Origin: a virus
Lineage: Duplodnaviria; Heunggongvirae; Uroviricota; Caudoviricetes
Length of the DNA stretch: 61,080 nucleotides
Strand: one strand, 5' to 3'
Virus record (IMG/VR): IMGVR_UViG_3300037067_005176
Coordinates: 1-61,080 of that record
The translations under genes were made by a program, and so were the position numbers. Below the pieces are notes generated by a model. It was not told the origin of the DNA. It worked only from the letters and a program-made list of their open reading frames with translations, and did not search any database. This document shows positions 1 through 61,080 of this stretch, piece after piece (position 1 is the stretch's first letter; every line of letters begins with the position of its first letter).

Positions 1-44
1 GACATACAGCATCCTGTGATATAATTTGCAACTATTTATAAATA

Positions 45-74
45 CAATATACAAAAATTCCAAACAACTGTCAA
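45..74 (-). promoter_or_regulatory. Host-type (early) promoter TTGACA-N17-TATATT
   Basis: Minus-strand TTGACA (74-69), 17 nt spacer, TATATTG (51-45); same motif recurs through the window. Confidence 0.55.
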
Positions 75-111
75 TGGTTGGAGCAAAAAATTTAAAATTT
101 ATAAAAATTCG

Positions 112-345
112 TTAAATTACGTCTCTAAGCACAGATTTAATTGATTCAAGAGCTTGTTCTTGTGACGTTTTGTCCAAAATACTTTTTTGTTTTTTACACA
201 TCGAACAAACGGTTTTCATGATTTGTGTAGTTAAACCAATCTCTTTGGCTGTAGGTTCTATTCCATTCAAACATGTTTTCAAAACTTGCATGGCTCTAAG
301 TTTTCTTTGAACATCTTGTGTTCTTCTAAAAGCTTTAGTTCTCAT
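112..345 (-). CDS. Small basic hypothetical protein with CxxC
   Basis: 77 aa ORF, SD-like GAGGG upstream, CSMC motif. Confidence 0.5.
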   Translation of the reverse strand: MRTKAFRRTQDVQRKLRAMQVLKTCLNGIEPTAKEIGLTTQIMKTVCSMCKKQKSILDKTSQEQALESIKSVLRDVI

Positions 346-534
346 AATCCCTCATGCGGTTAATGATTTAAAAATGCGTTCTCTTTCTATAAAGCATTTA
401 TTTGAACATAGACAATTCGAAAAAATATCAAACCAATAATTTGATTCGATATTAGCATTATCAAATAGCTCATCAACATTAACTATTTTTCCACATTGTC
501 TGCATTTGTACATAGTAACTGCCATAATGCCTCT

Positions 535-738
535 TTATACTAATTCATTAAACCTCTCAAACTCATCAATGTAACGCAAAGCAAACGAAATACCGACAGG
601 TACTGTCATAGGTTGAACACCTACAACGTTCATAGCAAGCGATTATGCTGGGGAATCGTCTTTTATTAATGGTAATGATATTGAGCTATATAGTTGAACG
701 AATCTACCTGCTATCGCATTAATATCTATAATTTTCAC
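535..738 (-). pseudogene. Degenerate micro-gene resembling a fragment of T4 gp23-type major capsid protein
   Basis: Hand translation ISLPLIK...*SLAMNVVGVQPMTVPVGISFALRY...FNELV*; GVQPMxxPxGxxFALR is a conserved gp23 motif; internal stop/frameshift. Confidence 0.55.
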
Positions 739-796
739 GCCCTCAATTGATGTCCTTATGAGAGAAAAAATTCCACATTTTGTTTTTAGCTTTTTA

Positions 797-1195
797 TTAA
801 ATAACATTGCCGCTTAAGCTTTTGTATAAATGAATCATAACTTTTGAATCCTTTCCAAGAGATCTGTCGGTTAAATATGAGCGAATGTCTGAGCGAGGAA
901 TCATTTGGACTTTCATAGAAAGTCCATCATTTGGTTTTGATGTAAACAATTCAAAACCAAATGACTGCGCTATATAATTAAAATCTGTAATCTTACGTTT
1001 GAGAGATTCATTTCGTACATGTTTATACGCAACAAATAAATCATTATCGATTGCGGGTTCACCGAAGAACCCACGAAATATTGAACACGCAGACTCAAAA
1101 TTGGACCTAATTAAATCGTTAATATTGATATTAACTAGTCTATTACGATGTTTAATCATTTTGTATATTTGATAAAATTCCTTGAAAATATTCAT
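797..1195 (-). CDS. Hypothetical protein
   Basis: 132 aa ORF in tightly packed operon. Confidence 0.5.
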   Translation of the reverse strand: MNIFKEFYQIYKMIKHRNRLVNININDLIRSNFESACSIFRGFFGEPAIDNDLFVAYKHVRNESLKRKITDFNYIAQSFGFELFTSKPNDGLSMKVQMIPRSDIRSYLTDRSLGKDSKVMIHLYKSLSGNVI

Positions 1196-1362
1196 TACAT
1201 ATCCTTATTTGTTTTCAATTTTCGTTAATGCCCCGCATTTATTGCATGTAACTTCGTAAATATGCCTTGAAATTTCTTTGTATGTTACAGAATACCGACC
1301 AGTTGGATTTGTACATCCATGATCAATCATCCACATAGTGGCTTTATCGTAAGGAGTTGGAT

Positions 1363-1875
1363 TTAACATATTGATTTCCTTGACACGACATGATGTATCA
1401 TCCCACACTCGCAACGTACATCAGAAAATATTAAACCAAAAGGATCAACTCCAGATGATTTGATTACTTCACCCATTGCCATGCCGTCCAACACATGGCA
1501 ATAACATTCAATCTTTACTTTTTTAATTCTATAGACATAAGTCCTCACTTTATACTTTTTTGTTAAAGCAATCATATGCCGTGTACCATTTGAAACACCA
1601 TCCCAAATAGCGATCAACGCATCAGCCACTTTAGCCATTTCTTCGTTTCTTAAATAACCAGCCCTATTACCATATTTATCCCAGTCTGCATTATAGACTT
1701 CAACTGGGAATTCAAACTCTCTTGCAAATCTTACGCTTAACATATCAGGCCCGCGAGCTCCACCTGAAATAATACATGTAGGTCTAATGCAACCAAGTTG
1801 AACGGAATCTCTTATTGCTTTCAATACAATGCCGTAATCATTAATATTACGCGATCCTGCAATAATAGTTCTCAC
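1363..1875 (-). CDS. SLOG/DUF2493 (YspA-like) nucleotide-binding protein
   Basis: IIAGSR, IISGGARGPD, ADWDKYGNRAGYLRNEEM, WDGVSNGT motifs. Confidence 0.8.
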   Translation of the reverse strand: MRTIIAGSRNINDYGIVLKAIRDSVQLGCIRPTCIISGGARGPDMLSVRFAREFEFPVEVYNADWDKYGNRAGYLRNEEMAKVADALIAIWDGVSNGTRHMIALTKKYKVRTYVYRIKKVKIECYCHVLDGMAMGEVIKSSGVDPFGLIFSDVRCECGMIHHVVSRKSIC

Positions 1876-2028
1876 ATTCCACCTACAGGATATGACATAG
1901 TTTCAAATTCTTGAATAGGCATCTTGTGCTTTTCAAAATCTCGTGTTTGAAAGTATGCATATGTTTCATCAAAGCCAATAACTGTAACTCTACGAGGACA
2001 ACAGCCACCGAAATCTGCATTTCGCTCT

Positions 2029-2451
2029 TCACCGATTTTCATTTTCAATTCTCCATTTATCCCAACGTCGTTTAGCGCTTTCGCTCATACGTTGTTTCGT
2101 ATTATTAATTTTCCATGTTTGTTTTCTTTTTTCAATAACATCAACCGACTGTTTTATACCATTCAGCCAAGGAGTCTTTCGCCCTTTACCTGCGTTACTC
2201 ATTTTAACTTTTGTTTCATCTGTTATGATCTTTGGTACTTCAATCAATATCGCAAGCGGATTTTGCATTGAATACCTAAATGGATATCTTACAATTGAAT
2301 CACAGTAACAACATGACGAAACGAAATTCGAATTATGTGTTACTATGTTCATAGTGTCGTCGCTTAACTTCTTAAACCCAGACCCTTCAATGATAAAATC
2401 AAAGGGCTTGTTGCATTCACGACATGTTAACTTTAACTTATGCTCAATCAT
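2029..2451 (-). CDS. Zn-finger plus NUMOD3-motif protein (endonuclease-derived)
   Basis: CREC/CCYC and TDETKVKMSNAGKGRKTPW NUMOD3-like motif. Confidence 0.5.
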   Translation of the reverse strand: MIEHKLKLTCRECNKPFDFIIEGSGFKKLSDDTMNIVTHNSNFVSSCCYCDSIVRYPFRYSMQNPLAILIEVPKIITDETKVKMSNAGKGRKTPWLNGIKQSVDVIEKRKQTWKINNTKQRMSESAKRRWDKWRIENENR

Positions 2452-2821
2452 TTTGACACTTGGTGTTCAAAGTTCTTGATGCTTCTCCGCCAAATAATCT
2501 TGACACGTGTTGTGTTGATTTAACGTCGATACAAATCTTACCGCCAACATAAGATGTATCAACATATGAATTCTTATTGCTATCAAGAACAACTAAAGTC
2601 CCGTTGTCAGTGAATGCTTTAAATGGTTCTTGATGTTGAATGCTTTCGCTGATCTTAATTGTACCGAACGTCATATAAGCCATAAGCAGAAGAGGAATAG
2701 AAAGCGAGAGTATGCTAATGTGTTTTACTTTAGCAGTCATATACAAGCTAAAGATAACATATGCAATTCCAATAAAGATCAACAATGTATTCATTTCATT
2801 TGTCCTTTGGATGATCGTCAT
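2444..2821 (-). CDS. Membrane protein, hypothetical
   Basis: Two N-terminal hydrophobic segments. Confidence 0.45.
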   Translation of the reverse strand: MTIIQRTNEMNTLLIFIGIAYVIFSLYMTAKVKHISILSLSIPLLLMAYMTFGTIKISESIQHQEPFKAFTDNGTLVVLDSNKNSYVDTSYVGGKICIDVKSTQHVSRLFGGEASRTLNTKCQND

Positions 2822-2913
2822 CCTTCAAGTATGGTTTAACTACACAGCTCCAAAACATAAACAATATGCATCCGCCAAAAATCACAAATCCCATAATATT
2901 ACCTCAGCAATAT

Positions 2914-3465
2914 TTATCGATTGAGAATCTTCCGTGCTTCCTCAAGGTGCTTACTGTTGAAGCCATCTTTGAATTCTGTGTTCACAAAATTATTTGGATG
3001 CACATCTTTAATATCGAAGCTGTCATCATCGATAACAACATAAGATTCAACTTCAAAATCTTTTTCTTTCTCAAGCCAAAACTTAATCTCTTGACCGCGA
3101 CCATCTAAAGCATCATTGTTTGAAGGAGTGCGATCAATAATAGGAATGCACATACCCTTCATTGTAAATAACTTCCTCAGTTGATCGGCTGTTCTGCCAA
3201 CTCTCCATGTCGAAGAGATAACAAAACGAACTTGAGGATCTCTTGATAAAGCATGAATGTTTTTCAACGCATCCTTATCAAATGGCCAATTCTCCATATC
3301 GAAACTAGGAAAGAATCCAATGTTTTTGCGAATCTTATCATACTTCTTGAAAAGATCAGTATCATTTGCATCAAGCCCACTCCAATCAGCGATTGCTTGG
3401 TGAATTGAATTTTCGGTGCATATCACACCATCAATATCCAAGAAGACAATTTTAAACTTTTCCAT
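2914..3465 (-). CDS. HAD-domain protein (HAD_SAK_2-like)
   Basis: FLDIDGV, VISSTWR, RGQEIKFWL, VVIDDD. Confidence 0.85.
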   Translation of the reverse strand: MEKFKIVFLDIDGVICTENSIHQAIADWSGLDANDTDLFKKYDKIRKNIGFFPSFDMENWPFDKDALKNIHALSRDPQVRFVISSTWRVGRTADQLRKLFTMKGMCIPIIDRTPSNNDALDGRGQEIKFWLEKEKDFEVESYVVIDDDSFDIKDVHPNNFVNTEFKDGFNSKHLEEARKILNR

Positions 3466-3743
3466 TACTTCAACTTTCCTTTCTTAGCTCTCACTTTCTC
3501 AAGACCTAAGCATCGTTCAATTGTATTGACGACATTTTCAATTCCTTCTTTGACATAACCGCGTTCACGCTCAGTCATCATCGCATACTTCTCAGGATAC
3601 TTGTTGAATATTGCATCAGCGTTATCCTTAAGCAAGCACAAATTATTAAAAGTCCAAAACTTCGCAAACTCTTTAGGCGTGCAATTCTTTCCGTCAAACT
3701 TAATGCCCATAAAAATTCCTTTAAGTTCAAAAATAAAAAACAA
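3465..3743 (-). CDS. Hypothetical protein
   Basis: ORF directly behind an early promoter; true start probably MGIKF. Confidence 0.45.
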   Translation of the reverse strand: MFFIFELKGIFMGIKFDGKNCTPKEFAKFWTFNNLCLLKDNADAIFNKYPEKYAMMTERERGYVKEGIENVVNTIERCLGLEKVRAKKGKLK

Positions 3744-3771
3744 AAATAATAAAAGATTTCAAAACTGTCAA
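3741..3771 (-). promoter_or_regulatory. Early promoter TTGACA-N17-TATTTTTG
   Basis: Direct motif match. Confidence 0.6.
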
Positions 3772-3853
3772 TTGGAAATTATGATTTTTATTCGTCATTT
3801 AGATGTGTTTAGAAGTGCTTAGATTTTTCTGACAGTTGTTATCATTGGAAACA

Positions 3854-3886
3854 AAAAATCCTTTTAGAAACACTTCTAAAAGGATT
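3854..3886 (-). terminator. Intrinsic terminator
   Basis: AATCCTTTTAGAA/TTCTAAAAGGATT hairpin followed by a U-run on the minus strand. Confidence 0.6.
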
Positions 3887-3895
3887 GAATGATAT

Positions 3896-4102
3896 TTAAT
3901 TATGTGTTGAGAACCAATATTCTCTGAACAGCTTCGCATGTTTTGATATCCAATCCATGCAAGCGTCTTTTCCTAAATCTCTCCCGGCCCGTTCACTTAC
4001 GATCCATTTGTATTTCTCAATCTCTTTCACTTGATCTTCCATGAACTGCTTTTGACATTCGCAAATATTTCTCATTGTGATATCCATAAGTTTACCAAAC
4101 AA
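3896..4102 (-). CDS. DUF4032-like small protein
   Basis: EIEKYKWIVSERAGRDLG...DW motif. Confidence 0.55.
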   Translation of the reverse strand: MFGKLMDITMRNICECQKQFMEDQVKEIEKYKWIVSERAGRDLGKDACMDWISKHAKLFREYWFSTHN

Positions 4103-4135
4103 GTGTTCATTTCAATAAGCGGTTAACGATTGTAT

Positions 4136-4486
4136 TTATTCTTCCTCAGGATCGGCTGGCATAGGAGTTATTGGATGATCAGCCTTTGGAACTTTAAAGT
4201 TTAAACGGTCTTGATTCGCTGTAGCGGCAGCGGCTTGAAGCATCTTCATTGCTTCTGCTTCATTTGCTTCTCTGATCTTTCTGATAGTGCTTACCTTTCG
4301 AGATTTAATAACCGCAATGGGTATGCGCACCATAAGGAACCAAAGTAGAACGAATGCAGCAATCTTAATCGCTATCAACGAAGTCGCATAAGCTCCTGTG
4401 CCAAGAATTCCACAAAGCCCAAGTATCAAAACATATGCAAGTGTAGATGCAATTGTTGATCCTATGTAAATTAATGTGTCTTTCAT
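4136..4486 (-). CDS. Two-TM membrane protein
   Basis: Hydrophobic N-terminal half. Confidence 0.5.
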   Translation of the reverse strand: MKDTLIYIGSTIASTLAYVLILGLCGILGTGAYATSLIAIKIAAFVLLWFLMVRIPIAVIKSRKVSTIRKIREANEAEAMKMLQAAAATANQDRLNFKVPKADHPITPMPADPEEE

Positions 4487-4505
4487 ATTACCTCTTTACT
4501 TTTAT

Positions 4506-4667
4506 TTATCTTGTATGATATTGTTGCATACACCAATAACACCCATCAACATTACCATATTTTGATTTTGCTTCATTTAAAGCGTCTTTTGCATTATGCG
4601 TTGCCTTATTCAAACCTCGCAATTTAGCATTTGATATAATTTCATCATATATTCTTTGATAGTTCAT
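4506..4667 (-). pseudogene. Remnant of MNYQRIY-family HNH endonuclease fused to unrelated sequence
   Basis: Hand translation MNYQRIYDEIISNAKLRGLNK... matches the N-terminus of the ORFs at 50239 and 28870. Confidence 0.7.
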
Positions 4668-5965
4668 TATACCTCTCGAGTATCTCCGTGTACATATTTA
4701 ATTACAGGGAACCTCAGACTATATCCGCCATTTTGATTTGTGGTTCCCTCAAAGTATTTAACAGTAATAGTTTTGCCTAAAATCTTTGAAGGGTCATTCA
4801 TAAACTCAATGCGTTGGGCTTTTGAAAAACCTGAGCCTACCGATACAATACAATCTTTATAACGAATCTTTACACATCGTAAGCAAGTAATTTCTTGAGA
4901 GCCAACGCCTTTTTCGGTGAAGTTCATAGGACCAAATTCAACGTCCTCAACAACAAACTCATCATCCAAGAATTTTTTCACCTTTAAGAGGTTCTTAGAA
5001 CGCCCGCTTTCATAGCAAACATTTTTTCTCAACATGAGTCCTTCCCACTTACCTTCATCAGCCTTCTTCTGCATTGCTGCAAAGGATTCTTCCGTAAGAG
5101 AAACTTGCTCAAGAAGGGAGATGTACTTGAACTTCTTTCCTTCCATAGCATTGCGTACCTTGGCCAAACGAGTTGCAAACAATGGGCTCTTGGTCTTTCC
5201 GAAGAATTCATCAACAGTCATCATATCAAAAATCTGATACATAGGATTCTTGATAGTGTGATCCTTCTTCTTGATTTCCTTCATGATGCCTTGGAAATCT
5301 TCGTTACCATTTTTGTCAACCAAACCGATTTCACCGTCAAAGGCCATCGAGTCTTCGCCAAGCGTTGCAATCAATTCAGCAAGCTCTTCCTTGACCAAAT
5401 CAATAGTTGTGAACTCGTTTCCTTGACGAGAGTATGCGGTGCGATTCTTTCCTTGAATAATAACTGGGCAGCGGCATCCATCAATCTTGCGGCTGCAGAA
5501 CCAATTGCCATCAAAGGTTACAACCTTTTCAGACTTGTCATCAAACTTATGAGCGAGGGCGACATCAAAAGATGGTACAAGATTTGGGATAAGACGATTC
5601 ATAATCGTATCAGTTGCACCGCACTTAAGATCGCGGTCAAGAATACGACAGATGACATCTTGTGAATCCTTTTCATAACAAGAGAGCACGATTGCAATTG
5701 CATCTTGAGCAGCTCCGCCTGTCACTTCACGTTTTGCCAACATATCAAGAAGGACCTTTGCCTTTCCGAAACAATCTTCAATCGTCATCGAGCCTGTGCT
5801 CTTTGGTTCATTGTACTTCTTAACACCGAATGTGTGATAAGAGCTATAGGTATAAAAGAACACCTCTTGAAGGACTGCGTTGTCCTTGTGCTTTGCGAGG
5901 ATTGCTTCTTTTTCGGAGCCCTTTGATGTTGCGGCTACTTCGTTAAGAATATCAATAATCTTCAT
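4667..5965 (-). CDS. ATP-dependent DNA ligase (T4 gp30-like)
   Basis: KxDG (SRKIDGCR), FDGE, EGLMLR, LLKVK, VGSGF, SLRFP; start moved to MKIIDIL behind SD GGAG. Confidence 0.95.
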   Translation of the reverse strand: MKIIDILNEVAATSKGSEKEAILAKHKDNAVLQEVFFYTYSSYHTFGVKKYNEPKSTGSMTIEDCFGKAKVLLDMLAKREVTGGAAQDAIAIVLSCYEKDSQDVICRILDRDLKCGATDTIMNRLIPNLVPSFDVALAHKFDDKSEKVVTFDGNWFCSRKIDGCRCPVIIQGKNRTAYSRQGNEFTTIDLVKEELAELIATLGEDSMAFDGEIGLVDKNGNEDFQGIMKEIKKKDHTIKNPMYQIFDMMTVDEFFGKTKSPLFATRLAKVRNAMEGKKFKYISLLEQVSLTEESFAAMQKKADEGKWEGLMLRKNVCYESGRSKNLLKVKKFLDDEFVVEDVEFGPMNFTEKGVGSQEITCLRCVKIRYKDCIVSVGSGFSKAQRIEFMNDPSKILGKTITVKYFEGTTNQNGGYSLRFPVIKYVHGDTREV

Positions 5966-6008
5966 ACCTTCTCCTTGTACAGTTTTATTGCTTCTTTGGG
6001 TGTTCATA

Positions 6009-6308
6009 TCAAAATCCAAACCCTTGACAAACCATTTTGTTCTTGATGTACTTGTCTGGGTATTCAACCAAAATTGCTTTTCCGTCAATTATTGCATACC
6101 TGATGTCGGTTGCATAGATTGAACCCATCTCTGTTGCAAAACCAAACACGGTTGCCATACGAGTCTGACCCTTCTTAGAGTCTTCAAGGCGAGCCTTCCA
6201 ACTGTTCTTAAGGATAACTTCGGTACCCTTCTTAAGCTCGTTCACATTGATAATCATATCAGCGACGGTTGGCATTTGTCTGTCCTTTGTTTGATGAATA
6301 GATAACAT
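6009..6308 (-). CDS. Hypothetical protein
   Basis: 99 aa ORF, co-oriented. Confidence 0.5.
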   Translation of the reverse strand: MLSIHQTKDRQMPTVADMIINVNELKKGTEVILKNSWKARLEDSKKGQTRMATVFGFATEMGSIYATDIRYAIIDGKAILVEYPDKYIKNKMVCQGFGF

Positions 6309-6538
6309 CGATGACTAACGTTAAAGCAAGAATGCAAGCAATTCCCATAACAATATGGCGCTCTGATGGAGCGATTGCGTGTATCTTCAGTATCAAGTCA
6401 GTCATTGTCAGTTCCAATTGTTCAGTTGTTCGATGGATATAATATACAAACTATTTTCTCACTCTGCAATGGTTAAAATGAACTTTTTTCTTTAGGAATT
6501 CGTGAAAAAATGAACTATAGTGAAAATTCGTGAAAAAA

Positions 6539-6569
6539 AGAAAGGCAAAGCTTGTTGCCCTGCCTTTCT
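6539..6569 (-). terminator. Intrinsic terminator
   Basis: AGAAAGGCA/TGCCTTTCT hairpin plus U-run. Confidence 0.6.
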
Positions 6570-6582
6570 ATATAATTGTCAA

Positions 6583-6864
6583 TTAGCGACCTTCGTCACA
6601 ATCTTCTACCAACTTTCTGTAAGCATTGCAAACTGAAAGTTCTGCGCGGGAGAGTCCACGAACTGCATTTTGCGAAACACGTTCGGTATTACCAAACTGA
6701 TCTTGAATAACAATTCGTTCACGAGTCTGTGCGTAAGGATTTACAACTGTGTAAATGCTCTTCACATAATCAGCACGACGCATAACCTTATCACCAATTG
6801 CAAACTTGTTAGCTTTATAAGTATACATATTTACCTCATAGTACATTTGTGTTGTTCTTATCAA
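6583..6864 (-). CDS. Hypothetical protein (SH3/KOW-like)
   Basis: FAIGDKV start typical of small beta-barrels. Confidence 0.4.
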   Translation of the reverse strand: MIRTTQMYYEVNMYTYKANKFAIGDKVMRRADYVKSIYTVVNPYAQTRERIVIQDQFGNTERVSQNAVRGLSRAELSVCNAYRKLVEDCDEGR

Positions 6865-7459
6865 TTAGCTCCTCAATAATTAAATCTCGGACAGCTAAGT
6901 CTCTTGTTGAGAAATCAGGTATGATCCTTTGCAACACTTCATCGGATTCATACGGAACATTTTTACCCTGCTTTCTCGTTTGTCTCAAATAATCATAATA
7001 GTAGGAATAAGCAATTGCACTTTTCTTATAATGATCAAGATCAATAGGAAGTTTCCATTTTATGATCTCTTGTACAGCTCGCTTATCACAATCAAATTCC
7101 AATTTCTTTACTAAGAGGAAACATTCATCAAGAGTCTTTGCTGAATATTCCTTTCCCTTAAGCCAGTAATCCACGACAGTTGTTGGGTCAAGCTTCTTAT
7201 ACGTTGCTATATACACAGGGGCATTTTCAATCCATTGCATCATATGTGAATATTCATGAACCAACACACCAATAACATTTGGACTATCGGATTCAGTTAT
7301 CTCAAGTGTTCTAATTGAATCATTGAATCCTCCAAGAATATCGCTATCATCATCAACGGGAATCGTTACGAAATCAATATTGTTTGCGATGCAAGTCCTT
7401 ATCACATGAGATACAAACCTTTTAATGTTCGCGTCCTTGATTGATTCCACATTTATCAT
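6836..7459 (-). CDS. Putative zinc metallopeptidase-like protein
   Basis: HExxH (VHEYSH) plus downstream E (LEFDC). Confidence 0.55.
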   Translation of the reverse strand: MINVESIKDANIKRFVSHVIRTCIANNIDFVTIPVDDDSDILGGFNDSIRTLEITESDSPNVIGVLVHEYSHMMQWIENAPVYIATYKKLDPTTVVDYWLKGKEYSAKTLDECFLLVKKLEFDCDKRAVQEIIKWKLPIDLDHYKKSAIAYSYYYDYLRQTRKQGKNVPYESDEVLQRIIPDFSTRDLAVRDLIIEELIDKNNTNVL

Positions 7460-8157
7460 TTTACCTCTTTAACGAAAACAAAATCGTTTGGATCTTTAAA
7501 TCGTTTCTTTATTGCGCTTGAACAAATTTTAAAATGTTCTTTTGCATATGAAATTGCATCTTTAATACACCCAAATTCGACATCGTTTATATAACATTTT
7601 TTTGCTTTAGGATTTAAACTTCCAGCGGAACCTTTTTTATTATTCCATGAATGTTTTTTTCCTTTAGCACTTTGACTCATTTTTGCTCGAACTTCCGGTT
7701 TTGATAAACAATTCTTTGCATTCAATCTTAATTCATTTCGTCTTTCGTCACTTAACATGGAATATTTTAATTTTTTTGTTTCTGAAATTCTATTACAAGT
7801 TTCTTTTGAAACAATTCTTTTTGAAAATGCTGAAGCTATATCAGTTCTGAGATTTTCATATTCTTTCGCGCTTAAAGAAAATTTTCTTTCTATTTGTCGC
7901 GACTTCATATTTGAAGATTTCATTTTATGAAAAGCTAAAGCAAGTCTTTTATCATCTTTATAAATTTTCCACAATAAATGATGACAGACATAATGTTCTT
8001 TAGCAGTCATCATTGTTAAGTTTTCTTTCTTATTACTTCCACCTAAACATTTTGGAATTATGTGATGTCTTTCAAAATATTCTTCTGTTCTTGTCCAGGA
8101 AAACTTTCGTTCTTTAGTTTTTTCAACAATTTTATCATATATGCTTTTATAATTCAT
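7456..8157 (-). CDS. HNH homing endonuclease with NUMOD3 motifs
   Basis: ERHHIIPKCLGGSN...NL...EHYVCHHLL. Confidence 0.9.
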   Translation of the reverse strand: MNYKSIYDKIVEKTKERKFSWTRTEEYFERHHIIPKCLGGSNKKENLTMMTAKEHYVCHHLLWKIYKDDKRLALAFHKMKSSNMKSRQIERKFSLSAKEYENLRTDIASAFSKRIVSKETCNRISETKKLKYSMLSDERRNELRLNAKNCLSKPEVRAKMSQSAKGKKHSWNNKKGSAGSLNPKAKKCYINDVEFGCIKDAISYAKEHFKICSSAIKKRFKDPNDFVFVKEVK

Positions 8158-8190
8158 AAATCTCCTTTATTGTATTTATAAAAGCATATA
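8138..8190 (-). promoter_or_regulatory. T4-type late promoter TATAAATA with hairpin enclosing the HNH start
   Basis: TATAAATA at 8173-8180; 15-bp inverted repeat 8138-8152/8176-8190. Confidence 0.65.
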
Positions 8191-8204
8191 ATGTTTACCG
8201 ATGA

Positions 8205-9617
8205 TTATTCCATATCGGGAAGGTACGCATAAAATCCCCAGTCAACTGGCGGCTTATATTTTTGTGAAGTCGATAACCACAAAACCTTCGCTTTGGTTGG
8301 CCGTGTAGGAGCCGCTGCACAGCAATCAGTCAGAATAACTATTCCATCATATTTATGTTCTTGAGCGTAATCCATGACAGGTTGGAAATCTGTTCCGCCA
8401 CGACCCTTAAAATCAAAAGTCTGTTGGGCGCGTTTCAGATTCTTAACGATATCATAAATCTTTGTATCAAATGGAAGCCAATCAATTTCAGCGTGCTTAA
8501 TGGTTGCATTGATTAAGGCACCACCTCTTGCCAGTTCATCGTTTGACATTGACCCAGACGTATCAACAGCAAACAAAATTCGCGACTTGTAATTTCTTCT
8601 ATGACCTGGAGAATCAAGACCGAATCGGCGATTAAGCTTCATGCGGGAACTTGTGGATACTTGTGTAAGGACACTGTTGTTGAAACGACGAACGATATCC
8701 TTAGGATTGATCTCAGGAGTATTGGCCGCAATGATAGCACTGATCATGCTATTAGTATGGCGACCCCAATTCTTGAGATTCTTTTGTTCATTGTTTACAT
8801 ACGACTGGACATCGGCATCAAAGAGGTTGTTTTCACCCCACTGGTCATTCGCAGTAGAGTTCTTTGGATCGTGGTGCTGAGCAAGAGCATCGCTTTGAGA
8901 ATCAAATTCTTGGAATTCATTCTCGCCCTGACCTTGGTTCTGACCGTCACCTTGACCTTCCCCGTCTTGATCGCTCTCCTGATCCCCCTGTTGTCCCCCA
9001 CCACCTAGATTTCCTTTCTGGTTTGGATCCTTCTTCCCTTTCCCATCGCCCTTGCCATCTTTAGAGTTCCCTTCACCTTGACCGCCTTTGCCACCTTGTT
9101 GGCCTTTTTGTTTTTCACCTTTCTGTTGTGCATTCTGCATGGCTTCTTTGACCTTTTGGTCAACCTTGTCCATGATATCTTTGATACGACGGTAGTACTC
9201 TTCATAGAACTTGTTCTTTTCAAGTCCAAAAGATTCTGCCGTAAAGAATGTGCCTGTATCACCGAAGTCGGCAATACCACCCATGATATGACCGTTAATT
9301 GTAACATCGGATGCAAGATTACTTACAGTCTTTGGTTCGCGAAGACGAGTTGTTGCATGACGGAGAAGAATCTTAAATCCTTCCTTTGCCATAACAGCTT
9401 CAAGGTATTCATCGCTCAACGCATTAACAAAATTTGGATTGTATGCAATGTAAGGAGGAGAAGACTTTGTGTTTATACCCATCGTCTTTTGTTTTGGGTC
9501 AACTATCTTATCTATGATACACCATGAACCCAAAAGGCATACGTCATCGAAGGACCAACGCATCATCACCTTGTTCATTTTCGCTAAAGCTTTTGAGTGA
9601 ATATCAATTTCGTTCAT
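8205..9617 (-). CDS. VWA-domain/DUF2201-type protein (partner of MoxR ATPase)
   Basis: MIDAS DTSGSM, GRGGTDF, LTD; Gly/Gln/Asp-rich linker. Confidence 0.85.
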   Translation of the reverse strand: MNEIDIHSKALAKMNKVMMRWSFDDVCLLGSWCIIDKIVDPKQKTMGINTKSSPPYIAYNPNFVNALSDEYLEAVMAKEGFKILLRHATTRLREPKTVSNLASDVTINGHIMGGIADFGDTGTFFTAESFGLEKNKFYEEYYRRIKDIMDKVDQKVKEAMQNAQQKGEKQKGQQGGKGGQGEGNSKDGKGDGKGKKDPNQKGNLGGGGQQGDQESDQDGEGQGDGQNQGQGENEFQEFDSQSDALAQHHDPKNSTANDQWGENNLFDADVQSYVNNEQKNLKNWGRHTNSMISAIIAANTPEINPKDIVRRFNNSVLTQVSTSSRMKLNRRFGLDSPGHRRNYKSRILFAVDTSGSMSNDELARGGALINATIKHAEIDWLPFDTKIYDIVKNLKRAQQTFDFKGRGGTDFQPVMDYAQEHKYDGIVILTDCCAAAPTRPTKAKVLWLSTSQKYKPPVDWGFYAYLPDME

Positions 9618-9715
9618 TTAAATCTCCAGTTAGAAAAATCATGAATACAATTTAGCATTTTTTGAAGAATTGTTAAAAGTAATTAGAATATCACGTGTGT
9701 TCATAGTTTAACTTC

Positions 9716-10906
9716 TTACCATTGTTTTTGATTTTTGTCTGATTCATCTTCGCCATTAAGAACGGAGATGTACTTGTTCACAATCTTTTCATTTGCGCTA
9801 AGGATCATTCCCGGCCAAGTCTTTCCATTTTCATGGGCGTCCTTCATCTTGTTTATGAAAGAAGCCATTATTTCCTCATTTAGGCATTCAAGATACTTTT
9901 GAATTGAGTGAGCATACTTATCAAGCAACGGTTTCTGAGTTGCCATAAGCTTTTCATTTTCTATGATAAAGAACTCCAATTGATTATTCATCTGAAGTTG
10001 TTCTTGAACATTCAACATTTTAATTTTAGTCGCAGATTCAGATTTCCAATCAGTCATCATAACGCCGATGTGAATTCCTCGGCCTTTTGTACGAACATAA
10101 TTGCAAAAAGCCGACGCTGCATGGACACCAACGATTCCCGCAACCATTTCCTTAAGTAACCCAGCCCCAGCATCGCTCTCAATCCAGAATTGATCATCAG
10201 CTTTTACTGCATTGTTTATAATTTGAGATACACGATCCCAAGAGCGACGGGAAGGAAGCACAGCACCGGCTTTATACTTCTTCAAGATTTCCTTTGAAGA
10301 TACATTGTAAGGATCTAAGAATTCACGATTTTCCATAATGAATCCAATAACCAAACTGTTTACCCCGGTCTTCCATGCCCAGTCAGACCACTCTTCTGGA
10401 GTAGGATCAAGAGTATATACATTCCAACGGTCAAGCCAAGCTGGATCAGGCTCTTCAACTTGATAAAATCCATCATCAATAGGATTCCATGCACCAACAA
10501 TACGTGTATTTGCTGGAAGTTGCATACCATTTAATTTTCGATTTAAAAGCATGTCCATTAAGCATTGAGAAATTTCAGGTTTACCACGGTTTGCTTCATC
10601 CAAGAAAATACAAATTTTTTCTTGTGGATCGCGTGGCCACCATTTAGGTGGCGCAAAAGTTGTAATTTTTGCAACATATTCTTCGCCATCTTCATTCGTA
10701 AAAATAGCATCAACCTTATCAGGAAGGCCAATCAAATCACCGGCATCACTTGCTTGTCCAACAAATAAATAAATTATTCGATAACCAAGCTCCTTAAATA
10801 CTTGACCAACAATTTCAGATTTACCAATACCGTGTTTTCCTTCAATGCCAATGGCTTGAGTTACAGGTGTTCTTTCAATCGTCTTTTTAAGAGTACGTAT
10901 ATCCAT
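9716..10906 (-). CDS. MoxR-like AAA+ ATPase
   Basis: GKHGIGKS, IFLDEANR, DPAWLDRW. Confidence 0.9.
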   Translation of the reverse strand: MDIRTLKKTIERTPVTQAIGIEGKHGIGKSEIVGQVFKELGYRIIYLFVGQASDAGDLIGLPDKVDAIFTNEDGEEYVAKITTFAPPKWWPRDPQEKICIFLDEANRGKPEISQCLMDMLLNRKLNGMQLPANTRIVGAWNPIDDGFYQVEEPDPAWLDRWNVYTLDPTPEEWSDWAWKTGVNSLVIGFIMENREFLDPYNVSSKEILKKYKAGAVLPSRRSWDRVSQIINNAVKADDQFWIESDAGAGLLKEMVAGIVGVHAASAFCNYVRTKGRGIHIGVMMTDWKSESATKIKMLNVQEQLQMNNQLEFFIIENEKLMATQKPLLDKYAHSIQKYLECLNEEIMASFINKMKDAHENGKTWPGMILSANEKIVNKYISVLNGEDESDKNQKQW

Positions 10907-10955
10907 TTTATTTCTCCAGTTGTTTATTTGTTAGATTATTTGGATTCATATTAAG

Positions 10956-11213
10956 TTATATAATTATATCTTCTTTGATATCTTCAAAATCTTTGCTTTC
11001 AACGGCGCCGATCATTAATTCATATTGTTTATTTTCAGTTTCATTATTTGTGTTAAAAAGATGCCAATGATTATTTGGATAAAGCATTGCGTAAATAGTA
11101 TCACCTGGTTTAATATGAACCTTTTTTACATCAAATGTTTTAAGTGATTTCACTTTACAATAACAAAAGTTTTGACGATCTGAAATTTTCATTAATCTCA
11201 TTATATATCTCAA
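10956..11213 (-). CDS. Hypothetical protein
   Basis: 85 aa ORF behind a promoter. Confidence 0.4.
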   Translation of the reverse strand: MRYIMRLMKISDRQNFCYCKVKSLKTFDVKKVHIKPGDTIYAMLYPNNHWHLFNTNNETENKQYELMIGAVESKDFEDIKEDIII

Positions 11214-11225
11214 TTAAAAGTAAAA

Positions 11226-11255
11226 CAAAAATAATAAAATATCCAAATTTGTCAA
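11226..11255 (-). promoter_or_regulatory. Early promoter TTGACA-N16-TATTTTTG
   Basis: Direct motif match. Confidence 0.55.
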
Positions 11256-11270
11256 TAAGTTATTAGAATT

Positions 11271-11561
11271 TTAAATATTTATCACACGGATTTCTTCAGA
11301 GAACTTTATCTTATACATACACAAAAGTTTTAAAGTCTCATTCGTGCTTTCAATAACAGCTTTACTGTTTTTAGCACATATTTCACTAACCGTATCACTG
11401 ATATTTCCAGACCACACAATAATAGACCAACCATCAACAAAATTCTTTAAGAATAATTTCGCTTTCTTTGTCTCGGTATGGAAAATCATATCGAGCTTCA
11501 TGCCATCAAAAGACTTAGGAGGTTCGTTCTTATAATTCATGGGATTTATTTCGTTAGACAT
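11271..11561 (-). CDS. Hypothetical protein
   Basis: Start overlaps upstream stop. Confidence 0.5.
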   Translation of the reverse strand: MSNEINPMNYKNEPPKSFDGMKLDMIFHTETKKAKLFLKNFVDGWSIIVWSGNISDTVSEICAKNSKAVIESTNETLKLLCMYKIKFSEEIRVINI

Positions 11562-11878
11562 TATTTGTCTCCTTTTTTAGAGTTTTCGTTCTTTTCAAAC
11601 TTAAATTCATCATTAGTCCAAATAGGATTGCCAATGTTACAAATTGCAGCCTTCATGAAAGTCATGTGTTTACAAATTGCTTCACATTCGGTTTCGACTG
11701 AACTATGCGGACCAGTTTCGAAAAGTTGAACAACATTTTCAAGAGTTAAAGTATTTTTGGTTTCTTCAATAAAATTCCCAGTCCAAATATAATTGGGACC
11801 GAACACCGCGCAGCGCTTTCCATGCCACATTTTGTTTTCGTTACTTGAATACCACCATTTTATCAGTCTTTTAATCAT
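11561..11878 (-). CDS. Hypothetical protein
   Basis: 105 aa ORF with SD. Confidence 0.5.
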   Translation of the reverse strand: MIKRLIKWWYSSNENKMWHGKRCAVFGPNYIWTGNFIEETKNTLTLENVVQLFETGPHSSVETECEAICKHMTFMKAAICNIGNPIWTNDEFKFEKNENSKKGDK

Positions 11879-11911
11879 GTAGTTCCTTTTGAGATATTAA
11901 AAACTTCAAAA

Positions 11912-11941
11912 CAAATATAATTAAAATTTTTAAATTGTAAA
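11912..11941 (-). promoter_or_regulatory. Early promoter TTTACA-N16-TATATTTG
   Basis: Direct motif match. Confidence 0.55.
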
Positions 11942-11966
11942 TGGTAAATAAAAATAATTTTAAAAA

Positions 11967-12236
11967 TTAGTAAGGAGTTCCTTTTGGGTCGGAAATAATG
12001 CGAGCAATCTGATCATTTGTTTTTCCACGTTTCCAATATCCATTTGAGCGCGGATCATTCTTATAAATATCAGGTCCTAAACCAATACTAATATATTGTC
12101 TTTTAAGTTTGCCGCCGCATTCGCATGGATCCTTTAACGATCCATCTTTAGTTGTTATTTGTCCTATATTCGCATGTGAACAAAACATCTCCAAATCTTT
12201 ACCACAATCTTTGCACTTAAAATTATAAAATGGCAC
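11967..12236 (-). CDS. FmdB-family zinc ribbon protein
   Basis: MPFYNFKCKDCG...CECGGKLKR. Confidence 0.8.
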   Translation of the reverse strand: MPFYNFKCKDCGKDLEMFCSHANIGQITTKDGSLKDPCECGGKLKRQYISIGLGPDIYKNDPRSNGYWKRGKTNDQIARIISDPKGTPY

Positions 12237-12595
12237 TATTTTACCTCTTCAAACATTTTGTTAACTTCTTCTAATTTATATACAAGGTGACCTCTAGTGA
12301 ATCTTTTCTTTCCTTTAGTATCAAGAATTTCAATCTTACCAGGAATATGATAGAAATAAGGATTCTTATGATAATCACGTTGTTCAAGCCGTCCTTCAAT
12401 AATCTTTGTTATAACTCCAAATCGCATGAATGGCCAGTGATAAGATGTTGTTACATAAACAATCTTATCACCCACTTCTAAATCACTTCCAACTTTACTT
12501 TTCATTTTAATGTCTCCACAATCATTTGAATAATGATATGATAAATTGAGCATCCGAATTATCTGGTAAGTTCTCAGGTGTTCTGGATGTTTCAA
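12236..12595 (-). CDS. Hypothetical protein
   Basis: ORF; true start probably MKSKVG. Confidence 0.45.
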   Translation of the reverse strand: MKHPEHLRTYQIIRMLNLSYHYSNDCGDIKMKSKVGSDLEVGDKIVYVTTSYHWPFMRFGVITKIIEGRLEQRDYHKNPYFYHIPGKIEILDTKGKKRFTRGHLVYKLEEVNKMFEEVK

Positions 12596-12899
12596 TTTCT
12601 TTTATTTCTTTAACCTTCTCAACATCTTTCTTTTGGAATGCAGAAAGCCCTTTTGGCTTTTCGGAAGGTTCTTTCTTCTTGCCCAACTTCTGCTTGAAGA
12701 TATCATCAACAATCTCAGCATCAGTTTTTGTTTCGATTGGCTTTCGTTTAGCATTCTTTAAAAACATCTTATCGTAAACCGATGCAAATAAAGGAGAGTC
12801 GCCGCGTTCAATCATTTCGGAATCAATAATCACAGGTTCGGTTTTTATACGAATCTCATATTCTTCAATTGTGTCAGCACCGAAAAATGGATAATACAT
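12522..12899 (-). CDS. Hypothetical protein
   Basis: 125 aa ORF with SD AGGAG. Confidence 0.5.
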   Translation of the reverse strand: MYYPFFGADTIEEYEIRIKTEPVIIDSEMIERGDSPLFASVYDKMFLKNAKRKPIETKTDAEIVDDIFKQKLGKKKEPSEKPKGLSAFQKKDVEKVKEIKEIETSRTPENLPDNSDAQFIISLFK

Positions 12900-12908
12900 T
12901 TAAACTCC

Positions 12909-13259
12909 TTAGTTCCACATTTCACCATAAAGAAGACTGACAAATTTAATGAATGTCCCATCTTCTCTAATCTTGAGTAAACCTTTCCAAATTGGTTTTT
13001 TGTAAGTTGAATCGCGTCTTTCAATTTCAGTGACAAACTCACGAATCTTTGTTACATCAGGATGAGCTTTCAATGACATGCCATGTATATCGCTAACTAT
13101 TTCGATAAGCTTTTCATCAATGACTTTTATGCTTTCTTCATCAGATGAATCAACGCCGAAGTATTCTGCGAGTTCAGTCCAATCACAGCCTTCAAAAACA
13201 AAATCTTTATTTCCGTGTTGTTTCATGATACACCCATCCAATCTAAAAATGAAGTCCAT
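12909..13259 (-). CDS. Hypothetical protein
   Basis: ORF coupled to the HNH gene. Confidence 0.5.
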   Translation of the reverse strand: MDFIFRLDGCIMKQHGNKDFVFEGCDWTELAEYFGVDSSDEESIKVIDEKLIEIVSDIHGMSLKAHPDVTKIREFVTEIERRDSTYKKPIWKGLLKIREDGTFIKFVSLLYGEMWN

Positions 13260-13810
13260 TGTTTTGGTATAACCTTGTCTACTTTTCTAAGAATGCGGGC
13301 GCGGCATTGCATACCTGGAGAGATTTCGTTATAAACAGGTTTAGGAGATTTTAAAAGCTTCATTCCAGATTCTTTTAATGTCTTGTCTGCTTTCTTTGCA
13401 TTACATGAATTACAAGCACATACAATATTAGTCCACGTAGTTTTACCTTTAAGCTTTCTAGGAACGATATGATCCCAGTGCATATCAATTAGCTTAATTT
13501 TTGAACCACAATATTGGCAGCATCCGCCATCGCGTTCCCAAATATTCTTTCTTGTGAATGGCGCATAAAGCTTTATATTCTTCCTTGAAGGTGCTAAATA
13601 ATGAGTGATTCTTATAACAGCTGGTCTAGAAAATGCATCGCTGCCCGAGTGTACCATGTCATCATAGCACTCAACTATATCAATATGATATTCTCCTTTT
13701 CTGCCAATTGAATCAAAGATACTTGACTTAACCATCATTTTGAAAGCTTTTTTCATGCTAACAACATTGACTGGCATATAAGCATCATTTAAAATCAAAA
13801 CATTTTTCAT
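13223..13810 (-). CDS. HNH endonuclease (HNH_5/McrA-like)
   Basis: RDGGCCQYCG, DHIVPR, WTNIVCACNSCNAKK. Confidence 0.9.
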   Translation of the reverse strand: MKNVLILNDAYMPVNVVSMKKAFKMMVKSSIFDSIGRKGEYHIDIVECYDDMVHSGSDAFSRPAVIRITHYLAPSRKNIKLYAPFTRKNIWERDGGCCQYCGSKIKLIDMHWDHIVPRKLKGKTTWTNIVCACNSCNAKKADKTLKESGMKLLKSPKPVYNEISPGMQCRARILRKVDKVIPKQWTSFLDWMGVS

Positions 13811-13879
13811 ATAACCTCAGTTTGAATTTCAAATATAATAAATTTTGAAAAATGTAAATAGAAATATAAAAACAAAATA

Positions 13880-13907
13880 AAAAAAGGAGGTTCTTGCGAA
13901 CCTCCTT
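13880..13907 (-). terminator. Intrinsic terminator at end of tRNA operon
   Basis: AAGGAGGTTC/GAACCTCCTT hairpin plus U-run. Confidence 0.65.
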
Positions 13908-13947
13908 AAACCTTCTTACTCATCCATCGTTGAAGATTTACATTTTC

Positions 13948-14175
13948 TTAGTGAGCACTCAAATTATCGAGAAGCTTACCAACATGATCAAGAGCGTCCA
14001 CATATCCAGACTTATAAGCCTTTTCTTGTTGCAAATGTATCCCAGCTTTTCCTTCAACAACATTTTTGCTCTCAACTTGGGCTTTGCGATTTAAAACCCA
14101 TTGTGAAGCCTGCTTCAAACGGTTAAATGTTGTTTCGCTTCCACCCATAGAAATTCCAATATTATCTTTAGTCAT
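13948..14175 (-). CDS. Hypothetical protein
   Basis: 75 aa ORF with SD AAGGAG. Confidence 0.55.
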   Translation of the reverse strand: MTKDNIGISMGGSETTFNRLKQASQWVLNRKAQVESKNVVEGKAGIHLQQEKAYKSGYVDALDHVGKLLDNLSAH

Positions 14176-14239
14176 AAATACTCCTTCAATTCAATGTTTA
14201 CAAAGACCAACTGTTCCTTGTGTAATTTATTTATATGAA

Positions 14240-14327
14240 CGGAGACGGAAGGATTTGAACCTTCACTCCAACTTAATGGGCGCGGTTTTCCAAACAGGAT
14301 GCGATACCATTACACATTTACATCTCC
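14240..14327 (-). tRNA. tRNA-Ser(GGA), anticodon stem mismatched
   Basis: Cloverleaf with long variable arm, loop TTGGAAA. Confidence 0.6.
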
Positions 14328-14331
14328 ATAG

Positions 14332-14416
14332 CGGAAAGTGCCGGAATCGAACCGGCGAGCCTTTTACAGCCGACTGTTTAGCAAACAGCTTGGTCCTCCA
14401 ACAGACCCAACTTTCC
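14332..14416 (-). tRNA. tRNA-Ser(GCT)
   Basis: GCTGT-TTGCTAA-ACAGT, GGTTCGATTCC. Confidence 0.85.
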
Positions 14417-14420
14417 TTAA

Positions 14421-14492
14421 TACCCAGAGCAGGAATTGCACCTACATCACAGAGTTCGTTACTCCACATTCTATTTATTGAACTATCCGGGC
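14421..14492 (-). tRNA. Degenerate tRNA-Arg(ACG)
   Basis: Loop TAACGAA lacks U33; T-loop TGCAATT. Confidence 0.45.
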
Positions 14493-14495
14493 TTC

Positions 14496-14566
14496 AACCG
14501 CAACTCAGAATCGCACTGATGTCTCAATCATACAAGATCGCATAATAACTTTTATACTAGTGCGGC
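14496..14566 (-). tRNA. Degenerate tRNA-Thr(TGT)-like
   Basis: Acceptor GCCGCAC/TTGCGGT, loop CTTGTAT, altered T-loop. Confidence 0.4.
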
Positions 14567-14575
14567 GTATTTTAA

Positions 14576-14646
14576 AGCCTAAGGAGGGAGTTGAGCCCAC
14601 GTTTCTTGTTTACGAAACAAGTGTACTACCGTTGTACTACTCAGGC
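14576..14646 (-). tRNA. tRNA-Thr(CGT)
   Basis: CTTGT-TTCGTAA-ACAAG. Confidence 0.7.
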
Positions 14647-14816
14647 ATATTCAAACTATTTATAAAATAAAACTAATCACTTTTATTAAACCGATAATAA
14701 AAATTGAAAAAATCACTATCGCCGTCGTTATAGCAGGAACACCGAATATAATCCGATCTTCCCACTTACCAAATATGTAATCATGTCCAAAAAAGCTCAT
14801 AACTATCTCCAATTTA

Positions 14817-14889
14817 TCGCCGCAGTAGAATTTGAACCTACATGCAGAGTTTCCTAAACTCTGCATCTATCCTGTTAAATTATACAGCG
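14817..14889 (-). tRNA. tRNA-Pro(AGG)-like, atypical
   Basis: CGCTGTA/TGCGGCG acceptor, AGAGT-TTAGGAA-ACTCT, GGTTCAAATTC. Confidence 0.45.
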
Positions 14890-14894
14890 GAAAC

Positions 14895-15080
14895 TTGAAT
14901 GACTTTTCAGATTACAACATCTAACGCAGGAAGAATGTTGATAAACGAATATTGATAAAATAATGAAGATAAAAAAGCGTTAAGAATGTTGAAACATAAT
15001 CTTTATCGGTCAAGCATTTTTGTTGTTTTCCGTTAGGAAAACAGGTACGAGAGCATGTGTTCTCTTACTCAGTCATTCAA
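14895..15080 (-). ncRNA. Putative structured RNA with pyrimidine-rich TCAAYATTC repeats
   Basis: 10-bp perfect terminal stem TTGAATGACT/AGTCATTCAA, internal hairpins, begins 1 nt after the stop of the upstream gene. Confidence 0.6.
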
Positions 15081-15081
15081 A

Positions 15082-15567
15082 TTAAAAACTAACTTCGATC
15101 TTTGTGTTGCCATTGAACTCTTCAACAGTATCAAGCAATTTCTCAAGACTTAGTTCAGCAGTCTTGATATGCTTCTGAATCTCTTCGTAGGAAACTTGAA
15201 CATTCACTTCAGCATAAGTAACAGTGTTTGTTCTGTAATCAGTATTCTCACGAGTTGTTGTATCCGTTGGGATTGATCTCAAGAAAGAAATCAAGGACTT
15301 AGCCTCTTCAATCTTTACAAGAGTTGAATAGATCGACTTGTCACCTTTTGCACCAGCATTCGCATTTACAATTGCGGTTTTCAATTCAATCAAGTCGCTT
15401 TTCTTCTTTGTGTATTCAAGAAGCTTGTTCTGAACGTCAATCTTTTCAGAGATTGAATTACGTCCAGCATCATATTGATTATGATGGATGATCTCATTAC
15501 CCAATGTGGAAATTTCACCAACTAACTTATTCTTCAAGTTGAGAGCCTTTCTCAAAGTAATATTCAT
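15082..15567 (-). CDS. Coiled-coil protein resembling DIP1984 family
   Basis: TLRKALNLKNKL...LIELKTAIVNAN...VEEFNGNTKIEV pattern; SD GAGG before MNITL. Confidence 0.55.
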   Translation of the reverse strand: MNITLRKALNLKNKLVGEISTLGNEIIHHNQYDAGRNSISEKIDVQNKLLEYTKKKSDLIELKTAIVNANAGAKGDKSIYSTLVKIEEAKSLISFLRSIPTDTTTRENTDYRTNTVTYAEVNVQVSYEEIQKHIKTAELSLEKLLDTVEEFNGNTKIEVSF

Positions 15568-15749
15568 ACAAACCTCATTTATAGGAAATAGGTCTCTTGC
15601 CATATTTCTCAAGTTGTTTATTCAATTTTTCAATTTCTTTTTTACGATCTTTACGGGCTTTTACCGTATTGTAAACGAATAGAATTGCTGTTACACAAGT
15701 TATCGCAATGATTGCATTTATAAGTAAACTCATTCTATCCTTTAATATA

Positions 15750-15823
15750 AAGCGGGGGTTGGATTCGAACCAACGACACCTGAGCTTATGAGGCTCGGAA
15801 GCTGACCACTGTTACACCACGCA
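15750..15823 (-). tRNA. tRNA(CAT), Met/fMet-like
   Basis: Loop CTCATAA, unpaired 1:72. Confidence 0.7.
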
Positions 15824-15836
15824 ATTTCTAACTTAG

Positions 15837-15913
15837 TCGTGGAGGTGGGACTCGAACCCACACATAGAACCTTATAAGAGCCCCTGCCTGATACCATCGG
15901 CTATTGCTCCACG
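15837..15913 (-). tRNA. tRNA-Ile(TAT)
   Basis: GGGCT-CTTATAA-GGTTC; 3 extra nt between acceptor and D arm. Confidence 0.65.
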
Positions 15914-15949
15914 ATAATTTAATTTCTAGTAATCAATTGTTCATCATAA

Positions 15950-16023
15950 TAGCGCGTGTAGGAGTCGAACCTACAACAATTCGGGTAGAAGCCGAGTACT
16001 CTGTCCAATTGAGTTAACGCGCC
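15950..16023 (-). tRNA. tRNA-Arg(TCT)
   Basis: TCGG-CTTCTAC-CCGA. Confidence 0.85.
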
Positions 16024-16028
16024 GTAAA

Positions 16029-16301
16029 TTACTTCCGCATATACTTGTGATCATAGTTTTCTGAATTTTTATCAAGATATTGTTTACCATCTTTAATAAA
16101 ATCATAAACATTTGATACCTCTTCAAGCTTATTAATTAAAATTATTTCTTCCAAATTATTTGTTATTAACGCATCACCAATAAATCTTTTGTTTTTTCTT
16201 CTAAACTTTTTATTAGCAATGCTTTTATCTTCGCTCTCACCATTTCTTAAGCCACTTTTTGTGATTGAAATGATTGGCGTGTATCGGCTTGACCTTGTCA
16301 T
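16029..16301 (-). CDS. Small basic hypothetical protein
   Basis: MTRSSRYTPI...EDKSIANKKFRRK; preceded by its own promoter at 16325-16354. Confidence 0.6.
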   Translation of the reverse strand: MTRSSRYTPIISITKSGLRNGESEDKSIANKKFRRKNKRFIGDALITNNLEEIILINKLEEVSNVYDFIKDGKQYLDKNSENYDHKYMRK

Positions 16302-16324
16302 TTTAATTCCTTAAACAATTAAAA

Positions 16325-16354
16325 CAAATATAATTAAATTTCCAGTTTTGTCAA
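16325..16354 (-). promoter_or_regulatory. Early promoter TTGACA-N16-TATATTTG
   Basis: Direct motif match. Confidence 0.6.
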
Positions 16355-16378
16355 TTTTAAATTTAATTTTTTTAAAAA

Positions 16379-16451
16379 TACCTTTGAAGAGATTCGAACT
16401 CTTACTTTATGGCGTTAGAAGACATTGACTCTGCCTTTGGTCTACAAAGGC
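16379..16451 (-). tRNA. Putative amber suppressor tRNA (CTA)
   Basis: GCCTTTG acceptor, stem ATGTC/GCCAT (one mismatch), loop TTCTAAC giving anticodon CUA, T-arm AAGAG-TTCGAAT-CTCTT. Confidence 0.6.
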
Positions 16452-16455
16452 ATAA

Positions 16456-16526
16456 TGGGCATACACAGAGTCGAACTGTGATCCGATGCTTAAAAGGCAC
16501 CTAGTCTACCATTGACATATACACCC
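16456..16526 (-). tRNA. tRNA-Lys(TTT)
   Basis: GGTGC-CTTTTAA-GCATC. Confidence 0.85.
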
Positions 16527-16529
16527 GTA

Positions 16530-16602
16530 AGCAGAATGTGGGAATCGAACCCGCCTCATCAGATTGGAAGTCTGAGATAATAAGCCACTATATGAATTCC
16601 GC
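16530..16602 (-). tRNA. tRNA-Gly(TCC)
   Basis: TCAGA-CTTCCAA-TCTGA. Confidence 0.85.
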
Positions 16603-16611
16603 ATAAACTTA

Positions 16612-16712
16612 GAGAACCCCCTAGTGAAGGCCGAAGTTTCAATTCAACCATCCTGGAGAAATCCCGGCAAGGACTTAGCTTTTAAACGATTGCCGTCGTT
16701 GTAAGCGTTCTC
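16612..16712 (-). ncRNA. Unidentified multi-stem RNA with loop-loop pairing
   Basis: Closing stem GAGAAC/GTTCTC; hairpin loops CGGCAA and TTGCCG are complementary. Confidence 0.55.
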
Positions 16713-16735
16713 AGTTTCTTTGTTTTATAACTTAG

Positions 16736-16807
16736 TGGAGCGTAAGGGAATCGAACCCTTATAATCTGCGTGCAAGGCAAATGTAATAGCCATTATACGA
16801 ACACCCC
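16736..16807 (-). tRNA. tRNA-Ala(TGC)
   Basis: TTTGC-CTTGCAC-GCAGA, G3:U70. Confidence 0.85.
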
Positions 16808-16825
16808 ATATTCTATTTATCTTAG

Positions 16826-16898
16826 TACTCGGTGAAGGAGACGATCCTTCCTCTCAGCTTTATCAGAGCCACGTAATCTACCCATATACTAACCGAGC
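16826..16898 (-). tRNA. tRNA-Ile(GAT)
   Basis: TGGCT-CTGATAA-AGCTG. Confidence 0.75.
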
Positions 16899-17033
16899 AT
16901 AATATTATAACAAGAACGTTTTTACTCAACTACAATTATCCTAGTGTATAAACGGCCTGCTTGCAACCAGGAGTTTCAGGAATGAACTTTACAGATGATC
17001 TTTCTGAGATACCATTCATCTTTCTTGTTATTA

Positions 17034-17106
17034 TCAGCCTATCCGGATTTGAACCGAAACCGCCTCGCCCCAAACGAGCCATGCAACCAGATAACACTTT
17101 AGGCTG
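17034..17106 (-). tRNA. tRNA-Pro(TGG)
   Basis: CTCG-TTTGGGG-CGAG. Confidence 0.8.
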
Positions 17107-17119
17107 TTAAATTTTAATA

Positions 17120-17202
17120 AGGAAAGTGAAGGAATCGAACCCTCGACTGTTACATCGGCGACGGTGTTCAAAACCGTTTGCTAACCTTTAGCGCCACCTT
17201 CC
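17120..17202 (-). tRNA. tRNA-Ser(TGA)
   Basis: ACGGT-TTTGAAC-ACCGT, long variable arm. Confidence 0.85.
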
Positions 17203-17205
17203 ATA

Positions 17206-17277
17206 AGTCGTATGTAGGAATCGAACCAACTCATAACAGTTTTGCAGACTGCGGCATTCCCACTTTGCTAATACGAC
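17206..17277 (-). tRNA. tRNA-Cys(GCA)
   Basis: GCAGT-CTGCAAA-ACTGT, U73. Confidence 0.85.
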
Positions 17278-17367
17278 ATAAACATAAATAATACTGCGTT
17301 CTCTGTGCTCATCATTGACGCCTGACGGATGCTTTTAACTAGCAGGAGCTCTCGTATTATTTATTAG

Positions 17368-17443
17368 TGCAAGGTCTGAGAATCGAACTCAGTTCTTTGG
17401 ATTTTCAGTCCAACGCTTGAATCACCAGACTAGCTCACCTTGC
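17368..17443 (-). tRNA. tRNA-Phe(GAA), 5' end overlaps endonuclease ORF
   Basis: TTGGA-CTGAAAA-TCCAA. Confidence 0.85.
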
Positions 17444-18063
17444 ATGACTTTATCATACTCATTCTTTTCAATCAAAATGATTTTTATGTTAGGATGTTGA
17501 TCCATAACAGCTTTCATTTTTGCTTTATCATTTCCCCACCAATATCCTTTTATTTCAAGGTATAAATCATATGTAGGAAGATATAAATCAGGAGTATAAT
17601 GTTTATTTTTACCATCAAGTTCATATTGAATAACATCTTTGTGAACTTTAGGTTTAATCCATTCAATATTCAATTCATCAAGTTTCTTTGCAACATTTAA
17701 TTCCCAAGTACCTTGAAGCTTTTGTCCTTTATAGTCAAACCATTTGCATTTACCGCCTCTATTATGAAGACTTTGTTCAATGCTAAGTTTGTCTCTTGCA
17801 ATATCACCCATTTTACTTGGTATAAAAGTCCCATTTAAAATTTTACTTTGGATAATTTCCGAATTCTTTTTAGCAATGTTTTTAATGACATCGGACGTAT
17901 CTTTTGTTTGTCCTTTCCAATGACTTGTATAACCTCGACTAACAGTTTTCAACTTATGCAGATTGCCTTCTTCTGTATGAGCTCTCCATTTGTGAGCTAA
18001 CAACGATTTAGTGCTTTTACATTCCTTGTTACATATTTCACATAATATCATTGATTTCTCCAT
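17422..18063 (-). CDS. PD-(D/E)XK putative homing endonuclease with N-terminal C2H2 finger
   Basis: CEIC...HKWRAH; GTWE, YTPDLYL, YLEIKGYW; late promoter TATAAATA at 18071-18078. Confidence 0.8.
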   Translation of the reverse strand: MEKSMILCEICNKECKSTKSLLAHKWRAHTEEGNLHKLKTVSRGYTSHWKGQTKDTSDVIKNIAKKNSEIIQSKILNGTFIPSKMGDIARDKLSIEQSLHNRGGKCKWFDYKGQKLQGTWELNVAKKLDELNIEWIKPKVHKDVIQYELDGKNKHYTPDLYLPTYDLYLEIKGYWWGNDKAKMKAVMDQHPNIKIILIEKNEYDKVMQGELVW

Positions 18064-18078
18064 TTTATTATATTTATA

Positions 18079-18117
18079 TTAACAGGCACGCGTACACACT
18101 AGTTATACCAAGAGGGC
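18079..18117 (-). pseudogene. Orphan 5' half of a tRNA truncated in the anticodon loop
   Basis: GCCCTCT-TG-GTAT..GTAC-G-CGTGC-CTG followed directly by the endonuclease promoter. Confidence 0.5.
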
Positions 18118-18250
18118 GCAATTTAAAAACTGATTGAACTAAAGGTTGCTTCCTTTCACTACAGTAACATTTTCTATTAGCACAAAAGCCGTTACCACCG
18201 CGGCTCTTGACAAATGTTGCTTGCATTTGCATAGTGTGTTATCAGTCTTA

Positions 18251-18331
18251 AGCGGGTATCGGGATTCGGGATTCGAACCCGAACTATAACATTGGTAATG
18301 TCATATGCTAACCGTTGAACACCATACCCAC
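18251..18331 (-). tRNA. tRNA-Gly(ACC)-like with 7-nt duplication (probably pseudo)
   Basis: TGACA-TTACCAA-TGTTA; ATCCCGA duplicated after T-arm. Confidence 0.5.
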
Positions 18332-18426
18332 GAAAATTAAAAATTTTTCCGGTGACGGGCACCGTACTTGAAACAGCATTGAATAGCCTGTTACCACTAC
18401 TGATGGATGAGTTTTAAATCTCATAA

Positions 18427-18506
18427 TGCCCAGAGAGAGACTTGAACTCTCACACTTTCGTAACGGCTTCTTAGACCGTCGTGTCTGCCAATTCCACCAT
18501 CTGGGC
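18427..18506 (-). tRNA. tRNA-Leu(AAG)
   Basis: Clean cloverleaf, ACGGT-CTAAGAA-GCCGT, variable arm. Confidence 0.8.
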
Positions 18507-18603
18507 GTTTCTAAACTCGAATGTTAGAAGTTGCACCTAAAGATGAACTGAATCATCGTCTGAATCCATCGGTCCTTACGGAAGATCATTATAACAATTT
18601 TAG

Positions 18604-18677
18604 CTGGGACGACAGGCCTCGAACCTGTAGGTCAACTGAGTAACAGTCAGTCCGCTTACCAATTTGCGTACATCCCA
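18604..18677 (-). tRNA. tRNA-Asn(GTT)
   Basis: ACTGA-CTGTTAC-TCAGT. Confidence 0.85.
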
Positions 18678-18794
18678 AAACTTGTAGGTGACTTTTGATA
18701 CTGAAACGAGTACCACCTCCATCATCTCGTAACAATAGTTGTAGTGACTAGTATTTCAAACTATTGCTTTCCTTTTCAGAAACTTTTTAACTTA

Positions 18795-18861
18795 TAGCGG
18801 AGCTAGGAATTGAACCTAGAAGCATGTGGTTATGAGCCACTGCGGCACCGTGCTCCCCGCG
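18795..18861 (-). tRNA. tRNA(CAT), fMet-like with shortened D arm
   Basis: CGCGGGG acceptor, GTGG-CTCATAA-CCAC, only 67 nt. Confidence 0.6.
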
Positions 18862-19007
18862 TCAAAATAAAAGGTGACTGTCTTGTATATTATAGTTTCC
18901 TAGGTCCATAATACACCTTTGATTAGTTCTTGGTTTGAATTTCTGCCCGTCGGCTCATTCTTCATTCCATCCGGGAACAGCCTACCGGATTTCAGAACCA
19001 AATTTTA

Positions 19008-19081
19008 TAGCGAGAGGTAGGATTTGAACCTACGGCCTTCAGCTTATGAGGCTGACGAGCTAACCACTGCTCTACTCCGCG
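19008..19081 (-). tRNA. tRNA-fMet(CAT)-like
   Basis: CGCGGAG..., TCAGC-CTCATAA-GCTGA. Confidence 0.8.
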
Positions 19082-19096
19082 TCGTTAATTTAACTA

Positions 19097-19168
19097 TGCC
19101 GATACAAGGAATCGAACCTTGTTTCATCGATTAAGAGTCGATTACATCACCATTTATGTTTTATCGGC
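19097..19168 (-). tRNA. tRNA-Lys(CTT)
   Basis: ATCGA-CTCTTAA-TCGAT. Confidence 0.85.
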
Positions 19169-19185
19169 AATGATAATCTTTATAA

Positions 19186-19258
19186 TAGCGGTAGCGGGAT
19201 TTGAACCCACAGCGTCTCCGTGAAAGGGAGATGTTTTAACCATTTGAACTATACCGCC
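19186..19258 (-). tRNA. tRNA-Glu(TTC)
   Basis: TCTCC-CTTTCAC-GGAGA. Confidence 0.85.
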
Positions 19259-19276
19259 ATAATAACAAAAACTTAA

Positions 19277-19348
19277 CGAAGTGTGCGGGAGTCGAACCCG
19301 CGTCGAATCATAGACAGTGACCCATAATAACCGTTATACCAACACTCC
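19277..19348 (-). tRNA. tRNA-Asp(GTC)
   Basis: GGTCA-CTGTCTA-TGATT, G73. Confidence 0.85.
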
Positions 19349-19358
19349 AAATAACTTA

Positions 19359-19430
19359 AGCCCGATGAGGGAATCGAACCCCCTTATCCTGATTACAAAA
19401 CAGGTGTAATGACCGGTATACGAATCGGGC
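19359..19430 (-). tRNA. tRNA-Thr(TGT)
   Basis: CCTG(T)-TTTGTAA-(T)CAGG. Confidence 0.85.
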
Positions 19431-19756
19431 GCAAAGATGATTTCAGATCATTCACGTCCGTCTCATAACATAAGTTACTTCGTCCAGTAAACGTCTCTTA
19501 ATCTCATCTAAGATTTTAAAATTTCCAAATTGTCAAAAATCTTTTCGGTTGCTTGAACCGTTTTATTATGATTGCAATTTAAAAAATTCATTTTGTTTTG
19601 TCAATAGATTTTCAAAAATAATTTGTTTGTTTTTTCAATATTCATTCTCATTCGCTACTCGTCTTTAACTCACCAATGAATTCTCTTAATCTCAATCATC
19701 AAATCAACCGCGAGGATTGATTTTGTCGAAGTTGTTGTTTCAACCATCAACGAAAA

Positions 19757-19786
19757 CAAATATACAAATAAAAATGATTTTGTAAA
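19757..19786 (-). promoter_or_regulatory. Promoter upstream of tRNA cluster, TTTACA-N16-TATATTTG
   Basis: Direct motif match; terminator-like hairpin just upstream at 19855-19883. Confidence 0.55.
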
Positions 19787-20121
19787 TGGCCGGATGAATT
19801 ATTTTCAAAAAATTTTTCATCTCCATGATTCATAGTGAGAGCTTATTAGCGATAAAAAATCCTCAGCTTTTCGGCCGAGGATCAAACTCTTTATATGAAT
19901 TTTGATTCTAGACTCTTAGATTGTATCGGTTCCTTTATATGAAGGCTTAATAACCAAGGCACATGCGCCGTGATTAAATTGTTCTCTAAGATTGTTCGAC
20001 CATAACATCATAATTTTTTCTCCGTTAGAATATATATATCCGCACGCATTAAGAAATGAACTAGAAAACGAAAAGATGTATATTTTTATACACCTTTCGT
20101 TTCGCTTCCATCTAATCTTAC

Positions 20122-20214
20122 TTAAGTACCTTCCCATTCATCAAGAAGATTTTTGTTAAGACCTCTTGATTTTGCTCTTTTGATTATTCCATCATATATT
20201 ATTTGGTAATTCAT
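20122..20214 (-). pseudogene. 30-codon remnant of MNYQRIY-family HNH endonuclease
   Basis: Hand translation MNYQIIYDGIIKRAKSRGLNKNLL... Confidence 0.7.
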
Positions 20215-20239
20215 CGAATGGTTGGTACATTATGTCCTA

Positions 20240-20503
20240 TTATTTTTGTTCTATCATATAAAAATATTCATCAATAATTTCTTTTGAAATATGTTCACGT
20301 AGATCTTTATCAGTTGGAAACATAAAGCAAAGATTTTGTTTTGATTTACTATTCTTTGGATATGAAATATATGGACCTTTATCACCTTCAAAGATTTTAA
20401 TCCCTGTTAAACGAAGAACACCATCTAAAGTGACTTGTGCAAATCCTTTTAGAGCTGTAGTTGAATTATCAATTGGAAAAATCGCGATGTTTGTTACTTG
20501 CAT
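20240..20503 (-). CDS. spoVG: SpoVG-family nucleic acid-binding protein
   Basis: MQVTNIAI...LKGFAQVTLDG...GIKIFEGDKGPYISYP. Confidence 0.85.
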   Translation of the reverse strand: MQVTNIAIFPIDNSTTALKGFAQVTLDGVLRLTGIKIFEGDKGPYISYPKNSKSKQNLCFMFPTDKDLREHISKEIIDEYFYMIEQK

Positions 20504-20504
20504 A

Positions 20505-20876
20505 TTAAACTCCTTTATAGTGTTTTAAGAAACTCAACGGGATATTGTGGTGAACACCATCCGGTGGAGCGACATTATCTTTTACCCAGATTGTTCTTAA
20601 TGTACAAAAACGTTCAGAGCCGTCTTCATATAGCTTTTCAATCTTATATCTGCATATCTTATTATTAGTCGTTATTACAACATCCCCAACTTTGAATGGC
20701 TTATTATTCTCAGCAATTGATGCGTGCGATTTAAAAGAAACAACCTTCTTGGCTAATGTTGTTAAATATGTCTTTATAGAATCAGGCGTAGAATCACTTC
20801 TAACGAGTTTTTTCAAACCGTCAAATAACAAATCCCGTTGAGCCTTTAAAGTGTTATAATCATCACTAGCTGACAT
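20505..20876 (-). CDS. Hypothetical protein
   Basis: 123 aa ORF with SD. Confidence 0.5.
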   Translation of the reverse strand: MSASDDYNTLKAQRDLLFDGLKKLVRSDSTPDSIKTYLTTLAKKVVSFKSHASIAENNKPFKVGDVVITTNNKICRYKIEKLYEDGSERFCTLRTIWVKDNVAPPDGVHHNIPLSFLKHYKGV

Positions 20877-20886
20877 TTATTACCTC

Positions 20887-21549
20887 TTAAACCAATTGTT
20901 TCACAATGTCATCTGCATGTTTTTGCAAATCTTCAAATGATCCATCATTATTTATAGTATAATCCCAGCCTTTAAAATTATCAAGGCCCTTTTCGGAATC
21001 ATGTGTATAAAGATTGTTTTGAGGAATATCTCGTTCTATTCTGATAGATATTACTCGTATATTTTTATTTGAACACGATTCTTTAACCCTATTAATTTCA
21101 TTTTCAAATCGTGCATCAGTAACTAATGTGAAGTCTGTATCACATTCAATTGCTCTATTAATAACTTGATCAACCCAATGATTAACATTTACCCGGTCTC
21201 TAAAAATTTGTGTGCCATAGGTTTGTAAAAGCAATCTTGATATAAGAGTTTTATTTTCATACCAATTATCATTATGTTTAACTGTCAATTCATCAAGCAT
21301 ACCATTTGCAGCTTCAAGACTTTTAGAATCTATTGTTGAATAGCACAATTCTTCTTTAATTTTAGAAACTTGATCATTTATTTGTGCCATCATATAAGCA
21401 AAATCTTCAGAGCATCCTTTCTTCAAATCATTTGCAAATAAATCTTGTCGAACCGATTTTCCTTTACACATTAAATAAATACTCAAAAAATCTGCGAATT
21501 GATTTTTACCGCTTCGCATCTTACCTGAAATCAAAATAAAAGTTTTCAT
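20887..21549 (-). CDS. Deoxynucleoside monophosphate kinase (T4 gp1-like)
   Basis: ISGKMRSGK, FANDLK, RLLLQTYGT, VTDARFENE, HDSE. Confidence 0.85.
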   Translation of the reverse strand: MKTFILISGKMRSGKNQFADFLSIYLMCKGKSVRQDLFANDLKKGCSEDFAYMMAQINDQVSKIKEELCYSTIDSKSLEAANGMLDELTVKHNDNWYENKTLISRLLLQTYGTQIFRDRVNVNHWVDQVINRAIECDTDFTLVTDARFENEINRVKESCSNKNIRVISIRIERDIPQNNLYTHDSEKGLDNFKGWDYTINNDGSFEDLQKHADDIVKQLV

Positions 21550-21724
21550 AATACCTCATTAATTTGAATTACAAATATAACAAATTTTAAACAAAATACA
21601 ACAAAAAATCCACAAAATTAATTTTTTGTGGATTTTAAATTCACTATGTATATTTTACACAGTTTTTGATTTTATCTTTTCTGAGCGAGAAAACCTCATC
21701 CCTTCCCTAAAGGGATGAGAGCGA

Positions 21725-22126
21725 TCAACCTTGACTTTCAATATACTGTCTAATTGTCTCAGTAGATGCCTGTCCAGTAGTAGCTACAAAGTATCCATCA
21801 GACCAAAGAGTTCTCTCTTTCTAGTATATAGATCGCAGGAACGGAGTCCAACTCGACCTCCACGCATGATATGTAGTCATCATTTTAGCTAATCGAACAA
21901 AGTCCAATGGCGATTTAGTTGGATCAGAATCCACTAAAATATGAATATGATCTTTGTCTACTTCAATCTCATCAATAGTAAATGTTGATTTAGTCAATTC
22001 AATCATCTGTGATTTGATGTACTCACCGAACTTTCCATTCAGAATCTGCCTACGGTACTTTGTACAGAAGACAAAATGGTACTTGATACTGAATTTACTG
22101 TGGGACCTATGATGATACTTAAACAT
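21725..22126 (-). pseudogene. tnpA: IS200 Y1 transposase interrupted by in-frame TAG at 21821-21823
   Basis: HUH motif DHIHIL; frame continues Y*KERTLWSDGYF...IRQYIESQG with the catalytic Tyr after the stop. Confidence 0.9.
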
Positions 22127-22189
22127 TTTAATAATTTAGAAAATAAATATTGATATTCTAAATAAAAAAGATGTATATTATATAGTAGA

Positions 22190-23449
22190 ATGTTGAAAGC
22201 GTACAAATACAGATTATACCCAAGTGATGAACAGAAGGCAAGACTCACCAAGCAGTTCGGTCATTGTCGTTGGGTATATAACTGGGGACTCGCCACTAAA
22301 CAGAAAGCATATAAAGAAACAGGTAAGTCCCCTAGCAAGTTTGACCTATCTAATATGCTTCCTTCTATGAAGAAGAATCCAGAAACTGAATGGCTGAAAG
22401 AAGCAGGTAGTCAGAGTTTACAAGCCTCGCTTGAATACCTAGACATTGCATTCAATAATTTCTTTTCTAAAAGAAGTGATTTTCCTAAGTTTAAATCGAA
22501 GAATAACAGTAAGCAGAGTTATACGATCCCAAGCGGAACTGAATTAGACTTTGATCATGGTAGATTATGGCTACCTAAGTTTAAAGAAGCGATAAAGATA
22601 AAACTGAGCAGACAGATAACTGGTGATATACGAAAATCTACGGTATCTAGAAATGCATCAGGTGAATACCATATATCAATCATAGTAGAAACAGGAACTG
22701 AGATACCAGTAAAACCAAAGCTGGAATCTAAAACTGATGTACTAGGAATTGATGTAGGTATAAAAGATTTCTGCGTCACAAGTGAAGGTGAAGTTGTAGA
22801 GAATCCAAAGTTCCTGCGTTCTACGCATGATCGTTTGGTATTGTTACAGCGTAAACTGAGTCATAAGCAGAAAGGCAGCAAGAACAGAAAGAAAGCACAA
22901 CTGAAGGTAGCGAAGCTACATCAGACGATTGTGAATAAGCGAACCGATTTCCTACACAAGTTAAGCACACGACTGGTGCGTGAGAACCAAGCAATTGCCA
23001 GAGAAGACTTGAATGTGAAAGGAATGATGAAGAATCACAAATTAGCTAGATCAATCAGCGAAGTCGCATGGACTCAATTCGATTCTATGTGTACATATAA
23101 AACGGAGTGGTATGGTAAGTGGTATCTACAGATCGGTAGATTCGAGGCAAGCTCGAAAACAGGAAATGAATGTGGTCACTATTACAAGGGACTAACATTG
23201 GATCAACGATCATGGACATGCCCTGAATGTGGGATTGCCTATGATCGTGATGTCAATGCTGCTCGTAATATCCGTGACTGGGCATTCATCACATATAACA
23301 AGAATTCAGTACCCACGGACGGTGGGGAAGTTAAGTCTGTCAGACCGAAAGGTGACACGCAGAGAAAGCCTAAGAAGATTGCTTCGGGTAAGGTATCTGC
23401 GGGGCAGAAAGAAGTATCCGCAAGGACTTTAGAATCCCCGACCCTTTAG
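22190..23449 (+). CDS. tnpB: RNA-guided endonuclease TnpB
   Basis: KAYKYRLYP, RuvC GIDVG / EDLN / DRDVNAA, Zn ribbon with first Cys replaced by Gly. Confidence 0.95.
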   Translation: MLKAYKYRLYPSDEQKARLTKQFGHCRWVYNWGLATKQKAYKETGKSPSKFDLSNMLPSMKKNPETEWLKEAGSQSLQASLEYLDIAFNNFFSKRSDFPKFKSKNNSKQSYTIPSGTELDFDHGRLWLPKFKEAIKIKLSRQITGDIRKSTVSRNASGEYHISIIVETGTEIPVKPKLESKTDVLGIDVGIKDFCVTSEGEVVENPKFLRSTHDRLVLLQRKLSHKQKGSKNRKKAQLKVAKLHQTIVNKRTDFLHKLSTRLVRENQAIAREDLNVKGMMKNHKLARSISEVAWTQFDSMCTYKTEWYGKWYLQIGRFEASSKTGNECGHYYKGLTLDQRSWTCPECGIAYDRDVNAARNIRDWAFITYNKNSVPTDGGEVKSVRPKGDTQRKPKKIASGKVSAGQKEVSARTLESPTL

Positions 23450-23477
23450 GGTCGTGAGAGCGTCAAAATTCTATATT

Positions 23478-24854
23478 TTATACATATTGTGTAACTAATC
23501 GTTTCCAATTCGGCGAGCCGGATTTACGGCATTTCATAGCGCCTAAAAGTGTTCGCATGTTAGCTTGTCGTCCTTCGGTAACAGAATATTCATCCTTAAG
23601 ATATTCAAGAACTTCCTTTTTCAATTTCATTGGAGTATCTTTTTCAATGTTGTTAAGAATTGTTTCCATTCTTCTAAATACATCCTTAGATTCCAAAGTA
23701 ATATCAATTGTCATGGAACGAGAAATAACAGCTTGTTCAATTTTCTTCTTATGAATATTCGAGATGAAAATGATTTGTCCTTTGAATTCGAACTTTGAAG
23801 GATACTTGCCTTCCTCAACAATCTTTTCATTAATCTCTTCTTCTGACATTTCACCTGGATCAAATGTTGACTTTGACATCCAAGTAATTTCACGAACATC
23901 ATAAGAATCAAGAGCAGCTTTCAAAATATTTGATGCTGTATCATCCTTAAGAACTGCGTCACAGTCATCAAACAAAACAATCTGATTCTTGTGGTGATAA
24001 AGAGCACGATACAAACCGAAAGGAGATGAAGTACCTTTGAATGTTACATAACCATTTGGTTCATTCTTATGCTTTCCAAATGCTTCAAGATGTTGTGTTA
24101 CTGAATATGTTTTACCTATACCAGGCATACCCGTTACAAGTAATGATGCTTGAACACCAGATGCAACCATTTGTACAAGATCTTTAAGGTCATCAAAAAC
24201 AATATCTGGGTCAGCATATTCAGTTTTATCGAATTTCTGAATTGCTTTCTTATCTTCTGAAGAATCAATTCCTTTCTCAGAAACACCCTTCACAGTCTTA
24301 AGATATTGACCATGTACCCACTTTGCTCCACCGATAGCCATGCCTGTTCTTTTTGCGATATCTTCAGGGCTGTAACCTTTTGATGCAAGATACAATCCAG
24401 CTTCTTTTCCAGACTTGAATTCCATACCGTCAATACTTACGGTTGCTTCGCTAACAGTTGCAGTTGCGCTAAGATCAATTGTCAAACCTGGCTTAGGCAT
24501 CTTAATAATACCTGCAAGTTGAGGAATTGCTTTTGCTAAAGATACACCAGCAGTTTGGATTGTAATTGTTGGAACATCTTTAGATCCTTCTTTATCATCC
24601 CAAACGTCTATTGAATAAATCTCAGTGCTTTGGCCTTTAAACTGCCAATTGAAACGCACAGCACGATTTGTGTTTCCCAAGAAATATTTTATTCCTTGAA
24701 ATGTACCAAACTTGTTTTTATAAAGTTCTGGTCCATAAGGATAAAGCTTCATGCCAAGCGCTCTTTCAAGAATCTGTTTAATAAGCTTAATCGCGTTTTC
24801 CATATTCTTAACATTGATTGATTCTGTAATATAAAGACCATAGAAAGTTCCCAT
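23478..24854 (-). CDS. AAA+ ATPase with uncharacterised N-terminal domains
   Basis: GMPGIGKT, LFDDCD, IIFISN, AVISR; late promoter at 24883-24890. Confidence 0.75.
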   Translation of the reverse strand: MGTFYGLYITESINVKNMENAIKLIKQILERALGMKLYPYGPELYKNKFGTFQGIKYFLGNTNRAVRFNWQFKGQSTEIYSIDVWDDKEGSKDVPTITIQTAGVSLAKAIPQLAGIIKMPKPGLTIDLSATATVSEATVSIDGMEFKSGKEAGLYLASKGYSPEDIAKRTGMAIGGAKWVHGQYLKTVKGVSEKGIDSSEDKKAIQKFDKTEYADPDIVFDDLKDLVQMVASGVQASLLVTGMPGIGKTYSVTQHLEAFGKHKNEPNGYVTFKGTSSPFGLYRALYHHKNQIVLFDDCDAVLKDDTASNILKAALDSYDVREITWMSKSTFDPGEMSEEEINEKIVEEGKYPSKFEFKGQIIFISNIHKKKIEQAVISRSMTIDITLESKDVFRRMETILNNIEKDTPMKLKKEVLEYLKDEYSVTEGRQANMRTLLGAMKCRKSGSPNWKRLVTQYV

Positions 24855-24894
24855 TATTTAACCTCTCAACTAAAATTTTAATTATTTATATAGT

Positions 24895-25512
24895 TTACCA
24901 TCCATCAGACTCTGACTTTTCATCGTCATCACCTTCAACAGCTTCACCTTCAGCCTCTTCTTCAATTTGAAGGCTTTCAATTGCTTGTAATAAAGCTTCA
25001 TTGTTTCTTCCTGGAACTCCATCATATACATAGCAATCATCTTCATCATTTGTATATTGAATTACAGTCTTTTCACATATATCACATAATGTGTTTGTTT
25101 TAGGTATCTTTTCATAATCTTTATAACCGATAAAATTTCCACAAGAGCATTGGATTGTTAAACAAAAATCATCAAGATCTCCGCCATCAGCAGCTTCCAT
25201 TGCATTTATACGATCAAAGCCTTCTTCTATAACGCCTTTAGCATGTTGAACGAATTCACTATTTGACATATCTCTTAATCGTTTGCCGTCACGAGTAATA
25301 TCGTTAAATCTTTCCGATGAAAGTGTATAAAACATACTTTCACGATCAATGTTATAAACTGAAGCCGTCATATTTACGCCTTCAATAAATCCAATAAGTT
25401 GATCTTTATTTTTAATAACAATGGGAACCCACATTAGGTTCCCCCTTTCGTCTTTAGGTGCTTTATAAAATTTCAATTCGGTAGATGCCATGATAAACCT
25501 CGCTATAAACAT
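24895..25512 (-). CDS. Hypothetical Zn-binding protein with acidic tail
   Basis: CSC...CDIC; late promoter 25519-25526. Confidence 0.55.
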   Translation of the reverse strand: MFIARFIMASTELKFYKAPKDERGNLMWVPIVIKNKDQLIGFIEGVNMTASVYNIDRESMFYTLSSERFNDITRDGKRLRDMSNSEFVQHAKGVIEEGFDRINAMEAADGGDLDDFCLTIQCSCGNFIGYKDYEKIPKTNTLCDICEKTVIQYTNDEDDCYVYDGVPGRNNEALLQAIESLQIEEEAEGEAVEGDDDEKSESDGW

Positions 25513-25554
25513 TTTTAATATTTATAACGACGCCTAATGGTTAATAAAATGTAC

Positions 25555-25938
25555 TTATTTTGTTTTATATAATGAACATATATCTTTAATTTGTTCATCT
25601 GTCATCAAATCAATATAAATCTCAGCTTCTTTTGGTCCAATTTCAAAATATCTACATATAAATGATATTGAATTTTCCAAATCATTTTTTGGTTTTTTAT
25701 ATGCTTTATAATTGAAGTAATGATCGTTTTTATGGAAGAATGATGTAATATATTGATGATGTACTTTATTTGAAACTTTAAAACGATCAATTTTAGATAA
25801 AGGTAATATATAAATCGAAACAGATGATGCAAATCTATTAATCATAAATTGACTATAAGCCGATTTAAAATCTTCTTCAGCGTTATCCCAAGGAGTTTGA
25901 TTTTTAGTAACTTCTTTAAGAGTTGCAAACAAATCCAT
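25555..25938 (-). CDS. Clamp loader small subunit (T4 gp62-like)
   Basis: MDLF...YSQFMINRF...ICRYFEIG...AEIY pattern. Confidence 0.75.
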   Translation of the reverse strand: MDLFATLKEVTKNQTPWDNAEEDFKSAYSQFMINRFASSVSIYILPLSKIDRFKVSNKVHHQYITSFFHKNDHYFNYKAYKKPKNDLENSISFICRYFEIGPKEAEIYIDLMTDEQIKDICSLYKTK

Positions 25939-25986
25939 AATAAACCTCTTTCAAATTTTAAAATATAACAAAAAATTTAAAGTTTG

Positions 25987-26784
25987 TTATATTTCATGTA
26001 ATTTCTTTTCCATTTCTGACTTATTAAATGTCATCTTATCATTATAGTTTTCAGATATGTTTCTTGCGTTTTCAAATATTGATCTCATTATAGTTTTAGT
26101 TTCCAAAAGCACTTGATCGTTAATTTTAAAAAGCTCTTCTCTTGTTATCAAAAGATTGTCTGAGTAGTATGTATCAAGTCCTTCAGATATGTTATCAATT
26201 ATCAAATCAATCTTTCTTTGAAGATATTGCTCAAACTCAACATTTGATAAATCCAAAAAATGATTTTCTTTTAAAGCTTTTTTAATAATTCCATCTTTAA
26301 TCTTTGATAATAAAATATAATATATCAACATTCTATAAAATTTATAATCAGAATGATCCTTTGCTGAAATTATTCCAATATTTAACTTGTTTGAAATATA
26401 TCTTGAATATTGTTTGCATAACAATATTCTTAGCTCCGAAACTTTCTCTTCAGCAAAATTCATTTGTTGTAAAATAAGATCCTTTTTAATTGAATTTTGT
26501 TCTTCCGAAAATCCATTAACTATAGCTTTCGCTTTTTCAACATAAAGATCTTTCTTTGAACAGTCATTGCATTGATTTAGTTGAGTAATTTTATTGCTTT
26601 TATTCTTTTCGGTATTTTTAGTATCAAATGATATACCAAACTGAAATTTCCCAAGATTTACATTCATCCCTTTACCAGTAATTAAACTATATAAAACATA
26701 TATTATAGTTATAATTGTTATAGCAATAAAAACTGGTATACTAATGCCTAACGCTGATGCCATCGTACTTAAAAATGTCGTCAT
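25987..26784 (-). CDS. Single-TM membrane protein, possible holin-like
   Basis: N-terminal TM, late promoter 26821-26828, adjacent to amidase. Confidence 0.4.
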   Translation of the reverse strand: MTTFLSTMASALGISIPVFIAITIITIIYVLYSLITGKGMNVNLGKFQFGISFDTKNTEKNKSNKITQLNQCNDCSKKDLYVEKAKAIVNGFSEEQNSIKKDLILQQMNFAEEKVSELRILLCKQYSRYISNKLNIGIISAKDHSDYKFYRMLIYYILLSKIKDGIIKKALKENHFLDLSNVEFEQYLQRKIDLIIDNISEGLDTYYSDNLLITREELFKINDQVLLETKTIMRSIFENARNISENYNDKMTFNKSEMEKKLHEI

Positions 26785-26840
26785 TATAAAACCTTATGAA
26801 ATGAATTGTTTCCATAAGATTATTTATAATCGACTAATCA

Positions 26841-27362
26841 CTATTTACGTATTAATGTTCTTATTAACTTATAATTTCGTGTTTTTTTCCACACGCCATC
26901 GCCACTTAAAGAATCTCTCTCACCTTTACCATTTGTGTTACCTTCTACAGTGATGATGTTTTCATCGACTTGGTCTTCAATAACAATACCAATATGAGAA
27001 AAATCAAAAGTGACAATATCACCAGCTTTTGCTTTATCGTTTTCAGTTAAAATGGTAAGGCCTTTTGATTCTGCCCATTCATTAAAATCCCAAGCGCTAG
27101 CGGTTCTAGGTCTCCAATTCTCTACCTGTCTTGCGTTTTTTAATCCAAGTTCTTTCATTACTTCTTTAGATTCCAACGCGTTTTTAATAGCCCAGGCTAC
27201 GAAAGCTGCACACCAAGGCCATGCCGAAGGTTTTAACCAAGTTGCTTTTTGATATTCAACAATCATTGGGCCTTTGTTGTTGCCGCCGATTTCACGAACT
27301 CCGATTTGTGATTTTGCAATTCGTACCAATTCTTCTGAAAATTTACTCATTATATCCTCCAA
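26841..27362 (-). CDS. CHAP/NlpC-P60-type peptidoglycan hydrolase
   Basis: AKSQIGVRE, PWCAAFV, HIGIV, VEGNT. Confidence 0.85.
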   Translation of the reverse strand: MEDIMSKFSEELVRIAKSQIGVREIGGNNKGPMIVEYQKATWLKPSAWPWCAAFVAWAIKNALESKEVMKELGLKNARQVENWRPRTASAWDFNEWAESKGLTILTENDKAKAGDIVTFDFSHIGIVIEDQVDENIITVEGNTNGKGERDSLSGDGVWKKTRNYKLIRTLIRK

Positions 27363-28014
27363 AACTTTGTTTTGTTAGTGGGAAAGTATATCCTTTCTTA
27401 ATCCATTTATTTACAAACTTATCTTTATTTATAACCCAAGTTTCATTCATTGGACCTTCGGATTCGTGTTTCACTAAAATGTCAGCAACAGCTACATCAT
27501 ATCCTAAATGTTTTGCTTGAATACAAATATCAGCATCATAGAAATGATATCCTTCATATGTCTCATCAAACTTTAATATACCTTTTTTAAATAAATCTGC
27601 TCGTCCCATAAAACAGCAGCCATCAACCGAAACAACATCTTCACTAAATCCAACAGCTTCTACCATATGATTTTCAGAACCATCTGGATGACCTTGAATA
27701 ATATGTCCAATTGTCTCCAGACGTCTGTTACATGTCCACCAGCCGCCGTTTGCATTGAAAACAGTTGTACCTATTACTCCAACAATTGCAACATTCTGGA
27801 AGCGTTCGAAGACGATTTCAATTTTCTTTTCGAAATTTTTATCAATCACGGTAACATCATCATGCATAAACACAAAGACATCAACGTCTTCAGACATTGA
27901 TATCCCTTTATTATATTTTTCAAAGATTGAATCGCCTAAGCTGTTGTCTAAATATATAAAGTTTTCAGTTTGTGCTTTTGGATTTTCAGTTGGTATAAGA
28001 TACTTAATTTTCAT
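27343..28014 (-). CDS. GT2-like glycosyltransferase
   Basis: YNKG, FMHDDV, SVDGCC, FDE...HFYDADIC, H. Confidence 0.8.
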   Translation of the reverse strand: MKIKYLIPTENPKAQTENFIYLDNSLGDSIFEKYNKGISMSEDVDVFVFMHDDVTVIDKNFEKKIEIVFERFQNVAIVGVIGTTVFNANGGWWTCNRRLETIGHIIQGHPDGSENHMVEAVGFSEDVVSVDGCCFMGRADLFKKGILKFDETYEGYHFYDADICIQAKHLGYDVAVADILVKHESEGPMNETWVINKDKFVNKWIKKGYTFPLTKQSFGGYNE

Positions 28015-28663
28015 AAATTTTCCTAAACTCTATTTCTTTACCTCTTGCTGCAGCATCGGTAATTCCGTCAAGCATGCCCTCACTAACGCCTTCATCAATA
28101 TAAACAACAGTTTTTTTGGATAATAATGACCACGATTCTTTTAACTTTTTAACTATTGCATTGTGCTGAGGATTATTAATGTCGTAAATATCTGAATAAA
28201 GAAGATGAAATGCTACAGGAGATTCTCCTCGTTCAACGGAATCTTGTATTGCGAGTTTAACATATTCAGTATTAGTTTTTGCATCACCTCTAAATGGCGA
28301 TTCTAAAATTACAGGAACAGTTTGTGTTATTGGAATCTTATTGGCTTGTTCAGTTTTTATATTATTCTGTTTGAGAAAGTTATATATCTCATTCATTTGT
28401 TTTTGAAATAAAACGCCTTTCTTTATAAGGCCGATTTCATTTTCAACAAACACAACAGCGAATGGAAATCCTTTTAATCCAAACATTTCAGTGAGAATGA
28501 TTTCTTCGTCACGCATAACTTCAATTGCAACAAATGACGAAGTATCGTACTGAGATAAATCCTTTTCAAATTGTTCACATAACTCGCATGAATAAGATGT
28601 GAACACATAGACACCGTGATGTTTATCTTCGTTAAGGAACGCATTTAAATTTTGATGACGCAT
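28004..28663 (-). CDS. Thioredoxin-like domain fused to small Rossmann-like (ILESPFRG) domain
   Basis: CELC, GFP; ILESPFRGD...RGESPVAFHLLY...GVSEGM. Confidence 0.6.
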   Translation of the reverse strand: MRHQNLNAFLNEDKHHGVYVFTSYSCELCEQFEKDLSQYDTSSFVAIEVMRDEEIILTEMFGLKGFPFAVVFVENEIGLIKKGVLFQKQMNEIYNFLKQNNIKTEQANKIPITQTVPVILESPFRGDAKTNTEYVKLAIQDSVERGESPVAFHLLYSDIYDINNPQHNAIVKKLKESWSLLSKKTVVYIDEGVSEGMLDGITDAAARGKEIEFRKIYEN

Positions 28664-28681
28664 TTATTTCTCCTACTTAAA

Positions 28682-29061
28682 TTAAACCGTTTTATTTTTT
28701 GATATGAATGTTGTATAACAAACAGATGGGCTCAAAATTTCGTAAGCTTGTTTATAACTCGAATAATTAACGTCATTAATAACAACAGGCGTTGATTTAA
28801 TCGTTGAAAGCTTTGCTTTAATTTCATCTGAATGTGTTTTTCCTTTAAAATGATTGTTCTTTCGGTTTTTCATTTTTCTAAACACATAGAATCTCGTATC
28901 TTTCCTTTATTTGATTTTCCGATTTTTTCTCTTGTATCGTCTGAACATTGAATTCCAAAATTCCAAGGATGCTTTTCAAAATAGCCTTTAAGAAGTTTTT
29001 TGTTCAAACCTCTTGATTTAGCTCTTTCAACTATCGCATCATATATTCTTTGGTAATTCAT
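28682..29061 (-). pseudogene. Internally deleted, fragmented HNH/NUMOD3 endonuclease
   Basis: MNYQRIY N-terminus joined directly to NUMOD3 repeats; catalytic HNH core absent. Confidence 0.8.
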
Positions 29062-29183
29062 TGTTGAACCTCCTTATTTTTAACTTTATAAAGGACATTG
29101 GCGCGTCCTATAATATTTATACAAATGTAGTTAGATTGTTCAGGTTCAAACAATCAAATGGCGCCAACCATCTGTCCTACATA
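29062..29183 (-). promoter_or_regulatory. Structured HEG leader with anti-SD loop, kissing loops and late promoter
   Basis: TTGGCGC/GCGCCAA and TTGAACCT/AGGTTCAA complementarity; TATAAATA 29114-29121. Confidence 0.6.
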
Positions 29184-29501
29184 TTATGATTTGATTCGTT
29201 TTACTTTAATAAATTCATATCTTATAAAATAATAGCCATTCACCGGACAATAGTCCGAAACACTAGCAAGAACTAATGGTTTGTCCGTCCAAAATTGAAT
29301 AAATCGTAAAATAGGATTCAGTATGAGTTTCAATAGTGTTTTATGACATATGATTCCATTTTCAACTTTATAACAATCATTAATAGTATTATTCATCACT
29401 TCATATGAGGCTTTACATTGCGAGCGGACTTTATAAAACGGAGGTCTTATTCTTGAAGAATAGTATTGAATCATATTAATCCCATAATTTCTAAAATGCA
29501 A
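29184..29501 (-). CDS. Hypothetical protein
   Basis: ORF coupled to clamp loader gene. Confidence 0.4.
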   Translation of the reverse strand: MHFRNYGINMIQYYSSRIRPPFYKVRSQCKASYEVMNNTINDCYKVENGIICHKTLLKLILNPILRFIQFWTDKPLVLASVSDYCPVNGYYFIRYEFIKVKRIKS

Positions 29502-30433
29502 GCAGCAAACTGCAAATCATGTTGAGTGCTAAAGGCCGTTCTATATTCATATTCAGCAATATATAATATCGCTTGGGCTTGAACAGCCTTTGGTAATTGT
29601 GGAACAAGTCTTTCAAACATTTTTCCATAAAGATCTGAATAGCTGTATGAGTTTGCGGAAACAAAAGCTCTTGCTTTTGTTAGTTTCTTTGCTAAAATTA
29701 AATCAAATAGTTCATCATCAACATCAATCATTTTGAGGATGCGAGAATCAATCTTTCCATTTACAGCGGATGCTTTTTGAAGTAAACAAATCATCTTTCG
29801 CATATTTGGATAATTAGCATCAACCAATCCATTAACAACTTCAGAGTCAAATTCGACAGATTTAAATTTCAAAATTTGTTCAAGCCGTTTTTTAATCTTT
29901 GGCTTCATTTCTTCAACATATTGGGTGTCTTTCATGTTGAAATTAAATTCCATCATTCGACCTTCACGAAGAGCAGGAATGATTTGAGATACATAATTAC
30001 AAGTAAGAATAAAACGACAGGCTGAATGGAATTCTTCAATAAATCCACGTAGGGCTTTTTGTAAAGCAGGGGTTGCTCCATCAGCCTCGTCCATGATAAC
30101 AATTTTTGGTTTTCTAGTAAAAGACTTTGTACTTGCAAATTGTTTAATTTGAGTACGAAGTGTATCAATACCACCTTCGCTACTGATGTTTATGTAAATA
30201 TAATCAGCATTCAATTCGGCACATATAGCCTTTGCAATACTTGTCTTTCCAGAACCTGGTGTACTTGATTCAAGTAACAAATTTGGAATCTCTCCAGACT
30301 CAACAACATTTTTAAAAAATAATTTGAATTCATTAGGTAAAATCATATCATTTATAGTTTGTGGGCGAAAAGCTTCAACCCATAAATACTGTGATTTACT
30401 CTTTTGTTTTTGACTGACTGTCATTATTAACAC
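29471..30433 (-). CDS. Clamp loader large subunit (T4 gp44/RFC-like)
   Basis: WVEAFRPQT, PGSGKT, IMDEAD, RFILTCN. Confidence 0.95.
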   Translation of the reverse strand: MLIMTVSQKQKSKSQYLWVEAFRPQTINDMILPNEFKLFFKNVVESGEIPNLLLESSTPGSGKTSIAKAICAELNADYIYINISSEGGIDTLRTQIKQFASTKSFTRKPKIVIMDEADGATPALQKALRGFIEEFHSACRFILTCNYVSQIIPALREGRMMEFNFNMKDTQYVEEMKPKIKKRLEQILKFKSVEFDSEVVNGLVDANYPNMRKMICLLQKASAVNGKIDSRILKMIDVDDELFDLILAKKLTKARAFVSANSYSYSDLYGKMFERLVPQLPKAVQAQAILYIAEYEYRTAFSTQHDLQFAACILEIMGLI

Positions 30434-30980
30434 TCCTTAATAATTTGAAAATTTCATACACTGTTGTATTTAAATGCATTGCGGCTTTATTCATTGAAGA
30501 ATATTTAACATTATTAATCACGACAGGTTTAGCATTCTTTGGAGATTTTCCAAACATAGGATTCAAAGATCCTAAACATTTACCTATATGTGTGTTTCTT
30601 AATTTACTTCTAAGTTCATCGGTATAAACAACTTTTGTTCTATTTCGCTGTATCAATTCCAAAGTTTCTTTTGAACGTTTAATTCCAAACATTGGATTAT
30701 TTTCACCTGATGTTTGAATACTTTTAATTTTGGAGTTTTCATTTCTCAAAATCTCATATTGCTTTGAACATATTTTAAAATATCGCTTCTGATGAATATT
30801 TTTTGAAAATGAAATTTTGTGATATGCGAGAAACAATTTATGATTTTCTTTATTAGTCTTCCAAAGCAACCAATGACAAAGATAATGTTCACGTCCTATG
30901 AGAAGCACTAAATTATCTTTGTCATTTGAACCACCTTGGCATCTTGCGATTATGTGATGCTTTTCAAAATAGCCTCCTAG
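30396..30980 (-). pseudogene. N-terminally truncated HNH/NUMOD3 endonuclease
   Basis: Frame extends upstream (GYFEKHHIIARCQGGSNDKDNLVLL) to the stop of the previous gene with no start codon. Confidence 0.75.
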
Positions 30981-31382
30981 TTAAACATTTGATGCATCAG
31001 GTGAAATTTGAATCTGTCCTTTCTTTTGCATTTTATCCATAACGCGTTTTGCTTTTCTGTTTGTTGGAATAAACTGATTATTTGACGCAGCTCGCATTGC
31101 TTTTGGTATAATGCATTTACAAGAAATAGGAATCTGAGTTTTTGAATCAATGCCAACATAACCTCGACCAAAACATTTTTTGCATGATTTATCAGGATTG
31201 TTAAGTGTAATACCAAAGCGTTCAGCAGCGAACTTGATTTTCTCAAGTGGATTTAATTCAACCCTTTCGCCTGTTTGTGAATTAATATCAATAGTTGCAG
31301 GCATTAACGGTTTTACAGAAGCACCTGCAATATCAATAACTTCACCAAACTCTTCTTCATGAATCTGATTTTCGTTATTCAT
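30981..31382 (-). CDS. Hypothetical Zn-finger protein
   Basis: CKKCFGRG...CKC. Confidence 0.6.
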   Translation of the reverse strand: MNNENQIHEEEFGEVIDIAGASVKPLMPATIDINSQTGERVELNPLEKIKFAAERFGITLNNPDKSCKKCFGRGYVGIDSKTQIPISCKCIIPKAMRAASNNQFIPTNRKAKRVMDKMQKKGQIQISPDASNV

Positions 31383-31391
31383 TTAAACCTC

Positions 31392-32099
31392 TTACGAATT
31401 TTCTTCCGCTACGAAAATATCAACAATCGTGTCGTCTTCGCGAATCATTGACAACTTAATGATACCTTCTTCCTTTGCAGAAATTCGATAATTATCAGCA
31501 GGAAGCATCGCAAATGTATCCTTGGTAATATTTATTTCGAATTCCTTGTCTTCATACTTGTCTGCATCATAAACTTCTTCAAAAGTATTTGAAGACTTCT
31601 TGCTGAACAAAGTAAACTTAACCTTTGAATCAGCAATAGACAACTTAATGCTTTCGGCATTAACAAGATTCGTCATCTTGTTAATATTCTTGACATCATC
31701 AGATGTCATTACGAATTCTACATCAGATTCACCAAATTCAATTTCGTTGAATCCGCGCTTGATGATTTCAGAATTTGTAAGACGATAGCTGATCTTGGAA
31801 CGCTTTTCGGAAATAACCAAATCAAGTGCGTCGTCTTCATCCTGATTGATCTTCGGTTCCTTATAAACATTCAATAATTGATAAAATTCATTGAAGTCTA
31901 AAAATCCAACTTCAGTTCCTTCAAAACCGAAGTGGTCTGCTGGTGATTCAAAAATATAAGCAACTGAACCAGATGCATCAGAACTCTTAATCGAAATCTT
32001 ATCATCCGCAGTTTTCTCAATAAGAATAGACGGATTTATTGTAGTGAGACGACGAATAAGATCAATAGTGTTCTTCTTAAAAGAAATTTCATTAGCCAT
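31392..32099 (-). CDS. Sliding clamp (T4 gp45-like)
   Basis: TIDLIRRLTTINPSILI, GFLDFNEFY, size and position next to gp44. Confidence 0.85.
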   Translation of the reverse strand: MANEISFKKNTIDLIRRLTTINPSILIEKTADDKISIKSSDASGSVAYIFESPADHFGFEGTEVGFLDFNEFYQLLNVYKEPKINQDEDDALDLVISEKRSKISYRLTNSEIIKRGFNEIEFGESDVEFVMTSDDVKNINKMTNLVNAESIKLSIADSKVKFTLFSKKSSNTFEEVYDADKYEDKEFEINITKDTFAMLPADNYRISAKEEGIIKLSMIREDDTIVDIFVAEENS

Positions 32100-32223
32100 A
32101 GTGTTCTCCTTTTTATTAATTACTTTTTAAAAATTTTATCAGTTTCAGCTAACCATTTTATATAATTAGCTGAAATGTTTTCCCATATTTTAATATCAAC
32201 GATACTTATTTAATATCATTAAT

Positions 32224-32901
32224 TTAAATATAATTTTTTTCAATATCTTCTTGACGTTTGATATTTTCTTCATTTTTTGAGCAATAAAGATCAAAGAATA
32301 GTTCTTTATCAATTCCAAGCATTGCTCCCATCTTTACAAAGACTCCAATAGCACAATCAAAACACATCGATAATTCAGTTTGATTGATTTCGTAATCTTT
32401 ATAAGTTTTCCAATGTTTATATGGAAGATTGTTGATATATCGTCCAATCCAAAATGAAAGTTCAGACCAACCTTCGCCTATCGAATTGAATGTATATTCA
32501 GAGTCATAATCACCAATCTTTATATCGGTCGAATCTATACCTGTATAAAGAAACACATTCATCATAAAATGCCAAATATCAATAAATTCATACTGCATTT
32601 CAAGTTTTGCGGATTCAGTCATATTATGTTCAGGACCGTGAGTACAAAGAGCTCCTAAATATTTTTCTTCGGCATCAATCAATTCAAACCATTCAGTCGT
32701 TGCGGCACCCCAAAAATAAATTGCTTCTTTTGCACGATCAAAATCGGTCATCTCAGATTTTGGAAATTTGTTACCGCGTTTCTTTCCAACAAATTCTTGC
32801 AAAGAATTCTGCATTCCCAACATATAGTTAAGAGCATCTTCACGATATGGATAATGTTTAATTAAACTAGCGCAGGTGTTATCAGGATTGACAATTGTCA
32901 T
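32224..32901 (-). CDS. Dimeric dUTPase/dCTPase (T4 gp56-like)
   Basis: EWFELID, YEFIDIWHF, PYKHWK, KNEENIKRQ. Confidence 0.8.
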   Translation of the reverse strand: MTIVNPDNTCASLIKHYPYREDALNYMLGMQNSLQEFVGKKRGNKFPKSEMTDFDRAKEAIYFWGAATTEWFELIDAEEKYLGALCTHGPEHNMTESAKLEMQYEFIDIWHFMMNVFLYTGIDSTDIKIGDYDSEYTFNSIGEGWSELSFWIGRYINNLPYKHWKTYKDYEINQTELSMCFDCAIGVFVKMGAMLGIDKELFFDLYCSKNEENIKRQEDIEKNYI

Positions 32902-33645
32902 TTAACCTCCAATTACTTCGAACAAATTTCTTGACTTATAATAAACAGTTTCGTCGTTTACTATCTTATTCAACATATCAAAGTGTCTTTCATAAATATG
33001 CAATGAACCGCAATGTGTTGCGATTGTACCCATTTGCAAATCTGGGTAAGTTTCTTTCATTCTCAACAAAATTTCATGTTGAATAAAAACAAAGAAAGGT
33101 AAGTCGTTGCCTGCGCCAAAAACGAAATCTTGAGATCTCATATTCACTTGGCAATCAAGTTTTCCATTTCTTATAAAATATTGTGTAGACAACGTACAAA
33201 CGAAATCTTTGTTGTTTTCATATTTATGAAAAGGCTGGTTGAAGTTAATTACAGCTTGACGAGAATCTGCATCCTTCTTTAATGAATCGCAAACCCATTC
33301 AAACTGATTTCGTCCTTGCCATTTTTGTTTCCAAACATAAAAGCCGTAGTTCGAATTAATTTCACCATTTGGTCCAGCAATCTTTTCCCACATTGATGCA
33401 TGAGCTTTGATACCGTCAATAGTTAAGTCACCTTTCATATACCATTCAAGTTCTTTTTGCAAATATTTTTCAGATAGCTTACGATGTGGATTCGTCAAAA
33501 TACAAAAGTAAGGCTGCTCAACGATATATTTGCAACCAATAATTTCTTTTGTATGTTGTCCTCTTGGAGCATGCAATTCGCATATATCCAAAACATTACA
33601 AACTTTTTTAAATGTGCTATCAAAATCATATCCAGTAATTTCCAT
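32902..33645 (-). CDS. Thymidylate synthase-fold dCMP hydroxymethylase-like enzyme (T4 gp42-like)
   Basis: NSNYG, SRQA, KDFVCT, MRSQDFVFGAGND with Asp at the dCMP-specifying position, SLHIYERHF. Confidence 0.8.
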   Translation of the reverse strand: MEITGYDFDSTFKKVCNVLDICELHAPRGQHTKEIIGCKYIVEQPYFCILTNPHRKLSEKYLQKELEWYMKGDLTIDGIKAHASMWEKIAGPNGEINSNYGFYVWKQKWQGRNQFEWVCDSLKKDADSRQAVINFNQPFHKYENNKDFVCTLSTQYFIRNGKLDCQVNMRSQDFVFGAGNDLPFFVFIQHEILLRMKETYPDLQMGTIATHCGSLHIYERHFDMLNKIVNDETVYYKSRNLFEVIGG

Positions 33646-33725
33646 TTAAACCTCAAACTAAAAATCAAATTTAATAATTTTTTGTTCCAATTTCAATAAT
33701 TTTTTATAAAGTAAAAATTTTATAT

Positions 33726-34140
33726 TCACACTAACTCATTAAACTTATCTTCATTAATCAAATCAAGGAAATTTATTATTCTAAAATATTTTTGACTATC
33801 TTCATCAAACTTTACATAACGACTTAATGCTTGTCGATTTTTTAAGCTCGGTGATTGCTTCAATCTCATTCATAAAATCTCATTAAACTGATAATATTCA
33901 TAATCGAATCCTAGTTCTTGAAATATTTTTCTATCCATCTCTTTCCGAAATTCTAGGCACATTATTTCAATCAACTCGTCTCGAATATCAGATGAGCCCT
34001 GGAAGCGCTGTGTATATTTTGTTTTCAAGTTCATATTTTAATTGATTCAGAAGCAGTTTTTCAATATCAGTATTATGAAATACAGATAAATCTGCGGCTG
34101 CTTCTAAAGTCCATTTCGCATTAAGCTTTCGCGTCGTTGC
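33726..34140 (-). other. Three micro-ORFs/fragments, two resembling a gp23 capsid helix
   Basis: 33988-34140 ATTRKLNAKWTLEAAADLSVFHNTDIE; 33870-34034 DIRDELIEIMCLEFRKEMDRKI...FNEIL; 33726-33869 ...FNELV. Confidence 0.5.
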
Positions 34141-34774
34141 TTAGATTCTCGTTGCCGATATCATCAAACACCAAAGGAATTTGATCCTTGAATTCTGCAA
34201 GTAAAAGTTTCATCAAAGCTTGCATATCAGGATGTGCTTGTTTTGAAGTTCTCAATTTTAAAACATGACGCCATTCTCTCAAATTTGCAGTCATAACGAT
34301 TTCAGTCTTTGTGCAATTTGGAAGAACGCTTCTTGCATTTTCCGGTTTTACGCCATGAGCTAAAAGTTCAAAATAAATCTTTTCAGAATTTTCACATGAG
34401 TTTTTCCAAATTATATAATTATGAGACATTTCATCACACCAACGAGGTTTGATAAATGTAACATCGTTTCCAAATTTGTCTTGACTGTAATTGCAGTATC
34501 TTTGTGATTCCTGAGAATACGCGGCAATACGATGTCTAATTAATTCCATTGAAACTGCCCTATCAGTTATGAATCGAACCGATATTGAGTGGTGTTCTAA
34601 AACCGAATCATGTTTCTTAACATTGCAAATCATATTCACAAATGCTTTATGCGAATCGTCGGTTATTTTGCCTTCCGATTTATAGCATGTTCGCCCACAA
34701 AGCTCAATATGCTTTAGTATTTGTGTACCATCAATATTAGACATTATTTCATGAGATTGTGACAATATTTGCAT
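34121..34774 (-). CDS. thyX: Flavin-dependent thymidylate synthase
   Basis: GRTCYKS, HDSVLEH, RHRIAAYSQESQRY, ARSVLP, NLREWRH. Confidence 0.95.
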   Translation of the reverse strand: MQILSQSHEIMSNIDGTQILKHIELCGRTCYKSEGKITDDSHKAFVNMICNVKKHDSVLEHHSISVRFITDRAVSMELIRHRIAAYSQESQRYCNYSQDKFGNDVTFIKPRWCDEMSHNYIIWKNSCENSEKIYFELLAHGVKPENARSVLPNCTKTEIVMTANLREWRHVLKLRTSKQAHPDMQALMKLLLAEFKDQIPLVFDDIGNENLSNDAKA

Positions 34775-35020
34775 TCATTCCTCGCATTTACATTTATTAA
34801 GTTTTCTTCCATGAAAATAACCATTTGGTATTTGTTCGTTATTGACGTTTATAAATATACATTTATATCCGTTGTTATACCAAGATCTTTTACTTTCGAA
34901 CATAGGATTTTTATCACCGGTTCGTTTACCTATTCCAGATTCATTTATTATAACACTCTTTTTAGCAATGTTATCCCATGTTTGCGCGTGTTGAATTTTT
35001 AACTTTAATTTCTTTTGGTA
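34775..35020 (-). pseudogene. C-terminal remnant of a NUMOD3-type endonuclease
   Basis: Hand translation GKRTGDKNPMF...SWYNNG...IPNGYFHGRK. Confidence 0.55.
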
Positions 35021-35048
35021 TATACATGTAATTCCTTATAAATATTAT

Positions 35049-35354
35049 ATGTTTAAATGTGAGTTTCCAAATTGTGAATACACAACAAAATTTAGATCAA
35101 AGATAGATTTTCATCATGTAATTCCTAAAGAACTAAATAAAAATTCAAAATTGACAATATGTTTATGTAAAAATCATCATGCATTAATATTTCATCCTGA
35201 TTCAAAACACGGTCAACATTCAATAAAAACAAACGATTCTTTAATTATATTACATACATATAAATCCACAGTTGGCAAAGCTATACTGTATGAAGATATG
35301 AATAATAAAAGGTTCTTTTATTTTCCAGACACTAAAGAAATTTGTAATGATTAA
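35049..35354 (+). CDS. Small HNH endonuclease on the opposite strand
   Basis: CEFPNC, DFHHVIP, LCKNHH; TATAAATA at 35037-35044. Confidence 0.75.
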   Translation: MFKCEFPNCEYTTKFRSKIDFHHVIPKELNKNSKLTICLCKNHHALIFHPDSKHGQHSIKTNDSLIILHTYKSTVGKAILYEDMNNKRFFYFPDTKEICND

Positions 35355-35890
35355 ATTTGTTCCAATTCAATCTTTTTCATTCCAGCAGCTTCCTTTAAAA
35401 GGTCAAATCCGTCAGAACTTCTATCATATATGTGTTTATAATAAACCTTTTTAATTCCACTTTGAAGAATTAATTTTGCACAATTTGGGCAAGGTGTAAT
35501 AGTTATAAATATTGAAGCTCCTTCTGTTGAAATATTATTTTTAGCTGCAAAAGCCAAACAATTCTGTTCTGCGTGACATTCATACTTTTCGCTAAATTCA
35601 TGATGACGTTGCAAAAAGTCCATTTTTGTAACTTCAATGTTATCAATATAATACAACTTAGGTTCTTTATAATAAGATTCATCTTCCGCACAGACTTTTT
35701 CTTTAATAACAAAAATATCTTCGCAATGTTTAAATCCAGAAGGAACGCCATTCCAACCTGTACTAATTGTTCGTCCGTCTTTTACAATAATAGCAGCAAC
35801 TTTTACTCTAGCGCATGTCGAATTTTTTTCTAAAATTTCTAAATATTTTTTAAATGTATTTTTCAGTTTGGTGTTCATCATCCTATCCAT
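35351..35890 (-). CDS. dCMP deaminase
   Basis: STCARVKV, TGWNGVP, HAEQN, PCPNC. Confidence 0.95.
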   Translation of the reverse strand: MDRMMNTKLKNTFKKYLEILEKNSTCARVKVAAIIVKDGRTISTGWNGVPSGFKHCEDIFVIKEKVCAEDESYYKEPKLYYIDNIEVTKMDFLQRHHEFSEKYECHAEQNCLAFAAKNNISTEGASIFITITPCPNCAKLILQSGIKKVYYKHIYDRSSDGFDLLKEAAGMKKIELEQI

Positions 35891-36396
35891 TTTTTAAATT
35901 CATTAAATATTTCAATTTCATTTCTATATTGATTTCCATTATTGACTTTAAGAATTGACTTATTCTTAATATTTGACTTTCTGAATGCTTCAAAAAATAA
36001 ATCTTGTTCTCTATCCCTTGCGCTAAAATCAAACGACAATCCATCATCTTTCATTATTGAAAAATCATCAGTGCACAACAAAATTAATTTAGTATCTTCA
36101 AGTGCATCTGGATATAACTGTTCAATATCAAATATGAAATTTGGATCTGTCTTTCTATAAAGAGGACCATAAATATATTCACCTAAATGACAACGATCAA
36201 AGATTAAATTATTAAAACGATTATCCAAAAGTCTGAAACATTCCTTGAAAAACTTTTCTTGGTATTTCCCAGGATTCTCAATTCCTTTAGGAGGAGATGA
36301 ACAATGAATAATAGGATGAGGACCGTAATTCTTAAGAATATTGTTGATAAGAGTCGACTTTCCACACCTGTCCACGCCTTCGCATATAAGCTTCAT
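35878..36396 (-). CDS. Thymidylate kinase-like nucleotide kinase
   Basis: EGVDRCGKST, IFDRCHLGEYIYG. Confidence 0.85.
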   Translation of the reverse strand: MKLICEGVDRCGKSTLINNILKNYGPHPIIHCSSPPKGIENPGKYQEKFFKECFRLLDNRFNNLIFDRCHLGEYIYGPLYRKTDPNFIFDIEQLYPDALEDTKLILLCTDDFSIMKDDGLSFDFSARDREQDLFFEAFRKSNIKNKSILKVNNGNQYRNEIEIFNEFKKWIG

Positions 36397-37298
36397 AAAT
36401 ATCTCTCCTTAAACTTAACATCATATCTTTCAATGAATTTAATGTCACCAGTTTTATACAATGTTTTTATTTCGTCAGTTGTTATCTTTTTAATATCTTC
36501 TTCAGTAACAACTTTGAAATTTTTAAATAATTCTCTGGCTGCATTAAACTTACTTTTATTATCAATCGTATTAACCAAATGTTTTGGTTTAATTTCAACG
36601 ATTTCATCAGTTTCAAATATATAAAAATCCGGAAAATAATTACGTTCCATTCCTTCAAAATTTAAATATTTTACTGCATATTTCTTATGCTCGGCATGTT
36701 CAAACTTAATGTCATTATCAATTAAATAAACTAAATATGATAACTCTAAAAGGCTTCTAAAATAATACCCTTTATACCATCCACTCCATCCATTTCCTGA
36801 ACCCGTTGGAGAAGGTTTACCAAACATTGCATTTTTAGAACCTAATTGCGAAGATGATATTTTTGATTTCATTTCATCAGCTTTTTCTTTCCCATATCTT
36901 TCCTCAAATGTTCCAAATAGAGGTCTATCAGCAAAGCCTCTTGAATACTTACCACCAAAGTTTTTATTATTTTTGCCTGAAGATTTTAAAGATTGTATTT
37001 TCTTTATTTTCTTCGCTTTTTCGTCTCCAAATATTTCCTCAAAAGATTTGCCTTTCATCAAACGGATGGATGCTAATCCAGCATTCCTGCTCGCATTTAA
37101 CATTACACCGTTCTTATGCTTTTTCCTCATCTTACACGAACTACACAAATCAGCTTTATATTTTTCAAAACATATATTTCTATTTGACAAAACACTATCA
37201 TAAATTTTTTCGCACCCATCGCATTTAACATTTATTCTTTGAGAATTATCAAAACGATCAGGAAATTTTACTTGATATTTTAACTCTGTAATAATCAC
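36393..37298 (-). CDS. TnsA-like PD-(D/E)XK homing endonuclease
   Basis: GNGWSGWYK, FRSLLEL, YFPDF, VEIKP; likely GTG start at 37298 after SD GGAGG. Confidence 0.8.
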   Translation of the reverse strand: MIITELKYQVKFPDRFDNSQRINVKCDGCEKIYDSVLSNRNICFEKYKADLCSSCKMRKKHKNGVMLNASRNAGLASIRLMKGKSFEEIFGDEKAKKIKKIQSLKSSGKNNKNFGGKYSRGFADRPLFGTFEERYGKEKADEMKSKISSSQLGSKNAMFGKPSPTGSGNGWSGWYKGYYFRSLLELSYLVYLIDNDIKFEHAEHKKYAVKYLNFEGMERNYFPDFYIFETDEIVEIKPKHLVNTIDNKSKFNAARELFKNFKVVTEEDIKKITTDEIKTLYKTGDIKFIERYDVKFKERYL

Positions 37299-37338
37299 AA
37301 TGCCTCCAATTATATTGTTATTTATAATTGAAGGCATT
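37299..37338 (-). promoter_or_regulatory. SD-sequestering hairpin containing late promoter
   Basis: 16-bp stem AATGCCTTCAATTATA/TATAATTGGAGGCATT; TATAAATA 37319-37326. Confidence 0.7.
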
Positions 37339-37361
37339 GATAACTTAGGATTTAATTTTAT

Positions 37362-37513
37362 TTACTTAACGAATGATTTGAGCTTTGACTTCTTCCTTAT
37401 CACCCAAGCAGCTTTTAATTTTTGCTTAGTTTCATCGCTTACTTTAGTGCCAAGTCTAGCCATTCTCATCTTCAACCGGAAATAAGAAACGAATGACGAG
37501 TTCGCTGTCCCAC
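37362..37513 (-). pseudogene. Collapsed HEG: partial leader plus NUMOD3 fragment
   Basis: GGACAG-hairpin leader start; LGTKVSDETKQKLK...KLKSFVK*. Confidence 0.55.
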
Positions 37514-37519
37514 TTTATA

Positions 37520-38872
37520 TTATTTAATAAATGATTTTAACCGGCCTTCAGGTTTGCGTTTTTGTGAAACGGTCTTCCATGGATCCGTAAAAGAACACGA
37601 TGTAATCGTATGCTCTAAATCGCCATGCATATTATTTTGTAACATCAATATATCATTCATAGGAAAATCTAAATCCTTTACAAATCTAGAATCGTTATGT
37701 ACTATACCGTAAGCCCAACGAATATGATCAGCGCCTGTGCATATAGGCAATGATTGTGCTATATGATTAAAATTCTTCACAGGATCAATCAAACGGAATG
37801 TTGTTGGATAACCCATAAGACACATCAATTCACGAATTGTCAAATAACGATTATGCTTTGGATGTACAATACTAAATGCATTCTTAGAAACGATCGCGTT
37901 TGTACGTCCTTTTGCGAAAATTGGAGATGAATCCCAGAATCCTTTTCCGTCGGCAAGTTTAGCCAACATATATTCGGCTTTCTTTGCCATCTTTTCATAT
38001 TTTCCAAAGAAAGTTTTGTCCTTCTTGTACATTTCCAACCATACAGGCCATGAGGAAAATGATTTACTGTCGTTTTCAGTTTCCTGGGTAAGACTTCTCA
38101 TATATTTCCAAAGATCATGCATATTGATAAGATCTTCAAATTCAGTATTCCAATTTGTTCTCATAACAATGTGGTCATTTCCAGCATCAGGAGTTTCAAC
38201 GGTTGGAAAGTTAAATCCATCAAGCCATTCTTCAAGAGGAGGGGCTTTCTTTGAAATATTTTTGAACAACACATGCTTTGGTTTCTTGTAGAGATATGCA
38301 AAAGCCCTTGCGCGATTTTGAGGAATTCCATGCTGAGAAGTTGTAGTCTTTGTAAGATGGAACTTATATTCCTTATCAAGTCCATTGAACTTCAAGATTT
38401 CATTAATCTCATTCAATACCTTCAAGCCTTCAGCACCTAAAAGTCCTGGAGCATTTTCAAAACACAGAACGGTCGAACCTTGAGCGAGGAACCATTTTAC
38501 AGATTCATACATCCAACGATTTGCTGCGCTGTCGGCACCACGATTTCCTGCGTTTAACATGCTGAGGCCCGCACATGGAGGGATTGAAAGCTGAATATCT
38601 GAAGGAGCAATGTTTAATTCCTTTGCACAGGACTTGAATACGGTAATATCCTTTGAGTAAGGATCTGCAATGTGTTGTTTAACACCTTCGTGAAGTTCAT
38701 CCAAATATTTGAACTGAATATCAGGAAAATTCTTTACAAGATGTGCTTCATGGTTCTTAAAAGGTGACAAACTTAGAAAATGGTCAACCTTGATATTCAA
38801 TTCCTTTTCAACAGAACGGCGTGCAAGTTCCCATGGACCGATTAACGAAATAAAATGCGTAACTGTAGACAT
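37520..38872 (-). CDS. DNA cytosine-C5 methyltransferase-like protein
   Basis: PPCAGLS (IV), FENAP (VI), PQNRAR (VIII), RYLTIRELMCLMGYP (IX); motif I divergent. Confidence 0.8.
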   Translation of the reverse strand: MSTVTHFISLIGPWELARRSVEKELNIKVDHFLSLSPFKNHEAHLVKNFPDIQFKYLDELHEGVKQHIADPYSKDITVFKSCAKELNIAPSDIQLSIPPCAGLSMLNAGNRGADSAANRWMYESVKWFLAQGSTVLCFENAPGLLGAEGLKVLNEINEILKFNGLDKEYKFHLTKTTTSQHGIPQNRARAFAYLYKKPKHVLFKNISKKAPPLEEWLDGFNFPTVETPDAGNDHIVMRTNWNTEFEDLINMHDLWKYMRSLTQETENDSKSFSSWPVWLEMYKKDKTFFGKYEKMAKKAEYMLAKLADGKGFWDSSPIFAKGRTNAIVSKNAFSIVHPKHNRYLTIRELMCLMGYPTTFRLIDPVKNFNHIAQSLPICTGADHIRWAYGIVHNDSRFVKDLDFPMNDILMLQNNMHGDLEHTITSCSFTDPWKTVSQKRKPEGRLKSFIK

Positions 38873-38881
38873 AATTCAACC

Positions 38882-40237
38882 TCATTTTTTAATAAATTTT
38901 CCTAGACCAATTGCTTTTGGTGCGTCAACTTTAACAGTTCCGAATTGGAGGTTTAAATTTGAATCTTTACAGACTTTGTTTAAAACTCTAGGAAGGAAAT
39001 TTCCACTGACAGCTTCAACTAACAACAGATTTTGAAGATCTTTGACTAATTTAATTCTTTCTTCATTATATTTATTGAGGAAATTTATCTTCTTGTACAT
39101 GTCTTCCGGAGAAGCAACTCGAAGAAAATGGTCCTTTGCAATAAGATCGCAATTGATGTCATAATCAGGATGGAAGAAAGGTACAACACCTGAAAGAAGC
39201 ATTTCTAAATATTTGTATGATGCCCATTTCTTTCTCAATGGAATAACCAAAGTATATTTTGTATTTTCAAAAATCTTTGGAAGTTCTGTATGAGCGACTA
39301 AACCTTTGAACTGAGAATAACCTTTTGAATACTGTTCATCCCATCTTCCATATACTGAAAACTTTTGTTCTTTATCAACATCAAGAACCCATTTCTTCAA
39401 TTCAGTATAACGATAATCCTTTTTGCTATTTTCCGAAGAGGCTTGCATTGCAACGATTGCGAATTCATTAGTTCTTTCATTTGAAGGATCGGAAATTTTC
39501 TTTTTGAATGCATTAACCTTTTCAATTTCTGCGTACTTAAAGTCGATCTTTTCAATAATGTAATCCATTTGCTTTGTTGTTAAATCTGGACGATATTCTT
39601 TGATATATTTCCAATCCAATGTTTGTTCGCATTGCGCAAGAATTGCTTTAGGTAATCTAAACACATCATAAAGTATTCCCATTTTTTCTTCGCCAGTCCA
39701 ACGAGGGTCCGGAATCATTACAAAATATGGTGTAGTCGTTGAATTGATATATTCCGAAATAGGTGATGCATAATTAAAACCCATTTCAAGAGAAACATTT
39801 GGAGTTCCGTGCCTTGTAAACTTTGTATTAGGTACACACCAATTTGCAGCGCCTTGAGAAAGATAAATCAAATTAAGGTCAATATCTGGGTGATTTTCAG
39901 TAACCCACTTTTTCATTTCATGAATACAATGAAATTGAGCTTCTGCGCGATTCTTAAATGAATCAACATCAATCTTTTTATACATTTGTCCAGGCTTTAC
40001 AATATGAGCAGTCGCATCAATTATTTTTCCTTTAGGATCAAATGCAGCTCTCTCTTGTGGAGTCAACTTCGAATAATTTGAAGAACTCAAAAGAACAACG
40101 TTTTTAATGTTTTCAATTGATAAAAGAATCTTCAAGTAATAATAATAGTCAGCAGAGCCGTTTGTATGCTTAATGCTTTCTTTATCTAATGTCAATGCGG
40201 AACCCCAAGCTCCAAATCCAATTTTTAAATCATCCAT
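38882..40237 (-). CDS. GT-B glycosyltransferase resembling T4 DNA beta-glucosyltransferase
   Basis: DPR, VYGRW, FKG, TLVI...KYLEMLLSGVVPFFHPDYD; located in the DNA modification cluster. Confidence 0.7.
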   Translation of the reverse strand: MDDLKIGFGAWGSALTLDKESIKHTNGSADYYYYLKILLSIENIKNVVLLSSSNYSKLTPQERAAFDPKGKIIDATAHIVKPGQMYKKIDVDSFKNRAEAQFHCIHEMKKWVTENHPDIDLNLIYLSQGAANWCVPNTKFTRHGTPNVSLEMGFNYASPISEYINSTTTPYFVMIPDPRWTGEEKMGILYDVFRLPKAILAQCEQTLDWKYIKEYRPDLTTKQMDYIIEKIDFKYAEIEKVNAFKKKISDPSNERTNEFAIVAMQASSENSKKDYRYTELKKWVLDVDKEQKFSVYGRWDEQYSKGYSQFKGLVAHTELPKIFENTKYTLVIPLRKKWASYKYLEMLLSGVVPFFHPDYDINCDLIAKDHFLRVASPEDMYKKINFLNKYNEERIKLVKDLQNLLLVEAVSGNFLPRVLNKVCKDSNLNLQFGTVKVDAPKAIGLGKFIKK

Positions 40238-40688
40238 TTTTTACCTCTACGGACTTTATAACACGATCTCTTAAATCGGATGAACTAAAAGTATGTGTTC
40301 TCTTGTTGTAATAAACTTCGATGCCTTCAATGTCGGAGCCTGTATGAGGCTTTCCTTTATATTCTTCACCAACGAAACGAATATCTGGCATGATTATATG
40401 CAACATATCGTTAAGATCTTTTTCGGAATCAAACGGAACAACCATATCAACGAAAACACATGAACTAACTTGAATCCAACGTTCCAATGTTGATTGAACT
40501 GGCTTATTCTTTTCAGGTCTTGAAATAGTTGGATCTGTTAAAAGACCAACGACAAGGAAATCGCATTTTGATTTTGCTTCAGCTAACATTGCCATGTGAC
40601 CTGCGTGAGGTCCTAATTCAAATGTGCTTGCGGTAAATCCAATTTTCTTTCCTTGTGATTTCATTTGCAAAATTGTACTTAAATTCAT
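40230..40688 (-). CDS. Cytidylyltransferase (TagD-like)
   Basis: GFTASTF, HAGH, LVVGL, KNKPVQ, ER, RTHTFSSS. Confidence 0.85.
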   Translation of the reverse strand: MNLSTILQMKSQGKKIGFTASTFELGPHAGHMAMLAEAKSKCDFLVVGLLTDPTISRPEKNKPVQSTLERWIQVSSCVFVDMVVPFDSEKDLNDMLHIIMPDIRFVGEEYKGKPHTGSDIEGIEVYYNKRTHTFSSSDLRDRVIKSVEVKNG

Positions 40689-41701
40689 AACACCTCAATC
40701 AATTTTTCAATTTCTTCAACAACTCGAACTTTTAATTCGTCTGAACTATACTTATATATGCGAATCCATTGAGTGAGTTCAACAATACTTAAGTAAGGCA
40801 TATAATCTTCGTACATTCTGGAAATTATTTTATGTTCTTCCATCATGTTGTAACGACGAAGAGAATGTAACAACTTACCTACATCCAAAATCCAACTTGA
40901 ATAAAGTCCATCAACATGAATAGGATCAATCATATAGACTTTTCCGTTCTTTGCAATCAAGTTATCAATTGAAAAATCACCATGACTGAAAGAGGAATAA
41001 GAATCAAAATCGCATTCTTGATTTTTCAGCATTCTTATAACGAATTTCTTTTTTGTTTTGTCAATTGGAATCCCTTTTAAATGATCCTCAACTCTTTTAA
41101 TATAAGTACTGAATGGATTAACTGTTGTTGGGATACATTTCATTCTGTTGATGATCGAAATGACATCGAAGATACATACATCAGAATCTTTCTCAATGTA
41201 TTCCATACAAAGTGTATTTCCAATTAATGAATGAATTTTTGGAGTATTAAAATATTTCGATGCCGTACGATACCAAGCAGTTGCATCAATTGAGTTTTCT
41301 GCATTCTTATAAACTTTATCATTTCGTTTTTCAATGAACGCACCACTCATTCCACCTTTGAGAATCTTTATGTCAAGATTGGTAAAATCTTCAGGAGTTA
41401 TTCCTTTGTCATCAATGTAATATGCAGCAAGAATCTTATTGAATGAAAGACTGTGATACTTCGCTCCGTGTTTTTCAAACCATGCTTTAATTCCTGGTGC
41501 AAACTTTTCTTCAGCTTCTTCTCGGCTTTTGCAAGATAATGATCCACGAGCTGTTACAAAATTAATTTCCCAACCTTCATCATATAACTTATTTAACTTG
41601 TTGATAAGTTCAATGTTTGGAGTTGCGTTTTCCCAGTCACGGTTTGTAGTGAATGAAATAGTATCATCAATATCAACAACTATTCTTTTAAAATGATCCA
41701 T
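40685..41701 (-). CDS. HAD phosphatase fused to APH/choline kinase-like domain
   Basis: VDIDDTI, TARG, YYIDDK; GGMSGA, HGDFSIDN, IDP. Confidence 0.8.
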   Translation of the reverse strand: MDHFKRIVVDIDDTISFTTNRDWENATPNIELINKLNKLYDEGWEINFVTARGSLSCKSREEAEEKFAPGIKAWFEKHGAKYHSLSFNKILAAYYIDDKGITPEDFTNLDIKILKGGMSGAFIEKRNDKVYKNAENSIDATAWYRTASKYFNTPKIHSLIGNTLCMEYIEKDSDVCIFDVISIINRMKCIPTTVNPFSTYIKRVEDHLKGIPIDKTKKKFVIRMLKNQECDFDSYSSFSHGDFSIDNLIAKNGKVYMIDPIHVDGLYSSWILDVGKLLHSLRRYNMMEEHKIISRMYEDYMPYLSIVELTQWIRIYKYSSDELKVRVVEEIEKLIEVL

Positions 41702-41719
41702 ATTACCTCTTGTTTCTGT

Positions 41720-42478
41720 TTATTTATGAAGCAAGTTTTTTCTTAATAAATAAACGACTTCGTCCTTCAAATAAGGAACCTTAAATGCATTGTAATTTTT
41801 ATTCTTCATGGAGATTTGACAGATATTTAAAGTACCAATCTTAATATCGGTATTCCGTTCAATGATATACTTATAAAGAGACAATTGTAAAGCATATTCA
41901 TTGAAATTGCATTCATCCAAATGATCTAATCCAATAAGTTTATGGCCGTAAGGATTAGACTTTTTAATTTCTTTACTTGTTTTCCAATCCCAGATATCAA
42001 CGCGATCGTTTACTTTGTTGTGGAATAATCCATCGAATGTACCAGCAACTTTGTAATCAATATCATAAACAACATTTTCAGCTGCAATAAGAGACATCAG
42101 TTTACTTGCAGACTTATAAAAGTTTCCATACTGTTCTTTAAGACAATCAAGCTCAACGATCATTTCAAAATACTTATCTTGTGGTTTCCAGTTATATTTT
42201 TTACCTTGCCAAAGATATTCAATATGCGAATGCATTTCATGACCTTTTATTCTGGCATAATCGCCTTTACGTTCCCAATTTAAAAGAACATCACGAACTG
42301 GAATTCCTAAAGATTCTGCTTGTTGTGCCGCGAGTCTTTCTGTATCAAAGAACGTAGTTGTTGCAACCAATTTAGTTACAGACACTAAAGGAATTCCATT
42401 CACTGAATAAGAATGGAATTCCTCGTTAAACTCAATGTCTTTAAACTTCTCTAATTCTTTTAAAACAAAAAAATTCAT
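41720..42478 (-). CDS. PD-(D/E)XK exonuclease
   Basis: SVT, GHEMH, AGTFDG, DWKT, YALQLSLY. Confidence 0.8.
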   Translation of the reverse strand: MNFFVLKELEKFKDIEFNEEFHSYSVNGIPLVSVTKLVATTTFFDTERLAAQQAESLGIPVRDVLLNWERKGDYARIKGHEMHSHIEYLWQGKKYNWKPQDKYFEMIVELDCLKEQYGNFYKSASKLMSLIAAENVVYDIDYKVAGTFDGLFHNKVNDRVDIWDWKTSKEIKKSNPYGHKLIGLDHLDECNFNEYALQLSLYKYIIERNTDIKIGTLNICQISMKNKNYNAFKVPYLKDEVVYLLRKNLLHK

Positions 42479-42579
42479 ATGTCTCCTATATTTTTAACAA
42501 ATATAAAAAACTTTATGAATTTTTGAAAGTTTGGATTTTAAAAATTAATTATCCACACATGCTTGTTCCACAAGAAGGA

Positions 42580-43485
42580 TCACTGCACTTTTTTGTTTGG
42601 ATTATTACTTTGCATTCTTTTTATGAGGCGCTCCTTAGCAACATCTTTATATACTTTTTTATCTCTTTCAATTTTAGTCTCTAATATCACATAATTAATA
42701 AATTTATATTTACATTTAAAAATTTTTGAAATATCTTTGATTGAATAAAAATCATCTTTATACAAAGAACATATTTTATTAATTTCCAATTTTGAAAACA
42801 TTAAGTCTATTATATTTTTTCTTTTATTTGAATTATTTGTTAATTGGGTTTTAACACTCTTATCATGTAATTTTTTAACAGACATTGGATTGTTAATTGT
42901 CATCTTAAACCAATGTGGCATTAACGGGCCAATAAATAAAGGATTGTTTAATTCAAATATTTTTCGTTTTGTTTTTATAACCTTATCAACAACAGCGGAA
43001 TTTTGCATTGGATTATTACGCTTCATGTGAATTGATGAATTTCTTTTAGTTTCTTCCGAATGAATTATCGGTTTAATAAAACCCAATGTTATATTATGTA
43101 ATCGTGTCTTCGTTGCATTTAATCTATAACAATGATTATGCATTGGATTATTTTTCTTCATTCTTTCTGAATTTGCAATCTTTAATAACTCATATTGTTT
43201 TGAACTTATTTTAAAATTTCGTTCTTGATAAGTTCTCTTTTGATAAACCATTTTATGATATGCTAATAATAAAGAATTATTATTTGGATTAGATTTCCAA
43301 AGCAACCAATGACAAAGATAGTGTTCCCTTCCGGTTAATAAAACTAAATTACTTTTTATATTATTTCCATTTAGACATCTTGGAACTATATGATGAAGTT
43401 CGGTATAATAATCAAGCGTATTTTTATTCAACATACGATTTTTTGCATTATTAATTATTTCATTATAAATCCTTTGATAATTCAT
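42580..43485 (-). CDS. HNH homing endonuclease (MNYQRIY family)
   Basis: ELHHIVPRCL...NLVLLTGREHYLCHWLL; NNPM repeats. Confidence 0.9.
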   Translation of the reverse strand: MNYQRIYNEIINNAKNRMLNKNTLDYYTELHHIVPRCLNGNNIKSNLVLLTGREHYLCHWLLWKSNPNNNSLLLAYHKMVYQKRTYQERNFKISSKQYELLKIANSERMKKNNPMHNHCYRLNATKTRLHNITLGFIKPIIHSEETKRNSSIHMKRNNPMQNSAVVDKVIKTKRKIFELNNPLFIGPLMPHWFKMTINNPMSVKKLHDKSVKTQLTNNSNKRKNIIDLMFSKLEINKICSLYKDDFYSIKDISKIFKCKYKFINYVILETKIERDKKVYKDVAKERLIKRMQSNNPNKKVQ

Positions 43486-43598
43486 ATTAGTCTCCTCAAA
43501 TTGAATTGCTGCCAGGCAATTTTGATTATTTATAAGGAAAGGGTATTGAGGAGACTATATCAATACCCTTTATCGCGCTGGCACGCTATCCTATAAAT
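43486..43598 (-). promoter_or_regulatory. Structured HEG leader with anti-SD loop, kissing loops and late promoter
   Basis: TGCCAG/CTGGCA and TAGTCTCCTCAA/TTGAGGAGACTA complementarity; TATAAATA 43527-43534. Confidence 0.65.
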
Positions 43599-45950
43599 TT
43601 AGCCGCATACTGAATAGCCGCACTCAGGATCACTGCATTTTTTACAACCTTCTATTCTTATAAGGTCTGCTCCACACTTTGGACATTTCTCACCTTGGAC
43701 TTTAACTCCATCAGCAATATAATGTTTCAATGTTCGAGTGATTGCTTTTGCAAAAGAATTTAATGCACCTTTTGTTTTTTCTAATTGCTGAACAAGAATG
43801 CTAATATCCACGCCATGTCTGAGAGAGGTGCTAATACTTCTAGTAAGGGCGTCAGCTTCAGCATTAGAATGGCCATTCGTGAGGTGATAAATTGTTTGAG
43901 TTTCTTCATCGTTGAAATCATAATCTCCTCTTCCATTTTTAATGATTGTTCCGTTCTTTACAGACTTAGGAATGTAAACTTCGCCATCGTCATTATGATT
44001 GATGCCTGTAAATACTTCGTACAAATCTTTACCAAGCATTCCTGTTGCAACATAATATGATTGTTTGTTTACAACAAACTGGTGCATTTCACCTTTTAAA
44101 ACCTTTAATCGTTTTGGCGCATTCGTTTTAACAATAATTGGTTCAGATGCCGCAGTCGATGCCATTAAAACGCCTTCGCCCCTTGAACCATCTCGGTAAA
44201 CTGAAACGCCAATCACACCCCGCTTATATACATCTTTATAAGCATCAGAAATGTCTTTTTCAGTCGCTTCCTTTGGAAGATTTACAGTTTTTGAAATAGA
44301 CAATGATGTTGCTACAGCCCAAGGTTCTAAAGAATCAATATGATCGACAGGAGTCAAATCTGAAGAAATAACAAACGTATCCTGATCCTGCTTTAGAATC
44401 AATGGGCAACCTTGAATTGAGCCGCGATTTGCTGCAATATATTCAAGAACCTCAAGCTTAACAGCACCAGAATAACCGCTATTATTCAAGTATTCATCAA
44501 ACACTGGATCTGAAATAAATACCTTTTCAAACACAGGTTTATTAAACTCATCCTTGCCCTTTTCAATGTTTCGTGCAAATGTTAAAGCAAAAACAGGTTC
44601 AATACCACCTGAAGAATCTGCAATATATGAAATCGAACCAGTTGGCGCGATTGAAGTTTGACAACTATTACGTATGCCGAACTTTTTAATATCTGAAACA
44701 ATTTCATTAACGTTTATATTAAAAAGATTTCCGTTTTTATCATAAACATTAGATGTCCAAAAGCGATCATTAGCTTTCAAATATTCATCAACATCAAATG
44801 CGGCATACGAACCCTTTTCTTTAGCAATTTCAATAGACGTTTTCATTGAGCGAAGAGTGATATATGTCATCAAAGATTTTGAAAAATCATAAGCTGTTTT
44901 AGAATTAAATTTAATTCCCATTTTCATGAACATATGAGCCACACCCATCACACCTAGACCAATTGGCCGAATATCCTTTGTCACCTTTTCAATCTTTTCA
45001 ATTGGGAAAGTATTATTATCAATAACAGAATCCAAAAAGCGTGTTGCAATATCAATTGCGTCAGAAAGCTCGTTCCAATCAAGGCGACCAGATTTTACAA
45101 ACTTTGAAAGATTTATTGAGCCAAGATTACATGAAGAGAATGGGATATTCACATATTCCGTACAAGGATTATTACCAACTTTTCCTTTACCATATTTCAA
45201 AACTGTGCATTGTTTTTCAGCAATATCGCTATTCAAAATACCCGGTTCGGCTGAAGCATGCGCAAGATGTATAATCTTATCCCAAAGTTGTCTAATTGTA
45301 ACAGGCTTTCCGTCCTTATCAAGAAGATCGTACGACTTTGAATCTGTAACATTTTTAACTTGCATAATTTCATCAGGAGAATTATCAAGTTTTTCATAGA
45401 ACCATCCAGGGACACGAACGCTAAGATTAAAACGATTCAAACGCAAAGTAGAATAATCTTTCTTTGCTTCAATGAATTCAAGGATTGAAGGATGATTTAT
45501 ATTCAACCACGCCCCGCCAGCGCCTTTACGAGCACCTCCTTGACGAATACCATCAAGCATTGAATTGAACATATCCATAAATGGAAGAGGGCCACTTGAT
45601 TTACGACCATCAAGAGACTTGATTTCTTCGGAAGCAGAACGCAATGGTGAAAAATCATATCCAATTCCACCAGCATTTTTTGTTACGATTGCTGATTCTT
45701 TAAGCGCATCAAAAATTCCTTCAATAGAATCATCAATACCCATAACGAAACATGACGATAATCCGCCCAAGCGCTTGCCTTTTGTATTGCCGTTCATCAA
45801 TGTTGGAGTTGATGGAATAAATTTCATATCTTTAATAAGTTGTGCAACTGGTTCGTATATTCCACCGACTCTTTCAGCTAACTCTAGCCATGAGTTTTCG
45901 TTTTGTAAGAAATAGCGATCCCTTAGCAAATTCATAATTGCTTCATTCAT
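43599..45950 (-). CDS. nrdJ: Class II (adenosylcobalamin-dependent) ribonucleotide reductase
   Basis: PSTPTLMN, LSSCFV, GGIG, NPCTE, CNLGSINL, SIAPTG, YRDGSR, C-terminal Zn ribbon; no small subunit nearby. Confidence 0.85.
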   Translation of the reverse strand: MNEAIMNLLRDRYFLQNENSWLELAERVGGIYEPVAQLIKDMKFIPSTPTLMNGNTKGKRLGGLSSCFVMGIDDSIEGIFDALKESAIVTKNAGGIGYDFSPLRSASEEIKSLDGRKSSGPLPFMDMFNSMLDGIRQGGARKGAGGAWLNINHPSILEFIEAKKDYSTLRLNRFNLSVRVPGWFYEKLDNSPDEIMQVKNVTDSKSYDLLDKDGKPVTIRQLWDKIIHLAHASAEPGILNSDIAEKQCTVLKYGKGKVGNNPCTEYVNIPFSSCNLGSINLSKFVKSGRLDWNELSDAIDIATRFLDSVIDNNTFPIEKIEKVTKDIRPIGLGVMGVAHMFMKMGIKFNSKTAYDFSKSLMTYITLRSMKTSIEIAKEKGSYAAFDVDEYLKANDRFWTSNVYDKNGNLFNINVNEIVSDIKKFGIRNSCQTSIAPTGSISYIADSSGGIEPVFALTFARNIEKGKDEFNKPVFEKVFISDPVFDEYLNNSGYSGAVKLEVLEYIAANRGSIQGCPLILKQDQDTFVISSDLTPVDHIDSLEPWAVATSLSISKTVNLPKEATEKDISDAYKDVYKRGVIGVSVYRDGSRGEGVLMASTAASEPIIVKTNAPKRLKVLKGEMHQFVVNKQSYYVATGMLGKDLYEVFTGINHNDDGEVYIPKSVKNGTIIKNGRGDYDFNDEETQTIYHLTNGHSNAEADALTRSISTSLRHGVDISILVQQLEKTKGALNSFAKAITRTLKHYIADGVKVQGEKCPKCGADLIRIEGCKKCSDPECGYSVCG

Positions 45951-45990
45951 ATTAGTACTCCTTTGTCTTTTATATTCCAATCATCATAAG

Positions 45991-46470
45991 TTACTTAGAA
46001 AAGAGGTCTTTCTCAGTTATCACAGTGAATTGATAACCATTCTTTCTACAATATTCACGAGCAGCTTGCCACTTTGAATGGTTCTTGCGAATAGTGTTAA
46101 CTTTGTTTAAATAATTTTGAAGAGCCTTCATTGATTTTTTCTTTGGCTCTCTTGGGAGAATTAGATTTCCCATTTCATCAAGTTGTTCGGATTGATTTGA
46201 CGGCTTTACTTCAATTACCAACTTATTTATTTTGCCTGAAGAATCTTTAATCTCAACAACAAAATCAGTTATATACCGGTGCATACGACCATCGACTTCA
46301 TTTAAATAAGGAATGGTCAGAACTTCCGACCCCCACCTAATAACATTTCTGTTAAGATCCAAATAATTCATAAATCGTTCTTCATAAGATGATCTATAAT
46401 AAATTGGATTTGTGTTCGTTACCTTTTCAGGAAAACGAGGGGTAAAATAATTCTGTTTCCATTCCGCCAT
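45991..46470 (-). CDS. Head completion nuclease (T4 gp4-like)
   Basis: YRSSYE, WGSE, HRYITDF, IEVKP, KWQAA, ITEKDL; late promoter 46500-46507. Confidence 0.85.
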   Translation of the reverse strand: MAEWKQNYFTPRFPEKVTNTNPIYYRSSYEERFMNYLDLNRNVIRWGSEVLTIPYLNEVDGRMHRYITDFVVEIKDSSGKINKLVIEVKPSNQSEQLDEMGNLILPREPKKKSMKALQNYLNKVNTIRKNHSKWQAAREYCRKNGYQFTVITEKDLFSK

Positions 46471-46502
46471 AAACCGCCTTTCAATTTGTGATTGCGATTT
46501 AT

Positions 46503-47411
46503 TTATATAAGAGGTTTAAAGTTTGTAACAAACTCTTGAAGATATGCGACCAAGCCATTGCTACCTTGTTTGCAGAAAAAATCCATCAGAGCTCTTCCTC
46601 TAAATTCTGATGTTTGGTATGAATTAAAACATTCTTTTATTGCAACAGCGACATCGTCTGGAATGCAATCAAAATCGATAAGAATCTTGTTTCTTTCAAA
46701 GTTTTTAGCTTTGTCCGGATCGTTCAATTCTTTACCCAAATCCTTCATCATTTTCTCAGCGGTTTTCTGTCCAACACGATCAGCAATCGCAGGAACATTA
46801 TCACCTTTGTCACCCCTGATAATCTTGACCAAAAGATATTGTTTCGGATTAATGCACTTCACAATATTCTTTTTAAGAGGATCATACTGACTGTAATTTG
46901 CATACTTATAAAGTTGATACATATCTCGGTCAGTTGAAATACAAATACATTTCCAATCTGGTAAAATATCTCTTACAAGAATTGCAATAATATCGTCGCC
47001 TTCGCAACGTGGACACGACATTACGTAGGCATTAGGAAATGCCTTTTTAAATTCTTCAATAAATGATTCACAAGCAGGAAAGAATTTTTCAAAATCAATT
47101 GGTGATTCATCTCGACCAGCTTTTCGATTTTCTTTGTAAAGACTATAAACTTCCTTTCTCCATGAATCGCCTTTATCAAGTGCCAAAATCAATCGTCCAG
47201 GTTTATGTTTCTTTACAGCTGCGTTAATACTTTGTAGCATCAATGTTTTCCAATACTTAAATTCAACATCAGTAGGATCTTCATGATGTGCAACAAATAA
47301 TGTTCTAAAAATAAGATTATGAGCATCAAAAATTAATGCGACTTTATCACGTCTTTCTTCAGGAGAATTAAATTCAATTGCGCCACCCTTAACAAACTTT
47401 TCAAGTCCCAT
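46503..47411 (-). CDS. rnh: T4 RNase H-like 5'-3' exonuclease
   Basis: SWRK..Y..YKENR, EGDD, STDRD, GDKGDNVP. Confidence 0.9.
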   Translation of the reverse strand: MGLEKFVKGGAIEFNSPEERRDKVALIFDAHNLIFRTLFVAHHEDPTDVEFKYWKTLMLQSINAAVKKHKPGRLILALDKGDSWRKEVYSLYKENRKAGRDESPIDFEKFFPACESFIEEFKKAFPNAYVMSCPRCEGDDIIAILVRDILPDWKCICISTDRDMYQLYKYANYSQYDPLKKNIVKCINPKQYLLVKIIRGDKGDNVPAIADRVGQKTAEKMMKDLGKELNDPDKAKNFERNKILIDFDCIPDDVAVAIKECFNSYQTSEFRGRALMDFFCKQGSNGLVAYLQEFVTNFKPLI

Positions 47412-47414
47412 TAA

Positions 47415-48080
47415 TTACCTCTTTTCAATAAAATCAGTCGCTAACAAATTTTGTGGTTGAGCCTTCGTAACTCTGTTAAACAACTTAATTTTGGTTTCAT
47501 CTAAATCTTTCAATTGAACCAATCCTTTTCTCAACTTTAATTCAAGTTGTAAAAATCTTGAAATCCAATATGCATCAACGATATCTGAAGTTGGAGAAAC
47601 TCCATTTCCTTTTGCAACTACAGGCATTTTGGAAATATCAGGCTTCAAAGCATTTTCTTTTAAAAATGCTTGATACATTGATAACTTATCAGAGTTACCA
47701 AATGTTGTTGCAAACATTTTGATAGAAGGAATATCATAAACACGAAGCTTCTTATTATCTGAATATTGTTTAAGCTTTACAAAACCACAAAACTCAGCAA
47801 GATCGGTAATATTACCGCTGCCGCCGTATGCATAGTCTTCAAGCGCAATATGAGATACATCTTCTAAGAAATCAAATATAATATTTTCAAGTTTCAAAAA
47901 CTGATCCTGATCGAAATTAAAATCATCTTTCTTAAAGAAGTTAATTCCCTTAGATTCGTTCTTTTTAACACTTGTAAACCCACAAAATTCGACATTTGTA
48001 ATATCCAATGTCCAATCGTCTAAAGTCAGTTTAACGCATCCTGGACTGTTTTTGGATAAATCCAATCCTGCTATTTTCAT
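47415..48080 (-). CDS. RuvC-like Holliday junction resolvase
   Basis: GLDLS, ALEDYAY, DIVDAYW. Confidence 0.75.
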   Translation of the reverse strand: MKIAGLDLSKNSPGCVKLTLDDWTLDITNVEFCGFTSVKKNESKGINFFKKDDFNFDQDQFLKLENIIFDFLEDVSHIALEDYAYGGSGNITDLAEFCGFVKLKQYSDNKKLRVYDIPSIKMFATTFGNSDKLSMYQAFLKENALKPDISKMPVVAKGNGVSPTSDIVDAYWISRFLQLELKLRKGLVQLKDLDETKIKLFNRVTKAQPQNLLATDFIEKR

Positions 48081-48088
48081 AATGTCTC

Positions 48089-49132
48089 CTAAAAATATAA
48101 AACATCAATGTAACTATTCGTAAAATATTTTTTAAGATCTTCAAATGAGAACTTATCAATATTTAATCGTAGTATGACATCATTGATATCTTTAATGTCT
48201 TTGGTTAATGATTTGTCTTTAATGAAATCTTTCCAAAGAAAAACAAACTTACCTTCTTTCAAAAACTTACGGGCTTTGGTGTTTCCAGCCTCGTCATTGT
48301 CAAACAAATAGTATGCATTCATTTCATCAATCTGTCTTTGCATTTTATCGCCAAGCTCAAGACCTAATGTTGCAATTCCATTTTCAACGAACATCGAGTC
48401 AATAGGTCCTTCTAAAACAATAACTGGCTTTGCTTTGTCAATGCCATAAAAATTATAAATTGCTTCAGACTTATCAACTGTTCGATTTAAATACTTCGGT
48501 TCTTCACCATAAAGATGACGACCTTGCCAATAATAAACTTGACCATCTTTGTCAAGAAATGGAATGATTAATCTATTTCTATACTTTCCACCTGTAGCAA
48601 CATAAAAATTCTTCCAAACATCATTTGGAATTTTACGTCGTTCACAATAAGCTCGTGAATCGATGAATATTTGATCTTTACCTTTTAAAATAGGCTTGAA
48701 GAATCTTATGTCTCGTTTTTCGGCTACCAATTTTTTGGCATTCTCAATTTCAATTTCTTTATCTTTTTGTAAACGAAGCTTTTCAATTTTTGCACGAATA
48801 GCAGATGCATGATCGTCATCTCTATCGCATTGTTTTAATTCGTTTTTATAGCAATTATGTAAAAATGGATCAGTGTTCTTAAGCCACCATTCAGCTGACC
48901 ATCCTTCATTTGCTCTGCAAGTTGGACGCTGACATTTGTAGACCCAATATTTTTCACGACCTTTGTGATTGAATAATAGGAATCCACGTTTAGTATGTCT
49001 TTTAGTTGGATTCTCGCCACAGATATTACACCGAAAATTCATTCTATATTTTGAAACAACTGAACCACTAATTGCACGGACAGCCTGAAGCAAATATTTT
49101 TCTAACACGATATAATTCAAACTTTCATTCAT
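48089..49132 (-). CDS. DNA primase (T4 gp61-like)
   Basis: NFRCNICG Zn finger, RLIIPF, QGR, EGPIDS, FDND, KDIND. Confidence 0.9.
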   Translation of the reverse strand: MNESLNYIVLEKYLLQAVRAISGSVVSKYRMNFRCNICGENPTKRHTKRGFLLFNHKGREKYWVYKCQRPTCRANEGWSAEWWLKNTDPFLHNCYKNELKQCDRDDDHASAIRAKIEKLRLQKDKEIEIENAKKLVAEKRDIRFFKPILKGKDQIFIDSRAYCERRKIPNDVWKNFYVATGGKYRNRLIIPFLDKDGQVYYWQGRHLYGEEPKYLNRTVDKSEAIYNFYGIDKAKPVIVLEGPIDSMFVENGIATLGLELGDKMQRQIDEMNAYYLFDNDEAGNTKARKFLKEGKFVFLWKDFIKDKSLTKDIKDINDVILRLNIDKFSFEDLKKYFTNSYIDVLYF

Positions 49133-49152
49133 ATGAAATCTTCTTTAAAATA

Positions 49153-49200
49153 AAAAATCCCAGTAAGTATTATAAATTAATTCAAACCTACTGGGATTTT
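49153..49200 (-). terminator. Intrinsic terminator after gp32
   Basis: AAAATCCCAGTA/TACTGGGATTTT inverted repeat. Confidence 0.6.
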
Positions 49201-49211
49201 TTATTTTTTAC

Positions 49212-50159
49212 TTATTCACCTTTTCTGAGACGAGCAAAGAATGCGTCGTCATCTTCTTCAGAACCAACAGCTGGAGCAGCGGCTGGAGTTTCGGTCTTTG
49301 TTGCTTTATTTCCTGCCTTAGCAGATGAACTTTCAACAGGTGCATCCTCTGATTGAGCTGATGAATTTGATGCAGCTCTTGAAGAACTTCCGCCCTTCAA
49401 TTCGACACCAATTGTTGAACCCATCTTATCTTCATACACAGTGCAAAGCTGATCAAAAGACTTGAACTGTTTTGGATCAACAAGATAACCAAGTTTGTAA
49501 ATCTGATTCTCAAGTTCATCAAGCTGTGTATCAGTCAATGCTTTTCCGTTTATAGAAATTGGGGAAGGTTCCGCAAAGGTCGACGCATCATAATTTGGAA
49601 CTGGCTTCTTAAATTTTGGAATGATCGTTTGCTTAACTTTGAGTTTGAAATTTGCGCCCTTCTCATAGTCAAAAATTGGAACCATTTCATCAATCTCAGG
49701 ATTCTTAGGTGCAATCTTTTCCATGATCTTGTCATGAATTTTAATTCCGTAACGAAACTTGAAAACCTTTCCTTCAGTTTCCGGTTGATTTGGATTTTTA
49801 ACAATCAAGATGTTAGCATAGAAACTAACCTTACGTTTTCTATTCTTTGCAAGATCTTCGTTCGTATCATAGATGCGGCCATTGTCCATACAAATAGGAC
49901 ACTTCTGACCAATAGTTGTTGGACAATTCTCAATGAACCAACCACCAGCATCCCCTTGGAATCCATGACTGTACAATTTTTGGAAAGGAAGATCTTCACT
50001 CACATTTGGAGGAAGGAAACGAACTAATGCATTGAATGTTCCATCTTCACTAAACTTTGGTTGGAAAAATCCTTCATCCTGTTCATAGGACTTCTTCTTA
50101 TCACCTTCTACGATCTTCTGCGAAATTGCATTCCAATCAAATACACGTCTAATACTCAT
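49212..50159 (-). CDS. ssDNA-binding protein (T4 gp32-like)
   Basis: VRFLP, HGFQ, WFIENCPTTIG..CPIC, GANFKLK, NYD, acidic DDDAFFARL tail. Confidence 0.95.
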   Translation of the reverse strand: MSIRRVFDWNAISQKIVEGDKKKSYEQDEGFFQPKFSEDGTFNALVRFLPPNVSEDLPFQKLYSHGFQGDAGGWFIENCPTTIGQKCPICMDNGRIYDTNEDLAKNRKRKVSFYANILIVKNPNQPETEGKVFKFRYGIKIHDKIMEKIAPKNPEIDEMVPIFDYEKGANFKLKVKQTIIPKFKKPVPNYDASTFAEPSPISINGKALTDTQLDELENQIYKLGYLVDPKQFKSFDQLCTVYEDKMGSTIGVELKGGSSSRAASNSSAQSEDAPVESSSAKAGNKATKTETPAAAPAVGSEEDDDAFFARLRKGE

Positions 50160-50238
50160 ACTTCACCTCATTAATAATTTTTAACTTCACGTTTTATTAT
50201 TTTAACTTAAACATCAGAATTTAAATAATAAAATAGTT

Positions 50239-50652
50239 CTAATGTATTTTACCTTTGCTTATTAGCATTTTAGTTTTATCGGATTTATGTGTTCCAAAAT
50301 TTGGATTTAAATGCCCAGTATTATTTAAACTTTGAGTTTTTGAAAAAACTATTTTCAACATTTCATATTGTTTTGATGTCAATCGTCTTTCAAAATATTG
50401 CTTATTTCCATGAACTATTCTATTATAGGCGCACAGTAGTTTATGATTTTCTTTATTAGTTTTCCAAAGCAACCAATGACATAAATAATGTTCGCGACCT
50501 GTTAGCAATACATAGTTTGAATTTTCGTTTAAACCACCAAGACATTTTGGAACTATATGATGCTTTTCAAAATAGCCTTTAAGAAGTTTCTTGTTAAGAC
50601 CTCTTAACTTTGCTTGTTCGATTATCTCATCATATATTCTTTGGTAATTCAT
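50239..50652 (-). CDS. HNH endonuclease (MNYQRIY family), C-terminally short
   Basis: EKHHIVPKCLGG...REHYLCHWLL. Confidence 0.8.
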   Translation of the reverse strand: MNYQRIYDEIIEQAKLRGLNKKLLKGYFEKHHIVPKCLGGLNENSNYVLLTGREHYLCHWLLWKTNKENHKLLCAYNRIVHGNKQYFERRLTSKQYEMLKIVFSKTQSLNNTGHLNPNFGTHKSDKTKMLISKGKIH

Positions 50653-51242
50653 ATTTCTTCGTTGTTTATTTTATTTGTTATTTGCTTCGTTGCTTTGACA
50701 AATCTAAGCATTCTTTCGTCTAACTTTGATTCATCCAATACAAATACGCCATTCTTATACATTACTGAAAAAATCAGCGGACTTGTATAATTATTTATAA
50801 CAAGTTCATACAAATAATTTTTGCCATTTGGGTTTATTTTATATAGCTTGTCGTGAATTGGTACGAGTTTTTCAAAGACTGTTTTAGGCTTCAATTTCTC
50901 TATCACATCAACTATAAATTGCTTATCCTGTTCATACCTTTTCTGCGAATAAATATCCGCATTTTTTATTATCTCATTAGTTTTCAAATTCGACCATTTG
51001 AAAAAATCATCATTAAAAATATAATGATTTAAAACAAACAATCTAACGTGTTCAAGTGTAATGATTTGCGAATTTATCGAATCGCTAATTCCTCCGCAAA
51101 TCGTTTTTATGTAACTTGGTTGCAAATCCCAATGTCCTTTAAATCCTTTAAAGAGATTGAGTTTTTCCTTCTTCATCTTTGACTTTTCAAAGAACTTTTT
51201 TAAGTTGAAAACAACAAAGAAAACTTTCATTCCTGAACACAT
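50649..51242 (-). CDS. Hypothetical protein, positional candidate for gp59 helicase loader
   Basis: Size and T4-like 33-59-32 synteny only. Confidence 0.35.
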   Translation of the reverse strand: MCSGMKVFFVVFNLKKFFEKSKMKKEKLNLFKGFKGHWDLQPSYIKTICGGISDSINSQIITLEHVRLFVLNHYIFNDDFFKWSNLKTNEIIKNADIYSQKRYEQDKQFIVDVIEKLKPKTVFEKLVPIHDKLYKINPNGKNYLYELVINNYTSPLIFSVMYKNGVFVLDESKLDERMLRFVKATKQITNKINNEEI

Positions 51243-51304
51243 CTTTTACCTTTATGTTTATTGAAATTCAAATTTAAAATAAATTCCAGAAATTTGAATA
51301 GTTT

Positions 51305-51712
51305 TTAGGAAAAATACAATTTTAATGAGGAGTTAACTTTATTAGATTTTAATTTATATCTCTTTAATAACTCTTGTCTAATGAGGTATAAATTTTCCTC
51401 ATTCAGGCACTTAACAATTGTCTTCATATCGAAAAATTCTTTATACAAATATACTGCAGACTCAACAATATTGATGTCTCCACATAAATGCAATTTCTTT
51501 AAAAGAATATTCAAAATGTAAAACTGTTCATTGCAAGCTCGCTTCTTTGAAATAATTTTTAAAATATCATTTGGTAAACGAGTCTCGGGATCAATGTCAG
51601 TCAAATCAATTCCGGAATCCTGAATTTTTTTCAAAAATTCAGTTCGTGACATTATTTCATTTATATCAGATTTATCAATTATTTCTTCAAATGTTCCCAT
51701 TATCAACCTCAT
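51305..51712 (-). CDS. Possible late transcription coactivator (gp33-like)
   Basis: Synteny and C-terminal SLKLYF clamp-binding-like motif. Confidence 0.4.
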   Translation of the reverse strand: MRLIMGTFEEIIDKSDINEIMSRTEFLKKIQDSGIDLTDIDPETRLPNDILKIISKKRACNEQFYILNILLKKLHLCGDINIVESAVYLYKEFFDMKTIVKCLNEENLYLIRQELLKRYKLKSNKVNSSLKLYFS

Positions 51713-52899
51713 TCAAATGCTATGTTTTTTACGGATTTGCCATTCTTAAGAATGTTTACGACAGCTTCATCAACTAAATTTTTTGGACGTGGTTTTTGAT
51801 CTTCTTCACCATCGACAATATTGAATAAGCGTTGCTTGAATTTATCACACCCAACTGAAATTTTCATGCCTTTTAATCCATAACGACTCTTAAGTAAAAA
51901 AAATGTAAACATACCTGCAGCAGCTAATTCTGGAGTTTCGGTTACACCGAAAATTACGTCAGCTTTCGTTGTTTGTCCAAACGAATCTGCGGTATCCGTC
52001 AAATCAATTTCTGAAGCGGTTGAACCACCTCTATTTGTTTGTGCGCCAGAAACTACAGGAATTGAATATTCCATTCCAATTGCTCGAGTCTGTCCTGCAA
52101 CTAAACGAAGAACATCATTTGAATTTAAGTTGGAATTTTGTTTACCATTTGGCATCATACAGCCAATATAGTCAATAAACATAATCTCTGGAACGAATTT
52201 CTTCTTTTGTTTCAAATCCTTAAATAATTGCCTAAGGTGATTTGCGCAAATTGTATATTCTGGAAATTCTTTGATAATAAGTTTCTGTTTTACGACTTTT
52301 TTGATTGCTTCAAATCTTCTCATGAAAGCTTCTTTACTCATTGTTCTCAATTGAGCTTTGTCAGCATCCATAAGATTGAACATAATACGATTTGCAATTT
52401 TATCTTCAGAATCTTCGAACGTTACATATAAAACATTTTTCCCTTGCATGATCATGTTTGTAGCTAAAGAACACATGATTAATGTTTTACCAACGTTAGT
52501 ATTATGACTTACCATATCTTCAGTATAATATTTATGCGATTCGTTAGCTACCTCTAAATCAACAACGTCTTCAACATCTTCGCAATCATGAACTTTTATA
52601 TCATGAAATTTACCATCCTTGCATAAAATTGTGTGAAGCTGCTCATTTAATCTCCAAGCAGGAACCCAGCCATCGCATGTTTCAAAAAGATGATCATAAC
52701 TTACTCTAATTTTCTTGTTATTGCATTCAATAATAAATAGTTTTTTAATGCCCTTTTCAACATATCTAACAACTTTAGTAAATCCTGAAGGGGAATCAAC
52801 TTCAACATTAATACCAGCATTTAAAAGTGCCTCAACGTCTTTTATTTCAACCTCTTCATAGTAATAATCTGAATCTTTCAATAATCCCATTTGTGTCAT
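51709..52899 (-). CDS. Replicative helicase gp41, C-terminal part, preceded by split intein C fragment (52501-52899)
   Basis: Intein blocks SYDHLF, VVDLEV, SHN|T; extein TNVGKT, YVTFE, IDY, AQTNR, DSFG. Confidence 0.9.
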   Translation of the reverse strand: MTQMGLLKDSDYYYEEVEIKDVEALLNAGINVEVDSPSGFTKVVRYVEKGIKKLFIIECNNKKIRVSYDHLFETCDGWVPAWRLNEQLHTILCKDGKFHDIKVHDCEDVEDVVDLEVANESHKYYTEDMVSHNTNVGKTLIMCSLATNMIMQGKNVLYVTFEDSEDKIANRIMFNLMDADKAQLRTMSKEAFMRRFEAIKKVVKQKLIIKEFPEYTICANHLRQLFKDLKQKKKFVPEIMFIDYIGCMMPNGKQNSNLNSNDVLRLVAGQTRAIGMEYSIPVVSGAQTNRGGSTASEIDLTDTADSFGQTTKADVIFGVTETPELAAAGMFTFFLLKSRYGLKGMKISVGCDKFKQRLFNIVDGEEDQKPRPKNLVDEAVVNILKNGKSVKNIAFE

Positions 52900-52952
52900 T
52901 TAATTCATTCTCCCACATACAAAAGTATATTAAATCGTTTGATTCTATAATT

Positions 52953-53567
52953 TCATTTTTTATATCGTATCCTAACTTTTGTATCTTTTGTTACACACCC
53001 TGCTAAGAATAATGAAAGTGATTTTTCATGGAATCCACCTTCAATCAAATCATCAATTGATTTAATTCCTGAAGGAACAACTTTATCAGTAAGTGAAAAA
53101 GAATTAAATAATCTTTCAGGATCTTCAAAGAAGTCTAAACCAATTCCTGTATTAAACGAGAATGAAAGCGACTCCATTATCTCATCAGGAACATCTCCTG
53201 CGGGTTTAATGTCTGGGCTCTTTAACGATTGAATCAATTTATCAGCGTTATTCCAAAGAAGTTTTCTTTTAAAATAATCTTCAATTTCGGACATCATAAA
53301 AGGCGTTTCATATTCTTCAGAATTTAATGATAAACATTCGCTAAACGCTTTTACAGTTGAATCATCTTTAACGAAAGTTTTAAATTCTACTTCATTAGGA
53401 AACTTATCGTATTTGTCAGAAAATGCCAAAACATTCTTGATGATATTCTGATTAGAAAAATCAGCATCAAAAATTTCAACTTTTAAAAATGGAAAAACTT
53501 TATCTCTTATTTCAGGGTCTCTAAAAAGAAGCTTGATTATTTGTTTTTCATACAACGAGGGATTCAT
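52953..53567 (-). CDS. Replicative helicase gp41, N-terminal part, ending in 14-aa split intein N fragment (52956-52997)
   Basis: ...EGGFHEKSLSLFLAG|CVTKDTKVRIRYKK*; start MNPSLY after SD GGAGG. Confidence 0.9.
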   Translation of the reverse strand: MNPSLYEKQIIKLLFRDPEIRDKVFPFLKVEIFDADFSNQNIIKNVLAFSDKYDKFPNEVEFKTFVKDDSTVKAFSECLSLNSEEYETPFMMSEIEDYFKRKLLWNNADKLIQSLKSPDIKPAGDVPDEIMESLSFSFNTGIGLDFFEDPERLFNSFSLTDKVVPSGIKSIDDLIEGGFHEKSLSLFLAGCVTKDTKVRIRYKK

Positions 53568-53667
53568 AATCCTCCATAAAAATATTTCAAATTCAAATAT
53601 AATAATAAAACTAAAAAAGGTCAAAAGATTTTCCACAGTTGACCTAAATTATTTTTTTTAATTTTTC

Positions 53668-54972
53668 TTATGCTGAAAGTAAGTCTTCTAATCCGCCGGC
53701 CTTGACATCCATTTCTCTACCAACGAAACTATATTTCTTTGCTAAGAACTGTTCGAAGTCAGTGTTCTTCAAAATAGGGATCCAAAATTCAGAACAATAA
53801 ATATCAGCTTCTTTCCAGCTTTTATCATCAGTAATGCATGGTCTTGAGTATCTACCTTGCTTAGGGGCAATAACACAACCATGTTCAATGGCATCATCAA
53901 GTAATCCATAAAACATATCAAGGCCTCCATCATGATTCATACGATACTTAAGCTTAGAAAATTCAATTGCTTTTCGTCCTTTCTTAGCTGTAGCTGTAAT
54001 AATTTTACCAACAATTTCGTTAGATTCTTTATCCTTAGCACCGCCCATACACATAACAATACCATCAGAATTAAAGTATAATCTTTTTCCTCCTGGGACT
54101 GAAAGGGGGTCACCAAATCCACCAGTATTTGCATAAACATGATTAATGACGAAATATGTCATATCAGACTCAGCCATAATATTTGCAAGTTCGTTTTTCC
54201 AGAAAGGTAATGACATATCTCTTGCGGTTGAACCTTCCGCGGCTTTATCCAAAATAACTTGAGAAACAAGTCGTCCCCAAGAATCGAAAAGAATAAAAGT
54301 ATTTTCTCTCTGGTCTCTTGTTTTACCTTCAGATATTTCTGAAATTGTTTGTTTAATTTTAGCGATTTCGCCAGTTTGAAGTACTGGTAACTTATTTGTA
54401 TTAATACCAAAGGCTTCTGCGAGATCCCAATCCCAAGAACGTTCGGTATCAATTACCATACATTCCATGCCTTTGCGTTGGGCCTCTCTCAAAATAGAAA
54501 GACCGATCATTGAATTGTGATTGATAACTCCGTTAGGACTTAAATACCAATGAGGGGATGGAATTGCAATATCATATACATAATCTTCAACGAAAAATTC
54601 TTTTGATAATATTTTTTTAATTCCAAATTTAGTCTGAATTTCTTTTGCATCAATTGCTTTTACTGAATTTCCAAATGAATCTTGGTACAAATGTCCTTCC
54701 GCAACTTTCATAATTCCACAATCTTCAATTTCAATTTTGATGATTCGTGTAATTCCTTTTTTTACCAATGCATCAATTTCAACTAAATCACTATCGGCGG
54801 TTTCTACAAAAAATCCTTTTGGGATGTTTAGTATATCACCTGTAAGGTCTTTTACTTTATTATCAAAATTGAACAACTTAAATAATTGTTCATACGTTAA
54901 TTCAATTGGAATTAATTCTGAATCATTTTCATCTGTAAAACCACCAATATCAGTAAAATGCTTATAAGCCAT
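53668..54972 (-). CDS. uvsX: UvsX/RecA recombinase, C-terminal part, preceded by split intein C fragment (54514-54972)
   Basis: AEGHL, VYDIAI, NHN|S; extein IDTE, FDSWG, INHVY, PGG. Confidence 0.9.
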   Translation of the reverse strand: MAYKHFTDIGGFTDENDSELIPIELTYEQLFKLFNFDNKVKDLTGDILNIPKGFFVETADSDLVEIDALVKKGITRIIKIEIEDCGIMKVAEGHLYQDSFGNSVKAIDAKEIQTKFGIKKILSKEFFVEDYVYDIAIPSPHWYLSPNGVINHNSMIGLSILREAQRKGMECMVIDTERSWDWDLAEAFGINTNKLPVLQTGEIAKIKQTISEISEGKTRDQRENTFILFDSWGRLVSQVILDKAAEGSTARDMSLPFWKNELANIMAESDMTYFVINHVYANTGGFGDPLSVPGGKRLYFNSDGIVMCMGGAKDKESNEIVGKIITATAKKGRKAIEFSKLKYRMNHDGGLDMFYGLLDDAIEHGCVIAPKQGRYSRPCITDDKSWKEADIYCSEFWIPILKNTDFEQFLAKKYSFVGREMDVKAGGLEDLLSA

Positions 54973-55029
54973 AATTATTCTCCTTTCATTCATAACCTAT
55001 CATACTTCTGCGTAGTAGGTTTAATTTAT

Positions 55030-56323
55030 TTATTCCTGTAAAAATTTTATACATTCATCGATACATTTTTGTTTATTATTCTTCCAATCTGATTCCCAGA
55101 TCGTTAAAACTTTATAACCTTGTGATTCGGCGATGTTTATCTTCTTTTTGTCGTTATCCCAAATCTGTTGTACTGTTGTTAATTGTTTCGAAAAATTAAA
55201 ATTTGATTCAGCTGTATATTTATTCGGATTTGCATGCCAATAATCGCCATTGAATTCTATGATTTTATTACCAACATTAACATCATAAAAATAGTGAAGA
55301 GCTGAAGAATGATTCAAACATAGTTGTGAATTTAAATCAAAGCCATTGGACAATAAAACTGTATATAGTTCCTTTTCAGGTTTGGAAATAAACGGGGATG
55401 CAATATTCATATTTCGCATTGCATTTATTCCACCGAATGCTTTAGCTTTATTAATCCTAGATTTTTCTTCATCAGATTTAGTATTTAATGTTTCAATCCA
55501 CTTTTGTTGTCTTTCAGTCCATTTCTTTAAACCATCTTCACCATATTTCTTTATCAATTTTTCTTTAGAAAAAGTTATTTGTCGATCTTTCAACTTTTCT
55601 TTAGCTTCTTCTTTTGAATAACCTTTATCAAGCCACCATTGTAATTTAGATGAAGATCTATTTTTTACATGTTCTAAGCCAAGTATCATGTTTTTGAAAT
55701 TTTTCTTTACCAATTTCTTTACCATGCTTTTTAATCATATTTTCGAGTGTTATTGCGCATGCCCGTTTTCTTTCATTTAATTCATTTTCATTTGAAAATA
55801 ATTCAGGTCTAAATGAATTTTTTAATTTATTAAGATCTTCATACTTTTTAGTGCCTTCTTCAATTCCATGTTTTTCAATAAAATATTCCTTTTTAACACC
55901 AGCATAAGATTGTTTTTTGCAATATAAATCCCATTTGGCTTTACCAACAATCTCGCCATGTTTTTTAATCATATTCTTCAAAGTCACAGCGGACTTTGAA
56001 TTCTTTTCATTGAATAAGTCTTCGCCAGTTTTACCATATCTCAATTTATATGATTCTAAACTATTACTTTTATTATATTTAGTAATCAATAAATTATATC
56101 TTTCAACATAATCACAGTCAACATCATATTTAGAAAGACCAGCAATCACTGATATCATTGCATTGGTTATAAAGCTTCCATCATAGTTATAATATTTAAT
56201 AAAGTTATATATTTTTTTATATATCGATTTAGTTAAAATGTCTTTATTACATATCGATTTAAATGCAGTTAAACCGATAAATCTTTTTAAAGTCATTCTT
56301 TGTTTCTTTTGACCTCGTGACAT
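55030..56323 (-). pseudogene. Vsr-like homing endonuclease between UvsX halves, split by a +1 frameshift near 55690
   Basis: Repeated (M)IKKHGxExG motifs in both ORFs; SKPE, YD, IIEFNGDYWH, IWESD nuclease domain. Confidence 0.75.
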
Positions 56324-56328
56324 ATAGA

Positions 56329-56365
56329 TTCTCCTTTAATTATAGATAATATAATTAAAGGAGAA
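56329..56365 (-). promoter_or_regulatory. Perfect 16-bp hairpin sequestering the endonuclease SD
   Basis: TTCTCCTTTAATTATA/TATAATTAAAGGAGAA. Confidence 0.7.
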
Positions 56366-56380
56366 CAGATTGTGCATTTA

Positions 56381-56656
56381 TTAAACGTTTTTCAAAAATA
56401 AATTTATGTTTTTTTCATCTTCTTTGTTCACATAAATTTTTATCTTCTCATCTCTAAAAAAACATTTTCCCAAGGCACTGTCTGCGGAGATCTGACTAAT
56501 CATTCCTTTTGCAATTCCGCCGCGTACACGTCCATTAAAAAGTAAATTTAAAACTATCACATTGGTTGAAATAAATTCACGAATCTTTGTTCGTTCAACC
56601 ATTTTATCACTTAAAGTCTTGCTCTTCATTAAAGTATTATATATTGATTCTGCCAT
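56381..56656 (-). CDS. uvsX: UvsX/RecA recombinase, N-terminal part, ending in 27-aa split intein N fragment (56384-56464)
   Basis: ISTN..LNLLFNG..GGI..G...SADSALGK|CFFRDEKIKIY...; late promoter 56712-56719. Confidence 0.9.
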   Translation of the reverse strand: MAESIYNTLMKSKTLSDKMVERTKIREFISTNVIVLNLLFNGRVRGGIAKGMISQISADSALGKCFFRDEKIKIYVNKEDEKNINLFLKNV

Positions 56657-56732
56657 CTTAACCTCCAAATTTTCATTCATGGATACGAGACTTCAGCGTC
56701 CGCTCCATTAGTATTTATATGGTTATAAACGA

Positions 56733-56757
56733 CAAAAGGAACCGAAAGGTTCCTTTT
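56733..56757. terminator. Intrinsic terminator
   Basis: AAAAGGAACC-GAAA-GGTTCCTTTT. Confidence 0.7.
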
Positions 56758-56775
56758 TAAAGATTAAGTTTTTGT

Positions 56776-56976
56776 TTAACCAAGTAGTAAGTTTGGAGAA
56801 TCTTCAACATATACCATCGTTGCACCATTTTCAACAACTACCGATTTTATCCGCAATCCCAATGATCTTAATGAAATATTTGCAACTTCAGTGTTTGCGA
56901 TAAAATCTTCAGTTAATATCTTATTTACAATTGATTCATGAGTCTTACTTCCAACTAATACAATTTTCATTTTCAC
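56776..56976 (-). CDS. Hypothetical protein
   Basis: 66 aa ORF overlapping polymerase stop. Confidence 0.5.
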   Translation of the reverse strand: MKMKIVLVGSKTHESIVNKILTEDFIANTEVANISLRSLGLRIKSVVVENGATMVYVEDSPNLLLG

Positions 56977-59369
56977 CTCTTGATAAATTTCGAAAGTTTT
57001 GATTCATTTAAAATTATACCCTTATCAACATCACACCAACCTAAAACAACCCACATTCTTTCAATCACCGATAAAAATGTTTTTCTAAATTGTTCATCAT
57101 AATCAATCTTAAACAAATCATGAAATTCAATGGGATAATTTCCAATCCAAGCAATCGTATCAAATGAAAACTTATTATCTTTATACACCGATAAATATTT
57201 AATCTTTGAACCGTTAGCAATAGGCATCAATGGATACTTAAATTTATTTATAATATAATTATAATTAAGAGAAGCTTTAGCAGTCATCAATGCTCCGGAT
57301 TCGTATTTAACACCATGTTGTAAATAATAACTTATTGGTTTTGTAACAAATTTTGAATATTCCTGAATACTTGATTTTCTTGCAATTAAATCAAAAGACT
57401 GTTTCTTAAATTGTTTTTTAATATCATTCAAAAGAATAATATTAAGCTCTTTATTTGTATTATCCAAAATATCTTTTACAACTAGCATCAATTCTTGCTT
57501 ACAAAATGCTGGAGTATCAGACTTTTTAAGCTCAACTCCGGTAACTTTAATTTTAGGAGGATCATAAACATCATCTTCATTTTTCAAAAGTTCTGTGATA
57601 TATTTCTTCTTAGCTAAAATGAACTGTTTAAGTATATAACCTTCACGTTTGAAAACGATAACTTGTTTCATGTCATTATTGTTTGACTTAATTGTAAGAA
57701 TCTTTGAAAAGAAAGGATCTAAGAAAGCTTCCATCTTTTCAAAGAATTCCATATCATCCATTTTAGGACAATACTTTTGGTAAATTTCATCAAGACAGTA
57801 ATAGTTAGAGTCAGTATCAATTAACACAACGATGTTGTTATTAATCTTCTGAGGTAAACCATCAGGACCTGGGATAAATTGTCCAAGAACCTTTTCACCG
57901 ATCTTGTGGAAATTGTCCTTCACATATGAATTTGCGCAAGCTGCCAAATAACGAACTGTAACACGGCCACCACGAGTAATTGCACGGGCATTATCAACAT
58001 CGTAAAAATGGAAATACTTATTTGCTAAAACACCATACATTGAGTTAATCAAAATTTTACGAATATGTTGTTGTGAATCATAATAAGCAGCAAGAGCTTT
58101 ATCGCCAACAGCATCTGCCTCAGATTTTAATTTCTTGAAATATTTTCTTTCATCAAAAATCTGTTTAACGATTGTTGGTAAAACCGCATTTTCCGTGCGT
58201 TTGTAATAAACTCCATTAACCTCTGAACGAATCAACATACCAGAATCAATAAGTTCCTTAGAAGGCTTTATAACCTTGGTTTCAGGAGAAATATTGTACT
58301 GCATTACTTGGTGTGGATAAGAAGAAAGAATATCATTTGAAATTACTTTTTTCCACAATCCTGGATATGCTTCAACATGTCCGCCTTTAACATAAAAAGG
58401 TTCGAAGTCTTTTTCGTTTTCTTTACAGTTTTGGTAATAAGGCAAACCAAATTTATCTTTTACAATAAAATATCTTTCATCATGCCACCAATCATTTGAT
58501 GTTCTGTTTCTATCGCTCATTACAAGATTTCTCTCATGCATAAAGCGCAAGATGTATCCTTCAATAATAGCAATAGAACTGAACACTCTGTCAAATGGTG
58601 TTAATGAATCGTAACACATAATGATTGTTAGTTCAATGAATTTCTTTTTGAGTTCCATTTCCCAAACAAGAAGAACGTCCTGAATGTTATACTCAACGAA
58701 TGTGTTCCAATCTGTTTTATAAATCTGATTGATCGCTCCATCAAGATCTAACTTTCCTTTTTTTAATTCATGCATAGAAACGAATTGCAATGAATATGAT
58801 TCAAGTGTTGTGAAGGTAAAGTTTTTATACAATCCCATATAATCAAGAATTGTGATTCCTGCTAATTCATAATAATGACCTTCGTGCTTCTTATTTACAG
58901 GATTGATAAGAGGTTTTTGTTTTAATTTCTTTAACGGAGAAAGTAATAACGCAAGTTCTTGCAATTCAATATCACCTTCTACCAAATTATTAATTCTATT
59001 GACAATGTAAGGAATGTCAAAGTTCTGAACATTCCAACCTGTAATAAAATCAAACTTTTGTTTTCTGAACCATCTTACAAAATATTCAAGCATTGCAAGT
59101 TCATTTGAAAAATAGTGATATGATTCAACTAATTTTGATTTACCTGTGTACTGAGTTGTTCCAAATGTTATAACATTTTCGGTTCTTGAATCTTTTACAG
59201 TAATAAGATTAATTGGATATTTCGCTTCAGTTGGTTTAGGGAAGTCGGATGATACATAACAACTGGATGTATAATCAATCCATCGTTTTTCTTCTTCGTC
59301 CCAAACTTCATAATCTCCAGAATTATATGTTTGCTCAAATAGATTCATTTCTATTTCAAATTCTTTCAT
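56973..59369 (-). CDS. Family B DNA polymerase (gp43-like), large C-terminal part
   Basis: FPKP, GWNVQNFD, YNIQDV, DILSSYP, KILINSMYG, DTDS, KKKY. Confidence 0.95.
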   Translation of the reverse strand: MKEFEIEMNLFEQTYNSGDYEVWDEEEKRWIDYTSSCYVSSDFPKPTEAKYPINLITVKDSRTENVITFGTTQYTGKSKLVESYHYFSNELAMLEYFVRWFRKQKFDFITGWNVQNFDIPYIVNRINNLVEGDIELQELALLLSPLKKLKQKPLINPVNKKHEGHYYELAGITILDYMGLYKNFTFTTLESYSLQFVSMHELKKGKLDLDGAINQIYKTDWNTFVEYNIQDVLLVWEMELKKKFIELTIIMCYDSLTPFDRVFSSIAIIEGYILRFMHERNLVMSDRNRTSNDWWHDERYFIVKDKFGLPYYQNCKENEKDFEPFYVKGGHVEAYPGLWKKVISNDILSSYPHQVMQYNISPETKVIKPSKELIDSGMLIRSEVNGVYYKRTENAVLPTIVKQIFDERKYFKKLKSEADAVGDKALAAYYDSQQHIRKILINSMYGVLANKYFHFYDVDNARAITRGGRVTVRYLAACANSYVKDNFHKIGEKVLGQFIPGPDGLPQKINNNIVVLIDTDSNYYCLDEIYQKYCPKMDDMEFFEKMEAFLDPFFSKILTIKSNNNDMKQVIVFKREGYILKQFILAKKKYITELLKNEDDVYDPPKIKVTGVELKKSDTPAFCKQELMLVVKDILDNTNKELNIILLNDIKKQFKKQSFDLIARKSSIQEYSKFVTKPISYYLQHGVKYESGALMTAKASLNYNYIINKFKYPLMPIANGSKIKYLSVYKDNKFSFDTIAWIGNYPIEFHDLFKIDYDEQFRKTFLSVIERMWVVLGWCDVDKGIILNESKLSKFIKR

Positions 59370-59461
59370 AATATCCTTTATATAAATTTCTAAGATTGAT
59401 AATTCTTTTATGAATTCTTTCAGATTTTGTTTTTAAAAAATTGTCAAATGAAATTTCAATA

Positions 59462-59869
59462 TCAATGTTTTTTTCTTACTTTTATTTTATGATTTAAATT
59501 ATATTTTGATGAACCAGCCACCTCAATGTCAATATAGCATGTATTGAAATCGGTTGCTTTAGGTTGCAACTTAACGCCAGAATATTTTGAATGCAAAAAC
59601 TTTACGAGTTCATCCAAATCAGATTCACAAAGCTGTGCTCTTGTTGAAGATAATGATGTAAGATTTTTCTTTGACTCTGCTTTGCATAAAACCATTGAAT
59701 CTCCGTTAATATTTTTCAACGGTGATTGGCCAGTCTTATCTTTCATGTAATATGAATGCTCAAACTCAACTTCTTTAAACTTATCCGAATCAGTCTCTCT
59801 TAAATATATTTTACTAAGCTTTGGATCAAACCAAATGTTTTTAAAACCTACGATTTTTTGTTCACTCAT
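59462..59869 (-). CDS. Family B DNA polymerase, N-terminal part up to ExoI (DIEV)
   Basis: N-terminal domain ending YIDIEVAG followed by a 16-aa basic tail. Confidence 0.85.
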   Translation of the reverse strand: MSEQKIVGFKNIWFDPKLSKIYLRETDSDKFKEVEFEHSYYMKDKTGQSPLKNINGDSMVLCKAESKKNLTSLSSTRAQLCESDLDELVKFLHSKYSGVKLQPKATDFNTCYIDIEVAGSSKYNLNHKIKVRKKH

Positions 59870-59940
59870 TTAACTCCTTTTAATTGAATTATTATGAAGA
59901 GGGTTCTAAGGTTTATGGTAATATTCACATGATGTGAATA

Positions 59941-60879
59941 TTATTTTCTCGAAAATTTAAAAAATCTAAAAGCATATTCCTCAATATTAGTAATATTATA
60001 TTGAAGTTTTGATTGGTTTATGCTTCTAAAACCGCCTGCATGATTATGGCCACCGCCGATTCCCAATGCTTTCAACATTGTTCCACAATGAAAATCCCCA
60101 ACTGATCTTACTGACGCGTGCATATTTGAAGGATTTACAATTACAATAAAATCATAATTATGTTTCTTTAAAACCATTTCAGCAAGATCGTTGATATAAT
60201 CTGATGTAAAGAACATTGCGCCATTTACTTTTTCAAAATCGAATAAATCCAATTTAAAAAATGTATCTCTGATTTTCGTATCAAGATCAACAATAAATTG
60301 TTTTTCTTCATTTAGAAGTTTTATATCTCCTTGCATAAATCTTGACTTAAAAGCATCTGAACCATATCTGTTATACAACCAATTAAAATATCTTGATCTT
60401 GGATCATTATGAATCCATAAATCGTAATCATTGATAATTTCTATAAGTCGTTCAATATCTCGCGTTGAATTGTTTTCACCATAAAGAACTTTTACAAATT
60501 CAAAACAAAGCTTTGAACCGCTTATACCATTGTAAACATATACATTGTTTACTGGGTTATGATATTCTAAAGCTGTATCATGATGATCAAGAACAATAAC
60601 ATTCTTAAATCTTGACAAATATTCCAAACTTGCATTTGGGCATATATCACTAAAGATGACCGCATCATAAGAATTCAAATCGAAATTCTTGATACGATCA
60701 TCAACGTCATGATAATTTACTTCAACCTTTACAACATTATGCAATCTTTTTGAGAGAGCTATGTTTGAACCAATACCGTCCATGTCAACGTGCGTAAAAT
60801 TTAAAATTTTCCCACCCTTTGAAAATAATTCCAAATATTCATGCTTTTTAATTTCAAAATCTTTTTTATACATTATCAA
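59941..60879 (-). CDS. DHH-family phosphoesterase
   Basis: THVDMDG, FSD, LDHH, SVRS, GGGHNHAGG. Confidence 0.9.
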   Translation of the reverse strand: MIMYKKDFEIKKHEYLELFSKGGKILNFTHVDMDGIGSNIALSKRLHNVVKVEVNYHDVDDRIKNFDLNSYDAVIFSDICPNASLEYLSRFKNVIVLDHHDTALEYHNPVNNVYVYNGISGSKLCFEFVKVLYGENNSTRDIERLIEIINDYDLWIHNDPRSRYFNWLYNRYGSDAFKSRFMQGDIKLLNEEKQFIVDLDTKIRDTFFKLDLFDFEKVNGAMFFTSDYINDLAEMVLKKHNYDFIVIVNPSNMHASVRSVGDFHCGTMLKALGIGGGHNHAGGFRSINQSKLQYNITNIEEYAFRFFKFSRK

Positions 60880-61080
60880 TCTCGCAATTTAAAAATTTTC
60901 TACAAAAATCAATATAAAAATTTTTATTTGATTTATAATCCGATTCCCACAAAATAAAAATTTTCCAACCCTTAGATTTGACCTCTTTTATTTTTTCCAA
61001 ATCTTTTGCCCAAACTTTTTTGACGTCTATTCTACACTTATAGTTTTCATCATACTTCTTAGGATTAAAATGCCAAAAGT

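Follow-up and report, generated by a model that had tools for sequence, protein, structure and literature searches.

The region at positions 32224-41701 of the window (the whole 61,080-nt stretch of DNA that was analysed) probably encodes a two-part system for cytosine modification, in which T4-type 5-hydroxymethylcytosine (5hmC) precursors are made and then receive a sugar coat from a phage-made donor, with heptose the most likely sugar. All genes of the cluster are on the minus strand. The source is an uncultured, deep-branching T4-like phage, and the window belongs to a contig of 189 kb with an estimated completeness of only 69%. The eight genes named in the original prediction were all found, each with significant family matches. 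Two further genes lie within the same span, one encoding a C5-methyltransferase-like protein and the other a DUF7487/TnsA-like endonuclease. A second sugar cluster is located at about 124-130 kb in the same genome.

Candidate genes for 5-hydroxymethyl-dCMP synthesis

The gene at 32224-32901 encodes an all-alpha NTP pyrophosphatase of the dimeric dUTPase/MazG type (PF08761, 3.5e-10; phrog_173, 9e-17), a candidate dCTPase/dUTPase and T4 gp56 analogue. Its product aligns with T4 gp56 at a pairwise E-value of 1e-7, and when gp56 was used to query the genome this was the sole ORF matched (1.2e-7).

Immediately adjacent, at 32902-33645, is a gene for a thymidylate synthase (TS) homolog with the signature of dCMP hydroxymethylase (T4 gp42). 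Its closest solved structure is T4 dCMP hydroxymethylase (1b49; 2.7e-33, 118 bits); MilA and ThyA score no higher than about 69 bits. As predicted from its GAGND motif, an Asp occupies the dCMP-specifying position, aligning with T4 Asp179. In the alignment the catalytic Cys falls within DFVC, and the positions of L143 and N177 are both occupied by Asp. At the D169 position Asp is retained (RSQD, as in T4), where the aligned RB69 gp48 reads RSQN. Among the diagnostic residues described for TS homologs, D169N identifies the enzymes with which RB69-type arabinosylating phages synthesise 5-hydroxy-dCMP (PMC13326640). Since D169 is retained, the enzyme is expected, from its sequence, to produce 5-hydroxymethyl-dCMP rather than 5-hydroxy-dCMP, and hence 5hmC rather than 5-hydroxycytosine (5hoC). 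The pattern RSxD-x7-D was seen in 30/30 TS homologs from loci that carry a GT-B gene.

A thymidylate-kinase-like NMP kinase (35878-36396; phrog_761, 1.6e-10) is a candidate 5hm-dCMP kinase. It is 36% identical to the kinase flanking the TS homolog in locus L001, and members of its cluster are found next to the TS homolog or in its vicinity in L001, L002, L006, L008, L009, L010, L018 and L088. It is not of the gp1 type, and a search across the contig found no T4 gp1 homolog. The remaining nucleotide genes encode a dCMP deaminase (35351-35890; PF00383, 7.9e-21; phrog_174, 1.7e-46), a likely source of dUMP for ThyX, and the flavin-dependent thymidylate synthase ThyX itself (34121-34774; PF02511, 6.7e-47; phrog_85, 1e-49), a likely source of dTMP. 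A dCMP deaminase gene adjoins the TS homolog in 36 of 88 related loci.

The donor module, glycosyltransferase and neighbouring genes

The gene at 40685-41701 encodes a fusion protein. About residues 1-112 form an AfhF-like HAD sugar-bisphosphate phosphatase (TIGR01689, 7.4e-14), and about residues 113-338 a sugar kinase of the APH/choline-kinase fold. The structural model of the fusion (pLDDT 90.9) matches APH(2''), APH(3'), LicA, fructosamine-3-kinase and 9iqw, and the DxD, HGDxxxxN and IDP motifs are invariant across 27 homologs. The original prediction assigned no role to the HAD domain, which is homologous to AfhF (9iqw; 2e-12, 33% identity) and also matches 1xpj (3.4e-10). AfhF, from phage HY126, is an arabinose-1,5-bisphosphate phosphatase that cleaves off the distal phosphate of a sugar 1,omega-bisphosphate (PMC13326640). 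This homology makes the HAD domain central to the pathway logic.

The product of the overlapping gene at 40230-40688 is a candidate sugar-1-phosphate nucleotidyltransferase of the HxGH (cytidylyltransferase) superfamily, with PHAGH and RTHTFSSS motifs and matches to PF01467 (4.5e-7), TIGR02199 rfaE_dom_II (5.1e-18), TIGR01518 TagD (2.1e-11) and phrog_7878 (3.5e-29). The rfaE_dom_II model scores 65 bits, higher than the TagD equivalog model (44 bits, with a cut-off of 165), and TagD structures match at about 1e-6. By sequence, the protein appears nearest to the ADP-heptose adenylyltransferase domain of HldE, ahead of TagD. The fusion, nucleotidyltransferase and GT-B genes overlap, with the nucleotidyltransferase gene sharing 4 nt with the upstream gene and 8 nt with the downstream gene.

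That downstream gene (38882-40237; PF13524, 4.8e-6) encodes a GT-B glycosyltransferase, a candidate DNA (5hmC) glycosyltransferase. A sequence search found no homolog of T4 alpha- or beta-glucosyltransferase (GT). With the structural model (pLDDT 84.8, pTM 0.86) as the Foldseek query, T4 beta-GT (1qkj, 1.2e-9) is the top PDB match and BshA (3mbo) the next, and T4 alpha-GT is also among the matches.

After a gap of 9 nt follows the C5-cytosine methyltransferase-like gene (37520-38872; PF00145, 4.7e-17), whose product belongs to a virus-specific clade. It retains PCAGLS, FENAPG and QNRAR motifs, has SLIGPW as motif I versus PLIGG in its clade, and aligns with M.HhaI over motifs IV to X only. Of 16 non-redundant loci, 8 have a gene of this type directly adjoining GT-B and 11 have one within 3 kb; it often accompanies this GT-B family. 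We give it no step in the pathway. Its presence is hard to reconcile with DNA in which every C5 already carries a substituent, and this counts against the proposed scheme. The DUF7487/TnsA-like endonuclease (36393-37337; PF24308 and PF08722, both weak; phrog_15427, 4.4e-8) is probably a mobile insertion outside the pathway, and DUF7487 genes occupy other positions in relatives (L008).

Conservation in related loci

Of 32 non-redundant related loci, 31 pair the HAD-kinase fusion with the nucleotidyltransferase. The commonest context, seen in 8 of the 32, combines GT-B, a methyltransferase-like gene and a TS homolog, as here. A cytosine-specific TS homolog accompanies the donor trio in many phage contigs and is present in 13 of the 16 non-redundant loci with sequence flanking GT-B. 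Cultured Agathobaculum phages have the gene order HAD-kinase, nucleotidyltransferase, GT, TS. It should also be noted that an unannotated 308-aa ORF splits the fusion from the nucleotidyltransferase in 21 loci.

TET-linked GT-B loci encode a HAD-kinase about 40% identical to that of the window, a nucleotidyltransferase with 55% identity and a GT with about 28-30%. These loci resemble contig 53 (subclass III; Pyle, Lund, O'Toole and Saleh), which encodes a bifunctional HAD-APH enzyme, a cytidylyltransferase and a GT-B DNA glycosyltransferase (bioRxiv 10.1101/2023.12.21.572611). Among HAD-kinases, the fusion falls in a different, well-supported clade from those of the TET-linked loci, and some of its nearest relatives come from loci where Glf and DUF4422 stand in place of GT-B; both points count against the proposed pathway.

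Proposed pathway and alternatives

The identities and folds of these genes' products, their active-site signatures and the conserved synteny lead us to infer each enzymatic step in this phage, as well as which sugar and nucleotide are used and that cytosine is fully replaced. The first part would run before replication, following the T4 scheme. The NTP pyrophosphatase would clear dCTP and dUTP, the TS homolog would convert dCMP to 5-hydroxymethyl-dCMP, and the thymidylate-kinase-like kinase, together with host NDP kinase, would raise this to the triphosphate for incorporation by the phage polymerase. The dCMP deaminase and ThyX would maintain the dTTP supply. In the second part, the kinase domain would phosphorylate C1 of a host sugar omega-phosphate, most likely D-glycero-D-manno-heptose 7-phosphate. 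The fused HAD domain would then strip the distal phosphate, the nucleotidyltransferase would form an NDP-sugar, and the GT-B enzyme would move the sugar onto the 5hmC hydroxyl in DNA. For homologs elsewhere, others have demonstrated the chemistry of T4 gp42 and the reaction of AfhF. All three contig 53 enzymes were required in E. coli to form 5-HepmC (449 Da) and a di-Hep product (641 Da) on 5hmC (bioRxiv 10.1101/2023.12.21.572611).

The original prediction read kinase, CTP transferase and GT as a route to a phage-made CDP-sugar or CDP-polyol and so to a non-glucose modified cytosine. A phage-made donor and a non-glucose product are backed by the architecture and family assignments of the contig 53 trio and by co-occurrence with the TS homolog. 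The "CDP" and "polyol" parts are not supported, as their sole basis is the TagD name; the HldE adenylyltransferase domain outscores TagD, and the GT model matches sugar transferases.

The same logic could operate on another sugar. A hexose would give hexosyl-oxymethylcytosine, and a pentose derived from a host 5-phosphate, that of arabinose or of ribose, would give pentosyl-oxymethylcytosine. We consider this unlikely, though deserving of some weight. It would fit with AfhF, the closest characterised HAD relative, taking a pentose bisphosphate, which counts against heptose, as well as with the separate clade of the HAD-kinase and the occurrence of the GT-B and methyltransferase-like pair with Afh-type donor genes in L009, L010 and Pseudoalteromonas phage XG4. 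Furthermore, Agathobaculum, the host of one cultured carrier, is Gram-positive, and the supply of heptose 7-phosphate there may be doubtful. However, the sole experiment on such an architecture yielded heptose in E. coli, where arabinose 5-phosphate is also present. The nucleotidyltransferase is closest to a heptose-1-phosphate adenylyltransferase domain, and no similarity is detectable between the kinase domain and the RB69 AfhE kinase. No isomerase is encoded in the contig. For heptose this leaves the host to supply the substrate, which counts against the preferred reading.

The other alternatives concern the acceptor and the linkage. It is improbable that the GT and donor module glycosylate a virion protein or host envelope component, the proximity to nucleotide genes being incidental. 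Most GT-B enzymes of this fold class use acceptors other than DNA (the matches include BshA, MshA and trehalose-6-phosphate synthase), the genome has its second sugar cluster, and 6 of the 32 loci carry the donor pair with no base-modifying gene within 6 kb. Set against this are the top fold match to T4 beta-GT, the frequency of TS homologs and methyltransferase-like genes in the GT-B loci, and the DNA modification by a trio of like architecture in E. coli. The cluster also belongs to the early replication block rather than to the late structural genes, and no TATAAATA was found ahead of it. Slightly less probable still, the TS homolog could make 5-hydroxy-dCMP, with the sugar ether-linked directly to C5 as glycosyl-5-hydroxycytosine. 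The RB69 and DLP3 TS homologs, which are hydroxymethylase-like by N177D and L143D/E, do make 5hoC (PMC13326640), and the HAD domain is akin to the phosphatase of their pathway, but the diagnostic D169N is absent, T4 gp42 is the best solved relative by a wide score difference, and neither U32 nor arabinose isomerase genes were found in the contig. The absence of these genes from the window, noted in the original prediction, thus extends to the whole 189 kb (estimated 69% complete).

TagF-type polyol-phosphate transferases are also GT-B-like in fold. The least probable alternative is a true TagD-like enzyme making a CDP-polyol, from which the GT-B-fold protein would transfer polyol phosphate in TagF-like fashion to leave a phosphodiester-linked modification. 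This shared fold and the place of the nucleotidyltransferase in the TagD/ECT superfamily would allow it, but the TagD score is far below its cut-off and below that of rfaE_dom_II, TagF is absent from the listed fold matches, and a fused sugar kinase and bisphosphate phosphatase fits synthesis of a sugar 1-phosphate, not a polyol phosphate. The contig 53 product masses likewise correspond to a glycoside, not a phosphodiester.

Comparison with known systems

Heptosylation of T4-type 5hmC, the reading we prefer, would share features with several systems. The T-even system (gp56, gp42, gp1, Cd, Td and alpha-/beta-GT) shares the dCTPase, dCMP hydroxymethylase signature, NMP kinase, dCMP deaminase and a beta-GT-like GT-B model. 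However, T4 uses host UDP-glucose while the donor here is proposed to be phage-made, the kinase is thymidylate-kinase-like rather than gp1-like, ThyX stands in place of Td, and the methyltransferase-like gene is extra.

The arabinosyl-5-hydroxycytosine (Afh) pathway of RB69 and DLP3 (PMC13326640) shares the AfhF homolog and the logic of anomeric kinase, distal phosphate removal, nucleotidyl transfer and GT-B action on DNA. It differs in having an arabinose-5-phosphate isomerase, a U32 protein and an AfhE-type NTP_transferase-kinase fusion, all missing from this cluster. The fusion partner of the kinase is the phosphatase here and the nucleotidyltransferase in Afh, the nucleotidyltransferase is of another fold class (HxGH type), and the TS homolog keeps D169.

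The bacterial ADP-heptose pathway (GmhA, HldE or HldA+HldC, GmhB, HldD) has the same reaction order and a related nucleotidyltransferase domain, HldE domain II (TIGR02199, 5e-18), with all scores far below equivalog cut-offs. Its kinase has the ribokinase fold, unlike the APH/protein-kinase-like fold here, and its phosphatase is GmhB rather than the 1xpj/AfhF type. Neither GmhA nor HldD is encoded in the contig.

The contig 53 system has the same three-gene architecture, with a TIGR01689 HAD domain and a CTP_transf_like/TIGR02199 nucleotidyltransferase, kinship being judged from architecture and family assignments. T4 beta-GT and BshA are the top fold matches of both GT-B enzymes, as reported for GT53 of contig 53 (bioRxiv 10.1101/2023.12.21.572611), and both systems would themselves convert a sugar phosphate of the host into an NDP-sugar. 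They differ in the origin of 5hmC, which in contig 53 is post-replicative, through a C5-methyltransferase and a TET-type dioxygenase, and here would follow a T4-type precursor pathway; no TET-type dioxygenase was found in the 189-kb contig. Because heptosyl-5hmC and its gene kit are already described, the suggestion of a possibly undescribed modified cytosine is weakened; the present cluster would join a T4-type precursor route to such a kit.

Gene content and organization of the cluster

The contig whose first 61 kb form the window is a viral record from IMG/VR, 189,080 bp long, with a G+C content of 33% and an estimated completeness of 69%. T4-type replication genes flank the cluster (clamp loader, sliding clamp, ribonucleotide reductase, primase, single-strand binding protein and a split DNA polymerase). 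Against cultured T4-like phages, the DNA polymerase reaches an identity of only ~30%, which marks this phage as a deep-branching uncultured relative and gives no lead to its host. Megablast with the 9.5-kb region matched no cultured phage.

Every gene named in the original prediction was recovered on the minus strand with a significant match. These genes encode an all-alpha NTP pyrophosphatase (32224–32901; the sole ORF in the genome found by T4 gp56), a thymidylate synthase (TS) homolog (32902–33645), ThyX (34121–34774), dCMP deaminase (35351–35890), a thymidylate-kinase-like NMP kinase (35878–36396), a GT-B glycosyltransferase (38882–40237; PF13524 and a fold model), an HxGH nucleotidyltransferase (40230–40688; TIGR02199) and a HAD-kinase fusion (40685–41701; TIGR01689). 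The span holds two additional minus-strand genes: a DUF7487/TnsA-like endonuclease (36393–37337) that looks like a mobile insertion, and a C5-methyltransferase-like gene (37520–38872; PF00145). Overlaps of 4 and 8 nt join the HAD-kinase, nucleotidyltransferase and GT-B genes, and the methyltransferase-like gene starts 9 nt past the end of the GT-B gene. No late-promoter motif and no significant promoter signal was detected ahead of the donor genes (fusion and nucleotidyltransferase) or the GT-B gene, and promoter-like and terminator-like sites were no commoner than in shuffled sequence.

A 17-bp stem holding TATAAATA (37298–37339, minus strand) covers the region where the endonuclease gene starts and may occlude its start codon. 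Between ThyX and dCMP deaminase lies a plus-strand candidate ORF of 101 aa (35037–35354) without family matches; TATAAATA ends 5 nt before its ATG.

Predicted identity of the modified base

The best solved relative of the TS homolog is T4 dCMP hydroxymethylase (2.7e-33, 118 bits), with the CMP hydroxymethylase MilA and ThyA at ~69 bits or less. The TS homologs of RB69 and DLP3, long held to be hydroxymethylases, were shown in 2026 to make 5-hydroxy-dCMP (PMC13326640). According to that work, Asp at the position of E. coli ThyA N177 denotes cytosine specificity, an acidic residue at L143 denotes a product other than methyl, and Asn at D169 is the proposed diagnostic of a 5-hydroxy-dCMP synthase (PMC13326640). 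In one alignment (A3), the relevant segments read DFVC, RSQD and GAGND in the window protein, DFMC, RSND and FRND in T4 gp42, and EYPC, RSQN and MQLD in RB69 gp48. The window protein has the T4 gp42-type combination of a catalytic Cys, Asp at N177, an acidic residue at L143 and Asp at D169, and it lacks the Asn at D169 that marks RB69 gp48 and DLP3 gp80. Because of RSQD and the accompanying residues, the TS homolog bears the 5-hydroxymethyl rather than the 5-hydroxy signature, and 5-hydroxycytosine (5hoC) of the RB69 type was rejected since D169 is kept. By signature, the protein is a predicted dCMP hydroxymethylase of the T4 gp42 type. The pattern RSxD-x7-D is present in all 30 TS homologs of related GT-B-carrying loci.

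Post-replicative formation of 5-hydroxymethylcytosine (5hmC) by a methyltransferase and a TET enzyme was likewise rejected for this phage. A Pfam scan, phmmer searches seeded with four phage TET sequences and a ten-member profile all failed to find a TET in the 189-kb contig (estimated 69% complete), and a T4-type precursor pathway takes the place of the TET route. Direct phmmer and hmmsearch on six-frame translations found no T4 gp1 homolog in the contig, and the NMP kinase is not of the gp1 type either; in 8 related loci, members of its cluster are found next to the TS homolog or close by.

Donor genes and transferase

In the fusion, TIGR01689 matches the first 110 residues, whose sequence also matches PDB entries 9iqw (2e-12, 33% identity, residues 5–109) and 1xpj. 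In the fold search, 9iqw is listed as AfhF, the D-arabinose 1,5-diphosphate phosphatase of phage HY126, and RB69 gp51 as query retrieves the fusion ORF at 7e-15. The C-terminal domain has an aminoglycoside/choline-kinase fold (model pLDDT 91). The HAD DxD and DD motifs, the kinase lysine, HGDxxxxN and IDP are invariant in 27 fusion homologs. The nucleotidyltransferase carries the motifs PHAGH (HxGH) and RTHTFSSS and scores best against the HldE heptose-1-phosphate adenylyltransferase domain (TIGR02199, rfaE_dom_II; 5e-18, 65 bits against an equivalog cut-off of 181.5). Its score against TagD (TIGR01518) is lower (2e-11, 44 bits) and does not reach that equivalog cut-off (165.4), so that profile matching places the protein in the superfamily only.

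In the published Afh (arabinosyl-5-hydroxycytosine) and ADP-heptose pathways, a sugar omega-phosphate is phosphorylated at C1 by a kinase and loses its distal phosphate to a HAD phosphatase, after which a nucleotidyltransferase forms the NDP-sugar. The window's donor genes would fit this reaction order with another assortment of folds and fusions. The GT-B model (pLDDT 85, pTM 0.86) has T4 beta-glucosyltransferase as its best Foldseek match (1qkj; E 1.2e-9, TM 0.58–0.65 by target, 12% identity), with BshA second and other GT4-like enzymes and T4 alpha-glucosyltransferase among the further matches. With T4 beta- or alpha-glucosyltransferase as phmmer query, no sequence-level match was found in the contig; the modelled resemblance to T4 beta-glucosyltransferase (GT63) is one of fold, short of shown membership.

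Taken in outline, the mechanism originally predicted, in which a phage-made activated donor supplies a non-glucose sugar to 5hmC, holds up. Its more specific terms fare less well: a CDP-linked donor is not supported, given the lower TagD score, nor is a polyol, CDP-polyol transfer being among the rejected readings of the donor and GT-B genes.

Distribution of the donor pair in related phages

The gene-neighbourhood survey that had been proposed as a check was carried out on 88 loci (80 from IMG/VR found with a fusion-protein profile, 7 from assemblies or cultured phages, and that of the window itself), with ORFs clustered without prior labels. A profile scan was needed: single-sequence IMG/VR scans returned no loci with the GT query and one with the HAD-kinase query. 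The largest clusters were the fusion (84 loci), nucleotidyltransferase (80), GT-B (48), TS homolog (43), methyltransferase-like protein (39) and dCMP deaminase (36). In a non-redundant set of 32 loci (<90% identity, with 4 kb or more of sequence on either side), the nucleotidyltransferase accompanies the fusion in 31. The commonest context, GT-B with the methyltransferase-like gene and TS homolog, is the window's own (8/32). Others are TET with a TET-associated transferase (5), 5-hmdU DNA kinase (5) and DUF4422 (2, one of them, L004, with Glf), and a single locus has GT-B with methyltransferase and TET as in contig 53, a published phage cluster. A long series of T4-like contigs shows a fixed order of TS, deaminase, fusion, nucleotidyltransferase, GT-B, methyltransferase-like gene, exonuclease and clamp. 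The gene sets for DNA modification that neighbour the donor pair are of four or more kinds, and from this recurrence in varied contexts the pair looks like a portable module.

The donor pair adjoins a 5-hmdU DNA kinase (PF18723) and a ~468-aa protein without annotation in L020, L040, L057, L061, L070, L074, L076 and L078, which suggests that the module also serves thymidine hypermodification pathways. In L024, L028, L030, L031, L035–L037 and L093, the pair comes after genes for a TET/JBP dioxygenase and a TET-associated glycosyltransferase; six of the eight (L028, L030, L035–L037 and L024) have a ParB-like protein encoded ahead of the TET gene. This arrangement resembles the ParB-dependent T-dioxygenase clusters reported in 2026. 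Another related glycosylation cluster includes a RuBisCO-large-subunit-like gene (L010:3872–5101) and several sugar methyltransferase-like genes.

Which sugar, and the role of the methyltransferase-like gene

In the fusion tree, the window falls in a supported clade (97/93) of mostly TS-linked loci that also includes both DUF4422 loci; the TET-linked GT-B loci group apart, in another clade (100/100). Compared with those loci, the window's fusion is ~40% identical, its nucleotidyltransferase 55% and its GT-B 28–30%. Afh-type donor genes, too, accompany the GT-B and methyltransferase-like pair, in L009, L010 and the cultured Pseudoalteromonas phage vB_Psh_XG4. This core accepts either donor module, HAD-kinase or Afh type. 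In cultured Agathobaculum phages, whose host is Gram-positive, fusion, nucleotidyltransferase, GT and TS occur in that order. The contig encodes neither an isomerase nor an epimerase. An epimerase in the related locus L001 was considered as a heptose 6-epimerase and rejected, its best score being to generic GalE and not diagnostic. In view of the separate fusion clade, the identities, the Afh-type pairings, the Gram-positive host and the lack of an isomerase or epimerase, heptose is the single most likely sugar only tentatively, at somewhat less than an even chance, and is not established.

The TS homolog of vB_Psh_XG4 has the hydroxymethyl signature, its GT-B belongs to the window's family and its methyltransferase-like protein to the window's clade. 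The order in this unannotated record (L097, PP712099.1:100–6580) is TS homolog, AfhF-like HAD, AfhE-like fusion, GT-B, a 368-aa ORF and the methyltransferase-like gene. This phage is a tractable system for the pair and, together with Agathobaculum phages AB434P2 and AB434P3, a cultured carrier for direct chemistry.

The methyltransferase-like protein keeps C5-methyltransferase motifs IV (PCAGLS), VI (FENAPG) and VIII (PQNRARAF) and scores 62.9 bits against PF00145 (cut-off 22). Motif I, canonically FxGxGG, reads SLIGPW in the window and PLIGG in its clade; the TET-linked relative L049 has a canonical FFAGGGG. Alignment of the clade profile to M.HhaI begins only at motif IV, and an ESM Atlas model superposes on whole C5-methyltransferases (TM 0.66–0.77, residues 1–436). 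The protein falls in virus-specific clusters of C5-methylase-domain proteins. Its gene directly adjoins GT-B in 8 of 16 non-redundant loci and lies within 3 kb in 11, and the window's closest GT relatives, L002 and L008, lack it. A frequent GT-B partner where C5 would already be hydroxymethylated, and with a deviant motif I, it may not be a methyltransferase in this setting. One speculative and rather unlikely role is Cys attack at C6 on 5hmC or glycosyl-5hmC, for example in base flipping for the transferase or exchange of the C5 substituent; with a self-made, perhaps non-heptose sugar, this could yield an undescribed modified cytosine.

Comparison with known systems

Which restriction, CRISPR and glycosylase defences can cut a phage depends on the modified bases in its DNA, and such bases are also a source of enzymes for labelling DNA. 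The Afh pathway of RB69, DLP3 and HY126 shares with the window the AfhF-type HAD phosphatase found in the fusion. It differs in that the window phage contig lacks an arabinose-5-phosphate isomerase (SIS) and the window cluster lacks AfhE (an NTP_transferase and kinase fusion). No SIS domain was found in the contig, and RB69 gp55, gp52 and gp53 as queries found nothing; the AfhE halves, arabinose isomerase and U32 protein of RB69 likewise drew no match in the contig. The AfhE profile matched only a HAD_2-NTP_transferase fusion at ~127 kb, outside the window. The whole-contig family scan for PF00483 was blank despite the NTP_transferase domain there (hmmscan 2.6e-10), showing that such negatives can be false; absence claims were rechecked by direct phmmer and hmmsearch on six-frame translations. 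A second sugar cluster of the same phage (G000:C1 ~124,455–129,930; L095:5455–10930), also outside the window, contains three GT-A-type glycosyltransferases, a radical SAM/SPASM protein and a 460-aa fusion of HAD_2 (phosphomutase-like) and NTP_transferase. Its target is possibly second DNA sugars, virion proteins or the host envelope.

The trio of contig 53 consists of a bifunctional HAD-APH enzyme, a cytidylyltransferase and a DNA glycosyltransferase of the GT-B type (GT53); in a 2023 preprint, E. coli needed all three to form products of 449 and 641 Da, which were assigned to mono- and di-heptosyl-5-methylcytosine (bioRxiv 10.1101/2023.12.21.572611). The window has the same trio by architecture and families, in three consecutive overlapping genes (38882–41701; TIGR01689, TIGR02199 and PF13524). 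TIGR01689 and TIGR02199 also appear in the contig 53 annotation tables, and the best structural matches of GT53, like those of the window GT-B, are T4 beta-glucosyltransferase and BshA. The GT-B of related locus L033 has the reported GT53 length (429 aa), which is no evidence of identity. In the published work, a methyltransferase and a TET enzyme supplied the 5hmC (bioRxiv 10.1101/2023.12.21.572611), whereas no 5mYOX/TET dioxygenase to work with a C5-methyltransferase was found in the window phage's contig (estimated 69% complete), which has the T4-type precursor route instead. The same preprint linked GT-B contigs more often to thymidylate-synthase homologs than to TET, with APH, methyltransferase, dCMP deaminase and clamp genes as neighbours (bioRxiv 10.1101/2023.12.21.572611). 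The general class was therefore already catalogued, though not tested, and, with the contig-53-type kit and heptosyl products published, the suggestion that the modification is possibly undescribed is not supported. As judged from its genes, the window cluster couples a T4-type precursor pathway with a donor and transferase kit of the contig 53 type. It would combine two mechanisms so far studied separately: pre-replicative 5hmC synthesis of the T4 type, and a self-made NDP-sugar kit tested only on 5hmC made by methyltransferase and TET.

What the first reader, a model, noticed from the sequence alone, without database searches (positions are those of the whole stretch)
59253..59512. DNA polymerase split inside ExoI, with what looks like a catalytically dead, miniaturised split intein at the break
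Seen: PolB is encoded as two ORFs broken inside the exonuclease I region (DIEVAG / SSDFPKP), 92 nt apart, the second with its own SD (AAAGGA). The N part carries an extra tail SSKYNLNHKIKVRKKH that aligns without gaps to the neighbouring IntN tails CVTKDTKVRIRYKK and CFFRDEKIKIYVNK but has Lys at the Cys1 position. The C part starts with 39 extra residues (MKEFEIEMNLFEQTYNSGDYEVWDEEEKRWIDY...) resembling the start of the helicase IntC (EEVEIKDVEALLNAGINVEVDSPSGFTKV), with no block B His or terminal HN. Inference: an atypically split intein lost its splicing chemistry and persists as a roughly 55-aa basic/acidic clasp that non-covalently assembles a two-subunit polymerase. I know of no description of this.
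Basis: partly seen in the sequence, partly recalled or inferred. Interest (0 to 1): 0.9.

Follow-up and report, generated by a model that had tools for sequence, protein, structure and literature searches.

The report
Split phage polymerase with mobile clasp
A phage DNA polymerase gene is cut in two inside its proofreading motif by a mobile cassette: a decayed homing endonuclease flanked by the two halves of a small, non-splicing, possibly intein-derived peptide module that occurs, whole or split, in over a hundred phage polymerase lineages.

Summary
PolB is encoded on the minus strand as a 135-aa N part (59462-59869) and a 798-aa C part (56973-59369), 92 nt apart, broken just after the ExoI DIE motif.

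- **The insert.** A freshwater contig about 96% identical in the flanks has nine bases (Glu-Ala-Glu) in place of 59244-59512. That defines a 269-nt insert.
- **The spacer.** The 92-nt spacer is the 3' scar of an HNH homing endonuclease. The same endonuclease family sits intact between the halves in at least four related loci.
- **Not a one-off.** Tail plus leader form a module of about 58 aa (hairpin, helix, hairpin). It appears in 108 polymerase clusters: 65 contiguous and 43 split in the same hairpin turn. The split state is scattered over the polymerase tree. This phage sits inside a module-less clade.
- **No splicing chemistry.** The residue aligned to intein Cys1 is Lys in the family consensus, and blocks B, F and G are absent. 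No ribozyme signal was found.
- **Intein ancestry is plausible, not shown.** Inteins rank first in PDB profile searches (E 0.15-0.3) and make up 13 of 47 weak fold matches. hhalign, Pfam and Foldseek give nothing.

The best reading is a mobile, non-splicing cassette giving a two-subunit polymerase held together by strand complementation. The closest precedent is the Aeh1 NrdA/mobE tails.

The parts
59462..59869 (-). PolB N part (135 aa): N-terminal domain piece, first exonuclease strand with the catalytic DIE, then the 16-aa tail and stop codon
   Evidence: ORF. It is 72-76% identical to P0002 and P0003. P0003 continues unsplit into the exonuclease domain.
59244..59512 (-). The inserted cassette as bounded by the empty allele (269 nt in place of 9 nt)
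   Evidence: a contig of run X8 joins 59243 to 59513 with 9 other letters between. Run X4 has the same loose end. Module-less relatives read DIEVAG, three residues, FPKP.
59465..59512 (-). Tail: strand 1 of the module's first hairpin (basic)
   Evidence: The tail is conserved in P0002, L005, L006, L007 and L008. It aligns to strand 122-127 of the AlphaFold model of contiguous P0019.
59370..59461 (-). 92-nt spacer between the two ORFs
   Evidence: No terminator-like site was found between the ORFs.
59356..59448 (-). 3' scar of an HNH homing endonuclease gene (last ~30 codons and stop, overlapping the start of the C part)
   Evidence: The translation of 59359-59475 matches residues 280-302 of the 306-aa endonuclease of L005: 12 of 23 identical, E 5e-4. 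That endonuclease hits phrog_655 at E 9e-42.
59374..59379 (-). Shine-Dalgarno-like AAAGGA for the C part
   Evidence: Read directly from the sequence.
59244..59369 (-). Leader (42 codons): strand 2, helix and second hairpin of the module (acidic)
   Evidence: The leader is conserved in 43 split and 65 contiguous clusters.
56973..59369 (-). PolB C part (798 aa): leader, the rest of the exonuclease domain, polymerase domain
   Evidence: Pfam PF03104 and PF00136. It is the only PolB in the 189-kb record.

Best explanation
A mobile, non-splicing cassette sits in the ExoI motif of this T4-like phage's only family B polymerase.

The cassette consists of a module of about 58 aa (hairpin, short helix, hairpin) that is interrupted in the turn of its first hairpin by a free-standing HNH homing endonuclease gene. 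In this phage the endonuclease has been deleted down to a scar of about 30 codons. The gene therefore remains as two cistrons, probably co-transcribed, each with its own ribosome-binding site.

The N part supplies the catalytic DIE strand and the basic strand 1 of the module. The C part supplies the acidic strand 2, the helix, hairpin 2 and the rest of the enzyme.

Inferred: the two chains assemble without a covalent bond. Three contacts would contribute: pairing of the module hairpin, insertion of the DIE strand into the exonuclease sheet, and the N-terminal-domain contacts.

The module has no splicing residues. It is colinear with the first ~55 residues of inteins, and is probably, though not demonstrably, a relic of an atypically split intein like those in the adjacent gp41 and UvsX genes.
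For: **Split and insert**
- The empty allele shows the insert is exact, with flanks about 96% identical.
- The endonuclease scar is shown.
- Intact endonucleases of one family lie between the halves in L001, L005, L006 and L008. L007 has none. The P0005 and P0025 contigs carry ORFs of 297 and 261 aa at that place.

**Family**
- 103 profile hits resolve to 65 contiguous and 43 split forms (108 module-bearing rows in all) that begin at one profile column.
- Conservation is at the protein level: D 93%, W 87%, S 87% and Y 93% at fixed columns.

**Fold**
- In its polymerase context the model has mean pLDDT 88 (80-90 over the module strands) and shows the hairpin-helix-hairpin, with the split in turn 1.

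**Mobility**
- The split state needs 18 changes among 19 rows on the tree, no better than shuffled labels.
- This polymerase is sister to module-less P0006 (90% identical) inside a module-less clade.
- P0004 and P0005 are 77% identical downstream, but their modules are only 50% identical.

**Intein link**
- Inteins are the top two PDB hits of the N-half profile, aligned from intein residue 2.
- 13 of 47 VIA-align matches are inteins, mostly aligned from their first residues.
- The module HMM against the window's joined gp41 intein gives p 0.002 in a shuffle test.

**Against an RNA-level event**
- No Rfam match and a fold z-score of +1.47.
Against: - Assembly of the two chains is inferred, not shown.
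- The shuffle test owes its score mostly to the basic tail and does not preserve local composition.
- Since 65 clusters carry the module unsplit, it may serve the polymerase in some way unrelated to any clasp.
- The ancestral state of the clade cannot be read from a sample that was gathered with the module's own profile.
Confidence: 0.62

Rival explanations
1. The architecture and mechanism are the same, but the module is an ordinary accessory insertion of some phage PolBs with no intein ancestry. A homing endonuclease simply invaded its most permissive loop, and the likeness to HINT N-lobes is convergence on a common small fold.
For: - No significant sequence or profile match to any HINT family.
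- BRK and GYF domains match the model as well as inteins do.
- The module is contiguous in 65 of 108 clusters.
- There is no conserved nucleophile at either junction.
Against: - Inteins rank first in two PDB profile searches, with the expected register.
- Inteins are strongly over-represented among the weak fold matches.
- The module sits in a catalytic motif, is present or absent between near-identical alleles, and is split at the same structural point as the 14-aa IntN intein of gp41 in the same genome.
Confidence: 0.3
2. The polymerase gene is broken and non-functional, or exonuclease-dead: a pseudogene left by endonuclease damage.
For: - The endonuclease itself is decayed.
- The record is only 69% complete, so a second polymerase could lie elsewhere.
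Against: - Both ORFs are intact, with ribosome-binding sites.
- It is the only PolB found in the record.
- 43 clusters keep the same start column and conserved leader residues, which indicates purifying selection.
- Identical sequence occurs in two unrelated habitats.
Confidence: 0.05
3. The two parts are joined into one chain, either at RNA level (a small self-splicing intron or ribosomal bypass) or by an unknown protein ligation chemistry.
For: - Removing the 269 nt would restore a frame of normal length.
- A five-base TCATC repeat flanks the insert.
- Ser residues lie next to both junctions in this phage.
Against: - No group I or other Rfam match at E up to 10.
- The RNA folds worse than its shuffles, z +1.47.
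- Tail and leader are conserved as protein, and the contiguous forms keep the frame open through the whole insert.
- The junction residues are not conserved, and the C-terminal Asn and blocks B, F and G are absent.
Confidence: 0.03

Closest known systems
Aeromonas phage Aeh1 NrdA-a/NrdA-b split by the HNH endonuclease mobE (Crona et al. 2011, PMC3045599)
   Same: An essential replication-related enzyme is cut into two cistrons by a free-standing HNH homing endonuclease. The new C- and N-terminal tails arose with the insertion, are absent from unsplit alleles, and are proposed as protein interaction domains instead of splicing.
   Different: Here the tails are the two halves of a conserved, foldable module that also exists unsplit in 65 clusters. 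The cassette recurs across more than 100 polymerase lineages, the endonuclease is already a scar in this phage, and the function of the tails is untested.
Fractured genes: split inteins with a free-standing endonuclease between the halves (Dassa et al. 2009, PMC2677866)
   Same: The gene order is N half, endonuclease, C half on one strand, at a catalytic motif of a replication enzyme. Their model includes later loss of the endonuclease. The UvsX and gp41 genes next door fit this class.
   Different: The PolB element has no nucleophile, no block B, and no blocks F or G with a terminal Asn, and totals about 58 aa. It cannot splice.
Atypically split inteins with a very short IntN (PolB16 OarG 15 aa, PMC10189870; VidaL, PDB 6vgv)
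   Same: The break falls right after the first strand, leaving a short N tail. VidaL and PolB16 OarG appear among the weak sequence and fold matches.
   Different: PolB16 OarG sits at the DTD motif, not ExoI, and is an active class 1 intein with a 168-aa IntC.
Split gp43 of Aeromonas phages 25 and 44RR (Petrov, Karam and co-workers, as summarised in PMC2677866)
   Same: A T4-like PolB encoded as two cistrons, in one case with an endonuclease gene between them, forming a two-subunit enzyme.
   Different: From my own knowledge, that split lies in the polymerase half of the protein rather than in ExoI. The endonuclease there is GIY-YIG (PMC2677866). No conserved peptide module is described.

Membership tests
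Intein (HINT protein-splicing domain) | Cys, Ser or Thr as the first residue | tested here: not met
   The position aligned to Cys1 is Lys in the window. In the family it is Lys 44%, with Asn, Gln and Ser next.
Intein (HINT protein-splicing domain) | Block B (TxxH) and blocks F and G ending in (H)N, followed by a Cys, Ser or Thr | tested here: not met
   The leader runs for 42 residues and ends CYVSSD before FPKP. No His-Asn is present, and the junction residues vary across the family.
Intein (HINT protein-splicing domain) | Complete HINT fold of about 130 aa or more | tested here: not met
   The module is about 58 aa. The model shows only hairpin, helix, hairpin.
Intein (HINT protein-splicing domain) | Homology of the module to the HINT N-lobe | tested here: inconclusive
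Intein (HINT protein-splicing domain) | In-frame insert in a conserved catalytic motif, sporadic among close relatives, tied to a homing endonuclease | tested here: met
   Empty allele, tree, and endonuclease or its scar between the halves.
Gene fractured by a free-standing homing endonuclease, with interaction tails (Aeh1 NrdA type) | Two cistrons of one enzyme separated by an endonuclease gene, with tails absent from the unsplit allele | tested here: met
   In this window the endonuclease is only a scar.
Gene fractured by a free-standing homing endonuclease, with interaction tails (Aeh1 NrdA type) | Tails needed for assembly or activity | not testable with these tools
   This needs co-expression and tail deletions.
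Group I intron | Ribozyme core detectable by a covariance model, and stable structure | tested here: not met
   No Rfam match at E up to 10. Fold z-score +1.47.
Family B DNA polymerase, T4/RB69 gp43 type | Exonuclease and polymerase domains with the ExoI DIE and DTDS motifs, and an RB69-like fold | tested here: met
   Pfam PF03104 and PF00136. A relative's N-terminal 400 aa matches RB69 gp43 at E 4e-27.

The most novel reading that the evidence does not exclude
The cassette represents a third way, besides RNA splicing and protein splicing, for a homing element to live inside an essential gene. On this reading a half-HINT peptide module, descended from an atypically split intein, travels with an HNH endonuclease into the ExoI motif of module-less polymerases. 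It neutralises the break by hairpin complementation. After the endonuclease is lost, it can fuse into a permanent extra domain of the polymerase.
Probability: 0.35. Interest if true: 0.8.

Novelty: new variant of a known kind. Interest (0 to 1): 0.66.

Why it matters
- **Evolution of selfish elements.** If the reading holds, inteins or intein-like elements can survive loss of all splicing chemistry. They would persist as small mobile protein modules that either stay in the host enzyme or hold its two halves together. That would be a new fate in the life cycle of selfish elements. It would also be a natural series of states (empty, endonuclease-bearing, scarred, fused) in one gene family.
- **Annotation.** Over 40 polymerase lineages are true two-subunit enzymes, so a short N-terminal PolB ORF next to a long one should not be called a pseudogene or a frameshift.
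- **Protein engineering.** A tail of about 16 aa that docks to a partner of about 40 aa without chemistry could be a compact non-covalent tag, if binding is shown.

Tried and rejected
- **Complex prediction** of the N part with residues 1-300 of the C part: no verdict (score 0.09). Not counted either way.
- **Group I intron or other RNA**: no Rfam match, and the RNA is less stable than its shuffles.
- **Pfam and PHROGs on the tail, leader and contiguous inserts**: nothing. A Pfam scan of all 102 members gave only scattered chance hits.
- **BLASTP of a contiguous insert against the gp41 IntC**: nothing.
- **hhalign of the module against four Ser1 DTD-site inteins**: probability 0.7%.
- **Foldseek against PDB with the module model**: no E below 1.
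- **Atlas feature search**: returned only PolB exonuclease clusters below 0.9.
- **Kelch hits in the PDB profile search**: summed repeats of one hairpin motif, each insignificant on its own.
- **The search for related loci in viral contigs**: found no relative for either part.
- **tblastn of three modules against 50,697 phage records**: no module-bearing cultured phage. The Desulfovibrio phage hit proved to have only a 10-residue loop.
- **Conserved Ser/Cys/Thr at position 1 and +1**: seen among the first dozen sequences, but it vanished in the full family.
- **RNA evidence**: no RNA holder of the stretch is listed, so expression could not be examined.

Full report
**What is in the sequence**

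On the minus strand, ORF 59462-59869 encodes 135 aa that end with the ExoI motif DIEVAG followed by a 16-aa basic tail and a stop. ORF 56973-59369 encodes 798 aa. It begins with an acidic leader, continues at FPKP with the rest of the exonuclease domain, and then carries the polymerase domain. The gap is 92 nt, and AAAGGA lies four bases before the second ATG. No terminator-like site separates the ORFs. This is the only PolB in the 189-kb virus record. The record is a T4-like phage from a groundwater metagenome, with a tRNA block, UvsX, gp41 and DHH genes.

**The insert is exact, and absent from near-identical alleles**

Close unsplit relatives (about 72-78% identical, P0003 and P0006-P0012) read DIEVAG, three residues, FPKP, with nothing extra.

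Laying public contigs on the region gave the same answer at DNA level. A freshwater contig joins 59243 to 59513 with nine other letters (Glu-Ala-Glu) between them, and its flanks have 1 and 4 differences in 68 and 71 bases. A wastewater contig has the same loose end.

The insert is therefore 59244-59512: 269 nt in place of 9. An independent contig of the likely source run spans the whole stretch without a difference. A landfill run holds identical pieces across the 3' junction.

**The spacer is an endonuclease scar**

- In L001, whose N part is 76% identical and has a near-identical tail (one Val/Ile difference), an HNH ORF follows the tail.
- In L005, L006 and L008, polymerases only 40-50% identical to this one carry a 269-306 aa ORF of the same family between the halves. 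It matches phrog_655, annotated as homing endonuclease, at E 9e-42. Its last codons overlap the start of the C part in L005 and L006.
- The contigs of P0005 and P0025 have ORFs of 297 and 261 aa at that place.
- L007, like this window, has only a short spacer.
- One frame of the window's spacer matches the last 23 residues of the L005 endonuclease (12 of 23 identical, E 5e-4). It ends in the same overlapping position relative to the C-part start.
- The genome holds at least eight further paralogues of this endonuclease.

**Tail and leader are the halves of a widespread module**

P0016 first showed the two peptides as one uninterrupted in-frame insert. A profile of tail, leader and anchors was searched against 1.84 billion representatives and found 103 proteins. 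Re-alignment together with the earlier hits gives three groups:

- 65 contiguous forms;
- 43 C parts that all start within a few residues of one profile column;
- 2 further contiguous forms with longer N termini (P0102, P0122).

Fixed columns are strongly conserved: an aromatic before a His, alternating hydrophobic and basic residues in strand 1, then YEV-aromatic-DE, a Trp, and Ser-Cys-Tyr.

AlphaFold2 of contiguous P0019 residues 1-400 (mean pLDDT 88) places a hairpin, a short helix and a second hairpin between the DIE strand and the next exonuclease strand. The natural split falls in the turn of the first hairpin. The rest of the model matches RB69 gp43.

Three tblastn queries found no module in 50,697 cultured-phage records.

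**The cassette is mobile**

- On a tree of the 330 residues downstream of the insert (96 rows), the split state needs 18 changes for 19 rows, no fewer than shuffled labels need.
- This polymerase is sister to module-less P0006 (90% identical, support 97), inside a clade of seven module-less and two split rows.
- The two split members of that clade, P0004 and P0005, are 77% identical downstream but only 50% identical in the module. P0004's module is no closer to P0005's than to that of P0074, a polymerase only 29% identical.
- By contrast, clearly vertical pairs keep module and polymerase identity alike: 84% against 85% for P0029 and P0030.
- Together with the 96%-identical empty allele, this argues that the whole cassette enters or leaves module-less alleles.
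- Caveat: the sample was gathered with the module's own profile, so deep ancestral states cannot be inferred.

**No splicing, no ribozyme**

- The residue aligned with intein Cys1 is Lys, both here and in the family consensus.
- The junction residues vary, there is no block B and no terminal Asn, and 58 aa cannot make a HINT fold.
- Rfam finds nothing at E up to 10.
- The 269-nt RNA folds worse than its shuffles, z +1.47.
- Protein-level conservation and the open frame of the contiguous forms exclude an intron.

**Is it intein-derived?**

For:
- The N-half profile's two best PDB hits are inteins (2lcj, 7oec), aligned from intein residue 2. The register matches strand 1, turn, strand 2 and helix. 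VidaL appears with the full profile.
- Inteins recur in the Foldseek and Atlas lists.
- The module HMM scores the window's own joined gp41 intein above 998 of 1000 shuffles.
- The element's way of life and its split point copy the gp41 intein of this genome, whose IntN is 14 aa.

Against:
- No score is significant.
- BRK and GYF domains match the model equally well.
- hhalign, Pfam and Foldseek give nothing.
- The shuffle test rests mainly on the basic tail.

I put intein ancestry near one half.

**How it most likely works**

- Shown: two cistrons, an endonuclease scar, a conserved module, and no splicing residues.
- Inferred: the chains assemble non-covalently. The basic tail (net +6) pairs as strand 1 with the acidic leader (net -9). 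The DIE strand completes the exonuclease sheet. The N-terminal domain halves add further contact surface.
- The complex-prediction job gave no verdict and is not used.

**Comparison with what is known**

- The closest described case is Aeh1 NrdA, where tails created by the mobE insertion are essential for the split enzyme (PMC3045599).
- Fractured genes with split inteins and free-standing endonucleases, including the endonuclease-loss step, were modelled by Dassa et al. (PMC2677866). That paper also summarises the split gp43 of Aeromonas phages.
- Atypically split inteins with a 15-aa IntN are known in PolB, but at the DTD motif (PMC10189870).
- I found no description of this ExoI module in five literature searches. 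That is not proof of absence.

**Verdict**

This is a new variant of endonuclease-fractured genes, with a conserved and possibly intein-derived peptide module.

Noticed in passing
window 51712-53648 (-): The gp41 helicase is split by an atypically split intein whose IntN is only 14 aa. The halves are 56 nt apart. PMC10189870 calls a 15-aa IntN the shortest characterised so far.
   Followed up: partly
window 53668-56680 (-): UvsX is split at the Walker A GK by a split intein (27-aa IntN; long IntC ending HN before Ser). Two adjacent ORFs lie between the halves (55030-55725 and 55658-56323). Both hit phrog_22677, and one also hits homing endonuclease families, so they look like one endonuclease gene broken in two.
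   Followed up: partly
G000:C1 7654-8157, 30615-30974, 43042-43488, 50320-50655 (inside the window) and four places beyond it: At least eight paralogues of the phrog_655-type HNH endonuclease are scattered over the genome, several with open frames of 200-324 aa. This phage is heavily colonised by the family that fractured its polymerase.
   Followed up: no
P0005 residues 520-635; P0090, P0105 and P0117 after their DTD motifs: Several related polymerases also carry Ser1 inteins, split or contiguous, at the DTD motif. This is the site of the published PolB16 OarG intein. P0005 is thus cut into at least three pieces.
   Followed up: partly
L004 4001-6028 (P0016): This contiguous-module polymerase ends early at 675 aa, before the DTDS motif, in a stretch that looks like another short tail. 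That suggests a further, different split site.
   Followed up: no
G000:C1:156234-156268: A 35-nt stretch, 86% identical to the region around the ribosome-binding site and start of the C part (about 59347-59381), occurs far away in the genome. It may be the 3' end of another copy of the endonuclease.
   Followed up: no
window 14421-19430 (-): A block of 19 tRNA genes.
   Followed up: no
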